Source: Mycolicibacterium smegmatis (lineage in GTDB: Bacteria > Actinomycetota > Actinomycetes > Mycobacteriales > Mycobacteriaceae). From it: a DNA stretch of 32,000 nt. The translations under genes were made by a program, and so were the position numbers. Positions 1-32,000 of the stretch are shown here, in pieces. The notes beneath the pieces were generated by a model. The model was not told the origin of the DNA, made no database searches, and saw nothing but the letters and a program-made list of their open reading frames with translations. The number at the start of each line of letters is the position of its first letter. Position 1 is the stretch's first letter. The stretch spans positions 4,080,001 to 4,112,000 of the forward strand of contig NZ_LN831039.1 of the NCBI RefSeq assembly GCF_001457595.1, read 5' to 3'.

Positions 1-1
1 G

Positions 2-2197
2 CACGGTTTCGTGGTGATGCGCTCGGCGTACCTCGACTCGGTTCGCATGGGTGGTGTCGAAGCCGAATTGGCCGCATTGCACACCGAAGCGCTCACCCAC
101 GCCGCCGACACCGCTCGACTCTCGGAACTGTGCCGCCGCATGCAGAGCCTGGTGAACAAGGCCGGGCTGAGCCCGAGCGTGCGGGACGCGACGCTGGCCG
201 CGTACCGCGCGCTGGGTACCGATGTGGTTGTGGCCGTGCGGTCCTCGGCCACCGGTGAGGACGGCCGCGATGCGTCGTTCGCGGGGATGAACCGCACCAT
301 CACCAACGTCATGGGCGAGGTGGCACTGCTCGACGCGGTCACCCAGTGCTGGATGTCGCTGTTCAGCCCGCGGGTCATCACCTACCGCGCCAGCCGCGGG
401 TTCACCGCCGCCCCTGCGATGGCCGTGGTGGTGCAGCAGATGCTCTCGGCCGATCGAGCCGGCGTCGCGTTCACGAGCGACCCCAGCACGGGCGATGCCG
501 ACCACATCGTCATCGAGGCGGCCTTCGGCCAGGGTGAGGTGGTGGTGTCCGGCAAGGTCGAACCCGACACGTACGTCATCGACAAGCGCACGCTTGAGGT
601 CCGAGACGTCCGGATCGGTTTCAAGGCCATCAAGATCGTGCGTGGTGACGACGGTGCCGACTCGATGGTGCAACTCGAGCGGTCGCAGGCCGAGGCCCGA
701 GTCCTCGACGACGACGCGTTGCGCAAGATCGCGACCCTGGCGGTCGCCACGGAGACACACAACGGCTGCCCACAGGACATCGAATGGGTGATCGCCGATG
801 GCGCGGTGTGGCTCGTACAGGCCCGGCCGATCACCACTCTCGGCAGCGCCGGGTCCACGGCCGGCGACGAACCGAGCGTGCTGATCCGGGGTCTCCCCGC
901 CGCGCCGGGTGTCGCGTCAGGACGTGTGCGCGTGTTGCTGGCTCCTGACGATGGGGACAAGCTGACCGACGGCGAGATCCTGGTCGCACCGACGACGAAT
1001 CCCGACTGGTTGCCGACGATCCGCCGAGCCGCGGCGCTGGTCACCGAGACCGGCGGCATGACCTGTCATGCCGCGATCGTCGCGCGAGAACTCGGTGTGC
1101 CATGTGTCGTCGGTGCCCGGTCGGCGACGGTGGCCCTTGCCGTCGGGTCGATGGTGACGGTGGACGGGACCCGCGGTGAGGTGACGACGGGGCGCCTCCC
1201 GGAAACGGTGCGCACCACCACGACGCCACAGGAGCCGGCTCCGCACATCACCGGTGAAGCCACCGGCACCAAGGTCTACGTGAATCTCGCGATGCCGGAT
1301 TCGGCCGAGGCGGTCGCCGCGCAGGACGTCGACGGGGTCGGTCTACTGCGTGCGGAGTTCATGCTGACCGAGGCCCTGGCGGGCCGGCATCCGCGGGACC
1401 TGATCACAAAGGGCGAGCAGGACACGTTGGTCGACGCCATGGCGGCCGCGGTCACCCGGATCGGCACGGCATTCGCACCGCGACCGGTGATCTATCGCGC
1501 AATGGACTTCCGCACCAACGAGTTCCGTGGGCTGGCCGGAGGTGAACAGTTCGAGCCCGTCGAACACAACCCGATGATCGGCTATCGGGGCTGTTACCGC
1601 TACATCAAAGAACCGGACCTCTTTGCGCTCGAACTCAGCGCGCTGGCCCGGGCCCGTGAGCACACGCCCAACATCCACCTGATGATTCCCTTCGTCCGCA
1701 CCCGGTGGGAGCTTGAGGAATGCCTCGCGCTGGTGGACGCGAGCCCGTTGAGGCGACACCGGAATCTACACCGGTGGGTGATGGCCGAGGTGCCGTCCGT
1801 GGTGCATTGGTTGCCCGAGTACGTCGGTATGGGCATCGACGGAGTGTCCATCGGCAGCAACGACCTCACACAGTTGATGCTCGGTGTCGATCGGGATTCC
1901 GAAACGTGCGCCGAGCTGTTCGACGAATCGGATGCCGCGGTGCTCGACGCGATCTCACGCATCATCTCGACGGCCAACCGGCTCGGGATCACATCGTCGC
2001 TGTGCGGGCAGGCGCCGTCGACCCGACCGGAATTCGCCGAGCATCTCGTCCGGATGGGCATCACGTCGGTGTCGGTCAACCCCGACGCGGCCGGCGCGGC
2101 GCGCCGTGCGGTCGCCGCGGCCGAGCGCCGCCTGTTGTTGGATTCGGTCCGCCACCCGCGGCATGCACCGACAGCGTCTCCTCGAAACCCGCTGTGA
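2..2197 (+). CDS. ppsA: Phosphoenolpyruvate synthase / pyruvate,water dikinase (PEP-utilising enzyme); 5' end cut by the window edge
   Basis: The frame is open back to base 2 (HGFVVMRS..., which resembles the ATP-grasp 'PPGFVV' region). It has the phosphohistidine swivel motif [21 protein letters not shown] and C-terminal PEP-utilizer barrel motifs (IGSNDLTQL, Cys in SSLCGQAPS). Confidence 0.85.
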
Positions 2198-3431
2198 GAC
2201 AGTCGCGGAGGACGTCATGATCCGGGATCGCACCGGCATCGATGTTGACCCCGATGGCGCACACGTCGACGTATGACAGCAACGTGGTGTTGACGGCCGC
2301 ACCCAGGGTCGGAGAGAACGCGTACTGGGACCGAATGGGAGCACCGCCCATTTTCAGCGGTACGGGAGACCCCGGCACGTCGCTGGCGATGAAATCGACA
2401 TGCCGAAGTTCAGACCCTACATAGCCGCGCGGCATAACGTTGAGCGCTTTGGCGATCAGTTGTGTATAGGCAAGTGCCTTCTCGCCTCGCGCCGCCATCG
2501 TTCTCGCGTGGATCTCGCGAATTCTGCGCATCGGGTCCACCTCACCGACCGGAACGTCGAAACGGACCAGCGTCGCACGGTTTCCACCGATCCCGTCGTG
2601 TGGGCCGCGGACGCTGATCGGCATCGACGTCATGAGTTGGTCGACGGTGACACCGTGGTGATCGTGGTACCGGCGAAGCCCTCCCGTCACGGCCGCCAGG
2701 AATGCGTCGTTCACGGTGCCGCCGGCGGCGTCCCCAGCCCGGCGCAACCCAGACCTGCTCACCTCGAGGATCTCGAGTCGACGTGTTGCGCTGCGGCGCC
2801 TCATGACCGGCGACAGCGGACCTGCGATGGGGCGAGCGGCGCGATAGATCGACACCGCGGTGTCGAACGCCGTAGCGGCTGTGGTCAACGGGTGACGGAT
2901 CGTCTCCAATACCTGTGCCGCAACAGAACCCGAAGGTCTCTTCGAGCCCTCAGACGCCGCCAACACCTCGAGCTCGTCATAGAGCGCAGCGGCCAGCGCC
3001 ACTGCTCCGACGCCGTCGGTCAGCGCATGATCGAACTTGCACAGCAGCGCGGCACTGCCGTCGGCCATCCCCTCGACCAGCGTCACCTCCCACAGCGGGC
3101 GCGTGCGGTCGAGATCGGTCATCATCGCCACCTCGGCCAAGTTGACCAGCACCGGGAAAGTGCGCGGCTGAGGGGCGGACACACGGTGAAGGTGCCAGTC
3201 GAGATCGAACTCGGCGTGCTCCTCCCAACGCGCGGGTAGCGGCGGCACCGTCGGCGAGACGACCTGACGGAACCGTGGCGCCACGCGGGTGAGGCGTTCG
3301 AACCTTTCGACCACCAGGTCCCACTCGGGGGCGCGTTCGAGAATCATGAGGCTGACGATCGTCGAGCGGAGTACCGGGTCCTCCCCCAGCGACCACATGA
3401 ACTCATCGGTACTGGTCAGAAACTCCGCCAT
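2076..3431 (-). CDS. Wax ester synthase/diacylglycerol acyltransferase (WS/DGAT, Tgs-type) with a variant active-site motif DHALTDG
   Basis: 451-aa ORF with a WS/DGAT-like N-terminus ([13 protein letters not shown]...) and an acyltransferase motif at aa 134-140 (nt 3012-3032) reading D-H-A-L-T-D-G instead of HHxxxDG. The C-terminal [11 protein letters not shown] block parallels the second WS/DGAT at 14618. A GAGGA Shine-Dalgarno (SD) sequence precedes the ATG. Confidence 0.8.
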
Positions 3432-3483
3432 GGTGAGGTCCTCGCATTCGGCCGCACTCGAGCGAGCGACGGGTCTTGCAACT

Positions 3484-3503
3484 GGCTAGCTGTACTGCTA
3501 GCC
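3484..3503 (-). other. Perfect 7-bp stem / 6-nt loop hairpin (GGCTAGC-TGTACT-GCTAGCC) overlapping the stop codon of the hibernation-factor gene
   Basis: Read directly from the sequence. It sits between the rafH-like stop (3498-3500) and the start of the downstream WS/DGAT gene. No U-tract follows. Confidence 0.3.
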
Positions 3504-4304
3504 GTCCGCAGGGGTGATCAACCCGTAGTGGCCGTCGTAGCGGCGATATATGACGCTGGCACGGCCCTCGGCCGCATCGATGTAAAACAGGAACGGCAGA
3601 CCCAGCAGACCGAGACGCTCGACGGCGTCGCGCTGGGTCAGACATGGCGCCGGATGGGTACTGATCGTGATCGGTTTCTCGAACGGACTCAGTTCGTCGG
3701 CAGGTACGGGGATCACGAGTACCAACCGATAGCCCGTGGGGCCGCCCTTGTACAGAACCGCGGCGAATCCGGTGCCCTTCTCGGTGAAGAGATGGAAATC
3801 GTAGTCGAGCATCTCCATCTCGAGCGCGGCCTCGTCCACGGTGCACGGCACCATGCTGAACGACTTGCGACGAATGATCCTGCGCTCCTCGGGCGGACGG
3901 GGAAAGTAGCCCGGGCGCCGCGCCGGTTCGGATTCGTGGCGCCACTCACGCCCGGCCTCGGCGGGCACACCGCCACGGCGCGCCTCCCAGTGCTCGGCAA
4001 TGCGCTCCAGTCGCGACCGCAGCCGTGCTTCCAGTCGATCTACCGCCTCGCGCGCGTTCACACCCTCGACCTGAGCGCGCACCTGCCGACCATTGACATC
4101 GAGGTTGGCTTGCGCGATGACCGGCCGTTCGACCGCGGGGTCACCGTGCCTGGTGAGCCTCACACGCGCGTGAAGCACCGGTCTGTGTGCGCGCCTGGAG
4201 AGCCGACCGATCTTCTCGCGCGCATACTCGGCGGCACCGGGAAGCTCCCCGTCGGTCGACACATCGACGTCCATGACCTCTGGTAGCCCTGTTCGCTGAC
4301 GCAT
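3498..4304 (-). CDS. rafH: Long ribosome hibernation factor of the Rv0079/RafH type (S30AE/HPF-like N-domain plus C-terminal domain)
   Basis: 268 aa. The C-terminal block MLDYDFHLFTEKGTGFAAVLYKGGPTGYRL...LGLPFLFYIDAAEGRASVIYRRYDGHYGLITP matches my recollection of Mtb Rv0079 (MDYDVHLFTD...LPFLFFTD...LLYSRYDGNLGLITP). A DosR-like box lies upstream. Confidence 0.85.
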   Translation of the reverse strand: MRQRTGLPEVMDVDVSTDGELPGAAEYAREKIGRLSRRAHRPVLHARVRLTRHGDPAVERPVIAQANLDVNGRQVRAQVEGVNAREAVDRLEARLRSRLERIAEHWEARRGGVPAEAGREWRHESEPARRPGYFPRPPEERRIIRRKSFSMVPCTVDEAALEMEMLDYDFHLFTEKGTGFAAVLYKGGPTGYRLVLVIPVPADELSPFEKPITISTHPAPCLTQRDAVERLGLLGLPFLFYIDAAEGRASVIYRRYDGHYGLITPADG

Positions 4305-4336
4305 GGTTTCATTCGATACCGCAGAGCAGCGTCGCC

Positions 4337-4356
4337 ACAGGGCCGAAAGTCACCTC
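4337..4356. promoter_or_regulatory. DosR-box-like palindrome ACAGGGCCGAAAGTCACCTC (core GGGCC-GAAA-GTCAC)
   Basis: Lies in the 104-bp gap upstream of the rafH-like gene. The centre is 42.5 bp from the ATG at 4304. The half-sites are weaker than the consensus TTSGGGACTWWAGTCCCSAA. Confidence 0.45.
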
Positions 4357-4408
4357 CGTCAGAACTCGCACCCCAGCGTCCTTCATCATCGGCAGATCCG
4401 AGGGCCGG

Positions 4409-5308
4409 CTACCTTGGCCTCGCGACAATGATCGGTACGCGAACTTCCTGTGCAACCGCGGAACTCACCGAACCAAGCAGCATTCCGGTGAACCCGCCTC
4501 GGCCCCGGCTGCCCAGTACCACCAGCTGGGCACCTTCGGAGGCGGCGATCAGTGCGTCCGCCGGCCGGTCGAACTCGATCTCGAGGTTGACCGAGGTCTC
4601 GGGATACCGTTCCTCCCAGGCGCCCAGGCGCTCGGCAATGGGCTTTTGCACCACCGCTTGCAGTGCGGACCACTCGGCGGCGAAAAGCCCGGACATGTCA
4701 GCATCGACCAGCACGTGCAGCGCCACCACATCCACACCACGCAACGCGGCCTCCCGGAAGGCGATCTCCGTCGCGAACTCCGACGCCGGCGACCCGTCGG
4801 TGCCCAACAACACCGGAGACCGGCCCGATACTCGGGCAGCACCCGTTGCGTGGACGATCGCTACTGGGCAACGGGCATGGTGGAGCAACCCACTGGCGAC
4901 GGATCCCAACAATCGGCGGTGCTGCTCGTTGCGGCCGCGAGGACCGACGACGATCAGTTCGGCGGACCTGGAAAACCCGGTCAGGCTGGGCACGACACCG
5001 CCGTACAGCATCTCGCTGCGTACCTGTGGCCGAGAAGTGCCGGTGACGTCCTCCTGCACGATCTTGATCGCGTCGGCGATCGCAGTACGGGCGTCGTTGT
5101 CCTGAACCTCCAGGACTTCCTCGGGGATTCGACCGCCGGGCCACAACAGCGTCGAAGCGCTCAATGGTGTGACGACATGCGCAATCGTGAGGTCGACGCC
5201 TCGCAAGGTCGCCTCGGCCATGGCCCATCTGACCGCGGCCCGCGACCAGGACGATCCGTCGACCCCGACGACGATGCCGTGTGGCAGATCCGAATCCGCC
5301 ACACTCAC
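4409..5308 (-). CDS. Universal stress protein, tandem USP domains (Rv2005c/Rv2623 class)
   Basis: 299 aa with two USP domains. It has IVVGVDGSSWS...AVRWA and the C-terminal ATP motif GSRGRGGFTGMLLGSVSSAV (G-x2-G-x9-G-S). The GTG start overlaps the upstream gene's TGA stop (GTGA at 5305-5308). Confidence 0.9.
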   Translation of the reverse strand: MSVADSDLPHGIVVGVDGSSWSRAAVRWAMAEATLRGVDLTIAHVVTPLSASTLLWPGGRIPEEVLEVQDNDARTAIADAIKIVQEDVTGTSRPQVRSEMLYGGVVPSLTGFSRSAELIVVGPRGRNEQHRRLLGSVASGLLHHARCPVAIVHATGAARVSGRSPVLLGTDGSPASEFATEIAFREAALRGVDVVALHVLVDADMSGLFAAEWSALQAVVQKPIAERLGAWEERYPETSVNLEIEFDRPADALIAASEGAQLVVLGSRGRGGFTGMLLGSVSSAVAQEVRVPIIVARPR

Positions 5309-5775
5309 GCGGCGCTCGGCAGATCCGGCGCCGGTCCGCCGAACGTGCGTGCCGTGCGAGGCTCATTTGCCGGAGCCCAGCCGGCATACGTCAGGAACAG
5401 CCCCAGCAGGCCGACCGCGACCATGAGGACCTGCCACCACATCGCGGCCCGCACCATCGACTCGCCGAATGCCGCGTATGACTGTGGTACCGCCAGCAGT
5501 AGAACGCCTTTCAGCGTTGCAAGCCAACCGAGGACCGACACCACGATCGCTGCGACTCCATGCCACCTCTGGTGCAGCGCGACCACGGTGAGGCCGCTCA
5601 ACAGTACGAAGGCACCGGATACCCACGACATGATCGGGTTCTTTCCGAAATCGGTGACCAGGCCCGGTATCTCGGACGCACGTGCCAACGCCACGACAGC
5701 GACGACGACGAGATACGGGCCGAGTACACGTGCGAAGCCCTGCGTCCGGTTCTCGACGTGAAACGCAGTACTCAT
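5305..5775 (-). CDS. Hypothetical integral membrane protein (about 4 predicted TM helices)
   Basis: 156-aa ORF with four long hydrophobic stretches (e.g. GPYLVVVAVVALA, SWVSGAFVLLSGLTVVAL, AAIVVSVLGWLATLKGVLLLAV, WWQVLMVAVGLLGLFL). It is translationally coupled to the downstream USP gene, and DosR boxes lie upstream. I recognise no family. Confidence 0.65.
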   Translation of the reverse strand: MSTAFHVENRTQGFARVLGPYLVVVAVVALARASEIPGLVTDFGKNPIMSWVSGAFVLLSGLTVVALHQRWHGVAAIVVSVLGWLATLKGVLLLAVPQSYAAFGESMVRAAMWWQVLMVAVGLLGLFLTYAGWAPANEPRTARTFGGPAPDLPSAA

Positions 5776-5855
5776 GGCACTGAGACCTCCTCAAATCCAC
5801 GGACGTCACGACTGACGCCCGCCTGACCCATTCGACCACCGGTGCTTCGAGGTCG

Positions 5856-5875
5856 TAAGGGACCGAAGTCCACGT
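5856..5875. promoter_or_regulatory. DosR box TAAGGGACCGAAGTCCACGT (core GGGAC-CGAA-GTCCA)
   Basis: Lies in the 231-bp divergent intergenic region between the membrane-protein/USP operon (-) and the USP-like gene (+). It shares the 13-mer AGGGACCGAAGTC with the box at 17045. Confidence 0.7.
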
Positions 5876-5926
5876 TCAGATGGGCTTTTGTCGGTTCTGG
5901 GCAGCCAGAGGACCATCGGCGCAATC

Positions 5927-5946
5927 ACCGGGACTTAGGTCACCAT
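5927..5946. promoter_or_regulatory. DosR box ACCGGGACTTAGGTCACCAT (core GGGAC-TTAG-GTCAC)
   Basis: Lies in the same divergent region. The centre is 70.5 bp upstream of the ATG at 6007. Confidence 0.65.
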
Positions 5947-6006
5947 CGGCAGAGGTTCGCCGCCGATACGCTCGAACGCGCAGTTGATAAGCGGGTAGGA
6001 GCCGAG

Positions 6007-6798
6007 ATGTTGGAGCCAGAGAATTCCGCACCGATCGTAGTTGGTATCGACGGGTCCGAAGCGGGTGTACGGGCCGCTCGATGGGCGGCTGCCGAAGCCG
6101 AGTCCCGCAACGTTCCACTGCGTTTGGTGTATGCCACCAAGGCTTCACATCCATCGGCAGACGACTATTACGACGATGTCCGCCGCGGACAGGACGCCCT
6201 GTCGGCCGCCCAGATCGATGTGAACCGGCGCTACAGCGAGGTCAAGGTCGAGACCGCCCTGGTGGACGGGCCACCGGGGCGCGCGCTGATCGACGAGTCC
6301 GACCGTGCGGCGATGTTGTGTGTCGGATCGGTGGGCATCGGCCGCTACGCGGAATCGATTCTCGGGTCGATCGCCTTGGCGGTTGCCGAGGGCGCCGCGT
6401 GCCCGGTGGCTGTCATCCGTGCACAGGAGGATGACTCGGCGGTTCACTGGATCGCCGCTGGGAACCCGGCCGACGAACACGTCGTCGAATCAGCCATGGC
6501 CGAGGCGCGATTGCGGCAGGCACCGGTTCTGGTGCTCGGGGATCGACGCGAGGGCGACGCGTTCATCTACCAGGTCAAATCCATACAACTCCGCAATCCC
6601 GATCTCCACATCTACCCGATCACCGACAGAAACGATGTGGCCGGCTTTCTGAGGCGACACGACGAGCCGGTCCAGCTCGCCGTTATCGGTGAGTCGGAGG
6701 TCGCCGAACTCCCGCGCATCCTCGGCCCTCACGGGCGTCATATGTTCCACCTGTTCGAGGGGACCACGTCATCGGTGCTGGTGGCGCGCTATGACTGA
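6007..6798 (+). CDS. USP-family protein with a canonical N-terminal domain and a degenerate C-terminal domain
   Basis: I chose the internal ATG at 6007 (MLEPENSAPIVVGIDGSEAGVRAARWAA...) because the longer ORF from 5842 runs through both DosR boxes. Domain 1 keeps G-x2-G-x9-G-S (GSVGIGRYAESILGS). Domain 2 reads IGESEVAELPRILGP, so the second Gly is lost. Confidence 0.75.
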   Translation: MLEPENSAPIVVGIDGSEAGVRAARWAAAEAESRNVPLRLVYATKASHPSADDYYDDVRRGQDALSAAQIDVNRRYSEVKVETALVDGPPGRALIDESDRAAMLCVGSVGIGRYAESILGSIALAVAEGAACPVAVIRAQEDDSAVHWIAAGNPADEHVVESAMAEARLRQAPVLVLGDRREGDAFIYQVKSIQLRNPDLHIYPITDRNDVAGFLRRHDEPVQLAVIGESEVAELPRILGPHGRHMFHLFEGTTSSVLVARYD

Positions 6799-6893
6799 TC
6801 GCCGGATTCGTCGATGAAACCCTGTGACGCCGCCGGACATATGCGGGCCACCTCGTGAGCGGGGTGCCGATCGGCTGACAACTGACCGCGAGG

Positions 6894-6913
6894 GTCGGGA
6901 CTTTCGTCCCTAT
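6894..6913. promoter_or_regulatory. DosR box GTCGGGACTTTCGTCCCTAT (perfect half-sites GGGAC-TTTC-GTCCC)
   Basis: Lies in the intergenic region. The centre is 70.5 bp upstream of the ATG at 6974. It shares GACTTTCGTCCCTA with the box at 17139. Confidence 0.8.
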
Positions 6914-6973
6914 GGACCACCGGTGAATGCGCCGAGGATCACGGTGACGCGTCGATCGCACGGAGGGAACCAC

Positions 6974-7855
6974 ATGAGTCACAACGGAAACGGCGCTGGG
7001 TACGGCATGGTCGTCGCGGTCGACGGTTCGGCGGAGTCCGACGCGGCGGTGCGATGGGCGGCACGCGAGGCAACACTGCGCAAGATCCCGGTGACCGTGA
7101 TGCATGTAGTCGAACCGATGATCGTCAACTGGCCGGTCCCACCCGTGCAGGGCAGTGTCACCGAGTGGCAGGAGGCCAACGCCCGCAACGTGATCAAGCA
7201 CGCCCACGACACGTTCGTCGCCGTCGAGGAGTCCGCTCCAGACGGCATCCGGCACGAAATACGTTATGCCGGCATCGTTGCCGAACTTGTCGATGTGTCC
7301 AAGAACGCCACGATGATGGTGGTGGGGAGCCGCGGCCTGGGTGCGTTCGGCGGCGCGTTGCTGGGATCGGTCAGCAGCGGCGTCATCCACCATGCGCACT
7401 GTCCCGTTGCGGTGATCCACGGTGACCAGATACGTCGACCGGACCCCCGCTCCCCCGTGCTCGTCGGGATCGACGGATCACCCGCATCCGAGGACGCCAC
7501 GGCGTTCGCGTTCGACGAGGCCTCTCGTCGGCGCGTCGATCTCATCGCATTGCACGCCTGGAGCGACGTCGGGGTGTTCTCGGCGCTCGGCATGGACTGG
7601 CACGAGTACGAGGACCAGGGACGCGAACTGCTCGGTGAGCGTCTCGCCGGATGGCGTGAGCGGTATCCCGACGTGAGAGTGACTCGGCAGATCGTCTGCG
7701 ATCAGCCGGCACGGTGGCTCATCGACGGGTCACGCCACGCACAACTCGTCGTTGTGGGCAGCCATGGGCGCGCGGGATTCGCCGGAATGCTGTTGGGATC
7801 GGTCGGCTCGAAGGTCGCCCGCGCCGCCTATTCCCCGGTGATCGTGGTGCGTTGA
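6974..7855 (+). CDS. Universal stress protein, tandem USP domains
   Basis: ATG at 6974 preceded by GGAGGG (6963-6968). It has MVVAVDGSAESDAAVRWAAREA and both ATP motifs (GSRGLGAFGGALLGSVSS, GSHGRAGFAGMLLGSVGS). The longer ORF from 6824 crosses the DosR box. Confidence 0.9.
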   Translation: MSHNGNGAGYGMVVAVDGSAESDAAVRWAAREATLRKIPVTVMHVVEPMIVNWPVPPVQGSVTEWQEANARNVIKHAHDTFVAVEESAPDGIRHEIRYAGIVAELVDVSKNATMMVVGSRGLGAFGGALLGSVSSGVIHHAHCPVAVIHGDQIRRPDPRSPVLVGIDGSPASEDATAFAFDEASRRRVDLIALHAWSDVGVFSALGMDWHEYEDQGRELLGERLAGWRERYPDVRVTRQIVCDQPARWLIDGSRHAQLVVVGSHGRAGFAGMLLGSVGSKVARAAYSPVIVVR

Positions 7856-7871
7856 CAGCAGGTGTGGATGG

Positions 7872-9674
7872 TCAAGCCCCGCTCAGCGGGGCACTCCAGC
7901 GCACATGCGTCCCCGACCCGGCCGAGCTGGTGATCTGACAGCTGCCGCCGGCCTGTTGCGCCCGGGCTTTGAGGTTAGCCAACCCACTGCACCGCGCGGT
8001 GTTTGCCGGTATGCCTCGACCGTTGTCGACCACCTCGATATCGAGCCGATCCGATACCTCGATGGATATCGTCACGCTGGTCGCTCCGGAATGGCGCACC
8101 GCGTTGCTGATGGCTTCGACGATCACCGCTTCGGCATCGTCGGCCAGAGCGGGATCGACCGCGACGATGGGTCCGCTGATGCGTACGGTCGTCGCGAGGG
8201 GGCTGTTGTCGGTCACAGCCGCCACCGCCGCCTGAATCCGTTGCCGGAAACTCATGGCGGAAGCCGCGGGCGATTGCAGGTCGAAGATCGCCGTCCTGAT
8301 CTCGTCGATGATGGACTGCAGGTCGTCGACAGTGCGCGACAACCGCTCCTTGAGCAGATCGGACTTGGTGCGGGCGATGGTTCCTTGCAGGTCCATACCG
8401 GCCAGGAACAACCGCTGGATCACATGGTCGTGCAGATCCCTGGCGATGCGTTCCCGATCGCTCAACACGGTGAGTTGCCGTGCCTGCTCATTCGCCCGGC
8501 AGAGTGTGAGGGCCACGGCCGCGTGGTGCGCGAAATCCTCCATGATGGCCATCTCGTCCACGTCGAACGGCGGGTCGTCGGCGTCGCGGGCGACAGCGAT
8601 GACACCGAGGTTGTTGGTTGCCGAACGCAGTGGCACGACGATCGCGGGGCGGCGCCCCTGGTCGGTGAACGAAGTGATGGGGTATCTGAATCCATCCGTC
8701 ATCGTGGACTCCCCCGTGCGGAACACCCGTCCGCTCGTGGAGCCGGATACCGGCACCTGTTGCCCCTCGACCTCGTCGGCACGTGCGCCGGCGGCAACGG
8801 CAACCGTGAGGCTGCGAACCTCCTCCGGAGCCCGGTCCGCCTCGGACGGGACGAGTATGGCGGCCTGGCTCGCGACGGTGAGCTCCGCTGCCCGGCCGAC
8901 GATCAACCGCAGAGGGGCATCCTCTCCGCCGCTCATACCGAGCAAGGCCATGGTGATCTCACGGCTCGCGGAGACCCACCGCGCCACGGTGCGCACTTTG
9001 GCCAGATGCCACACACTGTGGACGACGTCCGCCGCCACCGTCGCGAGCACCTCGACAACCCCTACATGAGCGTCGGAGAACTCGAACCCGGCCCGGGAGT
9101 CGGCCACGTACAGACTGCCGAGCACTTCGCCGTGCGAGACGAGCGGCACGCCGAGCACAGCGCGCATCGGCGGGAGCAGCTCTGGCAGACCTACCTCGGC
9201 CGCAGATCGTGCAAGACCATCGATTCTGAGCGGACCTGTCCGATTGCGAAGAAACCCCAGCATGTCCCTGTCGGGCGAATCCGGGACCGCTTGCGCGAGG
9301 GCTCCTGCCTGCAGGAATGTCGCAGGTGTGCCGTTCGGGGCGCAGAGGCCGGCGGCACCGTAACAGGCACCTGATACCCGCATGATCGCGTCGAGAATGC
9401 CGTGCAGAGTGGACTCTGGTTCCAAACCGGCATCGAGCGAGGCCATGTCCTGCAACAACGCGGCCATCCGGACCTCGACCGCTTCGGGCGAGTCGTCCGT
9501 ATGCGACTGCCCCACGGGTCTACGCCAGGCCGGTCTCGCAACGATCGATCCAGTATCTCGAGCGCCCAAATCTGACCTCCACCCATCCTTCGACCTGGAC
9601 GCTACGCCTGTTGCGCATACCTGCAACCAAGAATTGACCGTGCCGTCAGCGCTCTCGAGGAACCGGTCCGCCAC
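7872..9674 (-). CDS. DevS/DosS/DosT-like sensor histidine kinase (GAF-GAF-HisKA_3-HATPase) lacking the proximal haem histidine
   Basis: It aligns without gaps to my recollection of Mtb DevS through PPMRAVLGVPL (DevS PPMRTFLGVPV), the H-box DRERIARDLHDHVIQRLF and the ATPase region (EAISNAVRHS, DNGRGIP, GLANLKARAQQAGG). The maximal ORF is given. Codons 1-50 have poor GC3, so the true start may be the ATG at 9467 (GAGG upstream) or the GTG at 9515. Confidence 0.85.
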   Translation of the reverse strand: MADRFLESADGTVNSWLQVCATGVASRSKDGWRSDLGARDTGSIVARPAWRRPVGQSHTDDSPEAVEVRMAALLQDMASLDAGLEPESTLHGILDAIMRVSGACYGAAGLCAPNGTPATFLQAGALAQAVPDSPDRDMLGFLRNRTGPLRIDGLARSAAEVGLPELLPPMRAVLGVPLVSHGEVLGSLYVADSRAGFEFSDAHVGVVEVLATVAADVVHSVWHLAKVRTVARWVSASREITMALLGMSGGEDAPLRLIVGRAAELTVASQAAILVPSEADRAPEEVRSLTVAVAAGARADEVEGQQVPVSGSTSGRVFRTGESTMTDGFRYPITSFTDQGRRPAIVVPLRSATNNLGVIAVARDADDPPFDVDEMAIMEDFAHHAAVALTLCRANEQARQLTVLSDRERIARDLHDHVIQRLFLAGMDLQGTIARTKSDLLKERLSRTVDDLQSIIDEIRTAIFDLQSPAASAMSFRQRIQAAVAAVTDNSPLATTVRISGPIVAVDPALADDAEAVIVEAISNAVRHSGATSVTISIEVSDRLDIEVVDNGRGIPANTARCSGLANLKARAQQAGGSCQITSSAGSGTHVRWSAPLSGA

Positions 9675-9737
9675 CGACCGGAATGGGTTCTTGCCAACGA
9701 AATCAACCGGGATTTGCCGGCCGCGCCGCTGACGAAT

Positions 9738-11234
9738 CTAGATCGCCAGACAGCAGACGCGCTGTGCTTCTGTCACCGACTCGCGCAGCGGTCGACTGGT
9801 GTCGATCGAATGTCCGTGAACGATGCCTGCGCCCTGTTCTGCGAGGGCGTCGGCGATCTCCGGGGTCGCGTCCGACGTCGTGCCCGATCTCGACGCGATG
9901 CGTTCACCGGCCGCCACCACCGGAAGCGAGCAGGTGAACTCCACCACAGGGACCGCGGTTTCAGATGCGAGGAGGTGGGCGCGCTGACGCCGGCCGACGT
10001 CGCGCCACGTCCCGTCGAGGATCACCGACCGGCCGTGCGTGAGCGCATGACGTGCCCGCGCGAGCACTTCGTCGTAGACCGCCGCAACGTTTTTCGGAGC
10101 GTAGAGACCGGTGTCGAGTTCTCCTGCCGCACCACCGATCACGCCACTTTCCTGCAGATACCGACGGACGTCGTCGGTCGAGATCACCACGGCGCCCAGT
10201 TCTTCGGCGAGGGCCCGTGAAACAGTCGTCTTGCCGGTGCCAGGACCACCACCGACGATGACCAGCTGAACTGTGGCCGCGCGCAGACGATCAAGGGCGA
10301 TGTCGATGTGGCGGCACGCATCGGTGGCCGCCTCCGGTCGACCTTGGCCGACACGTATGCACTCGACTTTCGCACGGACCACCGCGCGGTAGGCCACGTA
10401 GAAATCCATCAGAGACTGCGGAGCGGTGTCATGCGCGTGGTGCCGGTAGCGGTCGACGAAGAATGCGCTGAGCTCGGGTGACCCGAGAAACTCCAGATCC
10501 ATCGCCAGAAAAGCGGCGTCATCGACGCCGTCGACATAGCGGAGAGTGTCGTCGAACTCCAGACAGTCGAGAATGGCCGGTCCCTCCGGTGTGCAGAAGA
10601 TGTCGTCTGCGAGCAGATCGGCATGTCCGTCGACGATGCGGCCGTCCGCGATGCGCTCGGCGAACAGCTCGGCGCGGCCGGACAGGTACTGCGAAGCCAG
10701 CCGGCGCACTTCACTCAGCTGCTCCGGCGGCACCAGCGACATGCGGGCCAGCTCGGTCAGATTTTCGTCCCAGCGGGCCCACACCGAGGTCGCGCGTGCC
10801 TGATCGTCGATGACCGCCCCGCGTCCGGCGTCGCGGTGAAAGCGCGCAAGGATCTCGGCGATCACGTCGAGTTGGTCGTTCACCTCAGCCCCTCGCGTGA
10901 CCAAGGTCGACAGCCTGTCGGCATCCCGGTAGCGGCGCATGACCACCACGGGTTCGTCAGGGCGATCCCCCGGCCCGACAAGGTGCGCCACACCGAGATA
11001 ACTGTTGGGGGCCAGGCGGCTGTTGAGTTCTACCTCTCGAAGACATGCCGCCTCGCGCTGCTGCGCTGTGGTGAAATCCAGGAAATCCGTCCGGACCGGC
11101 TTCTTGGCCTTGTACGCGAGGTCACCGATCAGCGCCACGAGCCCCGTGTGCGTCTCACGGATCTGCGCATCGAGATTTCCGAACGCAAACACTCTGTCGC
11201 GCTGCGCAACCGCCGTTTCCGGCTTGTCCTCCAT
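9738..11234 (-). CDS. Rv2004c-like bifunctional protein: aminoglycoside-phosphotransferase-like kinase domain plus C-terminal P-loop (AAA/zeta-like) kinase domain
   Basis: I chose the ATG at 11234 (MEDKPETAV...), which gives 498 aa, because the longer ORF from 11345 runs into the DosR box. An APH-type region (DGHADLLADDIF) is followed by the Walker A motif GGGPGTGKTTVSRALAEE. Confidence 0.8.
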   Translation of the reverse strand: MEDKPETAVAQRDRVFAFGNLDAQIRETHTGLVALIGDLAYKAKKPVRTDFLDFTTAQQREAACLREVELNSRLAPNSYLGVAHLVGPGDRPDEPVVVMRRYRDADRLSTLVTRGAEVNDQLDVIAEILARFHRDAGRGAVIDDQARATSVWARWDENLTELARMSLVPPEQLSEVRRLASQYLSGRAELFAERIADGRIVDGHADLLADDIFCTPEGPAILDCLEFDDTLRYVDGVDDAAFLAMDLEFLGSPELSAFFVDRYRHHAHDTAPQSLMDFYVAYRAVVRAKVECIRVGQGRPEAATDACRHIDIALDRLRAATVQLVIVGGGPGTGKTTVSRALAEELGAVVISTDDVRRYLQESGVIGGAAGELDTGLYAPKNVAAVYDEVLARARHALTHGRSVILDGTWRDVGRRQRAHLLASETAVPVVEFTCSLPVVAAGERIASRSGTTSDATPEIADALAEQGAGIVHGHSIDTSRPLRESVTEAQRVCCLAI

Positions 11235-11288
11235 GCTTGCATGGTGCCGCGTTCCGCGATCGTCCCGCCAGGGTCCTACGGCCCCCGG

Positions 11289-11308
11289 TTGAGGACCATA
11301 GTCCCTGT
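11289..11308. promoter_or_regulatory. DosR box TTGAGGACCATAGTCCCTGT (core AGGAC-CATA-GTCCC) shared by divergent genes
   Basis: This is the only box in the 132-bp divergent gap. The centre is 64.5 bp from the ATG at 11234 (-) and 68.5 bp from the ATG at 11367 (+). Confidence 0.65.
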
Positions 11309-11366
11309 TGATCTTGTTCTGGCACCGCCAGGCTGACAGGAGCACACGACACCGGGGACACGGAAC

Positions 11367-12356
11367 ATGAGAGATGCTCAGCCATCAGTCGACGTGATCG
11401 GTGACGCGCTGCGGTTGACGTGCCGAGCGCCCTCGCTGCACAACAGTCAACCGTGGCTGTGGGCCGCGGTCGACAAAACTCTTCACCTGTTCGTCGACAA
11501 ACAGCGCATCCTTTACTCCGCGGACCACATGGGCCGGGAGGCCGTGATCGGTTGTGGCGCGATGCTCGATCATTTCTGCGTCGCGATGGCCGCCGACGGC
11601 TGGGTGCCCAAGGTCGCCAGGCTGACTGATCGCGGCGATCCGCTGCACCTCGCGTCGATCGAATTCCCCGAGATCCGGCTGTTCCCGCGAGAGCACCGCC
11701 GACGACGTGCCGCCGCCATCAGCCGCCGCCGCACCGACCGACTACCGTTTGCCGAGCCTGCCGACTGGCCCACATTGGAAGTGCAGCTGCGCAAGTCGAT
11801 CGCCTTCGACACCGTAGGGTTCGACGTCGTGCCCGATCACGCACGACCCGAGCTGGCGTATGCCTCACGGCTCACCGAGTCCCTCCGCCAGTACGATTCG
11901 TCCTATCACGCCGAACTATATTGGTGGACAGGACAATTCGAGTCTATCGACGGAATACCCTACAGCGCTCTGGTCTCGGCCTCCGAATCGGAGCGGGTCG
12001 GCGTCGGCAGACGCTTCCCCAACCCCCGCACCGGTGACAGATGCGCCGGACCTGGCCACGATCAGGCAAAGGTCGTGGTGTTGTCCACGCTCGAGAACGA
12101 CCGCACGAGCATCTTGAACTGTGGCGAAGCGCTCTCGGCGGTCCTGCTGGACGCCACGGTCGCGGGAATGGCGACGTGCACGTTGACCCACATCACCGAG
12201 TTGGCCACGAGCAGAGACATCGTGGCTCGTCTGATCGGCCAGGAGGCCACTCCTCAGGTCTTGATCCGCGTCGGGGTGGCCACACGCGATGACGACGCCC
12301 CGGCCACCCCACGACGTCCGCTCGAAGAGTTTTTCACAGGGAGATCCCCATGGTGA
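11367..12356 (+). CDS. Acg-family nitroreductase-like protein (Rv2032/Rv3131/Rv3127 class), copy 1
   Basis: 329 aa with [23 protein letters not shown] and a C-terminal LIRVG...TPRRPLEEF block. All three are shared with the paralogues at 18540 and 24354. Confidence 0.85.
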
Positions 12357-13003
12357 CAGTCTTTCTCGTCGATGATCACGAACTCGTCCGGCGTGGCCTG
12401 ATCGACCTCGTCCGGTCCGATCCCGATCTGGATGTGATCGGCGAGGCAGGCTCGGTGTCCGAGGCGATGGCGCGGATACCCGCGTTGCGACCCGAAGTCG
12501 CGGTTCTCGACGTCCGGCTGCCCGACGGCAACGGGATCGAGCTGTGTCGCGACCTGTTGTCGCGACTGCCCGATCTGCGTTGTCTGATGCTCACCTCCTT
12601 CACGTCCGACGAGGCCACGCTCGACGCAATCCTCGCCGGTGCCAGCGGTTTCGTCATCAAGGACATCAAGGGCATGGACCTCACCCATGCCATCAAAGAG
12701 GTGGCAGCCGGACACTCCCTGCTGGACAACCGCGCCGCAGCCGCCCTGATGAAGAGACTTCGCGAGACAGCCTCACACTCCGACCCTCTCACCGGTCTGA
12801 GCGATCAGGAGCGCATGCTGCTGGAACTGCTGGGCGAAGGACTGACCAACAAGCAGATCGCCGAACGCATGTTCCTGGCGGAACGCACCGTCAAGAACTA
12901 CGTGTCACGCCTGCTGGCGAAACTCGGGATGGAGCGCCGCACGCAGGCGGCCGTGTTCATCTCCAAGCTGGACCACGGCCGCCACCACGACGAGCAATAC
13001 TGA
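12350..13003 (+). CDS. devR: DosR/DevR response regulator (NarL/LuxR family)
   Basis: 217 aa, near-collinear with my recollection of Mtb DosR: [91 protein letters not shown]. The ATG overlaps the nitroreductase stop (ATGGTGA), and AGGGAGA is a plausible SD. Confidence 0.95.
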
Positions 13004-13004
13004 C

Positions 13005-13895
13005 TCAGCCGCGGACCACCACAACCGGCCGTTCTGCGGCCTCTGCCACGCTGGTACTCACCGACCCGAGCAGCAGTCCGGCGAATCCACCGCGACCGTG
13101 GCTTCCGACAACGGTCAGCTGCGCGATCTCCGAGCGTTTCAACAACCTACGGTCGGGACGGTCGAGGACGACCTCGCGTCGCACGTGGACATCGGGATAC
13201 CGTTCCTGCCATCCCGCGAGACGCTCGGACAGACTCTCCTCGGCCTGCACCCGCAGATCGTCCCAACGCACTCCTGGGTAGCCGGCCACGTTGGCGTCGC
13301 TCCACGCGTGCACCGCCAACAGTGGCGCGCCTCGTCGAGAGGCTGCGTCGAACGCGAACTCCAGCGCCTTCTCCGAGGCCGGTGAACCGTCGACACCCAC
13401 GACGACCGGTGCCGTGGTCGCAATGGCAGAGGCCTTCGACTCGCCGTGGATCACCGCGACCGGACAGCGCGCATGCCGGATGAGACCCGCAGTGACCGAA
13501 CCCAAGAGTCTCCGGCCGATGGGCCCCAACCCGCGGCACCCGACGACGAGGAGCCGCGAGGACTCGGACAGTTCTGTCAGCGCGGCAACGACACTGCCTG
13601 CCACCACGACGTCGTCGACGTGGATCTCGACTGCTCCGCCGACCACGTCCTCGGCGACCTTGCGGGCCTCTTTGAGCAGTTGCTCGGCGTTGCGTTTGAG
13701 CTGATCCGCCAACGTGGTGGGCGCGGGGATCTCGGACCACGTCGCGCTACCGGGCGGCCACTGCATGACATGCACGATCCGCAGGGGAACCTTGTGCAGC
13801 ACGGCCTCCTTCGCCGCCCACTCCACCGCCGCTGTCGACGGTTCTGAACCATCCACGCCAACCAGAACGCCACGTGTGCCGGCTGAAGACGTCAT
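13005..13895 (-). CDS. Universal stress protein, tandem USP domains
   Basis: It has VLVGVDGSEPSTAAVEWAAKEA plus GCRGLGPIGRRLLGSVTA and GSHGRGGFAGLLLGSVST. The ATG at 13895 forms an ATGA overlap with the upstream Rv1733c-like stop. An alternative ATG lies at 13907. Confidence 0.9.
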   Translation of the reverse strand: MTSSAGTRGVLVGVDGSEPSTAAVEWAAKEAVLHKVPLRIVHVMQWPPGSATWSEIPAPTTLADQLKRNAEQLLKEARKVAEDVVGGAVEIHVDDVVVAGSVVAALTELSESSRLLVVGCRGLGPIGRRLLGSVTAGLIRHARCPVAVIHGESKASAIATTAPVVVGVDGSPASEKALEFAFDAASRRGAPLLAVHAWSDANVAGYPGVRWDDLRVQAEESLSERLAGWQERYPDVHVRREVVLDRPDRRLLKRSEIAQLTVVGSHGRGGFAGLLLGSVSTSVAEAAERPVVVVRG

Positions 13896-14482
13896 TGCAT
13901 TCCCCATTCTCGTTTTCCTGCGATGATCTCGAATTCACGTTCCCATTCGGCGTAGCGAGCCCGGTCGAACCTCCGGTGCAGCAAGATCAGCCCGCCGCCG
14001 ACGCCGGCTGCGAAGAGAATCCATGCCCACAGCGCCGTGAGAACCGCGTCGCCGACGGCGCGACCCTCACCGTGCGGAGGATCGATGACCTTGCCTGAGG
14101 GGTTGACCCAGATGGTCTGTTCGTCACCGACATTCGGAAAATCCGCCCATACGAGACGCCCGCGGTGTTGCTGTCCGTCGACAGTCCAGGTCGCGTCCGC
14201 CCGGTACGGCTGGGCGTGGCCCTCTGTGTTGACCAGCGCACCTCGTTCGGCCGCGACGGCAATCACCTGGCGTGCGTCGCGGGCCTGTGCGGCGTAGACC
14301 TGTTCACGGTCGTGATACACCGAGATCCCGATCGACGCCGTCAGCGGTATCGCCAGAACACACAACACCACGGCCGCGAGCCGCAACGCCCCTTCGATGC
14401 GGTCACGACGGCGCACCAGTGGGTTTCGGCTCCACACCACGGACCCCAACCACTCACCGACACCCAAGGTGAAAGTTTCCAT
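13892..14482 (-). CDS. Rv1733c-like conserved transmembrane protein
   Basis: ATG at 14482 (METFTLGV...) preceded by GAGGAA. WSRNPLVRRRDRIEGALRLAAVVL resembles Rv1733c FSRNPLVRGTDRLEAVVMLLAV. It has two TM helices flanking a soluble loop. The longer ORF from 14614 crosses the promoter. Confidence 0.75.
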   Translation of the reverse strand: METFTLGVGEWLGSVVWSRNPLVRRRDRIEGALRLAAVVLCVLAIPLTASIGISVYHDREQVYAAQARDARQVIAVAAERGALVNTEGHAQPYRADATWTVDGQQHRGRLVWADFPNVGDEQTIWVNPSGKVIDPPHGEGRAVGDAVLTALWAWILFAAGVGGGLILLHRRFDRARYAEWEREFEIIAGKREWGMQ

Positions 14483-14565
14483 GGTTCCTCGTTCATCGAG
14501 ACGCCCTGTTGTTACCGATTGCACCCGATCTTTCACCGGAGTCCTAGAGCACAAATACCTTCCGC

Positions 14566-14585
14566 GATGGGACTTCTGCCCCTGT
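14566..14585. promoter_or_regulatory. DosR-box-like palindrome GATGGGACTTCTGCCCCTGT (core GGGAC-TTCT-GCCCC)
   Basis: Lies in the 135-bp divergent gap. The centre is 42.5 bp upstream of the ATG at 14618. Confidence 0.55.
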
Positions 14586-14617
14586 CTGCGCGGTGGAACG
14601 GGGCGCACATTCACAAG

Positions 14618-16030
14618 ATGGACCGATTGAGCGCACTCGACGTCGCGTTCCTCGAGGCCGAGGACGCCGACCGCAATGTCAGTCTCGTCATCGGTGTGCT
14701 CGCGATCCTCGAGGGTTCACCGCCCACCGACCACGTACTGCTGGGCAGCGTCTACAACCGACTGATGTCCATTCCCCGATTCACCCAGATCGTCGAGCGT
14801 CAACCGCTCGACCTCGCAGCACCGCAGTGGGTCGAGGCCCACGATTTCAGCGTCGCACATCACGTTCGGCGCACTGCCGTGCCGCAACCCGGTGACGACA
14901 CCGCTCTGTTCGGCGTGGTCGCCGACATCATGGAACGCCGGCTCGACAGGTCTCGTCCGCTGTGGGAATGCTGGATCATCGAGGGACTGCCGTCAGACCG
15001 GTGGGCGATCCTGATGAAGATCCACCACTGCATCGCCGACGGCATCGCGGCCGCGCAGTTGTTGTCATATCTGTCCGACGAGGGCACCGTCGATTCGTTC
15101 TCCTCCGACATCGATGGGGCCAAACCAACTGCACCGCAGAAAAATCGACGCTTCGAGTTGACACTCAATCCCGTGCGGTTGATCCGCTCCGCGGTCGACG
15201 CCACCGCGTCGGTGGGATCCGAGGTCATACGGGTGGCCGAGGGCGCGCTCCAAATCGCCAGCGGCCTCCTGGACTCCCACCCGTTGCCTCTGCGCGGACC
15301 TGTGACGGATCTGCGCCGATACGCATCGACACAGGTGTCCCTGGCCGACGTGGGCAGGATCTGCCACGCATACGACGTGACCATCAACGACGTCGCCCTG
15401 GCCGCGATCACCGACAGCTTCCGCGCAGCCATGATCCGTCGCGGCGAACGTCCCGGTGCGCGTTCTCTGCGCACCCTGGTGCCCGTGTCGGTGCGTTCGA
15501 ACGACGCGGCCGCCCAGGTCGACAACCGGGTATCGCTCATGCTGCCGTGCCTGCCTGTGGACATCCACGACCCGGTCGAACAGCTCCTCACCGTTCATCG
15601 GCGCATGGAGAACGCCAAACGCACCGGCCAACGCCAAGCCGGCAGCGTCTTCGTCTCGGCGGTGAACTCCCTACCGTTCGGGATCACGACGCTGCTCGTG
15701 CGCGCGGCGGTCAGGATGCCCCAGCAGAGCGTGGTCACCTTGGCAACCAATGTTCCCGGTCCACGCCAACACCTGAAACTGTTGGGACATCGAGTGGTTC
15801 GGGTGGTACCTATCCCACCGATCGCACTCGGCCTCCGCACCGGTGTCGCCATCCTGAGCTACGCCGACGATCTCGTCTTCGGGATCACCGCCGACTTCGA
15901 CGCCATCCCCGACGTCGAGGTTCTCGCCGACGATATTCAGCGTGCCGTGGCGCGCCTGGCCAGGACCGCTGAGCTTCCCACCCGGCGCGCCCCTGACGGC
16001 ACCCTCACCGTCGTCACCACCCCGAGGTGA
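14618..16030 (+). CDS. Wax ester synthase/diacylglycerol acyltransferase (Tgs-type) with canonical HHxxxDG
   Basis: ATG at 14618 (MDRLSALDVAFLEAED...), 470 aa. It has the motif KIHHCIADGIAAAQ and the C-terminal NVPGP...LSYADDLVFGITAD block. The longer ORF from 14165 is antisense to the Rv1733c-like gene. Confidence 0.9.
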   Translation: MDRLSALDVAFLEAEDADRNVSLVIGVLAILEGSPPTDHVLLGSVYNRLMSIPRFTQIVERQPLDLAAPQWVEAHDFSVAHHVRRTAVPQPGDDTALFGVVADIMERRLDRSRPLWECWIIEGLPSDRWAILMKIHHCIADGIAAAQLLSYLSDEGTVDSFSSDIDGAKPTAPQKNRRFELTLNPVRLIRSAVDATASVGSEVIRVAEGALQIASGLLDSHPLPLRGPVTDLRRYASTQVSLADVGRICHAYDVTINDVALAAITDSFRAAMIRRGERPGARSLRTLVPVSVRSNDAAAQVDNRVSLMLPCLPVDIHDPVEQLLTVHRRMENAKRTGQRQAGSVFVSAVNSLPFGITTLLVRAAVRMPQQSVVTLATNVPGPRQHLKLLGHRVVRVVPIPPIALGLRTGVAILSYADDLVFGITADFDAIPDVEVLADDIQRAVARLARTAELPTRRAPDGTLTVVTTPR

Positions 16031-17012
16031 GATCCTCGGGCTCGGCCGCCAACGCGAACAACCGCTCGACCTCGGCGCGTCGGCACACCGCGGTGCCCGG
16101 GGTCAGCAGCATCGCCGCGCCGGCCGCGATGCCGTAACGCACCGACTTGGGCAGCGGCCACCCACGGCTCAGGCCGACCGTGATGGCCGCGACCATCGCA
16201 TCCCCTGCTCCGACCCCGCTGCCAGATGCCACCGGCACGGCCTTGAACCGCTGGCTCTGACGCGCGGTCACCATGAGGGCTCCGTCGCCCCCCAACGACA
16301 CGATGACCACGTCTGTCACACCACGATCGATGAGGTCCCTCGCCGCGGCGACCTGCTCACGCTCGGTGGTCAGTTCCTTGCCTGTGCATTCGCGCAACTC
16401 CCGCAAACTGGGCTTCAGTACGAACACCCCCGATTCGATGTGTGACAGTCCCCCACCCGAGGTGTCGAGGATGAGCGGTACCCCGGATTCACGACACATG
16501 TCGGCAATCTGCTGATAGAACCGGGGATCCACACCTGGTGGCAGGCTGCCACTGGCCACCACGAACTCCGCCGACATGGCGTGGCGGCGCAGGTTTTCCA
16601 CGCACTGCGCCTGTTCGGTCATGGTCAGGTGCGGGCCCGGCAGCACGAAACGGTACTGCTTGCCCGTACAACCCTCGTTCACGGTGAAGCTCTCACGCGT
16701 CACCCCCGAGATCTCGACAGGTTCGTACGCCACACCTTCCCGCCGCACCAGGTCGGCCACCATCGCACCGGTAGGGCCGCCAGATGTGAACACGGCAACT
16801 ACCGGTCCGTCCAGGACGTGCGCGACGCGAGCCACGTTTATGCCGCCGCCGCCTGGATCGTACCGGGTTGCGCCACAACGGATCTTGTCCGTGTGCCGAA
16901 CCTGGTCGGCACAGGTCGTGATGTCCAGCGCCGGATTCATCGTCAACGTCACGATGTTCGGTCTGCCGGTATCCATCCGGCGCTTGCCGACCGCGAACGC
17001 TGCGCTTCTCAT
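16014..17012 (-). CDS. pfkB: PfkB-family sugar kinase, phosphofructokinase B (Rv2029c-like)
   Basis: It matches my recollection of Rv2029c closely: TLTMNPALDITT, RYDPGGGGINVAR, TRESFTVNE..KQYRFVLPGP, FVVASGSLPPGV, GVGAGDAMVAAITVGLSRGW, AAGAAMLLTPGTA. The first ATG is at 17012; a TTG at 17018 and an ATG at 16976 are alternatives. Confidence 0.9.
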   Translation of the reverse strand: MRSAAFAVGKRRMDTGRPNIVTLTMNPALDITTCADQVRHTDKIRCGATRYDPGGGGINVARVAHVLDGPVVAVFTSGGPTGAMVADLVRREGVAYEPVEISGVTRESFTVNEGCTGKQYRFVLPGPHLTMTEQAQCVENLRRHAMSAEFVVASGSLPPGVDPRFYQQIADMCRESGVPLILDTSGGGLSHIESGVFVLKPSLRELRECTGKELTTEREQVAAARDLIDRGVTDVVIVSLGGDGALMVTARQSQRFKAVPVASGSGVGAGDAMVAAITVGLSRGWPLPKSVRYGIAAGAAMLLTPGTAVCRRAEVERLFALAAEPEDLTSGW

Positions 17013-17044
17013 GGGCAAAGTCCATCACCTGACCGGTGCCGTAC

Positions 17045-17064
17045 CTAGGGACCGAAGTCGCACG
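17045..17064. promoter_or_regulatory. DosR box CTAGGGACCGAAGTCGCACG (core GGGAC-CGAA-GTCGC)
   Basis: The centre is 42.5 bp upstream of the pfkB ATG at 17012. Confidence 0.65.
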
Positions 17065-17138
17065 GTTGGGTGTCGTTGGTCCGCGCCGGCAGGGTCAGCG
17101 CTTCGCTGCTGTGTGCGCGAGACCGTCCGGGCACGAGG

Positions 17139-17158
17139 ATTGAGACTTTCGTCCCTAC
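17139..17158. promoter_or_regulatory. DosR box ATTGAGACTTTCGTCCCTAC (core GAGAC-TTTC-GTCCC)
   Basis: Lies 94 bp (centre to centre) from the previous box. It may be a distal pfkB box, a box for the small + strand ORF, or both. Confidence 0.65.
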
Positions 17159-17182
17159 ACCCCGAGCCGGCCGCCGAACACG

Positions 17183-17479
17183 ATGTACCCGACGGATATG
17201 AGCCGCCGCAGAGCCGAAAGGACCGTATTGATCGTGATTTCACACTCCGAGCCGGCGCAACTGGACCTCGAAGACCTGGCATGGCAGTTCCTGGCCTCGG
17301 AATTCACCGGACCGATGTATGCCTGCTGGCCGATCGAGGATCGACTCGACGCTTTCCTGCTGCACAACTTGCCCCACAGCGTCGCGCGCAGAGGTCTTCG
17401 CGACGCGCTCATGCAGCGGGTGATGGCGAATATCAGCGCCGCCCATCATCTGGGCTTTCTTGAGTTCAGCACGCGGTAG
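17183..17479 (+). CDS. Hypothetical small protein (98 aa, or 93 aa from the ATG at 17198); no family recognised
   Basis: It is the only plausible + strand ORF in the 600-bp space between pfkB and the next USP gene. It has mostly G/C-ending codons and a DosR box 28 bp upstream. There is no SD and no recognisable motif. Confidence 0.35.
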   Translation: MYPTDMSRRRAERTVLIVISHSEPAQLDLEDLAWQFLASEFTGPMYACWPIEDRLDAFLLHNLPHSVARRGLRDALMQRVMANISAAHHLGFLEFSTR

Positions 17480-17531
17480 GACCGTGCATCGAGGATCAGC
17501 TCGAGCTCCGATCAACCCCTGGACCGGCGAG

Positions 17532-17551
17532 AAAAGGACCAAAGGCCCTTC
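17532..17551. promoter_or_regulatory. DosR-box-like site AAAAGGACCAAAGGCCCTTC, part of a three-half-site array AGGAC-N4-GGCCC-N4-GTCCC (17535-17557)
   Basis: The centre is 71.5 bp upstream of the ATG at 17613. A third half-site, GTCCC, follows at 17553-17557 with the same 9-bp periodicity. Confidence 0.5.
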
Positions 17552-17612
17552 TGTCCCGATCGCGGACGGACGTAACGTCCAAGACGACCCGGCGACCGAG
17601 AAGGAAACGAAC

Positions 17613-18497
17613 ATGGTCCAGAGCGCAACCGAGTACGGAATCCTCGTCGGTGTGGACAGCTCGGCGGAGTCGGACGCCGCGGTGCGGTGGGCCGCCCGTG
17701 AAGCGTCGCTGCACGATGCACCGATCACGCTGATGCACGTCATCGCACCTGTCGTCGTCAGCTGGCCGGCTGGCCCGTACATGGCCACGGTGCTCGAGTG
17801 TCAGGAGGAAAACGCCCGCCACGCGATCGAGCAGGCCCAGAAGGTGGTGGCCGACTGCCTGGGCGAGACGCACGGCCTGACGGTCCAGACCGAGATCCGC
17901 AAGGAGAGCGTGGCCAGAACCCTCATCGACGCGTCGAAATCCGCGCAGATGGTTGTCGTCGGTAACCGCGGGATGGGCGCGCTCGGGCGCGTGTTGCTCG
18001 GCTCGACCAGCACCTCGCTTCTCCATTACGCCAGCGGACCCGTGGTCGTCGTGCACGGCGACGACCAGGCCGCGCACGACAGCCGCCTGCCCGTGCTGCT
18101 CGGCATCGACGGCTCACCGGCATCCGAGGTGGCCACGTCCCACGCGTTCGACGAGGCATCGCGCCGCGGCGTCGACCTGGTGGCACTGCACGTCTGGATC
18201 GACGTCGGTGACATTCCTCCGATCGGACCCACGTGGGAGGAGCAGGAGGAGACCGGCCGTGCACTCCTGGCCGAACGCCTTGCCGGTTGGCAGGAACGCT
18301 ATCCCGACGTCAAGGTCCACCGCCGCGTCGAGCGCGCCCAGCCAGCCTACTGGTTGCTCGAGGAGGCCAAACAGGCTCAGCTCGTCGTCGTCGGCAGCCA
18401 CGGCCGCGGTGGCTTCACCGGGATGCTGCTGGGGTCGGTGAGCAGCCGCGTGGCGCAGTCCGCGACGACACCGGTCATGGTCGTGCGGCCGCGGTAG
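17613..18497 (+). CDS. Universal stress protein, tandem USP domains
   Basis: ATG at 17613 after GAAGGAAA. It has ILVGVDSSAESDAAVRWAAREA plus GNRGMGALGRVLLGSTST and GSHGRGGFTGMLLGSVSS. The longer ORF from 17460 crosses the box array. Confidence 0.9.
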   Translation: MVQSATEYGILVGVDSSAESDAAVRWAAREASLHDAPITLMHVIAPVVVSWPAGPYMATVLECQEENARHAIEQAQKVVADCLGETHGLTVQTEIRKESVARTLIDASKSAQMVVVGNRGMGALGRVLLGSTSTSLLHYASGPVVVVHGDDQAAHDSRLPVLLGIDGSPASEVATSHAFDEASRRGVDLVALHVWIDVGDIPPIGPTWEEQEETGRALLAERLAGWQERYPDVKVHRRVERAQPAYWLLEEAKQAQLVVVGSHGRGGFTGMLLGSVSSRVAQSATTPVMVVRPR

Positions 18498-18539
18498 ATA
18501 GGCCGGTAGAGATCAACCACTACGGGAACGAGGTTCGGC

Positions 18540-19523
18540 ATGCCTGCACCGGCGGTGCCCCAGTCAGTGATCACCGAGGCCGTCGGGCTGGCATGCCGGG
18601 CACCGTCGCTGCACAACAGCCAACCGTGGCGGTGGGTCGACCACGGAACCTCGGTCGACCTGTTCCTCGATCATCACCGCATCGTGCGGTCGTCCGACAG
18701 CTCGGGACGCGAAGCACACATCAGTTGCGGTGCAGCCCTTGATCATCTCCGTGTCGCGATGGCCGCCGCCGGCTGGGTGATTCATGTGGATCGGTTCCCC
18801 AACCCCAACAACCGCGAGCATCTCGCGAACATCCAGTTCAGCCCGGTCGCTCATGTCACCGACGCCATGCGCGACCGGGCGTCCGCGATAACCCGTCGCC
18901 GGACCGATCGACTCCCGCTGCACCCACCGGCGCATTGGGACACCGTGGCCCCCTTGGTGAACGCTGCCATCGACCACGAGGCCGTCCGGTTCGTGATGCT
19001 GGCCGACGATGCACGCGGCAGGCTTGCCGAGGCCTCACAACTCACCGAATCGCTTCGCCGATACGACGAGTTCTATCATCGCGAATTGCAATGGTGGACA
19101 GCGAATGTGCGGCATTCCGACGGTGTACCCGCCGAGGCCCTCGTGTCGTCGCCAGAAGCCGAGCGTGTCGGGGTGAACCGAGCGTTTCCGTCCCGTGAGC
19201 ACGCCGAACGCCGTCCGGATGTGGCACGCGACGAAGCCAGGATCGCCGTGCTGATCACCCCCGAGGACACTCCCCGCGACGCGATCGCCTGCGGTGAAGC
19301 ACTTTCGACGATTCTGCTGGAATGCACCATGGCAGGCCTGGCCACATGCCCGCTGACCCACATCACCGAGATGCCGGAAAGTCGTCGCATCATCCTGGAT
19401 CTGGCAGGGACCACCGGGATACCTCAGGTACTCATCAGGATCGGTTCCGCACCCCCGGTCGACGACGTGCCACCGGTGACGCCGCGTCGGTCACTGGCCG
19501 AGGTCTTGGAAGTCGATCGCTGA
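18540..19523 (+). CDS. Acg-family nitroreductase-like protein, copy 2
   Basis: 327 aa with [23 protein letters not shown] and LIRIG...TPRRSLAEV. It starts 42 bp after the USP stop with no box between them, so it is probably co-transcribed with the USP gene. Confidence 0.85.
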   Translation: MPAPAVPQSVITEAVGLACRAPSLHNSQPWRWVDHGTSVDLFLDHHRIVRSSDSSGREAHISCGAALDHLRVAMAAAGWVIHVDRFPNPNNREHLANIQFSPVAHVTDAMRDRASAITRRRTDRLPLHPPAHWDTVAPLVNAAIDHEAVRFVMLADDARGRLAEASQLTESLRRYDEFYHRELQWWTANVRHSDGVPAEALVSSPEAERVGVNRAFPSREHAERRPDVARDEARIAVLITPEDTPRDAIACGEALSTILLECTMAGLATCPLTHITEMPESRRIILDLAGTTGIPQVLIRIGSAPPVDDVPPVTPRRSLAEVLEVDR

Positions 19524-20432
19524 GTGCTGCGATCCGTCTGCCCGGACCGCAACCGGGGAGCGGTAGAGTGCCGCGCCTGCGACGGGACCCGCAGCTCCGG
19601 CGACCAGCAGAACAGGGCGAGTGTCCACCGGACCGCTATCACCACCTCCGCTGTCCCGGCGGCGCAGGGCCGCGGGTAGGGCCGCGGTGTGCGTTCTCGG
19701 ATCGGCCGCCACCACCAGATGCGCCGGTGGGACACCCAGTTTGGCGGCCAGCGCGGCTCGGAATCGTTGCCGAGCCGGCGCAACGCAGATCGCGACGTCG
19801 GAAAGTGTCAACGAGGACTCCGCCAGACAGCTCGATGCCGCCAGCGCACATACACCCGCCAAATCGACATCGAACGCCGCGGATTCCTGGAATCGCAGCA
19901 CATTTCGGCCATCTCTGAACCCCACACGGGCGCAGAATCCCTCTCCGTCTGTCCTGGCGGACCATCGCACCGGGCCGAGGCCGTCGTCACCGTCGTTCCA
20001 GCGGCACAACAACGCCGACCCGACGGGTGAGTACGGGAAATGCTTGCTCATACCGAATCCCGGGTTGGCGTCGCTGGCTACGATCAGAGCCGCCTTGATG
20101 ATCCCGGCCCGAAGGAAACCGTCGACGATCTGCAGTGCGGTCAGTACCCCGCACTCGCCGTTGGCGACGTCGAACGAGAACGTACCGTGCTCACCGGTAT
20201 GTGGATCGTGGAGATTCGCACCGATCATCTCCTGGATCAACGCCGCCAGCGCGGGCTCGCCCAGGTTTCTGTCCCGGTAGATGCCGGCGTTGATCAGGAG
20301 ATCGATACTGTCGGGATCGCATCCGGCCCGATGCAGACAACGCTTCGCCGCAGCAACAGCCAGACGCAACGCACTGTGACGGTTACGCCAACCAGCCTCG
20401 GAAATCTCGACGCGTTCAATGATCGTTCCCAT
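19491..20432 (-). CDS. KAS III (FabH)-like thiolase-fold protein with a degenerate catalytic triad
   Basis: 313 aa. It aligns with the upstream KAS III gene, but the triad positions read Glu, Pro and His: FDVANGECG vs FDISNACAG, ICVAPARQ vs VITHQTSA, DPRTHTAAL vs DRYGNTAST. It overlaps the upstream gene by 17 bp. Confidence 0.7.
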   Translation of the reverse strand: MGTIIERVEISEAGWRNRHSALRLAVAAAKRCLHRAGCDPDSIDLLINAGIYRDRNLGEPALAALIQEMIGANLHDPHTGEHGTFSFDVANGECGVLTALQIVDGFLRAGIIKAALIVASDANPGFGMSKHFPYSPVGSALLCRWNDGDDGLGPVRWSARTDGEGFCARVGFRDGRNVLRFQESAAFDVDLAGVCALAASSCLAESSLTLSDVAICVAPARQRFRAALAAKLGVPPAHLVVAADPRTHTAALPAALRRRDSGGGDSGPVDTRPVLLVAGAAGPVAGAALYRSPVAVRADGSQHSAIDFQDLGQ

Positions 20433-21516
20433 AGCGTTTCACCAGATCCTCGTCAACGGTCAGCAAGATGATGCCGATCTCCAGCCCGGAGGCCAGCGCG
20501 ATCAATGCGACGGTTTCGCCGGGTTCGATGCGGCGGGCTTCCAGTTCCTCGATCAGCGCCACGGTGTGCGTCGTCGACGCGGTGTTGCCGTACCGGTCGA
20601 CGGTGATGACCGCGTCGTGACGCGGGTGATCGCCGAATTCGGCTGCCATCACGGCCATCCCCTTCTTGATCGCCCGCGCCGAAGTCTGGTGCGTGATGAC
20701 ATGGTCGATGTCATCGATGGAAATGCCCGCGGTGTCGAGCACTTCGCGCAGGAGTACCGGGGTGTTGGTGATCGCGGCGCGGTGAATTGCCCGGGAATCG
20801 GTGAACATGCGGGCACCGGGATCCCTGCCCTTGGGATACGCCAGACACAACCGGCTGTAATCCGCGATCGTGGTGAATCCGGCCAGGGTGATTCCTGATC
20901 CCCCGGCAGGTACGCGTTCGAGCAGCAGGGCCGCGCCCGCGTCACCGAGCGTGAGCGAGGCGAGTTCCTTGCTCAGCACTGTGCGAATGTGTTTGGCGGC
21001 GTTCTGGCCGAGCTGTGAGATGTACTCTCCGCTGACCACCATGCCCCGGGCGACGAGACCCTGCCGGATCCAGGTGTTGAGCACCATGACGCCGGTGAGC
21101 ATCCCCGCGCACGCGTTGGAGATGTCGAAGGTCATCGCGTCCCGCGCACCGATCGCATGCGCGACGTCGCTGCTCATCGTCGGCTCAAGGTACTGCGTGA
21201 GCCCACCATGGAATTTCGTGATACTGCAATTGATCACCACCTCGACCGAGTCGGCTGATCGGTCGGCCTTCTCGAGGCAGTCCAGCGCGGCTTTCGTCGC
21301 GAGACTGTAGGAGTCGTCCTCGCCCAGCGATACTCGCCGCTCGCGGATCCCGGTCAACCGCTCCAGGTCGATATGTGTGTTGTGCCTGGTCTCCGACATC
21401 AGCTCGCTCGTGGTCAGGCGCGTCTTCGGAAGGCAACGGCCCGCGGCGGCGATCCGGGTGCGAAATGGCGACGACGCTTCATCCGCGGCGTCCATCACCA
21501 GCCAGTGCGGTCCCAT
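20416..21516 (-). CDS. 3-oxoacyl-ACP synthase III (FabH/KAS III) family condensing enzyme with an intact Cys-His-Asn triad
   Basis: 366 aa with FDISNACAGM (Cys), DHVITHQTSARAI (His) and DRYGNTASTTH (Asn), plus a FabH-like N-terminus (IAAAGRCLPKTRLTTSELMSE...LTGIRERR). The start is at 21516, or at the ATG at 21495. Confidence 0.85.
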   Translation of the reverse strand: MGPHWLVMDAADEASSPFRTRIAAAGRCLPKTRLTTSELMSETRHNTHIDLERLTGIRERRVSLGEDDSYSLATKAALDCLEKADRSADSVEVVINCSITKFHGGLTQYLEPTMSSDVAHAIGARDAMTFDISNACAGMLTGVMVLNTWIRQGLVARGMVVSGEYISQLGQNAAKHIRTVLSKELASLTLGDAGAALLLERVPAGGSGITLAGFTTIADYSRLCLAYPKGRDPGARMFTDSRAIHRAAITNTPVLLREVLDTAGISIDDIDHVITHQTSARAIKKGMAVMAAEFGDHPRHDAVITVDRYGNTASTTHTVALIEELEARRIEPGETVALIALASGLEIGIILLTVDEDLVKRYGNDH

Positions 21517-21548
21517 TCGAGAAGGATGCGTCGGCAGCTCTCGCTCAT

Positions 21549-21568
21549 GCAGGGCCGTTGGTCACCGC
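21549..21568. promoter_or_regulatory. DosR-box-like palindrome GCAGGGCCGTTGGTCACCGC (core GGGCC-GTTG-GTCAC)
   Basis: Lies in the divergent gap between the KAS III and GH65 genes. It has the same variant half-sites as the box at 4337. The centre is 42.5 bp from the ATG at 21516. Confidence 0.4.
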
Positions 21569-21666
21569 GGCGAAGTCGGAAAGACACTCGCCCGTGGGTC
21601 CCCGCTGTGTCATGGTCGGCACGTGGCCCGTTGGAGCATCACACCGATGCCGCTCAGGACGACGTC

Positions 21667-24351
21667 GTGACCGACGACGAAGACCGGCGGCCGATAGCCG
21701 ACCTACCGGACGCTCTGGATCACTTCGATGAGATCCGTGACCTGCTCGCGTTTCGCAACCCCGCGTCCCTGCCCGTGTTCATCGGTAATCCCGCCGACGA
21801 CTCCGCATTCCGGACGGTGCGCCGTGACGGTATCGGCATCGTCGTCGTCACACACGCCGAAGACGAGAAGAGGTCGACCACGGCGACCTTCCGGCTCGAC
21901 AGTCCCGGCGCTGCAGCCACTTTCCGGCACCGGCTGGCGCAGGAGGCCGATCGGCCCACGTCGATCGATCCGGGATGGGTGCTGACCTTCGACGGATACG
22001 ATCCGGCGAACGAACGGTTCAGGGAAGCCTTGTGCACCCTGGGAAACGGCTACTTCGCGACACGCGGTTGCGCGCCCGAGGCGCCGGCAGGCCGGTTCCA
22101 CTATCCGGGCACCTACGTCGCCGGCATCTACAACCGGCTCACCGACGAGATCGCCGGCCATCGCACCGACAACGAGAGCCTGGTCAATCTGCCGAACTGG
22201 CTCGCCCTGACATTCCGGTTCGACGACGGCCCGTGGCTCGACGTCGACGACACCGACCTGCAGTCCTACCAGCAGACCCTCGATCTGCGTCGGGGGGTGC
22301 TCACTCGGCAATTCCGCTTCTGCGACAAGGCCGGACGTGTCGCCACCGTGACCCAGCATCGACTGGTCGCCATGCACCTCCCACACCTCGCGATGCTGCA
22401 GACGATGGTCACCGCAGAGAACTTCTCGGGCACCGTCGAGTTCCGGTCCGAGATCGACGGCGCGGTGACCAACAGCCTGGTGGAGCGCTATCGTGACCTG
22501 TCGAACGTTCACCTCGTCGGACACGAAAAGCGTTCGCTGACCGCCGATTCGCTGTTGCTGACCGCACATACGTGCCAGTCTCACATCCGAGTGGCAGTGG
22601 CGCTTCGCAACACAGTGTGGCGCGGCGACTCGCCTGCCCGGGCCGACTACACGTTGGTCGACGACCGTCGGCGTGCTGGTCACGTCATCAGCTGCTACAT
22701 CGAAGCGGGTCAGCCGGTCACCCTGGAGAAGGCCGTGTCCGTCGCGACGAGTCGCGATCACGCGACCTGTGAAGCCGCCAACGAAGCCACGCGCCGCCTG
22801 CAGTGGGTCGACCGCTATCACGATGTGCAGCAGGCACACACCACGGCGTGGGGCCAGCTGTGGGAGCGTTTCGACGTCGATATCGGCGGCAGGACCGACG
22901 AACTGCGCACCGTGCGCCTGCACCTTCTCCACACCCTGCAGACGCTGTCACCGCACGTTCGTGATCTCGACATCGGGGTTCCCGCTCGTGGTCTCACCGG
23001 TGAGGCATATCGCGGGCACATCTTCTGGGACGAACTGTTCGTCGCCCCTGTGGTCAGCCTGCGCCGACCGGCGCTCACCCGTGCGCTACTGGCCTACCGT
23101 CATCGCCGCCTACCCGAGGCTCGCCGCGCGGCCCGTGACGCAGGTTTCACCGGGGCGATGTTCCCCTGGCAGTCCGGGAGCAACGGCCGCGAGGAGAGTC
23201 CGGCACTTCACCTCAATCCGCGTTCGGGCCGCTGGAATCCGGACCCGAGTGCCCTGGCGCATCACGTGGGACTTGCTGTCGCCTACAACATCTGGCAGTA
23301 CTACCAGGTCACCGACGATCTGGAGTACCTGATCGACTACGGCGCCGAGACGTTGTTGGAGATCGCCCGTTTCTGGGCAGGTCTGGCGCTGTTCAGCCGA
23401 GAACGTGGACGCTATGTGATCCCCGGGGTGATCGGTCCCGACGAGTTCCACACGGGCTATCCCGGACGGCTCTACGACGGCATCGACAACAACGCGTACA
23501 CCAACGTCATGGCGGTGTGGGTGATCCTGCGGGCCCTCGACGCGCTGGATGCCATGCCCCTGGCCGACCGAACCGCGTTGCTGGAAAGGCTGGGACTGCA
23601 CGGGGACGAGCTCGACAAGTGGGAAGACGTCAGCCACCGCATGTTCGTGCCATTCCACAACGGCGTGATCAGCCAGTTCGAGGGTTACGAGTCGCTGGTC
23701 GAACTGGATTGGGACCGTTATCGGCATGAGTACGGGAACATTCAGCGACTCGACCGCATCCTGGAGGCCGAGAACGACAACGTGAACCGCTACAAGGCTT
23801 CCAAACAGGCCGACGTATTGATGCTGTTCTATCTGTTGTCCGCCGACGAGATACGGGAACTGCTGGCGCGTCTGGGTTACCGATTCACTCCGAAGCAGAT
23901 CCCAGAGACCGTCGACTACTACCTGTCACGCACCTCGCACGGATCGACGCTCAGCGCCGTCGTCCACTCCTGGGTTCTGGCACGCGGCCACCGCGAGCAG
24001 GCCATGGAGTTCTTTGTGCAGGCCCTGAATTCCGATGTGGCCGACATCCAGGGCGGCACAACAGCCGAAGGCATCCATCTGGCCGCGATGGCCGGAAGCG
24101 TCGACCTGCTGCAGCGGTGCTTCACCGGCTTGGAAACCCGCGGCGACCGACTGGTTCTCGGCCCGTGCTGGCCAGAAGCGTTGGGAGTACTGTCCTTCCG
24201 GATGTACTACCGCGGTCACAACTTGCATCTACGTGTCAGCGGCCGAACCGCGTCCGTGATCTCCGCCATCGGCTCCGCGGCGCCCATCACCCTCGAATGC
24301 CGCGGCCGCACCTGGCAACTCTGCGCCGGCACCACGATCGACGTCGGCTGA
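21667..24351 (+). CDS. Glycoside hydrolase family 65 phosphorylase (trehalose/kojibiose/maltose phosphorylase family) with a vestigial N-terminal trehalose-phosphatase (HAD) stub; related to the C-terminal part of Rv2006/OtsB1
   Basis: GH65 N-domain (FREALCTLGNGYFATRG), catalytic-acid context GVIGPDEFH, and phosphate-site block YKASKQADVLML. The start is uncertain. I prefer the GTG at 21667 (AGGA 7 nt upstream). The ORF is open from 21373, but that stretch overlaps the KAS III gene and the promoter box and looks non-coding; the ATG at 21526 is another candidate. Confidence 0.85.
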   Translation: MTDDEDRRPIADLPDALDHFDEIRDLLAFRNPASLPVFIGNPADDSAFRTVRRDGIGIVVVTHAEDEKRSTTATFRLDSPGAAATFRHRLAQEADRPTSIDPGWVLTFDGYDPANERFREALCTLGNGYFATRGCAPEAPAGRFHYPGTYVAGIYNRLTDEIAGHRTDNESLVNLPNWLALTFRFDDGPWLDVDDTDLQSYQQTLDLRRGVLTRQFRFCDKAGRVATVTQHRLVAMHLPHLAMLQTMVTAENFSGTVEFRSEIDGAVTNSLVERYRDLSNVHLVGHEKRSLTADSLLLTAHTCQSHIRVAVALRNTVWRGDSPARADYTLVDDRRRAGHVISCYIEAGQPVTLEKAVSVATSRDHATCEAANEATRRLQWVDRYHDVQQAHTTAWGQLWERFDVDIGGRTDELRTVRLHLLHTLQTLSPHVRDLDIGVPARGLTGEAYRGHIFWDELFVAPVVSLRRPALTRALLAYRHRRLPEARRAARDAGFTGAMFPWQSGSNGREESPALHLNPRSGRWNPDPSALAHHVGLAVAYNIWQYYQVTDDLEYLIDYGAETLLEIARFWAGLALFSRERGRYVIPGVIGPDEFHTGYPGRLYDGIDNNAYTNVMAVWVILRALDALDAMPLADRTALLERLGLHGDELDKWEDVSHRMFVPFHNGVISQFEGYESLVELDWDRYRHEYGNIQRLDRILEAENDNVNRYKASKQADVLMLFYLLSADEIRELLARLGYRFTPKQIPETVDYYLSRTSHGSTLSAVVHSWVLARGHREQAMEFFVQALNSDVADIQGGTTAEGIHLAAMAGSVDLLQRCFTGLETRGDRLVLGPCWPEALGVLSFRMYYRGHNLHLRVSGRTASVISAIGSAAPITLECRGRTWQLCAGTTIDVG

Positions 24352-24353
24352 AC

Positions 24354-25358
24354 CTACTCCGATTCCGGCTCGAACGGCGACCCGTCGAGCCATCGCACTG
24401 CGTCGGCGACGTGACGGCGCGGCGTCGGAGGCAGCGGGTCGGCATTGACCGGCGCCCAGCCCACGCGCAACATCATCTGCGGGAATGCGCTGGCGCCGAA
24501 CACCTCGGCCTGCACGGCATCTCGCGTCTCACTGATCTCCAGCGGTTCGGTCACCGGGCACGTCGCCAGTCCCATGGCCGTTGCCGTCAACAGGATCAGG
24601 CTGGTGGCCTCACCGGCGCGAAGGCGCGACATCCGGGTGTCGTCCGCGGTGCCCAGCGCCAACACCACCGCCCCCTCGTCGGCGCCGGCGCCTGTGTCCG
24701 GCTGCTTGAGTGCCGCGCCCGCGAACATGCGCGACGACAGCGGCGCACCGGGCTCCGGTTTCGGCGCGCTTCTGGCGGGGACGCCCGCCGTCGACGCGTA
24801 CTTGCCGCTCCACGCCGTCAACTCCCGCAGGTAGCCGTCGTCGGCCGCGTGACGGGCGATCGATTCGGCCACGATGTCCTGTAGTCGTGACAGCGACTCG
24901 ACGCGGCGCAGCATCACCCCTGCTCGGGCCGCGCGCGCACCCATCATCGCGATGTCCGAATGCGATACCGGCCATGCGCTGTAGTGGCGTCGGTCCGTGC
25001 GTCGCCGTGGAATGGCCGCGGCCAATGCGATGTCGAGGTCTGTCGGAGTCTGTCGACGCAGTTCGATGGACGCCAGATGTTCGGGCTCCGCCGGATTCGG
25101 CAGGCGATGCACCGAGGCATACCACCCCAGCGCGGCGAAGGCGATCACGCAGTGGTGCAGCGCCGCGCCGCAGCTGAGGAGCAGATCCCGGCTGTCGGGA
25201 TCGGTGCTCGTCAGATGCCGATCGAGGTCCGCGTACAGGTGCACGCTCCGCTCGCCGACTCGCCACTGCCACGGCTGCGAGTTGTGGATCGACGGTGCCC
25301 GCATGGCGAGAGCCAACGCCGCATGGATCGTCTCGGTATCCGGGAAGTGCGTATTCAT
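24354..25358 (-). CDS. Acg-family nitroreductase-like protein, copy 3
   Basis: ATG at 25358 (MNTHFPDTETIHAALALAMRAPSIHNSQPWQW), 334 aa, with RRRTDRRHY and MLRVGWAP...TPRRHVADAV. The longer ORF from 25499 crosses the DosR box. Confidence 0.85.
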   Translation of the reverse strand: MNTHFPDTETIHAALALAMRAPSIHNSQPWQWRVGERSVHLYADLDRHLTSTDPDSRDLLLSCGAALHHCVIAFAALGWYASVHRLPNPAEPEHLASIELRRQTPTDLDIALAAAIPRRRTDRRHYSAWPVSHSDIAMMGARAARAGVMLRRVESLSRLQDIVAESIARHAADDGYLRELTAWSGKYASTAGVPARSAPKPEPGAPLSSRMFAGAALKQPDTGAGADEGAVVLALGTADDTRMSRLRAGEATSLILLTATAMGLATCPVTEPLEISETRDAVQAEVFGASAFPQMMLRVGWAPVNADPLPPTPRRHVADAVRWLDGSPFEPESE

Positions 25359-25386
25359 GGCGGTCCGTTCTGACGAGTTTTCTCGA

Positions 25387-25677
25387 TCATCTCGCCGCCG
25401 CGCGACAGTTATAAAGAGACGAAAGTCCCCTTGCATGGAGGAACTCGGACCTGTCGGGCACCGGGATGCGACTACAGATCGCCACACGGGTGAAGGCATT
25501 GATCACGATGACGACCCAGTGGACAGCCGCGATCTGCCGGGGCGAAAGGGCGTAGTTGATCTCGGTGCGAATCGCGTCGGGCAGAATCGCAGTCGAGATA
25601 TTGGTGACGTACTCGGTGATGTGCAGAGCGGCCATCTCGACACGCCGATAGCACCGCCAAGCGGTCAGGCTGCGCAC
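25387..25677 (-). pseudogene. Possible 3' remnant of a carboxymuconolactone-decarboxylase/AhpD-like gene
   Basis: The segment LSPRQIAAVHWVVIVINAFTRVAI resembles the C-terminal 'xxQIVELxxxIxxxNxxNR' helix of CMD-family proteins and uses G/C-ending codons. No CxxC-containing N-terminal half is present. The ORF tail runs through the DosR box. Confidence 0.25.
25413..25432. promoter_or_regulatory. DosR box AAAGAGACGAAAGTCCCCTT (core GAGAC-GAAA-GTCCC)
   Basis: The centre is 64.5 bp upstream of the ATG at 25358. It sits in a locally AT-richer stretch. Confidence 0.7.
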
Positions 25678-25680
25678 GGG

Positions 25681-27264
25681 TTACTGCATGCCAGGCCCGT
25701 GCGCATCCGGTGGTGGCCGGTCACGCTGGGCGAGGTACGCCTCATTGCGGGCGCGTTCGGCGGCGAGCCGCCGCGCTTCTTCCGCCGCGCGCGTGCGTCG
25801 GCGCCGCGGCATCATCGCCGCGCGGGCCGCTATCTCCGACGGCGTCATCGGCGGTGGCGGTGTCGGTGGGGGCGGCAGCGCGGCGGTCGTGGTGTCCCAC
25901 TGCGGGAACAACGCGCGGCTGGCGGGAACCGTCGTATAGACATGCCCGGTCGGGCTGGTCCAGATCACCGTGCCGTCAGGGAGCTGCCGGTCCGACCAGC
26001 CGAGCCAGAACGTCTTGAGCAAGTGATGAATTCGGCATAGGCATTTGGTGTTCGACGGATGCGTCACGCCCGTCGGCCACGGCGTGGTGTGGTCGACGTC
26101 GCAGAAATCCGCCGGGCGCGAGCATCCCGGAAACCGACATGTCATATCCCGCATCCGCACGAAGCAATCCATGGCCACCGAGGGACGGTACGAGGCGCAG
26201 ATGTCATCGGGCACGGTGAGTTCTTTGACCTTGGCGCCATCGGCGATCAACTGCGCCACCAGCGGTGCGGGCACCACCCCGCCCCCGAGGACCACCGCAC
26301 CACCACGGCCGGGATGCGCCGATTGTGGCGTCCAGGGTTTGGGTTCTGGTTCAGGCGGTTTGCGAACCGGCTCGGGCGTGGGCTCCGGCTCCGGCGTTGG
26401 CGTCGGCTCGAAGTAGGGAATCGGGTTGGACTCGTGGTCGCCGTCCAGGTACCGGTCGACCGGGCCGTGTACCGCCGCCGGTTCGGCGAAGACATGAACC
26501 ATGGTGTTGGCCGCCCGCGGGTCGATCCCCGCCGCAGGGCATTCGGGATCACCGCACCGACAAGTCAGCCGATCCCCGTAGTGACCCAGCACTCCCATGG
26601 CGTCCGAGAGTCGCTGCCCCTTGGTGCGTGGATCGTCGGGGCATTGCCCAGACGACATTGCCCCGACACGGTTTTTCAACGCGACAGCATCAACGTTCGT
26701 CAACCGCGCGTGAACCGAGGTGATACCCGTCTCGTCATCGGGATGGCCAAACCACACACCCCGAGACCGCACGGCCGTCCGGGTGCGACGCACCGCCGCC
26801 GGATCCACGCTGTCGACCACCTTGTCGACGGCCCCCTCCAACTCGGCGATGGTCATGGCGCCGAACTCGGCGATGCGGGATGCCAACTGAGCATCGACTG
26901 CCGCCATCGTCTGCGTGTCGTCGATCAGGCGCGTGCGCCAGGTCAGCGTCTCGACCACCCGCGTGCTCACCGCGCCCTCGGCGAACTGTGCCGCCACCAA
27001 CGGCAACCGGTCGCGCAACGCCACCGCGATTCGCATCAGTCTCGACGCCGACCGCTGCCCGATGTTCAGCGCGGCCGCCACCTCGGCTGACGCGGCATCC
27101 CAGTCATCACACGCCCACCACACGACCGTGTCTTCGGAATCAGCCGTGCGCCGGTCGACGAACTCTGCGATGAACGCGAACCGCCGCGCCGCGGCGGCCG
27201 ACTCCGCGCGCGACTCCCCCGCGATTCCGGCAATCAAGGCCGCGTCGTCAAGGGTTTCGCACAT
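25681..27264 (-). CDS. DUF222 / HNH endonuclease-domain protein (mycobacterial REP13E12-like family)
   Basis: 527 aa. It has the HNH core CRFPGCSRPADFCDVDHTTPWPTGVTHPSNTKCLCRIHHLLKT, an N-terminal DUF222-like region, and a Pro/Glu-rich linker EPTPTPEPEPTPEPVRKPPEPEPKP. Confidence 0.85.
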   Translation of the reverse strand: MCETLDDAALIAGIAGESRAESAAAARRFAFIAEFVDRRTADSEDTVVWWACDDWDAASAEVAAALNIGQRSASRLMRIAVALRDRLPLVAAQFAEGAVSTRVVETLTWRTRLIDDTQTMAAVDAQLASRIAEFGAMTIAELEGAVDKVVDSVDPAAVRRTRTAVRSRGVWFGHPDDETGITSVHARLTNVDAVALKNRVGAMSSGQCPDDPRTKGQRLSDAMGVLGHYGDRLTCRCGDPECPAAGIDPRAANTMVHVFAEPAAVHGPVDRYLDGDHESNPIPYFEPTPTPEPEPTPEPVRKPPEPEPKPWTPQSAHPGRGGAVVLGGGVVPAPLVAQLIADGAKVKELTVPDDICASYRPSVAMDCFVRMRDMTCRFPGCSRPADFCDVDHTTPWPTGVTHPSNTKCLCRIHHLLKTFWLGWSDRQLPDGTVIWTSPTGHVYTTVPASRALFPQWDTTTAALPPPPTPPPPMTPSEIAARAAMMPRRRRTRAAEEARRLAAERARNEAYLAQRDRPPPDAHGPGMQ

Positions 27265-27368
27265 ACGTTCGATGTTGCCATCCCGCCTGCCGTCGCGACA
27301 GGTGTGGCGGCCGATCTGTGGATGAAATCGGGTCTGGGGATAACTCTGACGACGTCGCCCGCAGCGCC

Positions 27369-27893
27369 TCAGGGCATGGTCTGGCAGAACCGGATCGTGT
27401 TGGAGAACGGGTCGACGACTTCGATGGTCGGCCCACCTGGGAAGTCATCCTCGACGCCAGGGTTCAGACGCCCGTATCCGGTGGCCTGCAGTTCAGCGTG
27501 CAAGGCCCTGACGTCGCCGACCGGCACCCACACCGTCGAACCGGGAGTGCCGTCGCCGTGATGCTCGGACAGGTCCAGGACGAACTGATCGCGGCGCAAC
27601 CGCATGTACAGGAGCGAGTCGGCATGGTCGAAGCGGTGCTCCCATTCGACGCTGAAATGCAGATAGTCGATGTAGAACTCGCGCGCCCGCGTCTCGTCGA
27701 AGCTGCGCAGCACCGGGACCGGAACGCCGACATCTCGGCGGGCGGGCAACCGCGCCGACGCGGTACTCCAGTCTTGAAAACCGAGTTGCCGCGCGACAAT
27801 CTCCAGCGCCCTGGCATGTGTGAGTTCGGCATCGGGGAGTTGATCCCGGAGCACCCGGACAGCGCGTTCGGCGTCCTCGACGGTCAGGTCCAT
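27369..27893 (-). CDS. Glyoxalase/bleomycin-resistance (VOC) superfamily protein with a short helical N-terminal domain
   Basis: VOC fold signature RAREFYIDYLHFSVEWEHRFD...LDLSEHHGDGTPGS...EVVDPFSNTIRF. The N-terminal THARALEIVARQLGFQDWSTASA motif is typical of 'glyoxalase superfamily protein' entries. I prefer the ATG at 27893 over the TTG at 27926. Confidence 0.75.
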   Translation of the reverse strand: MDLTVEDAERAVRVLRDQLPDAELTHARALEIVARQLGFQDWSTASARLPARRDVGVPVPVLRSFDETRAREFYIDYLHFSVEWEHRFDHADSLLYMRLRRDQFVLDLSEHHGDGTPGSTVWVPVGDVRALHAELQATGYGRLNPGVEDDFPGGPTIEVVDPFSNTIRFCQTMP

Positions 27894-28058
27894 CACATCA
27901 CCCACATTCCCTGCGCCGGTACACAATTCAGCATCCGCGTCGACCGATGGACACCGTGGCTCACGCCCAGACGCTACGGGCTGCAGATATGGGTTTCAAC
28001 CACGCGGCGGACATGAAACTGCACCCGTCCCGTTCGATAGGCTTTAAACACATACCCC

Positions 28059-28085
28059 GTATGCTGAATGCAACACTCAGCATGC
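28059..28085. promoter_or_regulatory. Inverted repeat ATGCTGA-N9-TCAGCAT; candidate GntR operator
   Basis: Seven-bp perfect arms (28061-28067 and 28077-28083) lie just upstream of the GntR SD and start. Another TTCAGCAT copy lies at 27927-27934. Confidence 0.3.
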
Positions 28086-28099
28086 GAAAGGAGCGGTGC

Positions 28100-28789
28100 G
28101 TGCCCTTCGAACCAGTGCAGCGCCCGGCCGGCCTCAGCGATCTGGCCTATGAGCAGCTCCGTTCCCGCATTCTCGACGGCGACTTCCCGGCCGAAGGCCG
28201 GATGAGCGTGGTGTCGATCGCCGAACAACTGAAGATGAGCCGTAGTCCCGTCAGGGCCGCGGTCGAGCGTCTGGTGACCGAGGGTTTGCTGGTCGTGACC
28301 GCGGTGGGAATCGAACTCGCGCAACTCGACCACGTCGACCTGATCGACGGTCTGCGGGTGCGGTCCCGGCTGGAGGGACTCGCTGCGAGGCTCACCACCG
28401 ACCGCCTGACGGACGCCGATCTGGATCGTCTGCGCGAGAACCTGACCCAGTTCGACACGGCCGTGCGAGGCGGTGACACAGTCGCTGCGCGCAAGTTGGA
28501 TCTCGAATTCCACAGCACCATCCGCGACAGATGCGGCAACGGCCTGCTCATCGAGAATCTGCGACGTGTGCAGGCCCGGGTGATCGTGGCGACTTATATG
28601 ACCGCCTGGGTCCCGGCGCATGAGGTCGTGATCGACGAACACCGCACGATCCTCAAGGCTTTCGAAGCGCGCGACGCCGACGCCGCCGAGCATGCCGCGA
28701 TCGAGCATCTCGAGCGCCTCATCGAGCGGGTCGTCCACCACTTCGGCGGCCCCGACGGGACAGTCGGAACCAGCTCGTCCGTCCGCTAG
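28100..28789 (+). CDS. GntR-family transcriptional regulator (FadR/FCD subfamily)
   Basis: GTG at 28100, 6 nt after AAGGAG (28088-28093). The winged HTH (LSDLAYEQLRSRILDG...SVVSIAEQLKMSRSPVRAAVERLVTEGLL) is followed by an all-helical FCD-like domain (EFHSTIRD..., HRTILKAFEARDADAAEHA). Confidence 0.85.
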   Translation: MPFEPVQRPAGLSDLAYEQLRSRILDGDFPAEGRMSVVSIAEQLKMSRSPVRAAVERLVTEGLLVVTAVGIELAQLDHVDLIDGLRVRSRLEGLAARLTTDRLTDADLDRLRENLTQFDTAVRGGDTVAARKLDLEFHSTIRDRCGNGLLIENLRRVQARVIVATYMTAWVPAHEVVIDEHRTILKAFEARDADAAEHAAIEHLERLIERVVHHFGGPDGTVGTSSSVR

Positions 28790-28849
28790 CGCACGTTCCC
28801 CACATTCGGGGCTGTGATTACTGGAACATCCGTTGGATTCATGTTGACG

Positions 28850-28895
28850 ATCCTGCATGCAGGATTCAGAATAGGCTGCATGCAGGATGCAGGAG
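28850..28895. promoter_or_regulatory. Candidate TetR operator array: a perfect 16-bp palindrome ATCCTGCATGCAGGAT, then CTGCATGCAGGAT and GCAGGAG repeats
   Basis: Read directly: palindrome at 28850-28865 and a second CTGCATGCAG palindrome at 28876-28885. TGCAGGAT occurs twice. The array is flanked by a -35-like TTGACG (28844-28849) and ends 27 bp before the TetR start. Confidence 0.55.
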
Positions 28896-28921
28896 TATTG
28901 ACGTGAAGGGGGGCCACCACG

Positions 28922-29518
28922 TTGGAAGGTCAGGACGCCTCGCGACATACGCGCAGAGACGCTGCGCGTAATCGCCGCCGCATTCTCGAAGCGGCGCGCG
29001 TGCTCGCGGACAAGGGCAAACCACTACAACTCAACGTCGTCGCACAACACGCACAGGTCGGTGTGGGCACCGTCTACCGCCACTTCCCCACCCCGGAAGC
29101 GCTTGTCGACGCACTCGCCGCAGACCAGTTCGCTTTTCTCATCGAGGAAGTCGACACCGCGCCCCGCACACTGCAGGGCCTCCGGAGCTTCCTCAAGGCC
29201 ACCTTGATGGTGTTCGTTCAGGACCACACCTTTGCGAGCGCCCTGATCAATCCTGTCACTGACGAGGTTCAGACCCAGCGTGGGCGTCTTCTCGACGGAA
29301 TTCGCACGCTGGTCAAGGGAACTGTCGCCGCCGACCGTTTGGCGTTGCTGGCGCTTGCGCCCTCTGACATCATGCTGTTGCTCTGCGGCGTCGGCTTCGC
29401 CGTTCGCCACACCCCCAACCGAGACGACCCGGCCTTGCTCGACCGCTACCTGAAGGCCTTGCTCGACGGGATACTTCCTCGGCATGCCGGGTGCGGCACA
29501 CCGGCGGCCGGACACTGA
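28922..29518 (+). CDS. TetR-family transcriptional regulator
   Basis: 198 aa with the HTH RRILEAARVLADKGKPLQLNVVAQHAQVGVGTVYRHFPTPEAL. It has a TTG start, and GAAGGGGGG lies upstream. Confidence 0.85.
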   Translation: MEGQDASRHTRRDAARNRRRILEAARVLADKGKPLQLNVVAQHAQVGVGTVYRHFPTPEALVDALAADQFAFLIEEVDTAPRTLQGLRSFLKATLMVFVQDHTFASALINPVTDEVQTQRGRLLDGIRTLVKGTVAADRLALLALAPSDIMLLLCGVGFAVRHTPNRDDPALLDRYLKALLDGILPRHAGCGTPAAGH

Positions 29519-29550
29519 GAAACGGAAAAATCATCCACTAACATCGAGCG

Positions 29551-30144
29551 ATGGCATTGTGCAGTACGACCGCGCCGGTCGACCTGCGGAGCGACGGTAA
29601 ACGCAATCGGGACCGCATTCTCGAAGTGGCCCGCCACCACATCGCCGAGCGTCGCCTCGAGCTACCGATGAACGTCATCGCCCGCGAAGCCGGTGTTGGC
29701 GTGGGCACGGTGTATCGACACTTCCCCACCCGTCAGTCACTGTTGGAAACCGTTGCGGCCGATGGCTTCGGTGAGATCACGACGATCTCACGCAGAGCCG
29801 CTCACGAGCCCGATCCAGCCAAGTCACTCCGCAAACTTCTCGGTGGATCCGTGAAGTGCCTACACCGGTATCCCGGACTGGCACCCGTTCTGGAATCCCA
29901 GACGTTCGCATGTTCGGAAACTGTCGAGATGGCCGCCAGCGTAGGCCGATCCGTCGAGGCGGTCCTGAAGAAGGCGCGCAAAGCCGGGCTGGTGCGGGCC
30001 GGCGTGTCCGGCGACGACTTGCGCTGGCTGATCCTCGGCGTCCACCACGCGGCCTCGATCAACATCGCGGGGTCGGGACGCCACACCCGCTATCTCACGA
30101 TCGTGATGGACGGCCTTCGCCGGCCGGCGGTCGCAGACAGGTAA
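29551..30144 (+). CDS. TetR-family transcriptional regulator, tandem paralogue
   Basis: 197 aa with the HTH RDRILEVARHHIAERRLELPMNVIAREAGVGVGTVYRHFPTRQSL. The recognition-helix block GVGTVYRHFPT is identical to the upstream TetR. Confidence 0.85.
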   Translation: MALCSTTAPVDLRSDGKRNRDRILEVARHHIAERRLELPMNVIAREAGVGVGTVYRHFPTRQSLLETVAADGFGEITTISRRAAHEPDPAKSLRKLLGGSVKCLHRYPGLAPVLESQTFACSETVEMAASVGRSVEAVLKKARKAGLVRAGVSGDDLRWLILGVHHAASINIAGSGRHTRYLTIVMDGLRRPAVADR

Positions 30145-30147
30145 ACA

Positions 30148-30186
30148 GATCGGGCGGTGCACCCGAAACGGATGCACCGTCCGATC
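30148..30186. terminator. Imperfect 14-bp stem / 11-nt loop hairpin between convergent genes; candidate bidirectional terminator
   Basis: GATCGGGCGGTGCA (30148-30161) pairs with TGCACCGTCCGATC (30173-30186) with one mismatch. It lies between the TetR stop (30144) and the lactate monooxygenase stop (30230). There is no clear U-tract, which is common in mycobacteria. Confidence 0.45.
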
Positions 30187-30229
30187 CTTCGTTGACGACG
30201 ACGCGTTCCTCCAGTGATCTGGCGGGAAC

Positions 30230-31513
<1,284 letters not shown>

Positions 31514-31578
31514 TCAAGCATTACCAGATGATCATCACCGCCGCCGACCACGCTGTCAACGGGAGCCAGCGGATAGAT

Positions 31579-31609
31579 CATCCGTTTAAATTGACGTAAA
31601 TAACGGATG
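31579..31609. promoter_or_regulatory. AT-rich inverted repeat CATCCGTT-N15-AACGGATG in the divergent lactate monooxygenase / poxB-like intergenic region; candidate operator
   Basis: Eight-bp perfect arms (31579-31586 and 31602-31609) flank an AT-rich spacer TAAATTGACGTAAAT. It lies inside a 308-bp gap that is conspicuously AT-rich for this genome. Confidence 0.35.
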
Positions 31610-31722
31610 GATGATCCGGTTGTGCGACTCGATAAATTGTCACGCAGTGCCTAATTGACCAGCAGGCGTGAGCATTTGATCACGCCTCCACTTCCATTTG
31701 ACAGCGTGGATACGGTGACCGA

Positions 31723-32000
31723 GTGATAACTGTCGCTGATCACATCGTCTCGGTTTTGCGAATTAGCGGGGTGCGTCGTGTGTACGGGCTTCCGGGGGAC
31801 AGTCTCAATGGGTTCACTGATGCGATTCGTCGTAGTGGTGAGATCAGTTGGGAGCATGTGCGTCATGAGGAGACCGCGGCGTTCGCTGCGGCGGCGGATG
31901 CGGGGTTGACCGGGCAGTTGGCGGTGTGTGCGGGCTCGTGTGGTCCGGGGAATCTCCATCTGATCAACGGGTTGTTCGACGCGCAGCGCTCGCGGGTGCC
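31723..32000 (+). CDS. poxB: Thiamine-diphosphate-dependent pyruvate dehydrogenase (quinone)/pyruvate oxidase, PoxB-like; 3' end beyond the window
   Basis: This ORF is not in the supplied track because it has no stop inside the window. It starts with the GTG at 31723 after an in-frame TGA at 31699-31701. The translation [92 protein letters not shown] parallels the E. coli PoxB N-terminus ([36 protein letters not shown]). Confidence 0.85.

Follow-up and report, generated by a model that had tools for sequence, protein, structure and literature searches.

A second DevS paralogue of Mycolicibacterium smegmatis, MSMEG_3941, with leucine at the proximal haem-ligand position and a conserved transmitter

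Described DevS kinases and the second DevS locus

Mycolicibacterium smegmatis is the standard surrogate for the DosR dormancy system. The closest described relatives of the kinase considered here are the haem-GAF sensor histidine kinases DosS (Rv3132c) and DosT (Rv2027c) of M. tuberculosis and the DevS of M. smegmatis itself (MSMEG_5241). It has been reported that M. tuberculosis DosS loses the spectrum of His-ligated haem upon the H149A substitution, that the H150A variant of M. smegmatis DevS neither binds haem nor exhibits autokinase activity, and that a construct of the same DevS comprising GAF-B and the kinase part is constitutively active in all conditions (PMC4082495). Mutants in MSMEG_5241 or MSMEG_5244 show no induction of hspX in hypoxia (PMC5638771, PMC13486717), therefore the second pair of this species, DevS2 and DevR2 (MSMEG_3941 and MSMEG_3944), does not substitute for them, and in the literature it is called non-functional for hypoxic induction (PMC5638771, PMC13486717). 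That it fails to support hypoxic hspX induction is the usual reason for regarding the pair as inactive. This label is a narrow one, since hspX-type hypoxic induction was all that was tested there; dosR2 is expressed, and its expression in hypoxia depends on PrrAB (PMC6898941).

The window, that is the whole stretch of 32,000 nucleotides which was analysed, holds a minus-strand open reading frame whose product is 100% identical to the MSMEG_3941 protein of M. smegmatis (PMC5638771). It is the second DevS paralogue (DevS2/DosS2) of the species and lies within a DosR-regulon island. The frame and its domains are the following:

7872..9674, minus strand: MSMEG_3941 (DevS2/DosS2) open reading frame, 600 codons counted from the first GTG
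9009..9437, minus strand: GAF-A (aa 80-222), homologous to the haem-binding GAF-A of DosS and DosT, with phmmer matches to 2vzw and 2w3d
8490..8924, minus strand: GAF-B (aa 251-395), under strong conservation, most pairs having an omega of about 0.13-0.15
8265..8489, minus strand: DHp or HisKA_3 domain (aa 396-470); its motif DLHDHVIQ carries the phospho-accepting His415 (8430-8432)
7881..8264, minus strand: catalytic ATP-binding domain (CA, aa 471-598), with N and G boxes

In public annotations the length of the protein is given as 600, 565, 547 or 531 aa; the TTG start at 9569 (565 aa) is preceded by GGAGG at a distance of 6 nt and results in a length resembling that of canonical DevS. The order GAF-A, GAF-B, HisKA_3 (DHp), HATPase_c is that of the DevS/DosS/DosT kinases. 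Two GAF stretches, HisKA_3 at 407-469 and HATPase_c at 512-597 are recognised by Pfam, and the ATP-binding domain matches the DevS ATP-binding domain structure 3zxo with E = 2e-32. All catalytic motifs are in place, with DLHDHVIQ (His415) as H-box, EAISNAVRH as N box and DNGRGIP as G1 box. The kinase core had been described as intact in an earlier note on this DNA, and besides these motifs an omega of about 0.1-0.16 shows that it is maintained. The H-box includes HDxxxQ; from studies of NarX and DevS, DxxxQ following the phospho-accepting His is known as a phosphatase motif.

Upstream of the kinase gene the following features were found:

9738..11345, minus strand: gene with an AAA_33/Zeta-toxin domain, a 535-codon frame directly upstream of MSMEG_3941 and on the same strand
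11292..11305, plus strand: DosR-box-like palindrome AGGACCATAGTCCC, 62 nt upstream of the acg-devR2 start at 11367
11367..12356, plus strand: Acg-family (Rv3131-like) FMN oxidoreductase gene, its 3' end overlapping the devR2 start by 7 nt
12350..13003, plus strand: DevR2/DosR2 (MSMEG_3944), a NarL-type response regulator and the presumed partner of DevS2

Genes for USPs, Acg nitroreductases, AAA_33, Rv2004c-like, Rv1733c-like and Tgs-like proteins and WS/DGAT surround the kinase, in agreement with the earlier proposal that the gene belongs to a DosR island in which a DevR paralogue is encoded at 12350. The synteny of DevR2 and DevS2 is kept in every orthologous locus with enough flank. DosR-box-like sites are in excess in the window (8 observed vs 1.4 expected). 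The palindrome AGGACCATAGTCCC lies inside the 5' end of frame 9738-11345 and upstream of the shorter start (~498 aa) called in orthologues. Directly upstream of MSMEG_3941 there is no DosR box, and a promoter scan of this region found no promoter. The AAA_33/Zeta-toxin gene and DevS2 may be co-transcribed; a weak terminator-like hairpin stands between them at 9723-9704. Co-regulation of MSMEG_3941 with the island is thus an assumption, because an adjacent DosR box is missing and the hairpin separates the upstream gene.

Codons ending in A or T had been said to be visibly more frequent in the GAF-A coding region than in neighbouring genes. A marginal dip in GC3 is indeed present, but the value for 8985-9467 (0.733; whole gene 0.775) falls within the 0.69-0.80 of the neighbours. 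Codons 81-180, a span picked post hoc, have a GC3 of 0.66 vs 0.817 in the rest of the gene (Fisher p = 0.001). Horizontal transfer as the origin of GAF-A was considered and finds no support, the GC3 of the island being 0.69-0.80 and the local dip modest and post hoc.

The haem-ligand position and the GAF-A pocket

The positions of GAF-A on which the comparison turns are listed here; the clade is that of the DevS2 orthologues.

9162..9191, minus strand: motif GLPELLPPMR, a degenerate form of the haem-ligand motif GFPxxHPPMR
9174..9176, minus strand: Leu167, codon CTC, at the proximal-His position (DosS His149, DosT His147, M. smegmatis DevS His150)
9108..9110, minus strand: Tyr189 (GSLYVAD), equivalent of the distal Tyr171 of DosS (DosT Tyr169), retained in mc2 155
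9270..9272, minus strand: Asp135 at DosS Gly117, the haem-channel glycine; Gly in 109/109 canonical homologues, Asp in all clade members
9342..9344, minus strand: Cys111 at DosS His89 / DosT Arg87 in the distal signalling loop, clade-invariant; canonical homologues have Arg, Trp or Leu

With phmmer against the PDB, the stretch GLPELLPPMRAVLGVPL of MSMEG_3941 aligns gap-free with GFPLHHPPMRTFLGVPV of DosT (2vzw) and with GFPPYHPPMRTFLGVPV of DosS (2w3d, 2y8h, 4ynr). Because these are haem-bound GAF-A structures and the alignment has no gap, Leu167 is assigned to the ligand position. It had been claimed from the letters alone that the His149 equivalent is Leu, that the residue before it is Leu as well, that the His of VSHGEV takes a non-ligand position and that the Tyr171 equivalent is intact; profile alignment to 2vzw, 2w3d, 2y8h and 4ynr agrees throughout, with Leu167 at the ligand position, Leu166 preceding it, His181 opposite DosS Arg163 and Tyr189 of GSLYVAD opposite Tyr171. 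The proximal-His column holds His in 112 of the 120 closest full-length homologues (120-sequence MAFFT alignment) and in 125 of the 147 nearest GAF domains among 50%-identity representatives. Leu at this position is a real and rare exception. A sequencing error or strain artefact was ruled out, because the Leu form is found on 572 contigs.

The remainder of the pocket is altered too. A position was counted as conserved when it was at least 90% conserved among 109 canonical homologues, and MSMEG_3941 departs from 24/54 such columns in GAF-A vs 4/46 in GAF-B, 1/36 in DHp and 2/36 in CA. DosS Gly119 corresponds to Asp137 and Glu87 to Gly109 (as in DosT), the equivalents of the conserved DosS His139 and Arg163 are altered, and in the Phe98/Leu114 gate Phe98 is kept as Phe120, with Leu114 replaced by Ser133. 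The distal Tyr (DosS Tyr171 / DosT Tyr169) serves ligand discrimination; mc2 155 still has this Tyr189 and the equivalent of Phe98, an observation that speaks against a haem-less reading. In DosS, substitution of the channel glycine (G117L) confers resistance to HC106A, and its predicted effect is obstruction of the haem channel (10.1101/411793). The C-terminal helix of GAF-A is remodelled in the clade (E204V, A213V, A217V, A221V). Nevertheless, in an AF2 model of GAF-A (mean pLDDT 79.3, pTM 0.75) the order of the GAF fold is kept, with N-terminal helices, five beta strands and a long C-terminal helix, and the top 17 Foldseek matches in the PDB are GAF-A domains of DosT/DosS (TM 0.61-0.76, rmsd 3.5-4.9 A).

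On these alignments it is very probable that canonical haem ligation does not occur in MSMEG_3941. It could be argued that haem is still held by hydrophobic contacts with another axial ligand (His181, Cys111 or water), which would result in altered gas or redox sensing. The retained GAF fold, the distal Tyr189 with Phe120, and the clade-invariant Cys on the distal side would suit such an arrangement. However, stable haem binding is abolished in H149A of M. tuberculosis DosS and H150A of M. smegmatis DevS (PMC4082495), the channel Gly has become Asp, the Leu114 gate has become Ser, the His139/Arg163 equivalents are changed, and in relatives the whole proximal loop is deleted. The column of His181 itself is Arg in 99% of canonical homologues and His, Asp or Asn in the clade, so haem bound in this manner is considered improbable.

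Loss of the histidine and selection in the DevS2 clade

Orthologous DevS2 loci were collected by exact-protein match. The change of His167 to Leu is a single CAC>CTC substitution that occurs only within M. smegmatis, in most of its strains; in M. goodii the syntenic orthologues (two lineages) retain His with the codon CAC, and one strain variant (P0128) keeps His at the ligand position and has Phe in place of the distal Tyr189. This distribution indicates that the His-to-Leu change is recent and took place inside M. smegmatis. A conserved clade of the His-to-Leu variant, for which the earlier note had asked that a survey be made, was therefore ruled out, Leu being confined within M. smegmatis. 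In a neighbour-joining tree of GAF-B and the kinase domains the small orthologue clade is monophyletic, and the proximal His has been lost in it three separate times, by change to Leu, by change to Asp and by a 16-residue deletion. The 16 residues, absent from two clade members, belong to the pocket lid and include the whole proximal loop. No large haem-less family was found in an exhaustive GAF-A search of 50%-identity representatives: a single cluster (P0003) stands for the DevS2 clade, and the non-His matches are mostly giant multi-GAF proteins unrelated to DevS. A word-indexed protein search with GAF-A alone gave two 91-aa fragments as matches.

Selection acts very differently on the two parts of the protein. 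In the DevS2 clade the omega of GAF-A is about 0.39 (0.25-0.52) vs about 0.14 for the rest of the protein; values for GAF-B, DHp and CA are about 0.1-0.16 (0.01-0.28) with dS up to about 0.9, and for DevR2 0.03-0.07. For the ratio dN(GAF-A)/dN(rest) the clade median is 3.30 (range 2.06-4.73), whereas in 136 pairs of canonical DevS loci, which encode homologues of at most 50% identity and served as the control, the median is 0.90 and the maximum 1.45. Clade-invariant positions make up 29% of GAF-A vs 66-87% of the other domains. The rates indicate relaxed constraint over the whole GAF-A of the clade, and strong purifying selection on GAF-B, the DHp and ATPase domains and DevR2. Because the kinase core and DevR2 are kept in this way, the DevS2-DevR2 module seems to be in use for some purpose.

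The protein is, judged by these values, in all likelihood still functional. The contrary explanation is that DevS2 and DevR2 are a duplicate in decay, in which the His was lost neutrally together with other residues. The published label of MSMEG_3941/3944 as non-functional for hypoxic induction (PMC5638771, PMC13486717), a decaying GAF-A and its slightly lower GC3 would fit such a relic, but the reading frame is unbroken in 6/6 lineages (no stops or frameshifts), the omega values of GAF-B/DHp/CA and of DevR2 given above are low at dS to about 0.9, synteny is conserved and the catalytic motifs are intact. Functionless decay is accordingly the least credible of the explanations considered, and a very improbable one.

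GAF-A itself presumably still does something, possibly sensing, because its omega is well under 1 and because it carries clade-invariant signature residues. There are 38 such residues in the protein, 15/38 of them in GAF-A or just upstream, and three are cysteines at positions where canonical homologues have none: Cys111 in the distal signalling loop, Cys392 at the GAF-B/DHp junction and Cys562 in the ATPase domain (3 among 38, p about 0.006 at a 1% Cys background). It could be proposed from this that GAF-A, alone or with other parts, was re-purposed for a non-haem signal, e.g. a thiol redox switch of the clade-specific cysteines or a small ligand within the altered pocket, all the more as the strictly conserved DevR2 and kinase core imply a real input. 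On the other hand, the lid deletions and the varied residues at the ligand position make a single conserved ligand site at the pocket unlikely, and invariant positions are scarce in GAF-A when compared with the other domains. Re-purposing of the domain is on balance rather unlikely, and somewhat less likely still is the more specific proposal that the clade swapped haem gas sensing for another input, with a cysteine redox switch of C111/C392/C562 as the top candidate. If the latter were true, DevS2-DevR2 would be no dead duplicate but an undescribed, haem-independent second input to the dormancy network of mycobacteria.

Probable role of DevS2 and comparison with known systems

As far as can be judged from sequence, MSMEG_3941 most likely works as a kinase/phosphatase without haem-based sensing. 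To the explanation as a whole, a DevS2 that is haem-less, gated by its expression and phosphatase-competent, a probability of roughly 0.6 is given. MSMEG_3941 would be the kinase of a second module, DevS2-DevR2, syntenic in M. smegmatis and close relatives, and its ancestor would have been an ordinary haem-GAF DevS. In the clade GAF-A would have been freed from the constraint of the haem pocket, the channel Gly changing to Asp together with many invariant pocket and loop residues; then the proximal His would have been lost repeatedly, in M. smegmatis through the single CAC>CTC change to Leu167. Because the pocket has diverged and the His is lost, the protein most likely carries no His-ligated haem, and O2, NO and CO would not be read. 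It would still be used as a bifunctional kinase/phosphatase, because GAF-B, His415 with HDxxxQ, the ATPase domain and DevR2 are under purifying selection. Its output would be set by its amount and not by gas binding, and the island would be induced by DevS1/DevR1, since it carries DosR boxes. By analogy with the haem-free H150A DevS, the resting protein may be kinase-low and phosphatase-competent, and it would mainly buffer or reset DevR2~P, possibly DevR1~P. A default state biased towards phosphatase is a tentative element of this scheme and less likely than not. The H150A analogy may not transfer to DevS2, because the C-terminal helix of GAF-A is remodelled in the clade.

The same helix could also be read in the opposite direction, namely that GAF-A in its apo form no longer inhibits and DevS2 phosphorylates DevR2 whenever it is expressed, independently of any signal. 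The GAF-B+kinase construct of M. smegmatis DevS, active in all conditions (PMC4082495), the DosR-box-like sites of the island and the PrrAB-dependent expression of dosR2 in hypoxia (PMC6898941) would agree with this, and DevS2 would then add to the DosR response a feed-forward arm gated by transcription. However, full-length H150A DevS, which is haem-free, has no autokinase activity (PMC4082495), and hspX is not rescued by DevS2 in a devS mutant, which could be due to partner specificity or to a lack of expression. A constitutive kinase is therefore unlikely, and the haem-less kinase/phosphatase gated by its expression is preferred.

What the analysis adds is that Leu is not a feature of the clade, that the His was lost three times independently and that relaxed constraint extends over the entire GAF-A. 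The missing proximal His and the remodelled pocket would explain in molecular terms the failure of DevS2 to take over O2/NO sensing from DevS1. MSMEG_3941 would represent a natural case of sensor domain decay with the transmitter retained, and with three ligand losses in a handful of lineages the DevS2 clade is a tractable case for studying how the inputs of two-component kinases are altered or lost.

In comparison to described systems, some resemblance can be seen to histidine kinases with a degenerate sensor or an accessory role that work by phosphatase or partner activity, e.g. RetS acting on GacS (summarised in PMC12757749), with an altered input/output logic and possible modulation of a related pathway; the likeness is one of concept only, and DevS2 has kept all catalytic motifs. 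With DosS, DosT and M. smegmatis DevS it shares the domain order, the distal Tyr, the H-box His, HDxxxQ and an adjoining DevR-type regulator, and its GAF-A matches the haem domains of DosT/DosS best, both in sequence and in predicted fold. In contrast to these kinases it has Leu for the proximal His, Asp for Gly117, Cys for His89 and Ser for Leu114, it is divergent from devR2 and not co-transcribed with it, and according to the literature it does not stand in for MSMEG_5241 when hspX is induced in hypoxia. Its GAF-A evolves about 3.3x faster than the rest of the protein, unlike that of canonical DevS (about 0.9x). The engineered H149A and H150A variants are similar in that they, too, carry an aliphatic, non-coordinating residue in place of the ligand; in MSMEG_3941, however, the substitution arose naturally, is fixed in most strains of M. 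smegmatis and is accompanied by many other GAF-A changes which may alter the coupling of GAF-A to the kinase.

Gene, start codon and island

The ORF spanning the noted site encodes a protein that matches, at 100% identity, the "two component sensor histidine kinase DevS" of M. smegmatis mc2 155 and has two GAF stretches, HisKA_3 and HATPase_c (Pfam). Two devS genes (MSMEG_5241, MSMEG_3941) and two devR genes (MSMEG_5244, MSMEG_3944) have been described in M. smegmatis (PMC5638771), and since the second DevR adjoins, the gene is assigned from its context to MSMEG_3941 (DevS2, numbered on the 600-codon form). Its start is annotated inconsistently in public records (600, 565, 547 and 531 aa; 9465-9674, minus strand). 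The TTG at 9569, with a GGAGG Shine-Dalgarno 6 nt upstream, is preferred, and the 531-aa form is probably too short, because orthologue translations still resemble each other upstream of Met70. Judged by sequence, DevS2 seems to represent a different DevS subfamily and not a recent MSMEG_5241 duplicate, because many DevS-like kinases from other mycobacteria are 47-51% identical to it overall and its GAF-B (query 255-406) matches the solved GAF-B of MSMEG_5241 (2vjw/2vks) weakly (E = 5e-10). The neighbourhood is a DosR-type island:

7872-9674, minus strand: DevS2 ORF
4409-13907: four USP genes
11367-12356: Acg-family FMN oxidoreductase ORF, overlapping the devR2 start by 7 nt (12350-12356)
12350-13003, plus strand: DevR paralogue (DevR2, MSMEG_3944)
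13892-14614: gene whose M. goodii counterpart matches Pfam Rv1733c
DevS2 neighbourhood: AAA_33/Zeta-toxin-domain gene
Same island: WS/DGAT genes, a PfkB gene, further nitroreductase-family and USP genes
5859, 5930, 6897, 11292, 14569, 17048, 17142, 25416: DosR-box-like sites

These DosR-box-like palindromes (GGGACTNNAGTCCC, at most 2 mismatches) number 8 in the window against 1.4 expected; several lie near the 5' ends of USP, acg, tgs and Rv1733c-like genes, and none of the eight is directly upstream of DevS2. The 7-nt overlap suggests a translationally coupled acg-devR2 operon, unlike in M. tuberculosis, where the order is Rv3134c-devR-devS. Just past the AAA_33 gene stop and before DevS2 there is a weak terminator-like hairpin (9704-9723, minus strand) followed by ATTTCGTT; the region holds 2 such sites, not above the shuffle expectation of 1.1. 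A DUF222-family ORF (527 aa, 25681-27264, minus strand) is situated among the stress genes, and in actinobacteria this family is often tied to mobile-element or HNH-endonuclease proteins.

The haem-ligand position in DevS2 and its relatives

The earlier note held that leucine replaces the haem-ligand His (DosS His149) and this proved correct. In a phmmer search against all PDB chains, DevS2 GLPELLPPMRAVLGVPL aligns ungapped to DosT GFPLHHPPMRTFLGVPV (2vzw) and is also aligned to DosS GFPPYHPPMRTFLGVPV (2w3d, 2y8h, 2y79, 4ynr), so that the proposed profile check places Leu167 (codon CTC, plus-strand positions 9174-9176, gene on minus), not His, at the ligand position. The accompanying details were likewise borne out: the preceding Tyr is Leu166, the nearby His181 pairs with DosS Arg163, a non-ligand position, the Tyr171 equivalent is intact as Tyr189, and the kinase core is complete with H-box, N box and G box. 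Leu is the exception: of the 120 closest homologues, 112 have His in this column, as do 125 of the 147 nearest GAF domains in a set of 50%-identity representatives, usually within GFPxxHPPM. Residues 70-235, modelled with AlphaFold2 (alignment of 52 sequences, mean pLDDT 79), show a GAF fold, and the 17 best Foldseek PDB matches of the model are all haem-bound DosT/DosS GAF-A (TM 0.61-0.76).

The pattern among relatives is the main new result. A survey for a conserved His-to-Leu clade did not find one; the closest proteins are syntenic orthologues with His, Asp or a deletion:

M. goodii, 89% identity: GLPELHPPMR, codon CAC
M. goodii X7B, 75% identity: His, codon CAC
SRR32308991 assembly, 73% identity: Asp, codon GAC
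Two further assemblies, 70-71% identity: 16-residue deletion across the entire ligand loop

Most records labelled M. smegmatis carry Leu, whose codon is one A>T transversion from CAC, and 572 contigs bear one Leu form. In a divergent strain variant (P0128/P0125), His167 is kept and the distal-Tyr position is Phe; this variant differs from mc2 155 at 43 residues, 23 of them inside GAF-A. Because the eight clade proteins are monophyletic with His-bearing outgroups (NJ tree, GAF-B plus kinase domains), the ligand His was lost on three independent occasions (Leu, Asp, deletion). The clade is small, confined to a single 50%-identity cluster. At the orthologous locus ERZ24910832, of the lineage with the 16-aa GAF-A deletion, acg is absent and a DDE_3 transposase gene (4484-5524 of that locus) lies between a USP gene and devR2.

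Divergence and selection

GAF-A (aa 80-222) evolves at omega 0.25-0.52 (median 0.39; Nei-Gojobori, codon alignments of six clade lineages), and GAF-B, DHp and CA at about 0.14. In the clade, the ratio dN(GAF-A)/dN(rest) is 3.30 at the median (2.06-4.73); among 17 canonical His-bearing DevS loci of other mycobacteria (136 pairs) it has a median of 0.90 (maximum 1.45), so that in a normal DevS the haem domain is no less conserved than the kinase. MSMEG_3941 departs from 24 of the 54 GAF-A columns that are ≥90% conserved in 109 canonical homologues (24-27 in each clade member), and from 4/46 GAF-B, 1/36 DHp and 2/36 CA columns. Clade-wide, the DosS Gly117 position (Gly in 109/109 canonical sequences) is Asp, the Gly119 equivalent is Asp or Glu, the conserved His139 and Arg163 equivalents are lost, the DosS His89/DosT Arg87 equivalent is Cys, and the C-terminal helix is remodelled (E204V, A213V, A217V, A221V). 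The G117L change in DosS, predicted to close off the haem-exposing channel, rendered the recombinant protein resistant to HC106A (10.1101/411793). Pocket divergence dates to the common ancestor of the clade, with His loss as a late, repeatable step.

The claimed excess of A/T-ending codons in GAF-A is marginally supported. Codons 81-180, a stretch picked after inspection, have GC3 0.66 against 0.817 in the rest of the gene (Fisher p = 0.001); the noted region as a whole (0.733; gene 0.775) falls within the 0.69-0.80 of its neighbours. The dip would fit a faster-evolving, less tightly constrained GAF-A and is no evidence of foreign origin.

Three cysteines are clade-invariant:

9342-9344, minus strand: Cys111 (canonical Arg/Trp/Leu)
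8499-8501, minus strand: Cys392 (canonical Ala/Ser)
7989-7991, minus strand: Cys562 (canonical Arg/His)

At a 1% Cys background, three in 38 clade-signature positions corresponds to a p of about 0.006. They could form a thiol switch or be a coincidence, and are the most concrete lead for a re-purposed sensor.

Role of the DevS2-DevR2 pair

That DevS2 is a dead relic is contradicted by the omega values. The DevR2 proteins of the clade share 93-97% identity (omega 0.03-0.07, dS up to 0.88), and strong purifying selection on DevR2 and on the transmitter half shows a module in use, a qualification to the published view of DevR2 as functionally inactive or irrelevant, given in recent papers which tested hypoxic hspX-type induction only (PMC13486717, PMC5638771). 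A full-text literature search, in which one paper names MSMEG_3941, found no description of the missing His; the two most relevant older papers lay outside it and may mention it.

DevS2 is most likely without canonical haem and unable to read O2, NO or CO, which fits the absence of hypoxic hspX induction in MSMEG_5241/5244 mutants (PMC5638771; PMC13486717); non-canonical haem binding is the rival view. It would be a haem-blind bifunctional kinase/phosphatase, its contribution set by expression from the DosR-box-bearing island. A default bias to phosphatase is proposed with low confidence, solely by analogy with M. smegmatis DevS H150A, which lacks haem and autokinase activity; a constitutively active kinase is the alternative, and the DevS construct of GAF-B plus kinase has constitutive activity (PMC4082495). 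In both characterised relatives, stable haem binding is abolished when this His is removed, and the His-ligated haem spectrum is lost in Mtb DosS H149A (PMC4082495).

What the first reader, a model, noticed from the sequence alone, without database searches (positions are those of the whole stretch)
19491..21568. Overlapping pair of KAS III-like genes, one active and one catalytically dead, behind a DosR-like box; possibly a PqsBC-style heterodimeric condensing enzyme
The 366-aa protein retains the FabH triad (Cys in FDISNACAG, His in THQTS, Asn in YGNTAS; E. coli FabH Cys112/His244/Asn274). The 313-aa protein is encoded immediately downstream with a 17-bp overlap. It aligns over the same fold but has Glu, Pro and His at those three positions. 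Active/inactive FabH-like pairs are known to work as obligate heterodimers; Pseudomonas PqsC/PqsB is one example. I know of no such pair assigned to the mycobacterial dormancy response. Its location between Acg-type and GH65 genes, and a box 42.5 bp from its ATG, suggest a hypoxia-induced lipid or small-molecule condensation step. It might be linked to the two WS/DGAT genes in the island.
Basis: partly seen in the sequence, partly recalled or inferred. Interest (0 to 1): 0.65.

Follow-up and report, generated by a model that had tools for sequence, protein, structure and literature searches.

The report
LstAB/NltAB-type two-subunit fatty-acyl condensing enzyme
Two overlapping genes in a Mycobacterium smegmatis dormancy-gene island most likely encode a known kind of two-subunit enzyme that joins two fatty acyl chains head to head, and its steady placement among dormancy genes in many mycobacteria and rhodococci points to an undescribed dormancy lipid.

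Summary
Two KAS III-fold genes lie on the minus strand, 366 aa (20416-21516) and 313 aa (19491-20432), with a 17-nt overlap. The first has Cys136/His276/Asn311. The second has none of the three.

The PqsBC comparison is not the closest one. Both proteins are homologues of NltA/NltB, the heterodimeric OleA-type thiolases of nocardiolactone synthesis, and match what is published for LstA/LstB (lipstatin). The large subunit has the Glu-Cys-His-Asn set of head-to-head (non-decarboxylative) Claisen condensing enzymes. The small subunit is not simply dead. Its Glu59-Pro60 is invariant in 98 diverse relatives and aligns with NltB Glu57, whose mutation, like that of LstB Glu60, abolishes activity.

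All 77 orthologous loci with enough upstream DNA keep the gene order and the 17-nt overlap. Of these, 69 lie next to DosR-regulon-type genes. The window's DosR-like box is weak on its own, but similar boxes recur in orthologous promoters (27/49 against 2/49 in controls).

No OleC/OleD-type partner genes are present, so the product is unknown. I found no direct evidence of hypoxic induction.

Verdict: a new member of a known enzyme kind in a new physiological setting. Interest is moderate.

The parts
20416..21516 (-). Large catalytic subunit, 366 aa, LstA/NltA-like OleA-type thiolase. Probably MSMEG_3953.
   Evidence: Passes Pfam ACP_syn_III and ACP_syn_III_C. 41% identical to NltA over residues 20-160 and 119-283. 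100% identical to the M. smegmatis protein P0163 except for its frameshifted C-terminus.
19491..20432 (-). Small partner subunit, 313 aa, LstB/NltB-like. N-terminally truncated, no Cys-His-Asn triad, invariant Glu59.
   Evidence: Matches NltB at 51%, 42% and 28% identity in three blocks. Model md692ec4945a4 has a KAS III fold.
20416..20432 (-). 17-nt overlap between the start codon of the small-subunit gene and the stop codon of the large-subunit gene (ATGGGAACGATCATTGA); likely translational coupling.
   Evidence: The overlap is exactly 17 nt in 77/77 orthologous loci. Consensus TATGGGCACnnTnATTGA.
21109..21111 (-). Codon of Cys136, the acyl-accepting nucleophile of the large subunit.
   Evidence: FDISNAC aligns with OleA FDVANAC(143). 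Invariant in 120 orthologues.
21184..21186 (-). Codon of Glu111 (YLEP) in the large subunit, equivalent to OleA Glu117.
20689..20691 (-). Codon of His276 in the large subunit.
20584..20586 (-). Codon of Asn311 in the large subunit.
20256..20258 (-). Codon of Glu59 (NLGEPALAA) in the small subunit, the proposed catalytic base donated in trans.
   Evidence: 100% invariant, together with Pro60, in 98 diverse relatives. Aligns with E. coli FabH Phe87 and with NltB Glu57 in VEPAV. LstB E60A and NltB E57A/Q are inactive.
21552..21565 (.). DosR-like palindromic box GGGCCGTTGGTCAC, centred 42.5 nt upstream of the ATG. It lies in the 114-nt divergent intergenic region shared with the GH65 gene.
   Evidence: It has the same half-sites and the same 35-nt spacing to the ATG as the box before the HPF/RafH gene, which the Table S1 read marks as a Dos-regulon member, citing Berney et al. 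2014. Near-identical boxes occur in orthologous promoters.
21523..21528 (-). Possible -10 hexamer CATCCT, 7-12 nt upstream of the ATG. It would give a leaderless mRNA. This is inference only.
   Evidence: Read from the sequence. No transcription-start data were found.

Best explanation
The two genes encode the two subunits of an LstAB/NltAB-type heterodimeric OleA-like thiolase.

Proposed mechanism. The 366-aa subunit takes one fatty acyl-CoA onto Cys136, with His276 and Asn311 forming the oxyanion site. The 313-aa subunit pairs with it through the usual KAS III dimer interface. It inserts the loop carrying Glu59 into the partner's active site. There Glu59 removes the alpha-proton of a second acyl-CoA. 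The result is a non-decarboxylative, head-to-head Claisen condensation giving a 2-alkyl-3-keto acid. That product either loses CO2 to form a long-chain ketone or is processed further. The strictly conserved 17-nt overlap couples translation of the two subunits so that they are made together.

Regulation. The pair is most likely part of the DosR (dormancy) regulon. In M. smegmatis it would be driven by its own weak box at -42.5. In slow-growing mycobacteria it would be the tail of an Acg-led operon.

Shown: homology, the residue pattern, synteny and the recurrence of boxes. Inferred: the heterodimer, the chemistry, the substrates and hypoxic induction.
For: Homology:
- The large subunit is 41% identical to NltA and shares its 6-residue insertion before [YM][LM]EP and the SNACAGMLTG motif. 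The small subunit matches NltB at 51%, 42% and 28% identity in three blocks, with VEPAV aligned to GEPAL.
- OleA (3ROW) is the top PDB hit on the Glu-Cys segment, with YLEP aligned to OleA Glu117 and Cys136 to Cys143.

Residue pattern:
- The E111/C136/H276/N311 spacing matches NocG, PpyS and OleA (Table 1).
- All four residues are invariant in 120 orthologues.
- In the small-subunit family only Glu59-Pro60 is 100% invariant among polar residues, and the Cys position is never Cys.

Published biochemistry:
- LstB E60A is inactive, and LstA and LstB are soluble only together.
- NltB is truncated and lacks the triad. NltB E57A/Q are inactive, and only co-expressed NltAB condenses acyl-CoAs.

Coupling of the two genes:
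- 77/77 loci keep the gene order and the 17-nt overlap.
- Natural fusions exist in the order active half then partner half: P0371, and the NRPS-fused P0376, P0382 and P0415.

DosR link:
- 69/77 loci have USP, Acg, Rv2004c-like, tgs, pfkB, PPS, GH65 or DosS/R genes within 6 kb, in shuffled orders, in Mycobacterium, Mycolicibacterium and Rhodococcus.
- 27/49 promoters of the pair's own carry a box with at most 2 mismatches, against 2/49 in each of two coding controls.
- 15/23 Acg-led operons carry a box about 67 nt upstream of Acg, against 1/23 in the control.
- The window's box mirrors the HPF/RafH box in sequence and spacing.
Against: - No OleC/NltC (beta-lactone synthetase) or OleD/NltD (reductase) gene lies in the window. 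The neighbours I annotated in two related loci, L010 and L016, held none either. The downstream pathway is therefore unknown.
- The large subunit keeps its own Glu111, so a homodimer is not excluded by sequence.
- The LstA and LstB sequences themselves could not be compared. The NltA/B comparison used OCR-damaged DNA with frameshifts.
- The window's DosR box has 2 core mismatches, and matches of that quality occur at chance frequency in the window.
- MSMEG_3953 is not among the proteins induced by carbon monoxide, although its neighbours MSMEG_3950, 3952 and 3955 are strongly induced.
- No searched paper mentions MSMEG_3953.
- 8/77 loci have no recognisable DosR-type neighbour.
Confidence: 0.72

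Rival explanations
1. PqsBC-style heterodimer. The active subunit condenses an acyl thioester with a small aromatic or keto-acid partner to make a signalling molecule. The second subunit is a purely structural, catalytically inert scaffold.
For: The large-plus-truncated-partner architecture is the same. PqsC and PqsD appear among the PDB hits of the large subunit, and PqsD tops the fold search of the small one.
Against: PqsB is absent from the sequence hits at E<=1 and from the top 50 fold hits. The large subunit keeps Asn311, which, from my own recollection of the literature, PqsC lacks. The partner has an invariant Glu that matches LstB and NltB. There are no pqs-type neighbours.
Confidence: 0.06
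2. An alternative FabH: a decarboxylative KAS III that primes fatty-acid synthesis with acyl-CoA plus malonyl-ACP during hypoxia, for example to feed triacylglycerol synthesis. The small protein would act as a regulatory or stabilising partner.
For: The Cys-His-Asn triad is intact. The best whole-length PDB hits are FabH enzymes. WS/DGAT genes are frequent neighbours, in 31/77 loci.
Against: FabH NCBIfam models score 118-143 bits against cut-offs of 249-292. The Glu at the FabH Phe87 position, in both subunits, is the signature of non-decarboxylative condensers. Identity to NltA (41%) exceeds that to any FabH.
Confidence: 0.1
3. Same chemistry but a different product class and role. The pair would make a pyrone, dialkyl-resorcinol-like or other small signal, as PpyS does. 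Alternatively it would act on carrier-protein-bound substrates, as NocG and the NRPS-fused relatives do, rather than making a storage or envelope lipid from acyl-CoAs.
For: PpyS and NocG share the Glu-Cys-His-Asn set. Distant relatives are fused to C-A-PCP modules.
Against: The closest characterised homologues, NltAB, use free long-chain acyl-CoAs. No carrier protein or adenylating enzyme lies next to the pair in the window.
Confidence: 0.1
4. The pair merely sits in the island and is not DosR-controlled. In M. smegmatis it may be poorly expressed or decaying.
For: The box is at chance level. The protein is absent from the carbon-monoxide-induced proteome. The CP000480 reference has a 1-nt insertion that truncates the large subunit. 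One assembly has a frameshifted small-subunit variant, P0003.
Against: Four other M. smegmatis assemblies have the intact pair. Both proteins keep all family-invariant residues. Boxes are enriched in orthologous promoters and in Acg-led operons. Synteny with DosR-type genes persists through extensive rearrangement.
Confidence: 0.3

Closest known systems
NltA/NltB of Nocardia brasiliensis (nocardiolactone pathway)
   Same: Adjacent genes encode a catalytic subunit with Cys-His-Asn and a truncated partner that lacks the triad but carries an essential Glu (NltB E57). The heterodimer is active only when co-expressed and condenses two long-chain acyl-CoAs head to head. Sequence similarity was measured directly: 41% for the large subunit and 28-51% in blocks for the small one.
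   Different: nltAB sits in nltABCD with a reductase and a beta-lactone synthetase. The authors did not find that strict cluster in Mycobacterium or Rhodococcus. Here the pair stands alone among dormancy-regulon genes, so the end product cannot be a nocardiolactone-type beta-lactone made by neighbouring genes.
LstA/LstB of Streptomyces toxytricini (lipstatin)
   Same: A KAS-III heterodimer. LstA has the triad C128/H271/N305 (here C136/H276/N311; the His-to-Asn spacing is 34 against 35). LstB E60 is essential (here E59). Neither subunit is soluble alone. Counterparts of LstB are reported as widespread and always clustered with an LstA gene.
   Different: The lst cluster adds OleC/OleD-like, NRPS and formyltransferase genes. 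The LstAB substrates are a 3-hydroxy-C14-dienoyl-CoA and octanoyl-CoA.
OleA of Xanthomonas campestris (homodimeric thiolase of olefin synthesis)
   Same: The Glu117/Cys143/His285/Asn315 set is matched by E111/C136/H276/N311. The YLEP and FD[VI][AS]NAC motifs are shared. The Glu acts across the dimer interface.
   Different: OleA is a homodimer with two complete sites. Here one subunit has lost Cys, His and Asn, so only one site can be complete. There are no oleBCD neighbours.
PqsB/PqsC of Pseudomonas aeruginosa
   Same: A heterodimer of a KAS III-like catalytic subunit and a shorter partner without the triad.
   Different: The partner shows no detectable specific similarity to PqsB. The chemistry and genomic context differ.

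Membership tests
LstAB/NltAB-type heterodimeric OleA-like thiolase | Adjacent genes, catalytic subunit first and truncated partner second | tested here: met
   Gene order and the 17-nt overlap are kept in 77/77 loci.
LstAB/NltAB-type heterodimeric OleA-like thiolase | Catalytic subunit has Cys-His-Asn, plus the Glu of non-decarboxylative condensers | tested here: met
   E111, C136, H276 and N311. All four are invariant in 120 orthologues.
LstAB/NltAB-type heterodimeric OleA-like thiolase | Partner is N-terminally truncated and lacks Cys, His and Asn | tested here: met
   The partner starts at about FabH residue 35-40. It has Glu/Thr/Ala at the Cys position, no His at the HQ motif and no Asn at the GNT motif.
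LstAB/NltAB-type heterodimeric OleA-like thiolase | Partner carries an invariant Glu equivalent to LstB E60 and NltB E57 | tested here: met
   Glu59-Pro60 is present in 98/98 relatives. It aligns with the NltB VEPAV motif and with the FabH Phe87 / OleA Glu117 position.
LstAB/NltAB-type heterodimeric OleA-like thiolase | Closer in sequence to characterised members than to FabH or PqsBC | tested here: met
   Met for NltA and NltB. Not tested for LstA and LstB because no sequence was at hand.
LstAB/NltAB-type heterodimeric OleA-like thiolase | Physical heterodimer, active only when both subunits are present | not testable with these tools
   Indirect support only: natural fusions of the two halves and the conserved overlap. 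No multimer prediction was available.
LstAB/NltAB-type heterodimeric OleA-like thiolase | Non-decarboxylative condensation of two acyl thioesters to a 2-alkyl-3-keto acid | not testable with these tools
   Inferred from the residue pattern and from homology.
Ole/Lst/Nlt beta-lactone or olefin pathway (cluster level) | Clustering with OleD-type reductase and OleC-type beta-lactone synthetase genes | tested here: not met
   No such Pfam domains occur among the window's genes or among the neighbours annotated in L010 and L016.
PqsBC | Partner related to PqsB; pqs operon context | tested here: not met
   PqsB is not among the PDB sequence hits at E<=1 or the top 50 fold hits. The neighbours are dormancy genes.
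FabH (initiating KAS III) | Reaches the curated FabH family cut-offs | tested here: not met
   PRK09352 scores 143 bits against a cut-off of 249. TIGR00747 scores 118.5 against 292.
DosR (DevR) regulon | DosR box in the promoter | tested here: inconclusive
   The window's box has 2 core mismatches, a quality found at chance frequency in the window. It copies the HPF/RafH box in sequence and spacing. Boxes are enriched in orthologous promoters: 27/49 against 2/49, and 15/23 against 1/23.
DosR (DevR) regulon | DosR-dependent induction by hypoxia, NO or CO | not tested
   No expression data for MSMEG_3953 were found. It is not listed in a carbon-monoxide proteome in which its neighbours are induced.
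DosR (DevR) regulon | Co-localisation with known regulon genes | tested here: met
   69/77 loci across four genera.

The most novel reading that the evidence does not exclude
[quoted passage not shown] This would make a dormancy-specific neutral lipid. Candidates are a long-chain ketone, or a mycolate-like 2-alkyl-3-hydroxy acid that a co-regulated WS/DGAT esterifies. The reaction would free trapped CoA and store carbon during hypoxia. From my own knowledge of its genome, M. tuberculosis lacks the pair; this was not tested here.
Probability: 0.3. Interest if true: 0.7.

Novelty: new member of a known kind. Interest (0 to 1): 0.5.

Why it matters
The enzyme type is known from two antibiotic-like beta-lactone pathways. 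Here the same two-subunit condensing enzyme appears without the rest of those pathways. Instead it is embedded in the dormancy regulon of a model mycobacterium and of relatives in at least four genera; 284 species-level genomes encode a relative of the small subunit.

I found no paper that links OleA-, LstAB- or NltAB-type enzymes to DosR, and none that mentions MSMEG_3953.

If the regulatory link holds, it predicts an undescribed hypoxia-induced lipid. It also gives a simple test in a tractable organism: delete the genes and compare hypoxic lipidomes.

The analysis also corrects the 'dead subunit' reading. The small protein should be annotated as a catalytic partner that donates Glu.

Tried and rejected
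- PqsBC model: rejected as the closest analogue.
- Shifted-nucleophile idea (Cys94, one residue after the FabH Cys position): rejected. Cys94 is only 81% conserved across the family and is replaced by Ala, Val, Ser or Gly. His248 is likewise 81%.
- Fusion of the small subunit to a WS/DGAT (P0284): it looked like a direct link to triacylglycerol synthesis. It is a singleton on one 2.4-kb contig, so I gave it little weight.
- Expression evidence: I searched main texts for MSMEG_3951-3954 and the supplements of four M. smegmatis studies. Nothing on MSMEG_3953 turned up. The two key papers, Gerasimova 2011 and Berney 2014, are not held.
- M. avium DosR regulon paper: its main text mentions no ketoacyl synthase.
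- L010 upstream pair of 370 and 296 aa: this looked like a second copy of the pair but is a hydrogenase-associated Fe-S/NAD module.
- Fold search of the small-subunit model: it gave only the generic KAS III fold. The Glu59 loop has low confidence in the monomer model.
Full report
**What is there**

The window is Mycobacterium smegmatis DNA.
- The 366-aa product is identical to an mc2 155 protein except at its C-terminus.
- A published primer for MSMEG_3954 maps to 22171-22190.
- The exact 313-aa product is encoded in CP000480 and in other M. smegmatis assemblies.

The region is a DosR-type island. It holds:
- PEP synthase, two WS/DGAT genes, HPF/RafH and several USP genes;
- a DosS/T-like kinase, an Rv2004c-like gene and a DosR-type response regulator;
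- three Acg-type nitroreductases, pfkB and a GH65 gene.

On the minus strand lie a 366-aa gene (20416-21516) and a 313-aa gene (19491-20432). They overlap by 17 nt.

The first gene passes both Pfam KAS III models, and the second falls below their cut-offs. The second still matches FabH-type models and structures, and its model has a KAS III fold.

The large protein has Cys136, His276 and Asn311. The small one has Glu93 at the Cys position and no His or Asn at the other two motifs.

**What it really resembles**

On the segment that carries the nucleophile, the best PDB match of the large protein is Xanthomonas OleA. QYLEPTMSS...FDISNAC aligns with DYLEPSTAS...FDVANAC. This places Glu111 on OleA Glu117 and Cys136 on OleA Cys143.

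The E/C/H/N set and its spacing match those listed for the non-decarboxylative condensers OleA, PpyS and NocG.

The small protein has NLGEPALAA, and its Glu59 aligns with Phe87 of E. coli FabH. The large subunit's Glu111 aligns with the corresponding Phe of B. subtilis FabHA and with OleA Glu117, so all three sit at the same structural position.

I aligned 98 diverse relatives of the small protein, drawn from 551 cluster representatives with E<1e-10. Results:
- Glu59-Pro60 is the only fully invariant polar motif.
- The FabH Cys position is Ala, Gly, Ser, Glu or Pro, and never Cys.
- The neighbouring Cys94 and His248 are each only 81% conserved. They are therefore not a hidden active site.

The literature describes exactly this arrangement.
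- LstA/LstB of lipstatin synthesis form an obligate heterodimer. LstA supplies C128/H271/N305, and LstB E60 is essential. LstB counterparts are 'widely present and always coclustered' with LstA genes.
[quoted passage not shown] NltB E57A and E57Q are inactive. Only co-expressed NltAB condenses two acyl-CoAs.

I translated the NltA and NltB constructs printed in that paper's supplement. The text is OCR-damaged, so the matches break into frames.
- The large protein is 41% identical to NltA. It shares the same insertion before the Glu and an identical SNACAGMLTG motif.
- The small protein is 51%, 42% and 28% identical to NltB in three blocks. GEPAL aligns with VEPAV.

PqsB appears in neither the sequence hits nor the fold hits.

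**Evidence that the two proteins work together**

I fetched 80 related loci from species-level genomes; 284 such genomes encode a relative of the small subunit. In all 77 loci with enough upstream DNA, the large-subunit gene comes directly before the small-subunit gene and the overlap is exactly 17 nt. The overlap sequence is itself conserved.

Distant relatives are fused in the same order. One is a 671-aa fusion from the M. abscessus group. Others sit at the C-terminus of NRPS modules, for example in Nocardia arizonensis.

**Link to dormancy**

Of the 77 loci, 69 have at least one DosR-regulon-type gene within 6 kb. The gene orders differ between lineages of Mycobacterium, Mycolicibacterium and Rhodococcus.

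The window's box (21552-21565, centre -42.5) has two core mismatches. Boxes of that quality occur at chance frequency in the window. Three observations add weight to it:
- It has the same half-sites and the same 35-nt spacing to the ATG as the box in front of HPF/RafH. The Table S1 read marks that gene as a Dos-regulon member, citing Berney et al. 2014.
- Where the pair has its own promoter, 27 of 49 loci carry a box with at most 2 mismatches within 200 nt upstream. Two coding-sequence controls give 2 of 49 each. The boxes differ by lineage: GGGCCGTAAGTCAC in many environmental mycobacteria and GGGACAAGGGTCCT in Rhodococcus.
- In 24 slow-grower-type loci the pair follows an Acg gene after 29-86 nt. 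Of the 23 that could be scanned, 15 have a box about 67 nt upstream of Acg, against 1 of 23 in the control.

These counts are not phylogenetically independent.

Direct evidence is lacking. No searched text mentions MSMEG_3953. The protein is not among those induced by carbon monoxide, although MSMEG_3950, 3952 and 3955 are.

**What remains unknown**

No reductase or beta-lactone synthetase of the Ole/Nlt/Lst type lies nearby. The fate of the predicted 2-alkyl-3-keto acid is therefore open.

WS/DGAT genes are frequent neighbours (31 of 77 loci) and directly follow the pair in several slow growers. They are DosR-regulon genes in their own right, so this is not a specific link. The single fusion of the small subunit to a WS/DGAT is a singleton.

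**Verdict**

Two corrections are needed. The family is LstAB/NltAB (OleA-type), not PqsBC. The small subunit is a catalytic partner, not a dead one.

This is a new member of a known enzyme kind in a setting not described in the literature I could search.

Noticed in passing
window about 20450-20460 (3' end of the 366-aa gene); L085:1916-2980: The mc2 155 reference CP000480 appears to carry one extra C here (GGCATCCATCTTG against GGCATCATCTTG in the window). The extra base is inferred from the two protein sequences. It gives a 354-aa product ending ...EIGIHLADR and removes the 17-nt overlap. The window and four other M. smegmatis assemblies have the intact 366-aa form, as do all 77 orthologous loci. 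This is probably a sequencing error or a lab-strain mutation.
   Followed up: partly
window 4340-4353: The box GGGCCGAAAGTCAC lies 35 nt upstream of the ATG of the HPF/RafH gene (3498-4304, minus strand). Its half-sites and spacing are identical to those of the box before the condensing-enzyme pair.
   Followed up: partly
window 5859, 5930, 6897, 11292, 14569, 17048, 17142, 25416 (start positions): Eight DosR boxes with 0 or 1 core mismatch; the one at 6897-6910 is perfect. All lie upstream of, or in the over-extended 5' ends of, USP, Acg, tgs and pfkB ORFs. Several longest-ORF start codons in the island are therefore probably too far upstream.
   Followed up: no
window 19491-19523: The small-subunit gene and the convergent Acg-type nitroreductase gene (18540-19523, plus strand; MSMEG_3952) overlap by 33 nt at their 3' ends. 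The C-terminal tail of the small subunit (...SAIDFQDLGQ) is shared only with M. goodii and one other close relative.
   Followed up: no
P0415, P0376, P0382 and P0371 (proteins): Relatives of both subunits occur fused as a didomain (active half then partner half). In some they sit at the C-terminus of NRPS C-A-PCP modules (Nocardia arizonensis and metagenomes). One is a stand-alone 671-aa fusion from the M. abscessus group. This suggests a carrier-protein-dependent branch of the family.
   Followed up: partly
window 21517-21630: The GH65 gene (MSMEG_3954) is called with a TTG start at 21631 (906 aa), not the 992-aa longest ORF. This leaves a 114-nt divergent intergenic region. Its single DosR-like box lies 42.5 nt from one start codon and 72.5 nt from the other.
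   Followed up: partly
P0003: One assembly contig encodes a frameshifted 335-aa variant of the small subunit that diverges after residue 243.
   Followed up: no
PMC7064751 supplement: A Mycobacterium obuense 'OleA' (WP_082133371, 26% identical to Xanthomonas OleA) was active on p-nitrophenyl hexanoate when expressed alone.
   Followed up: no
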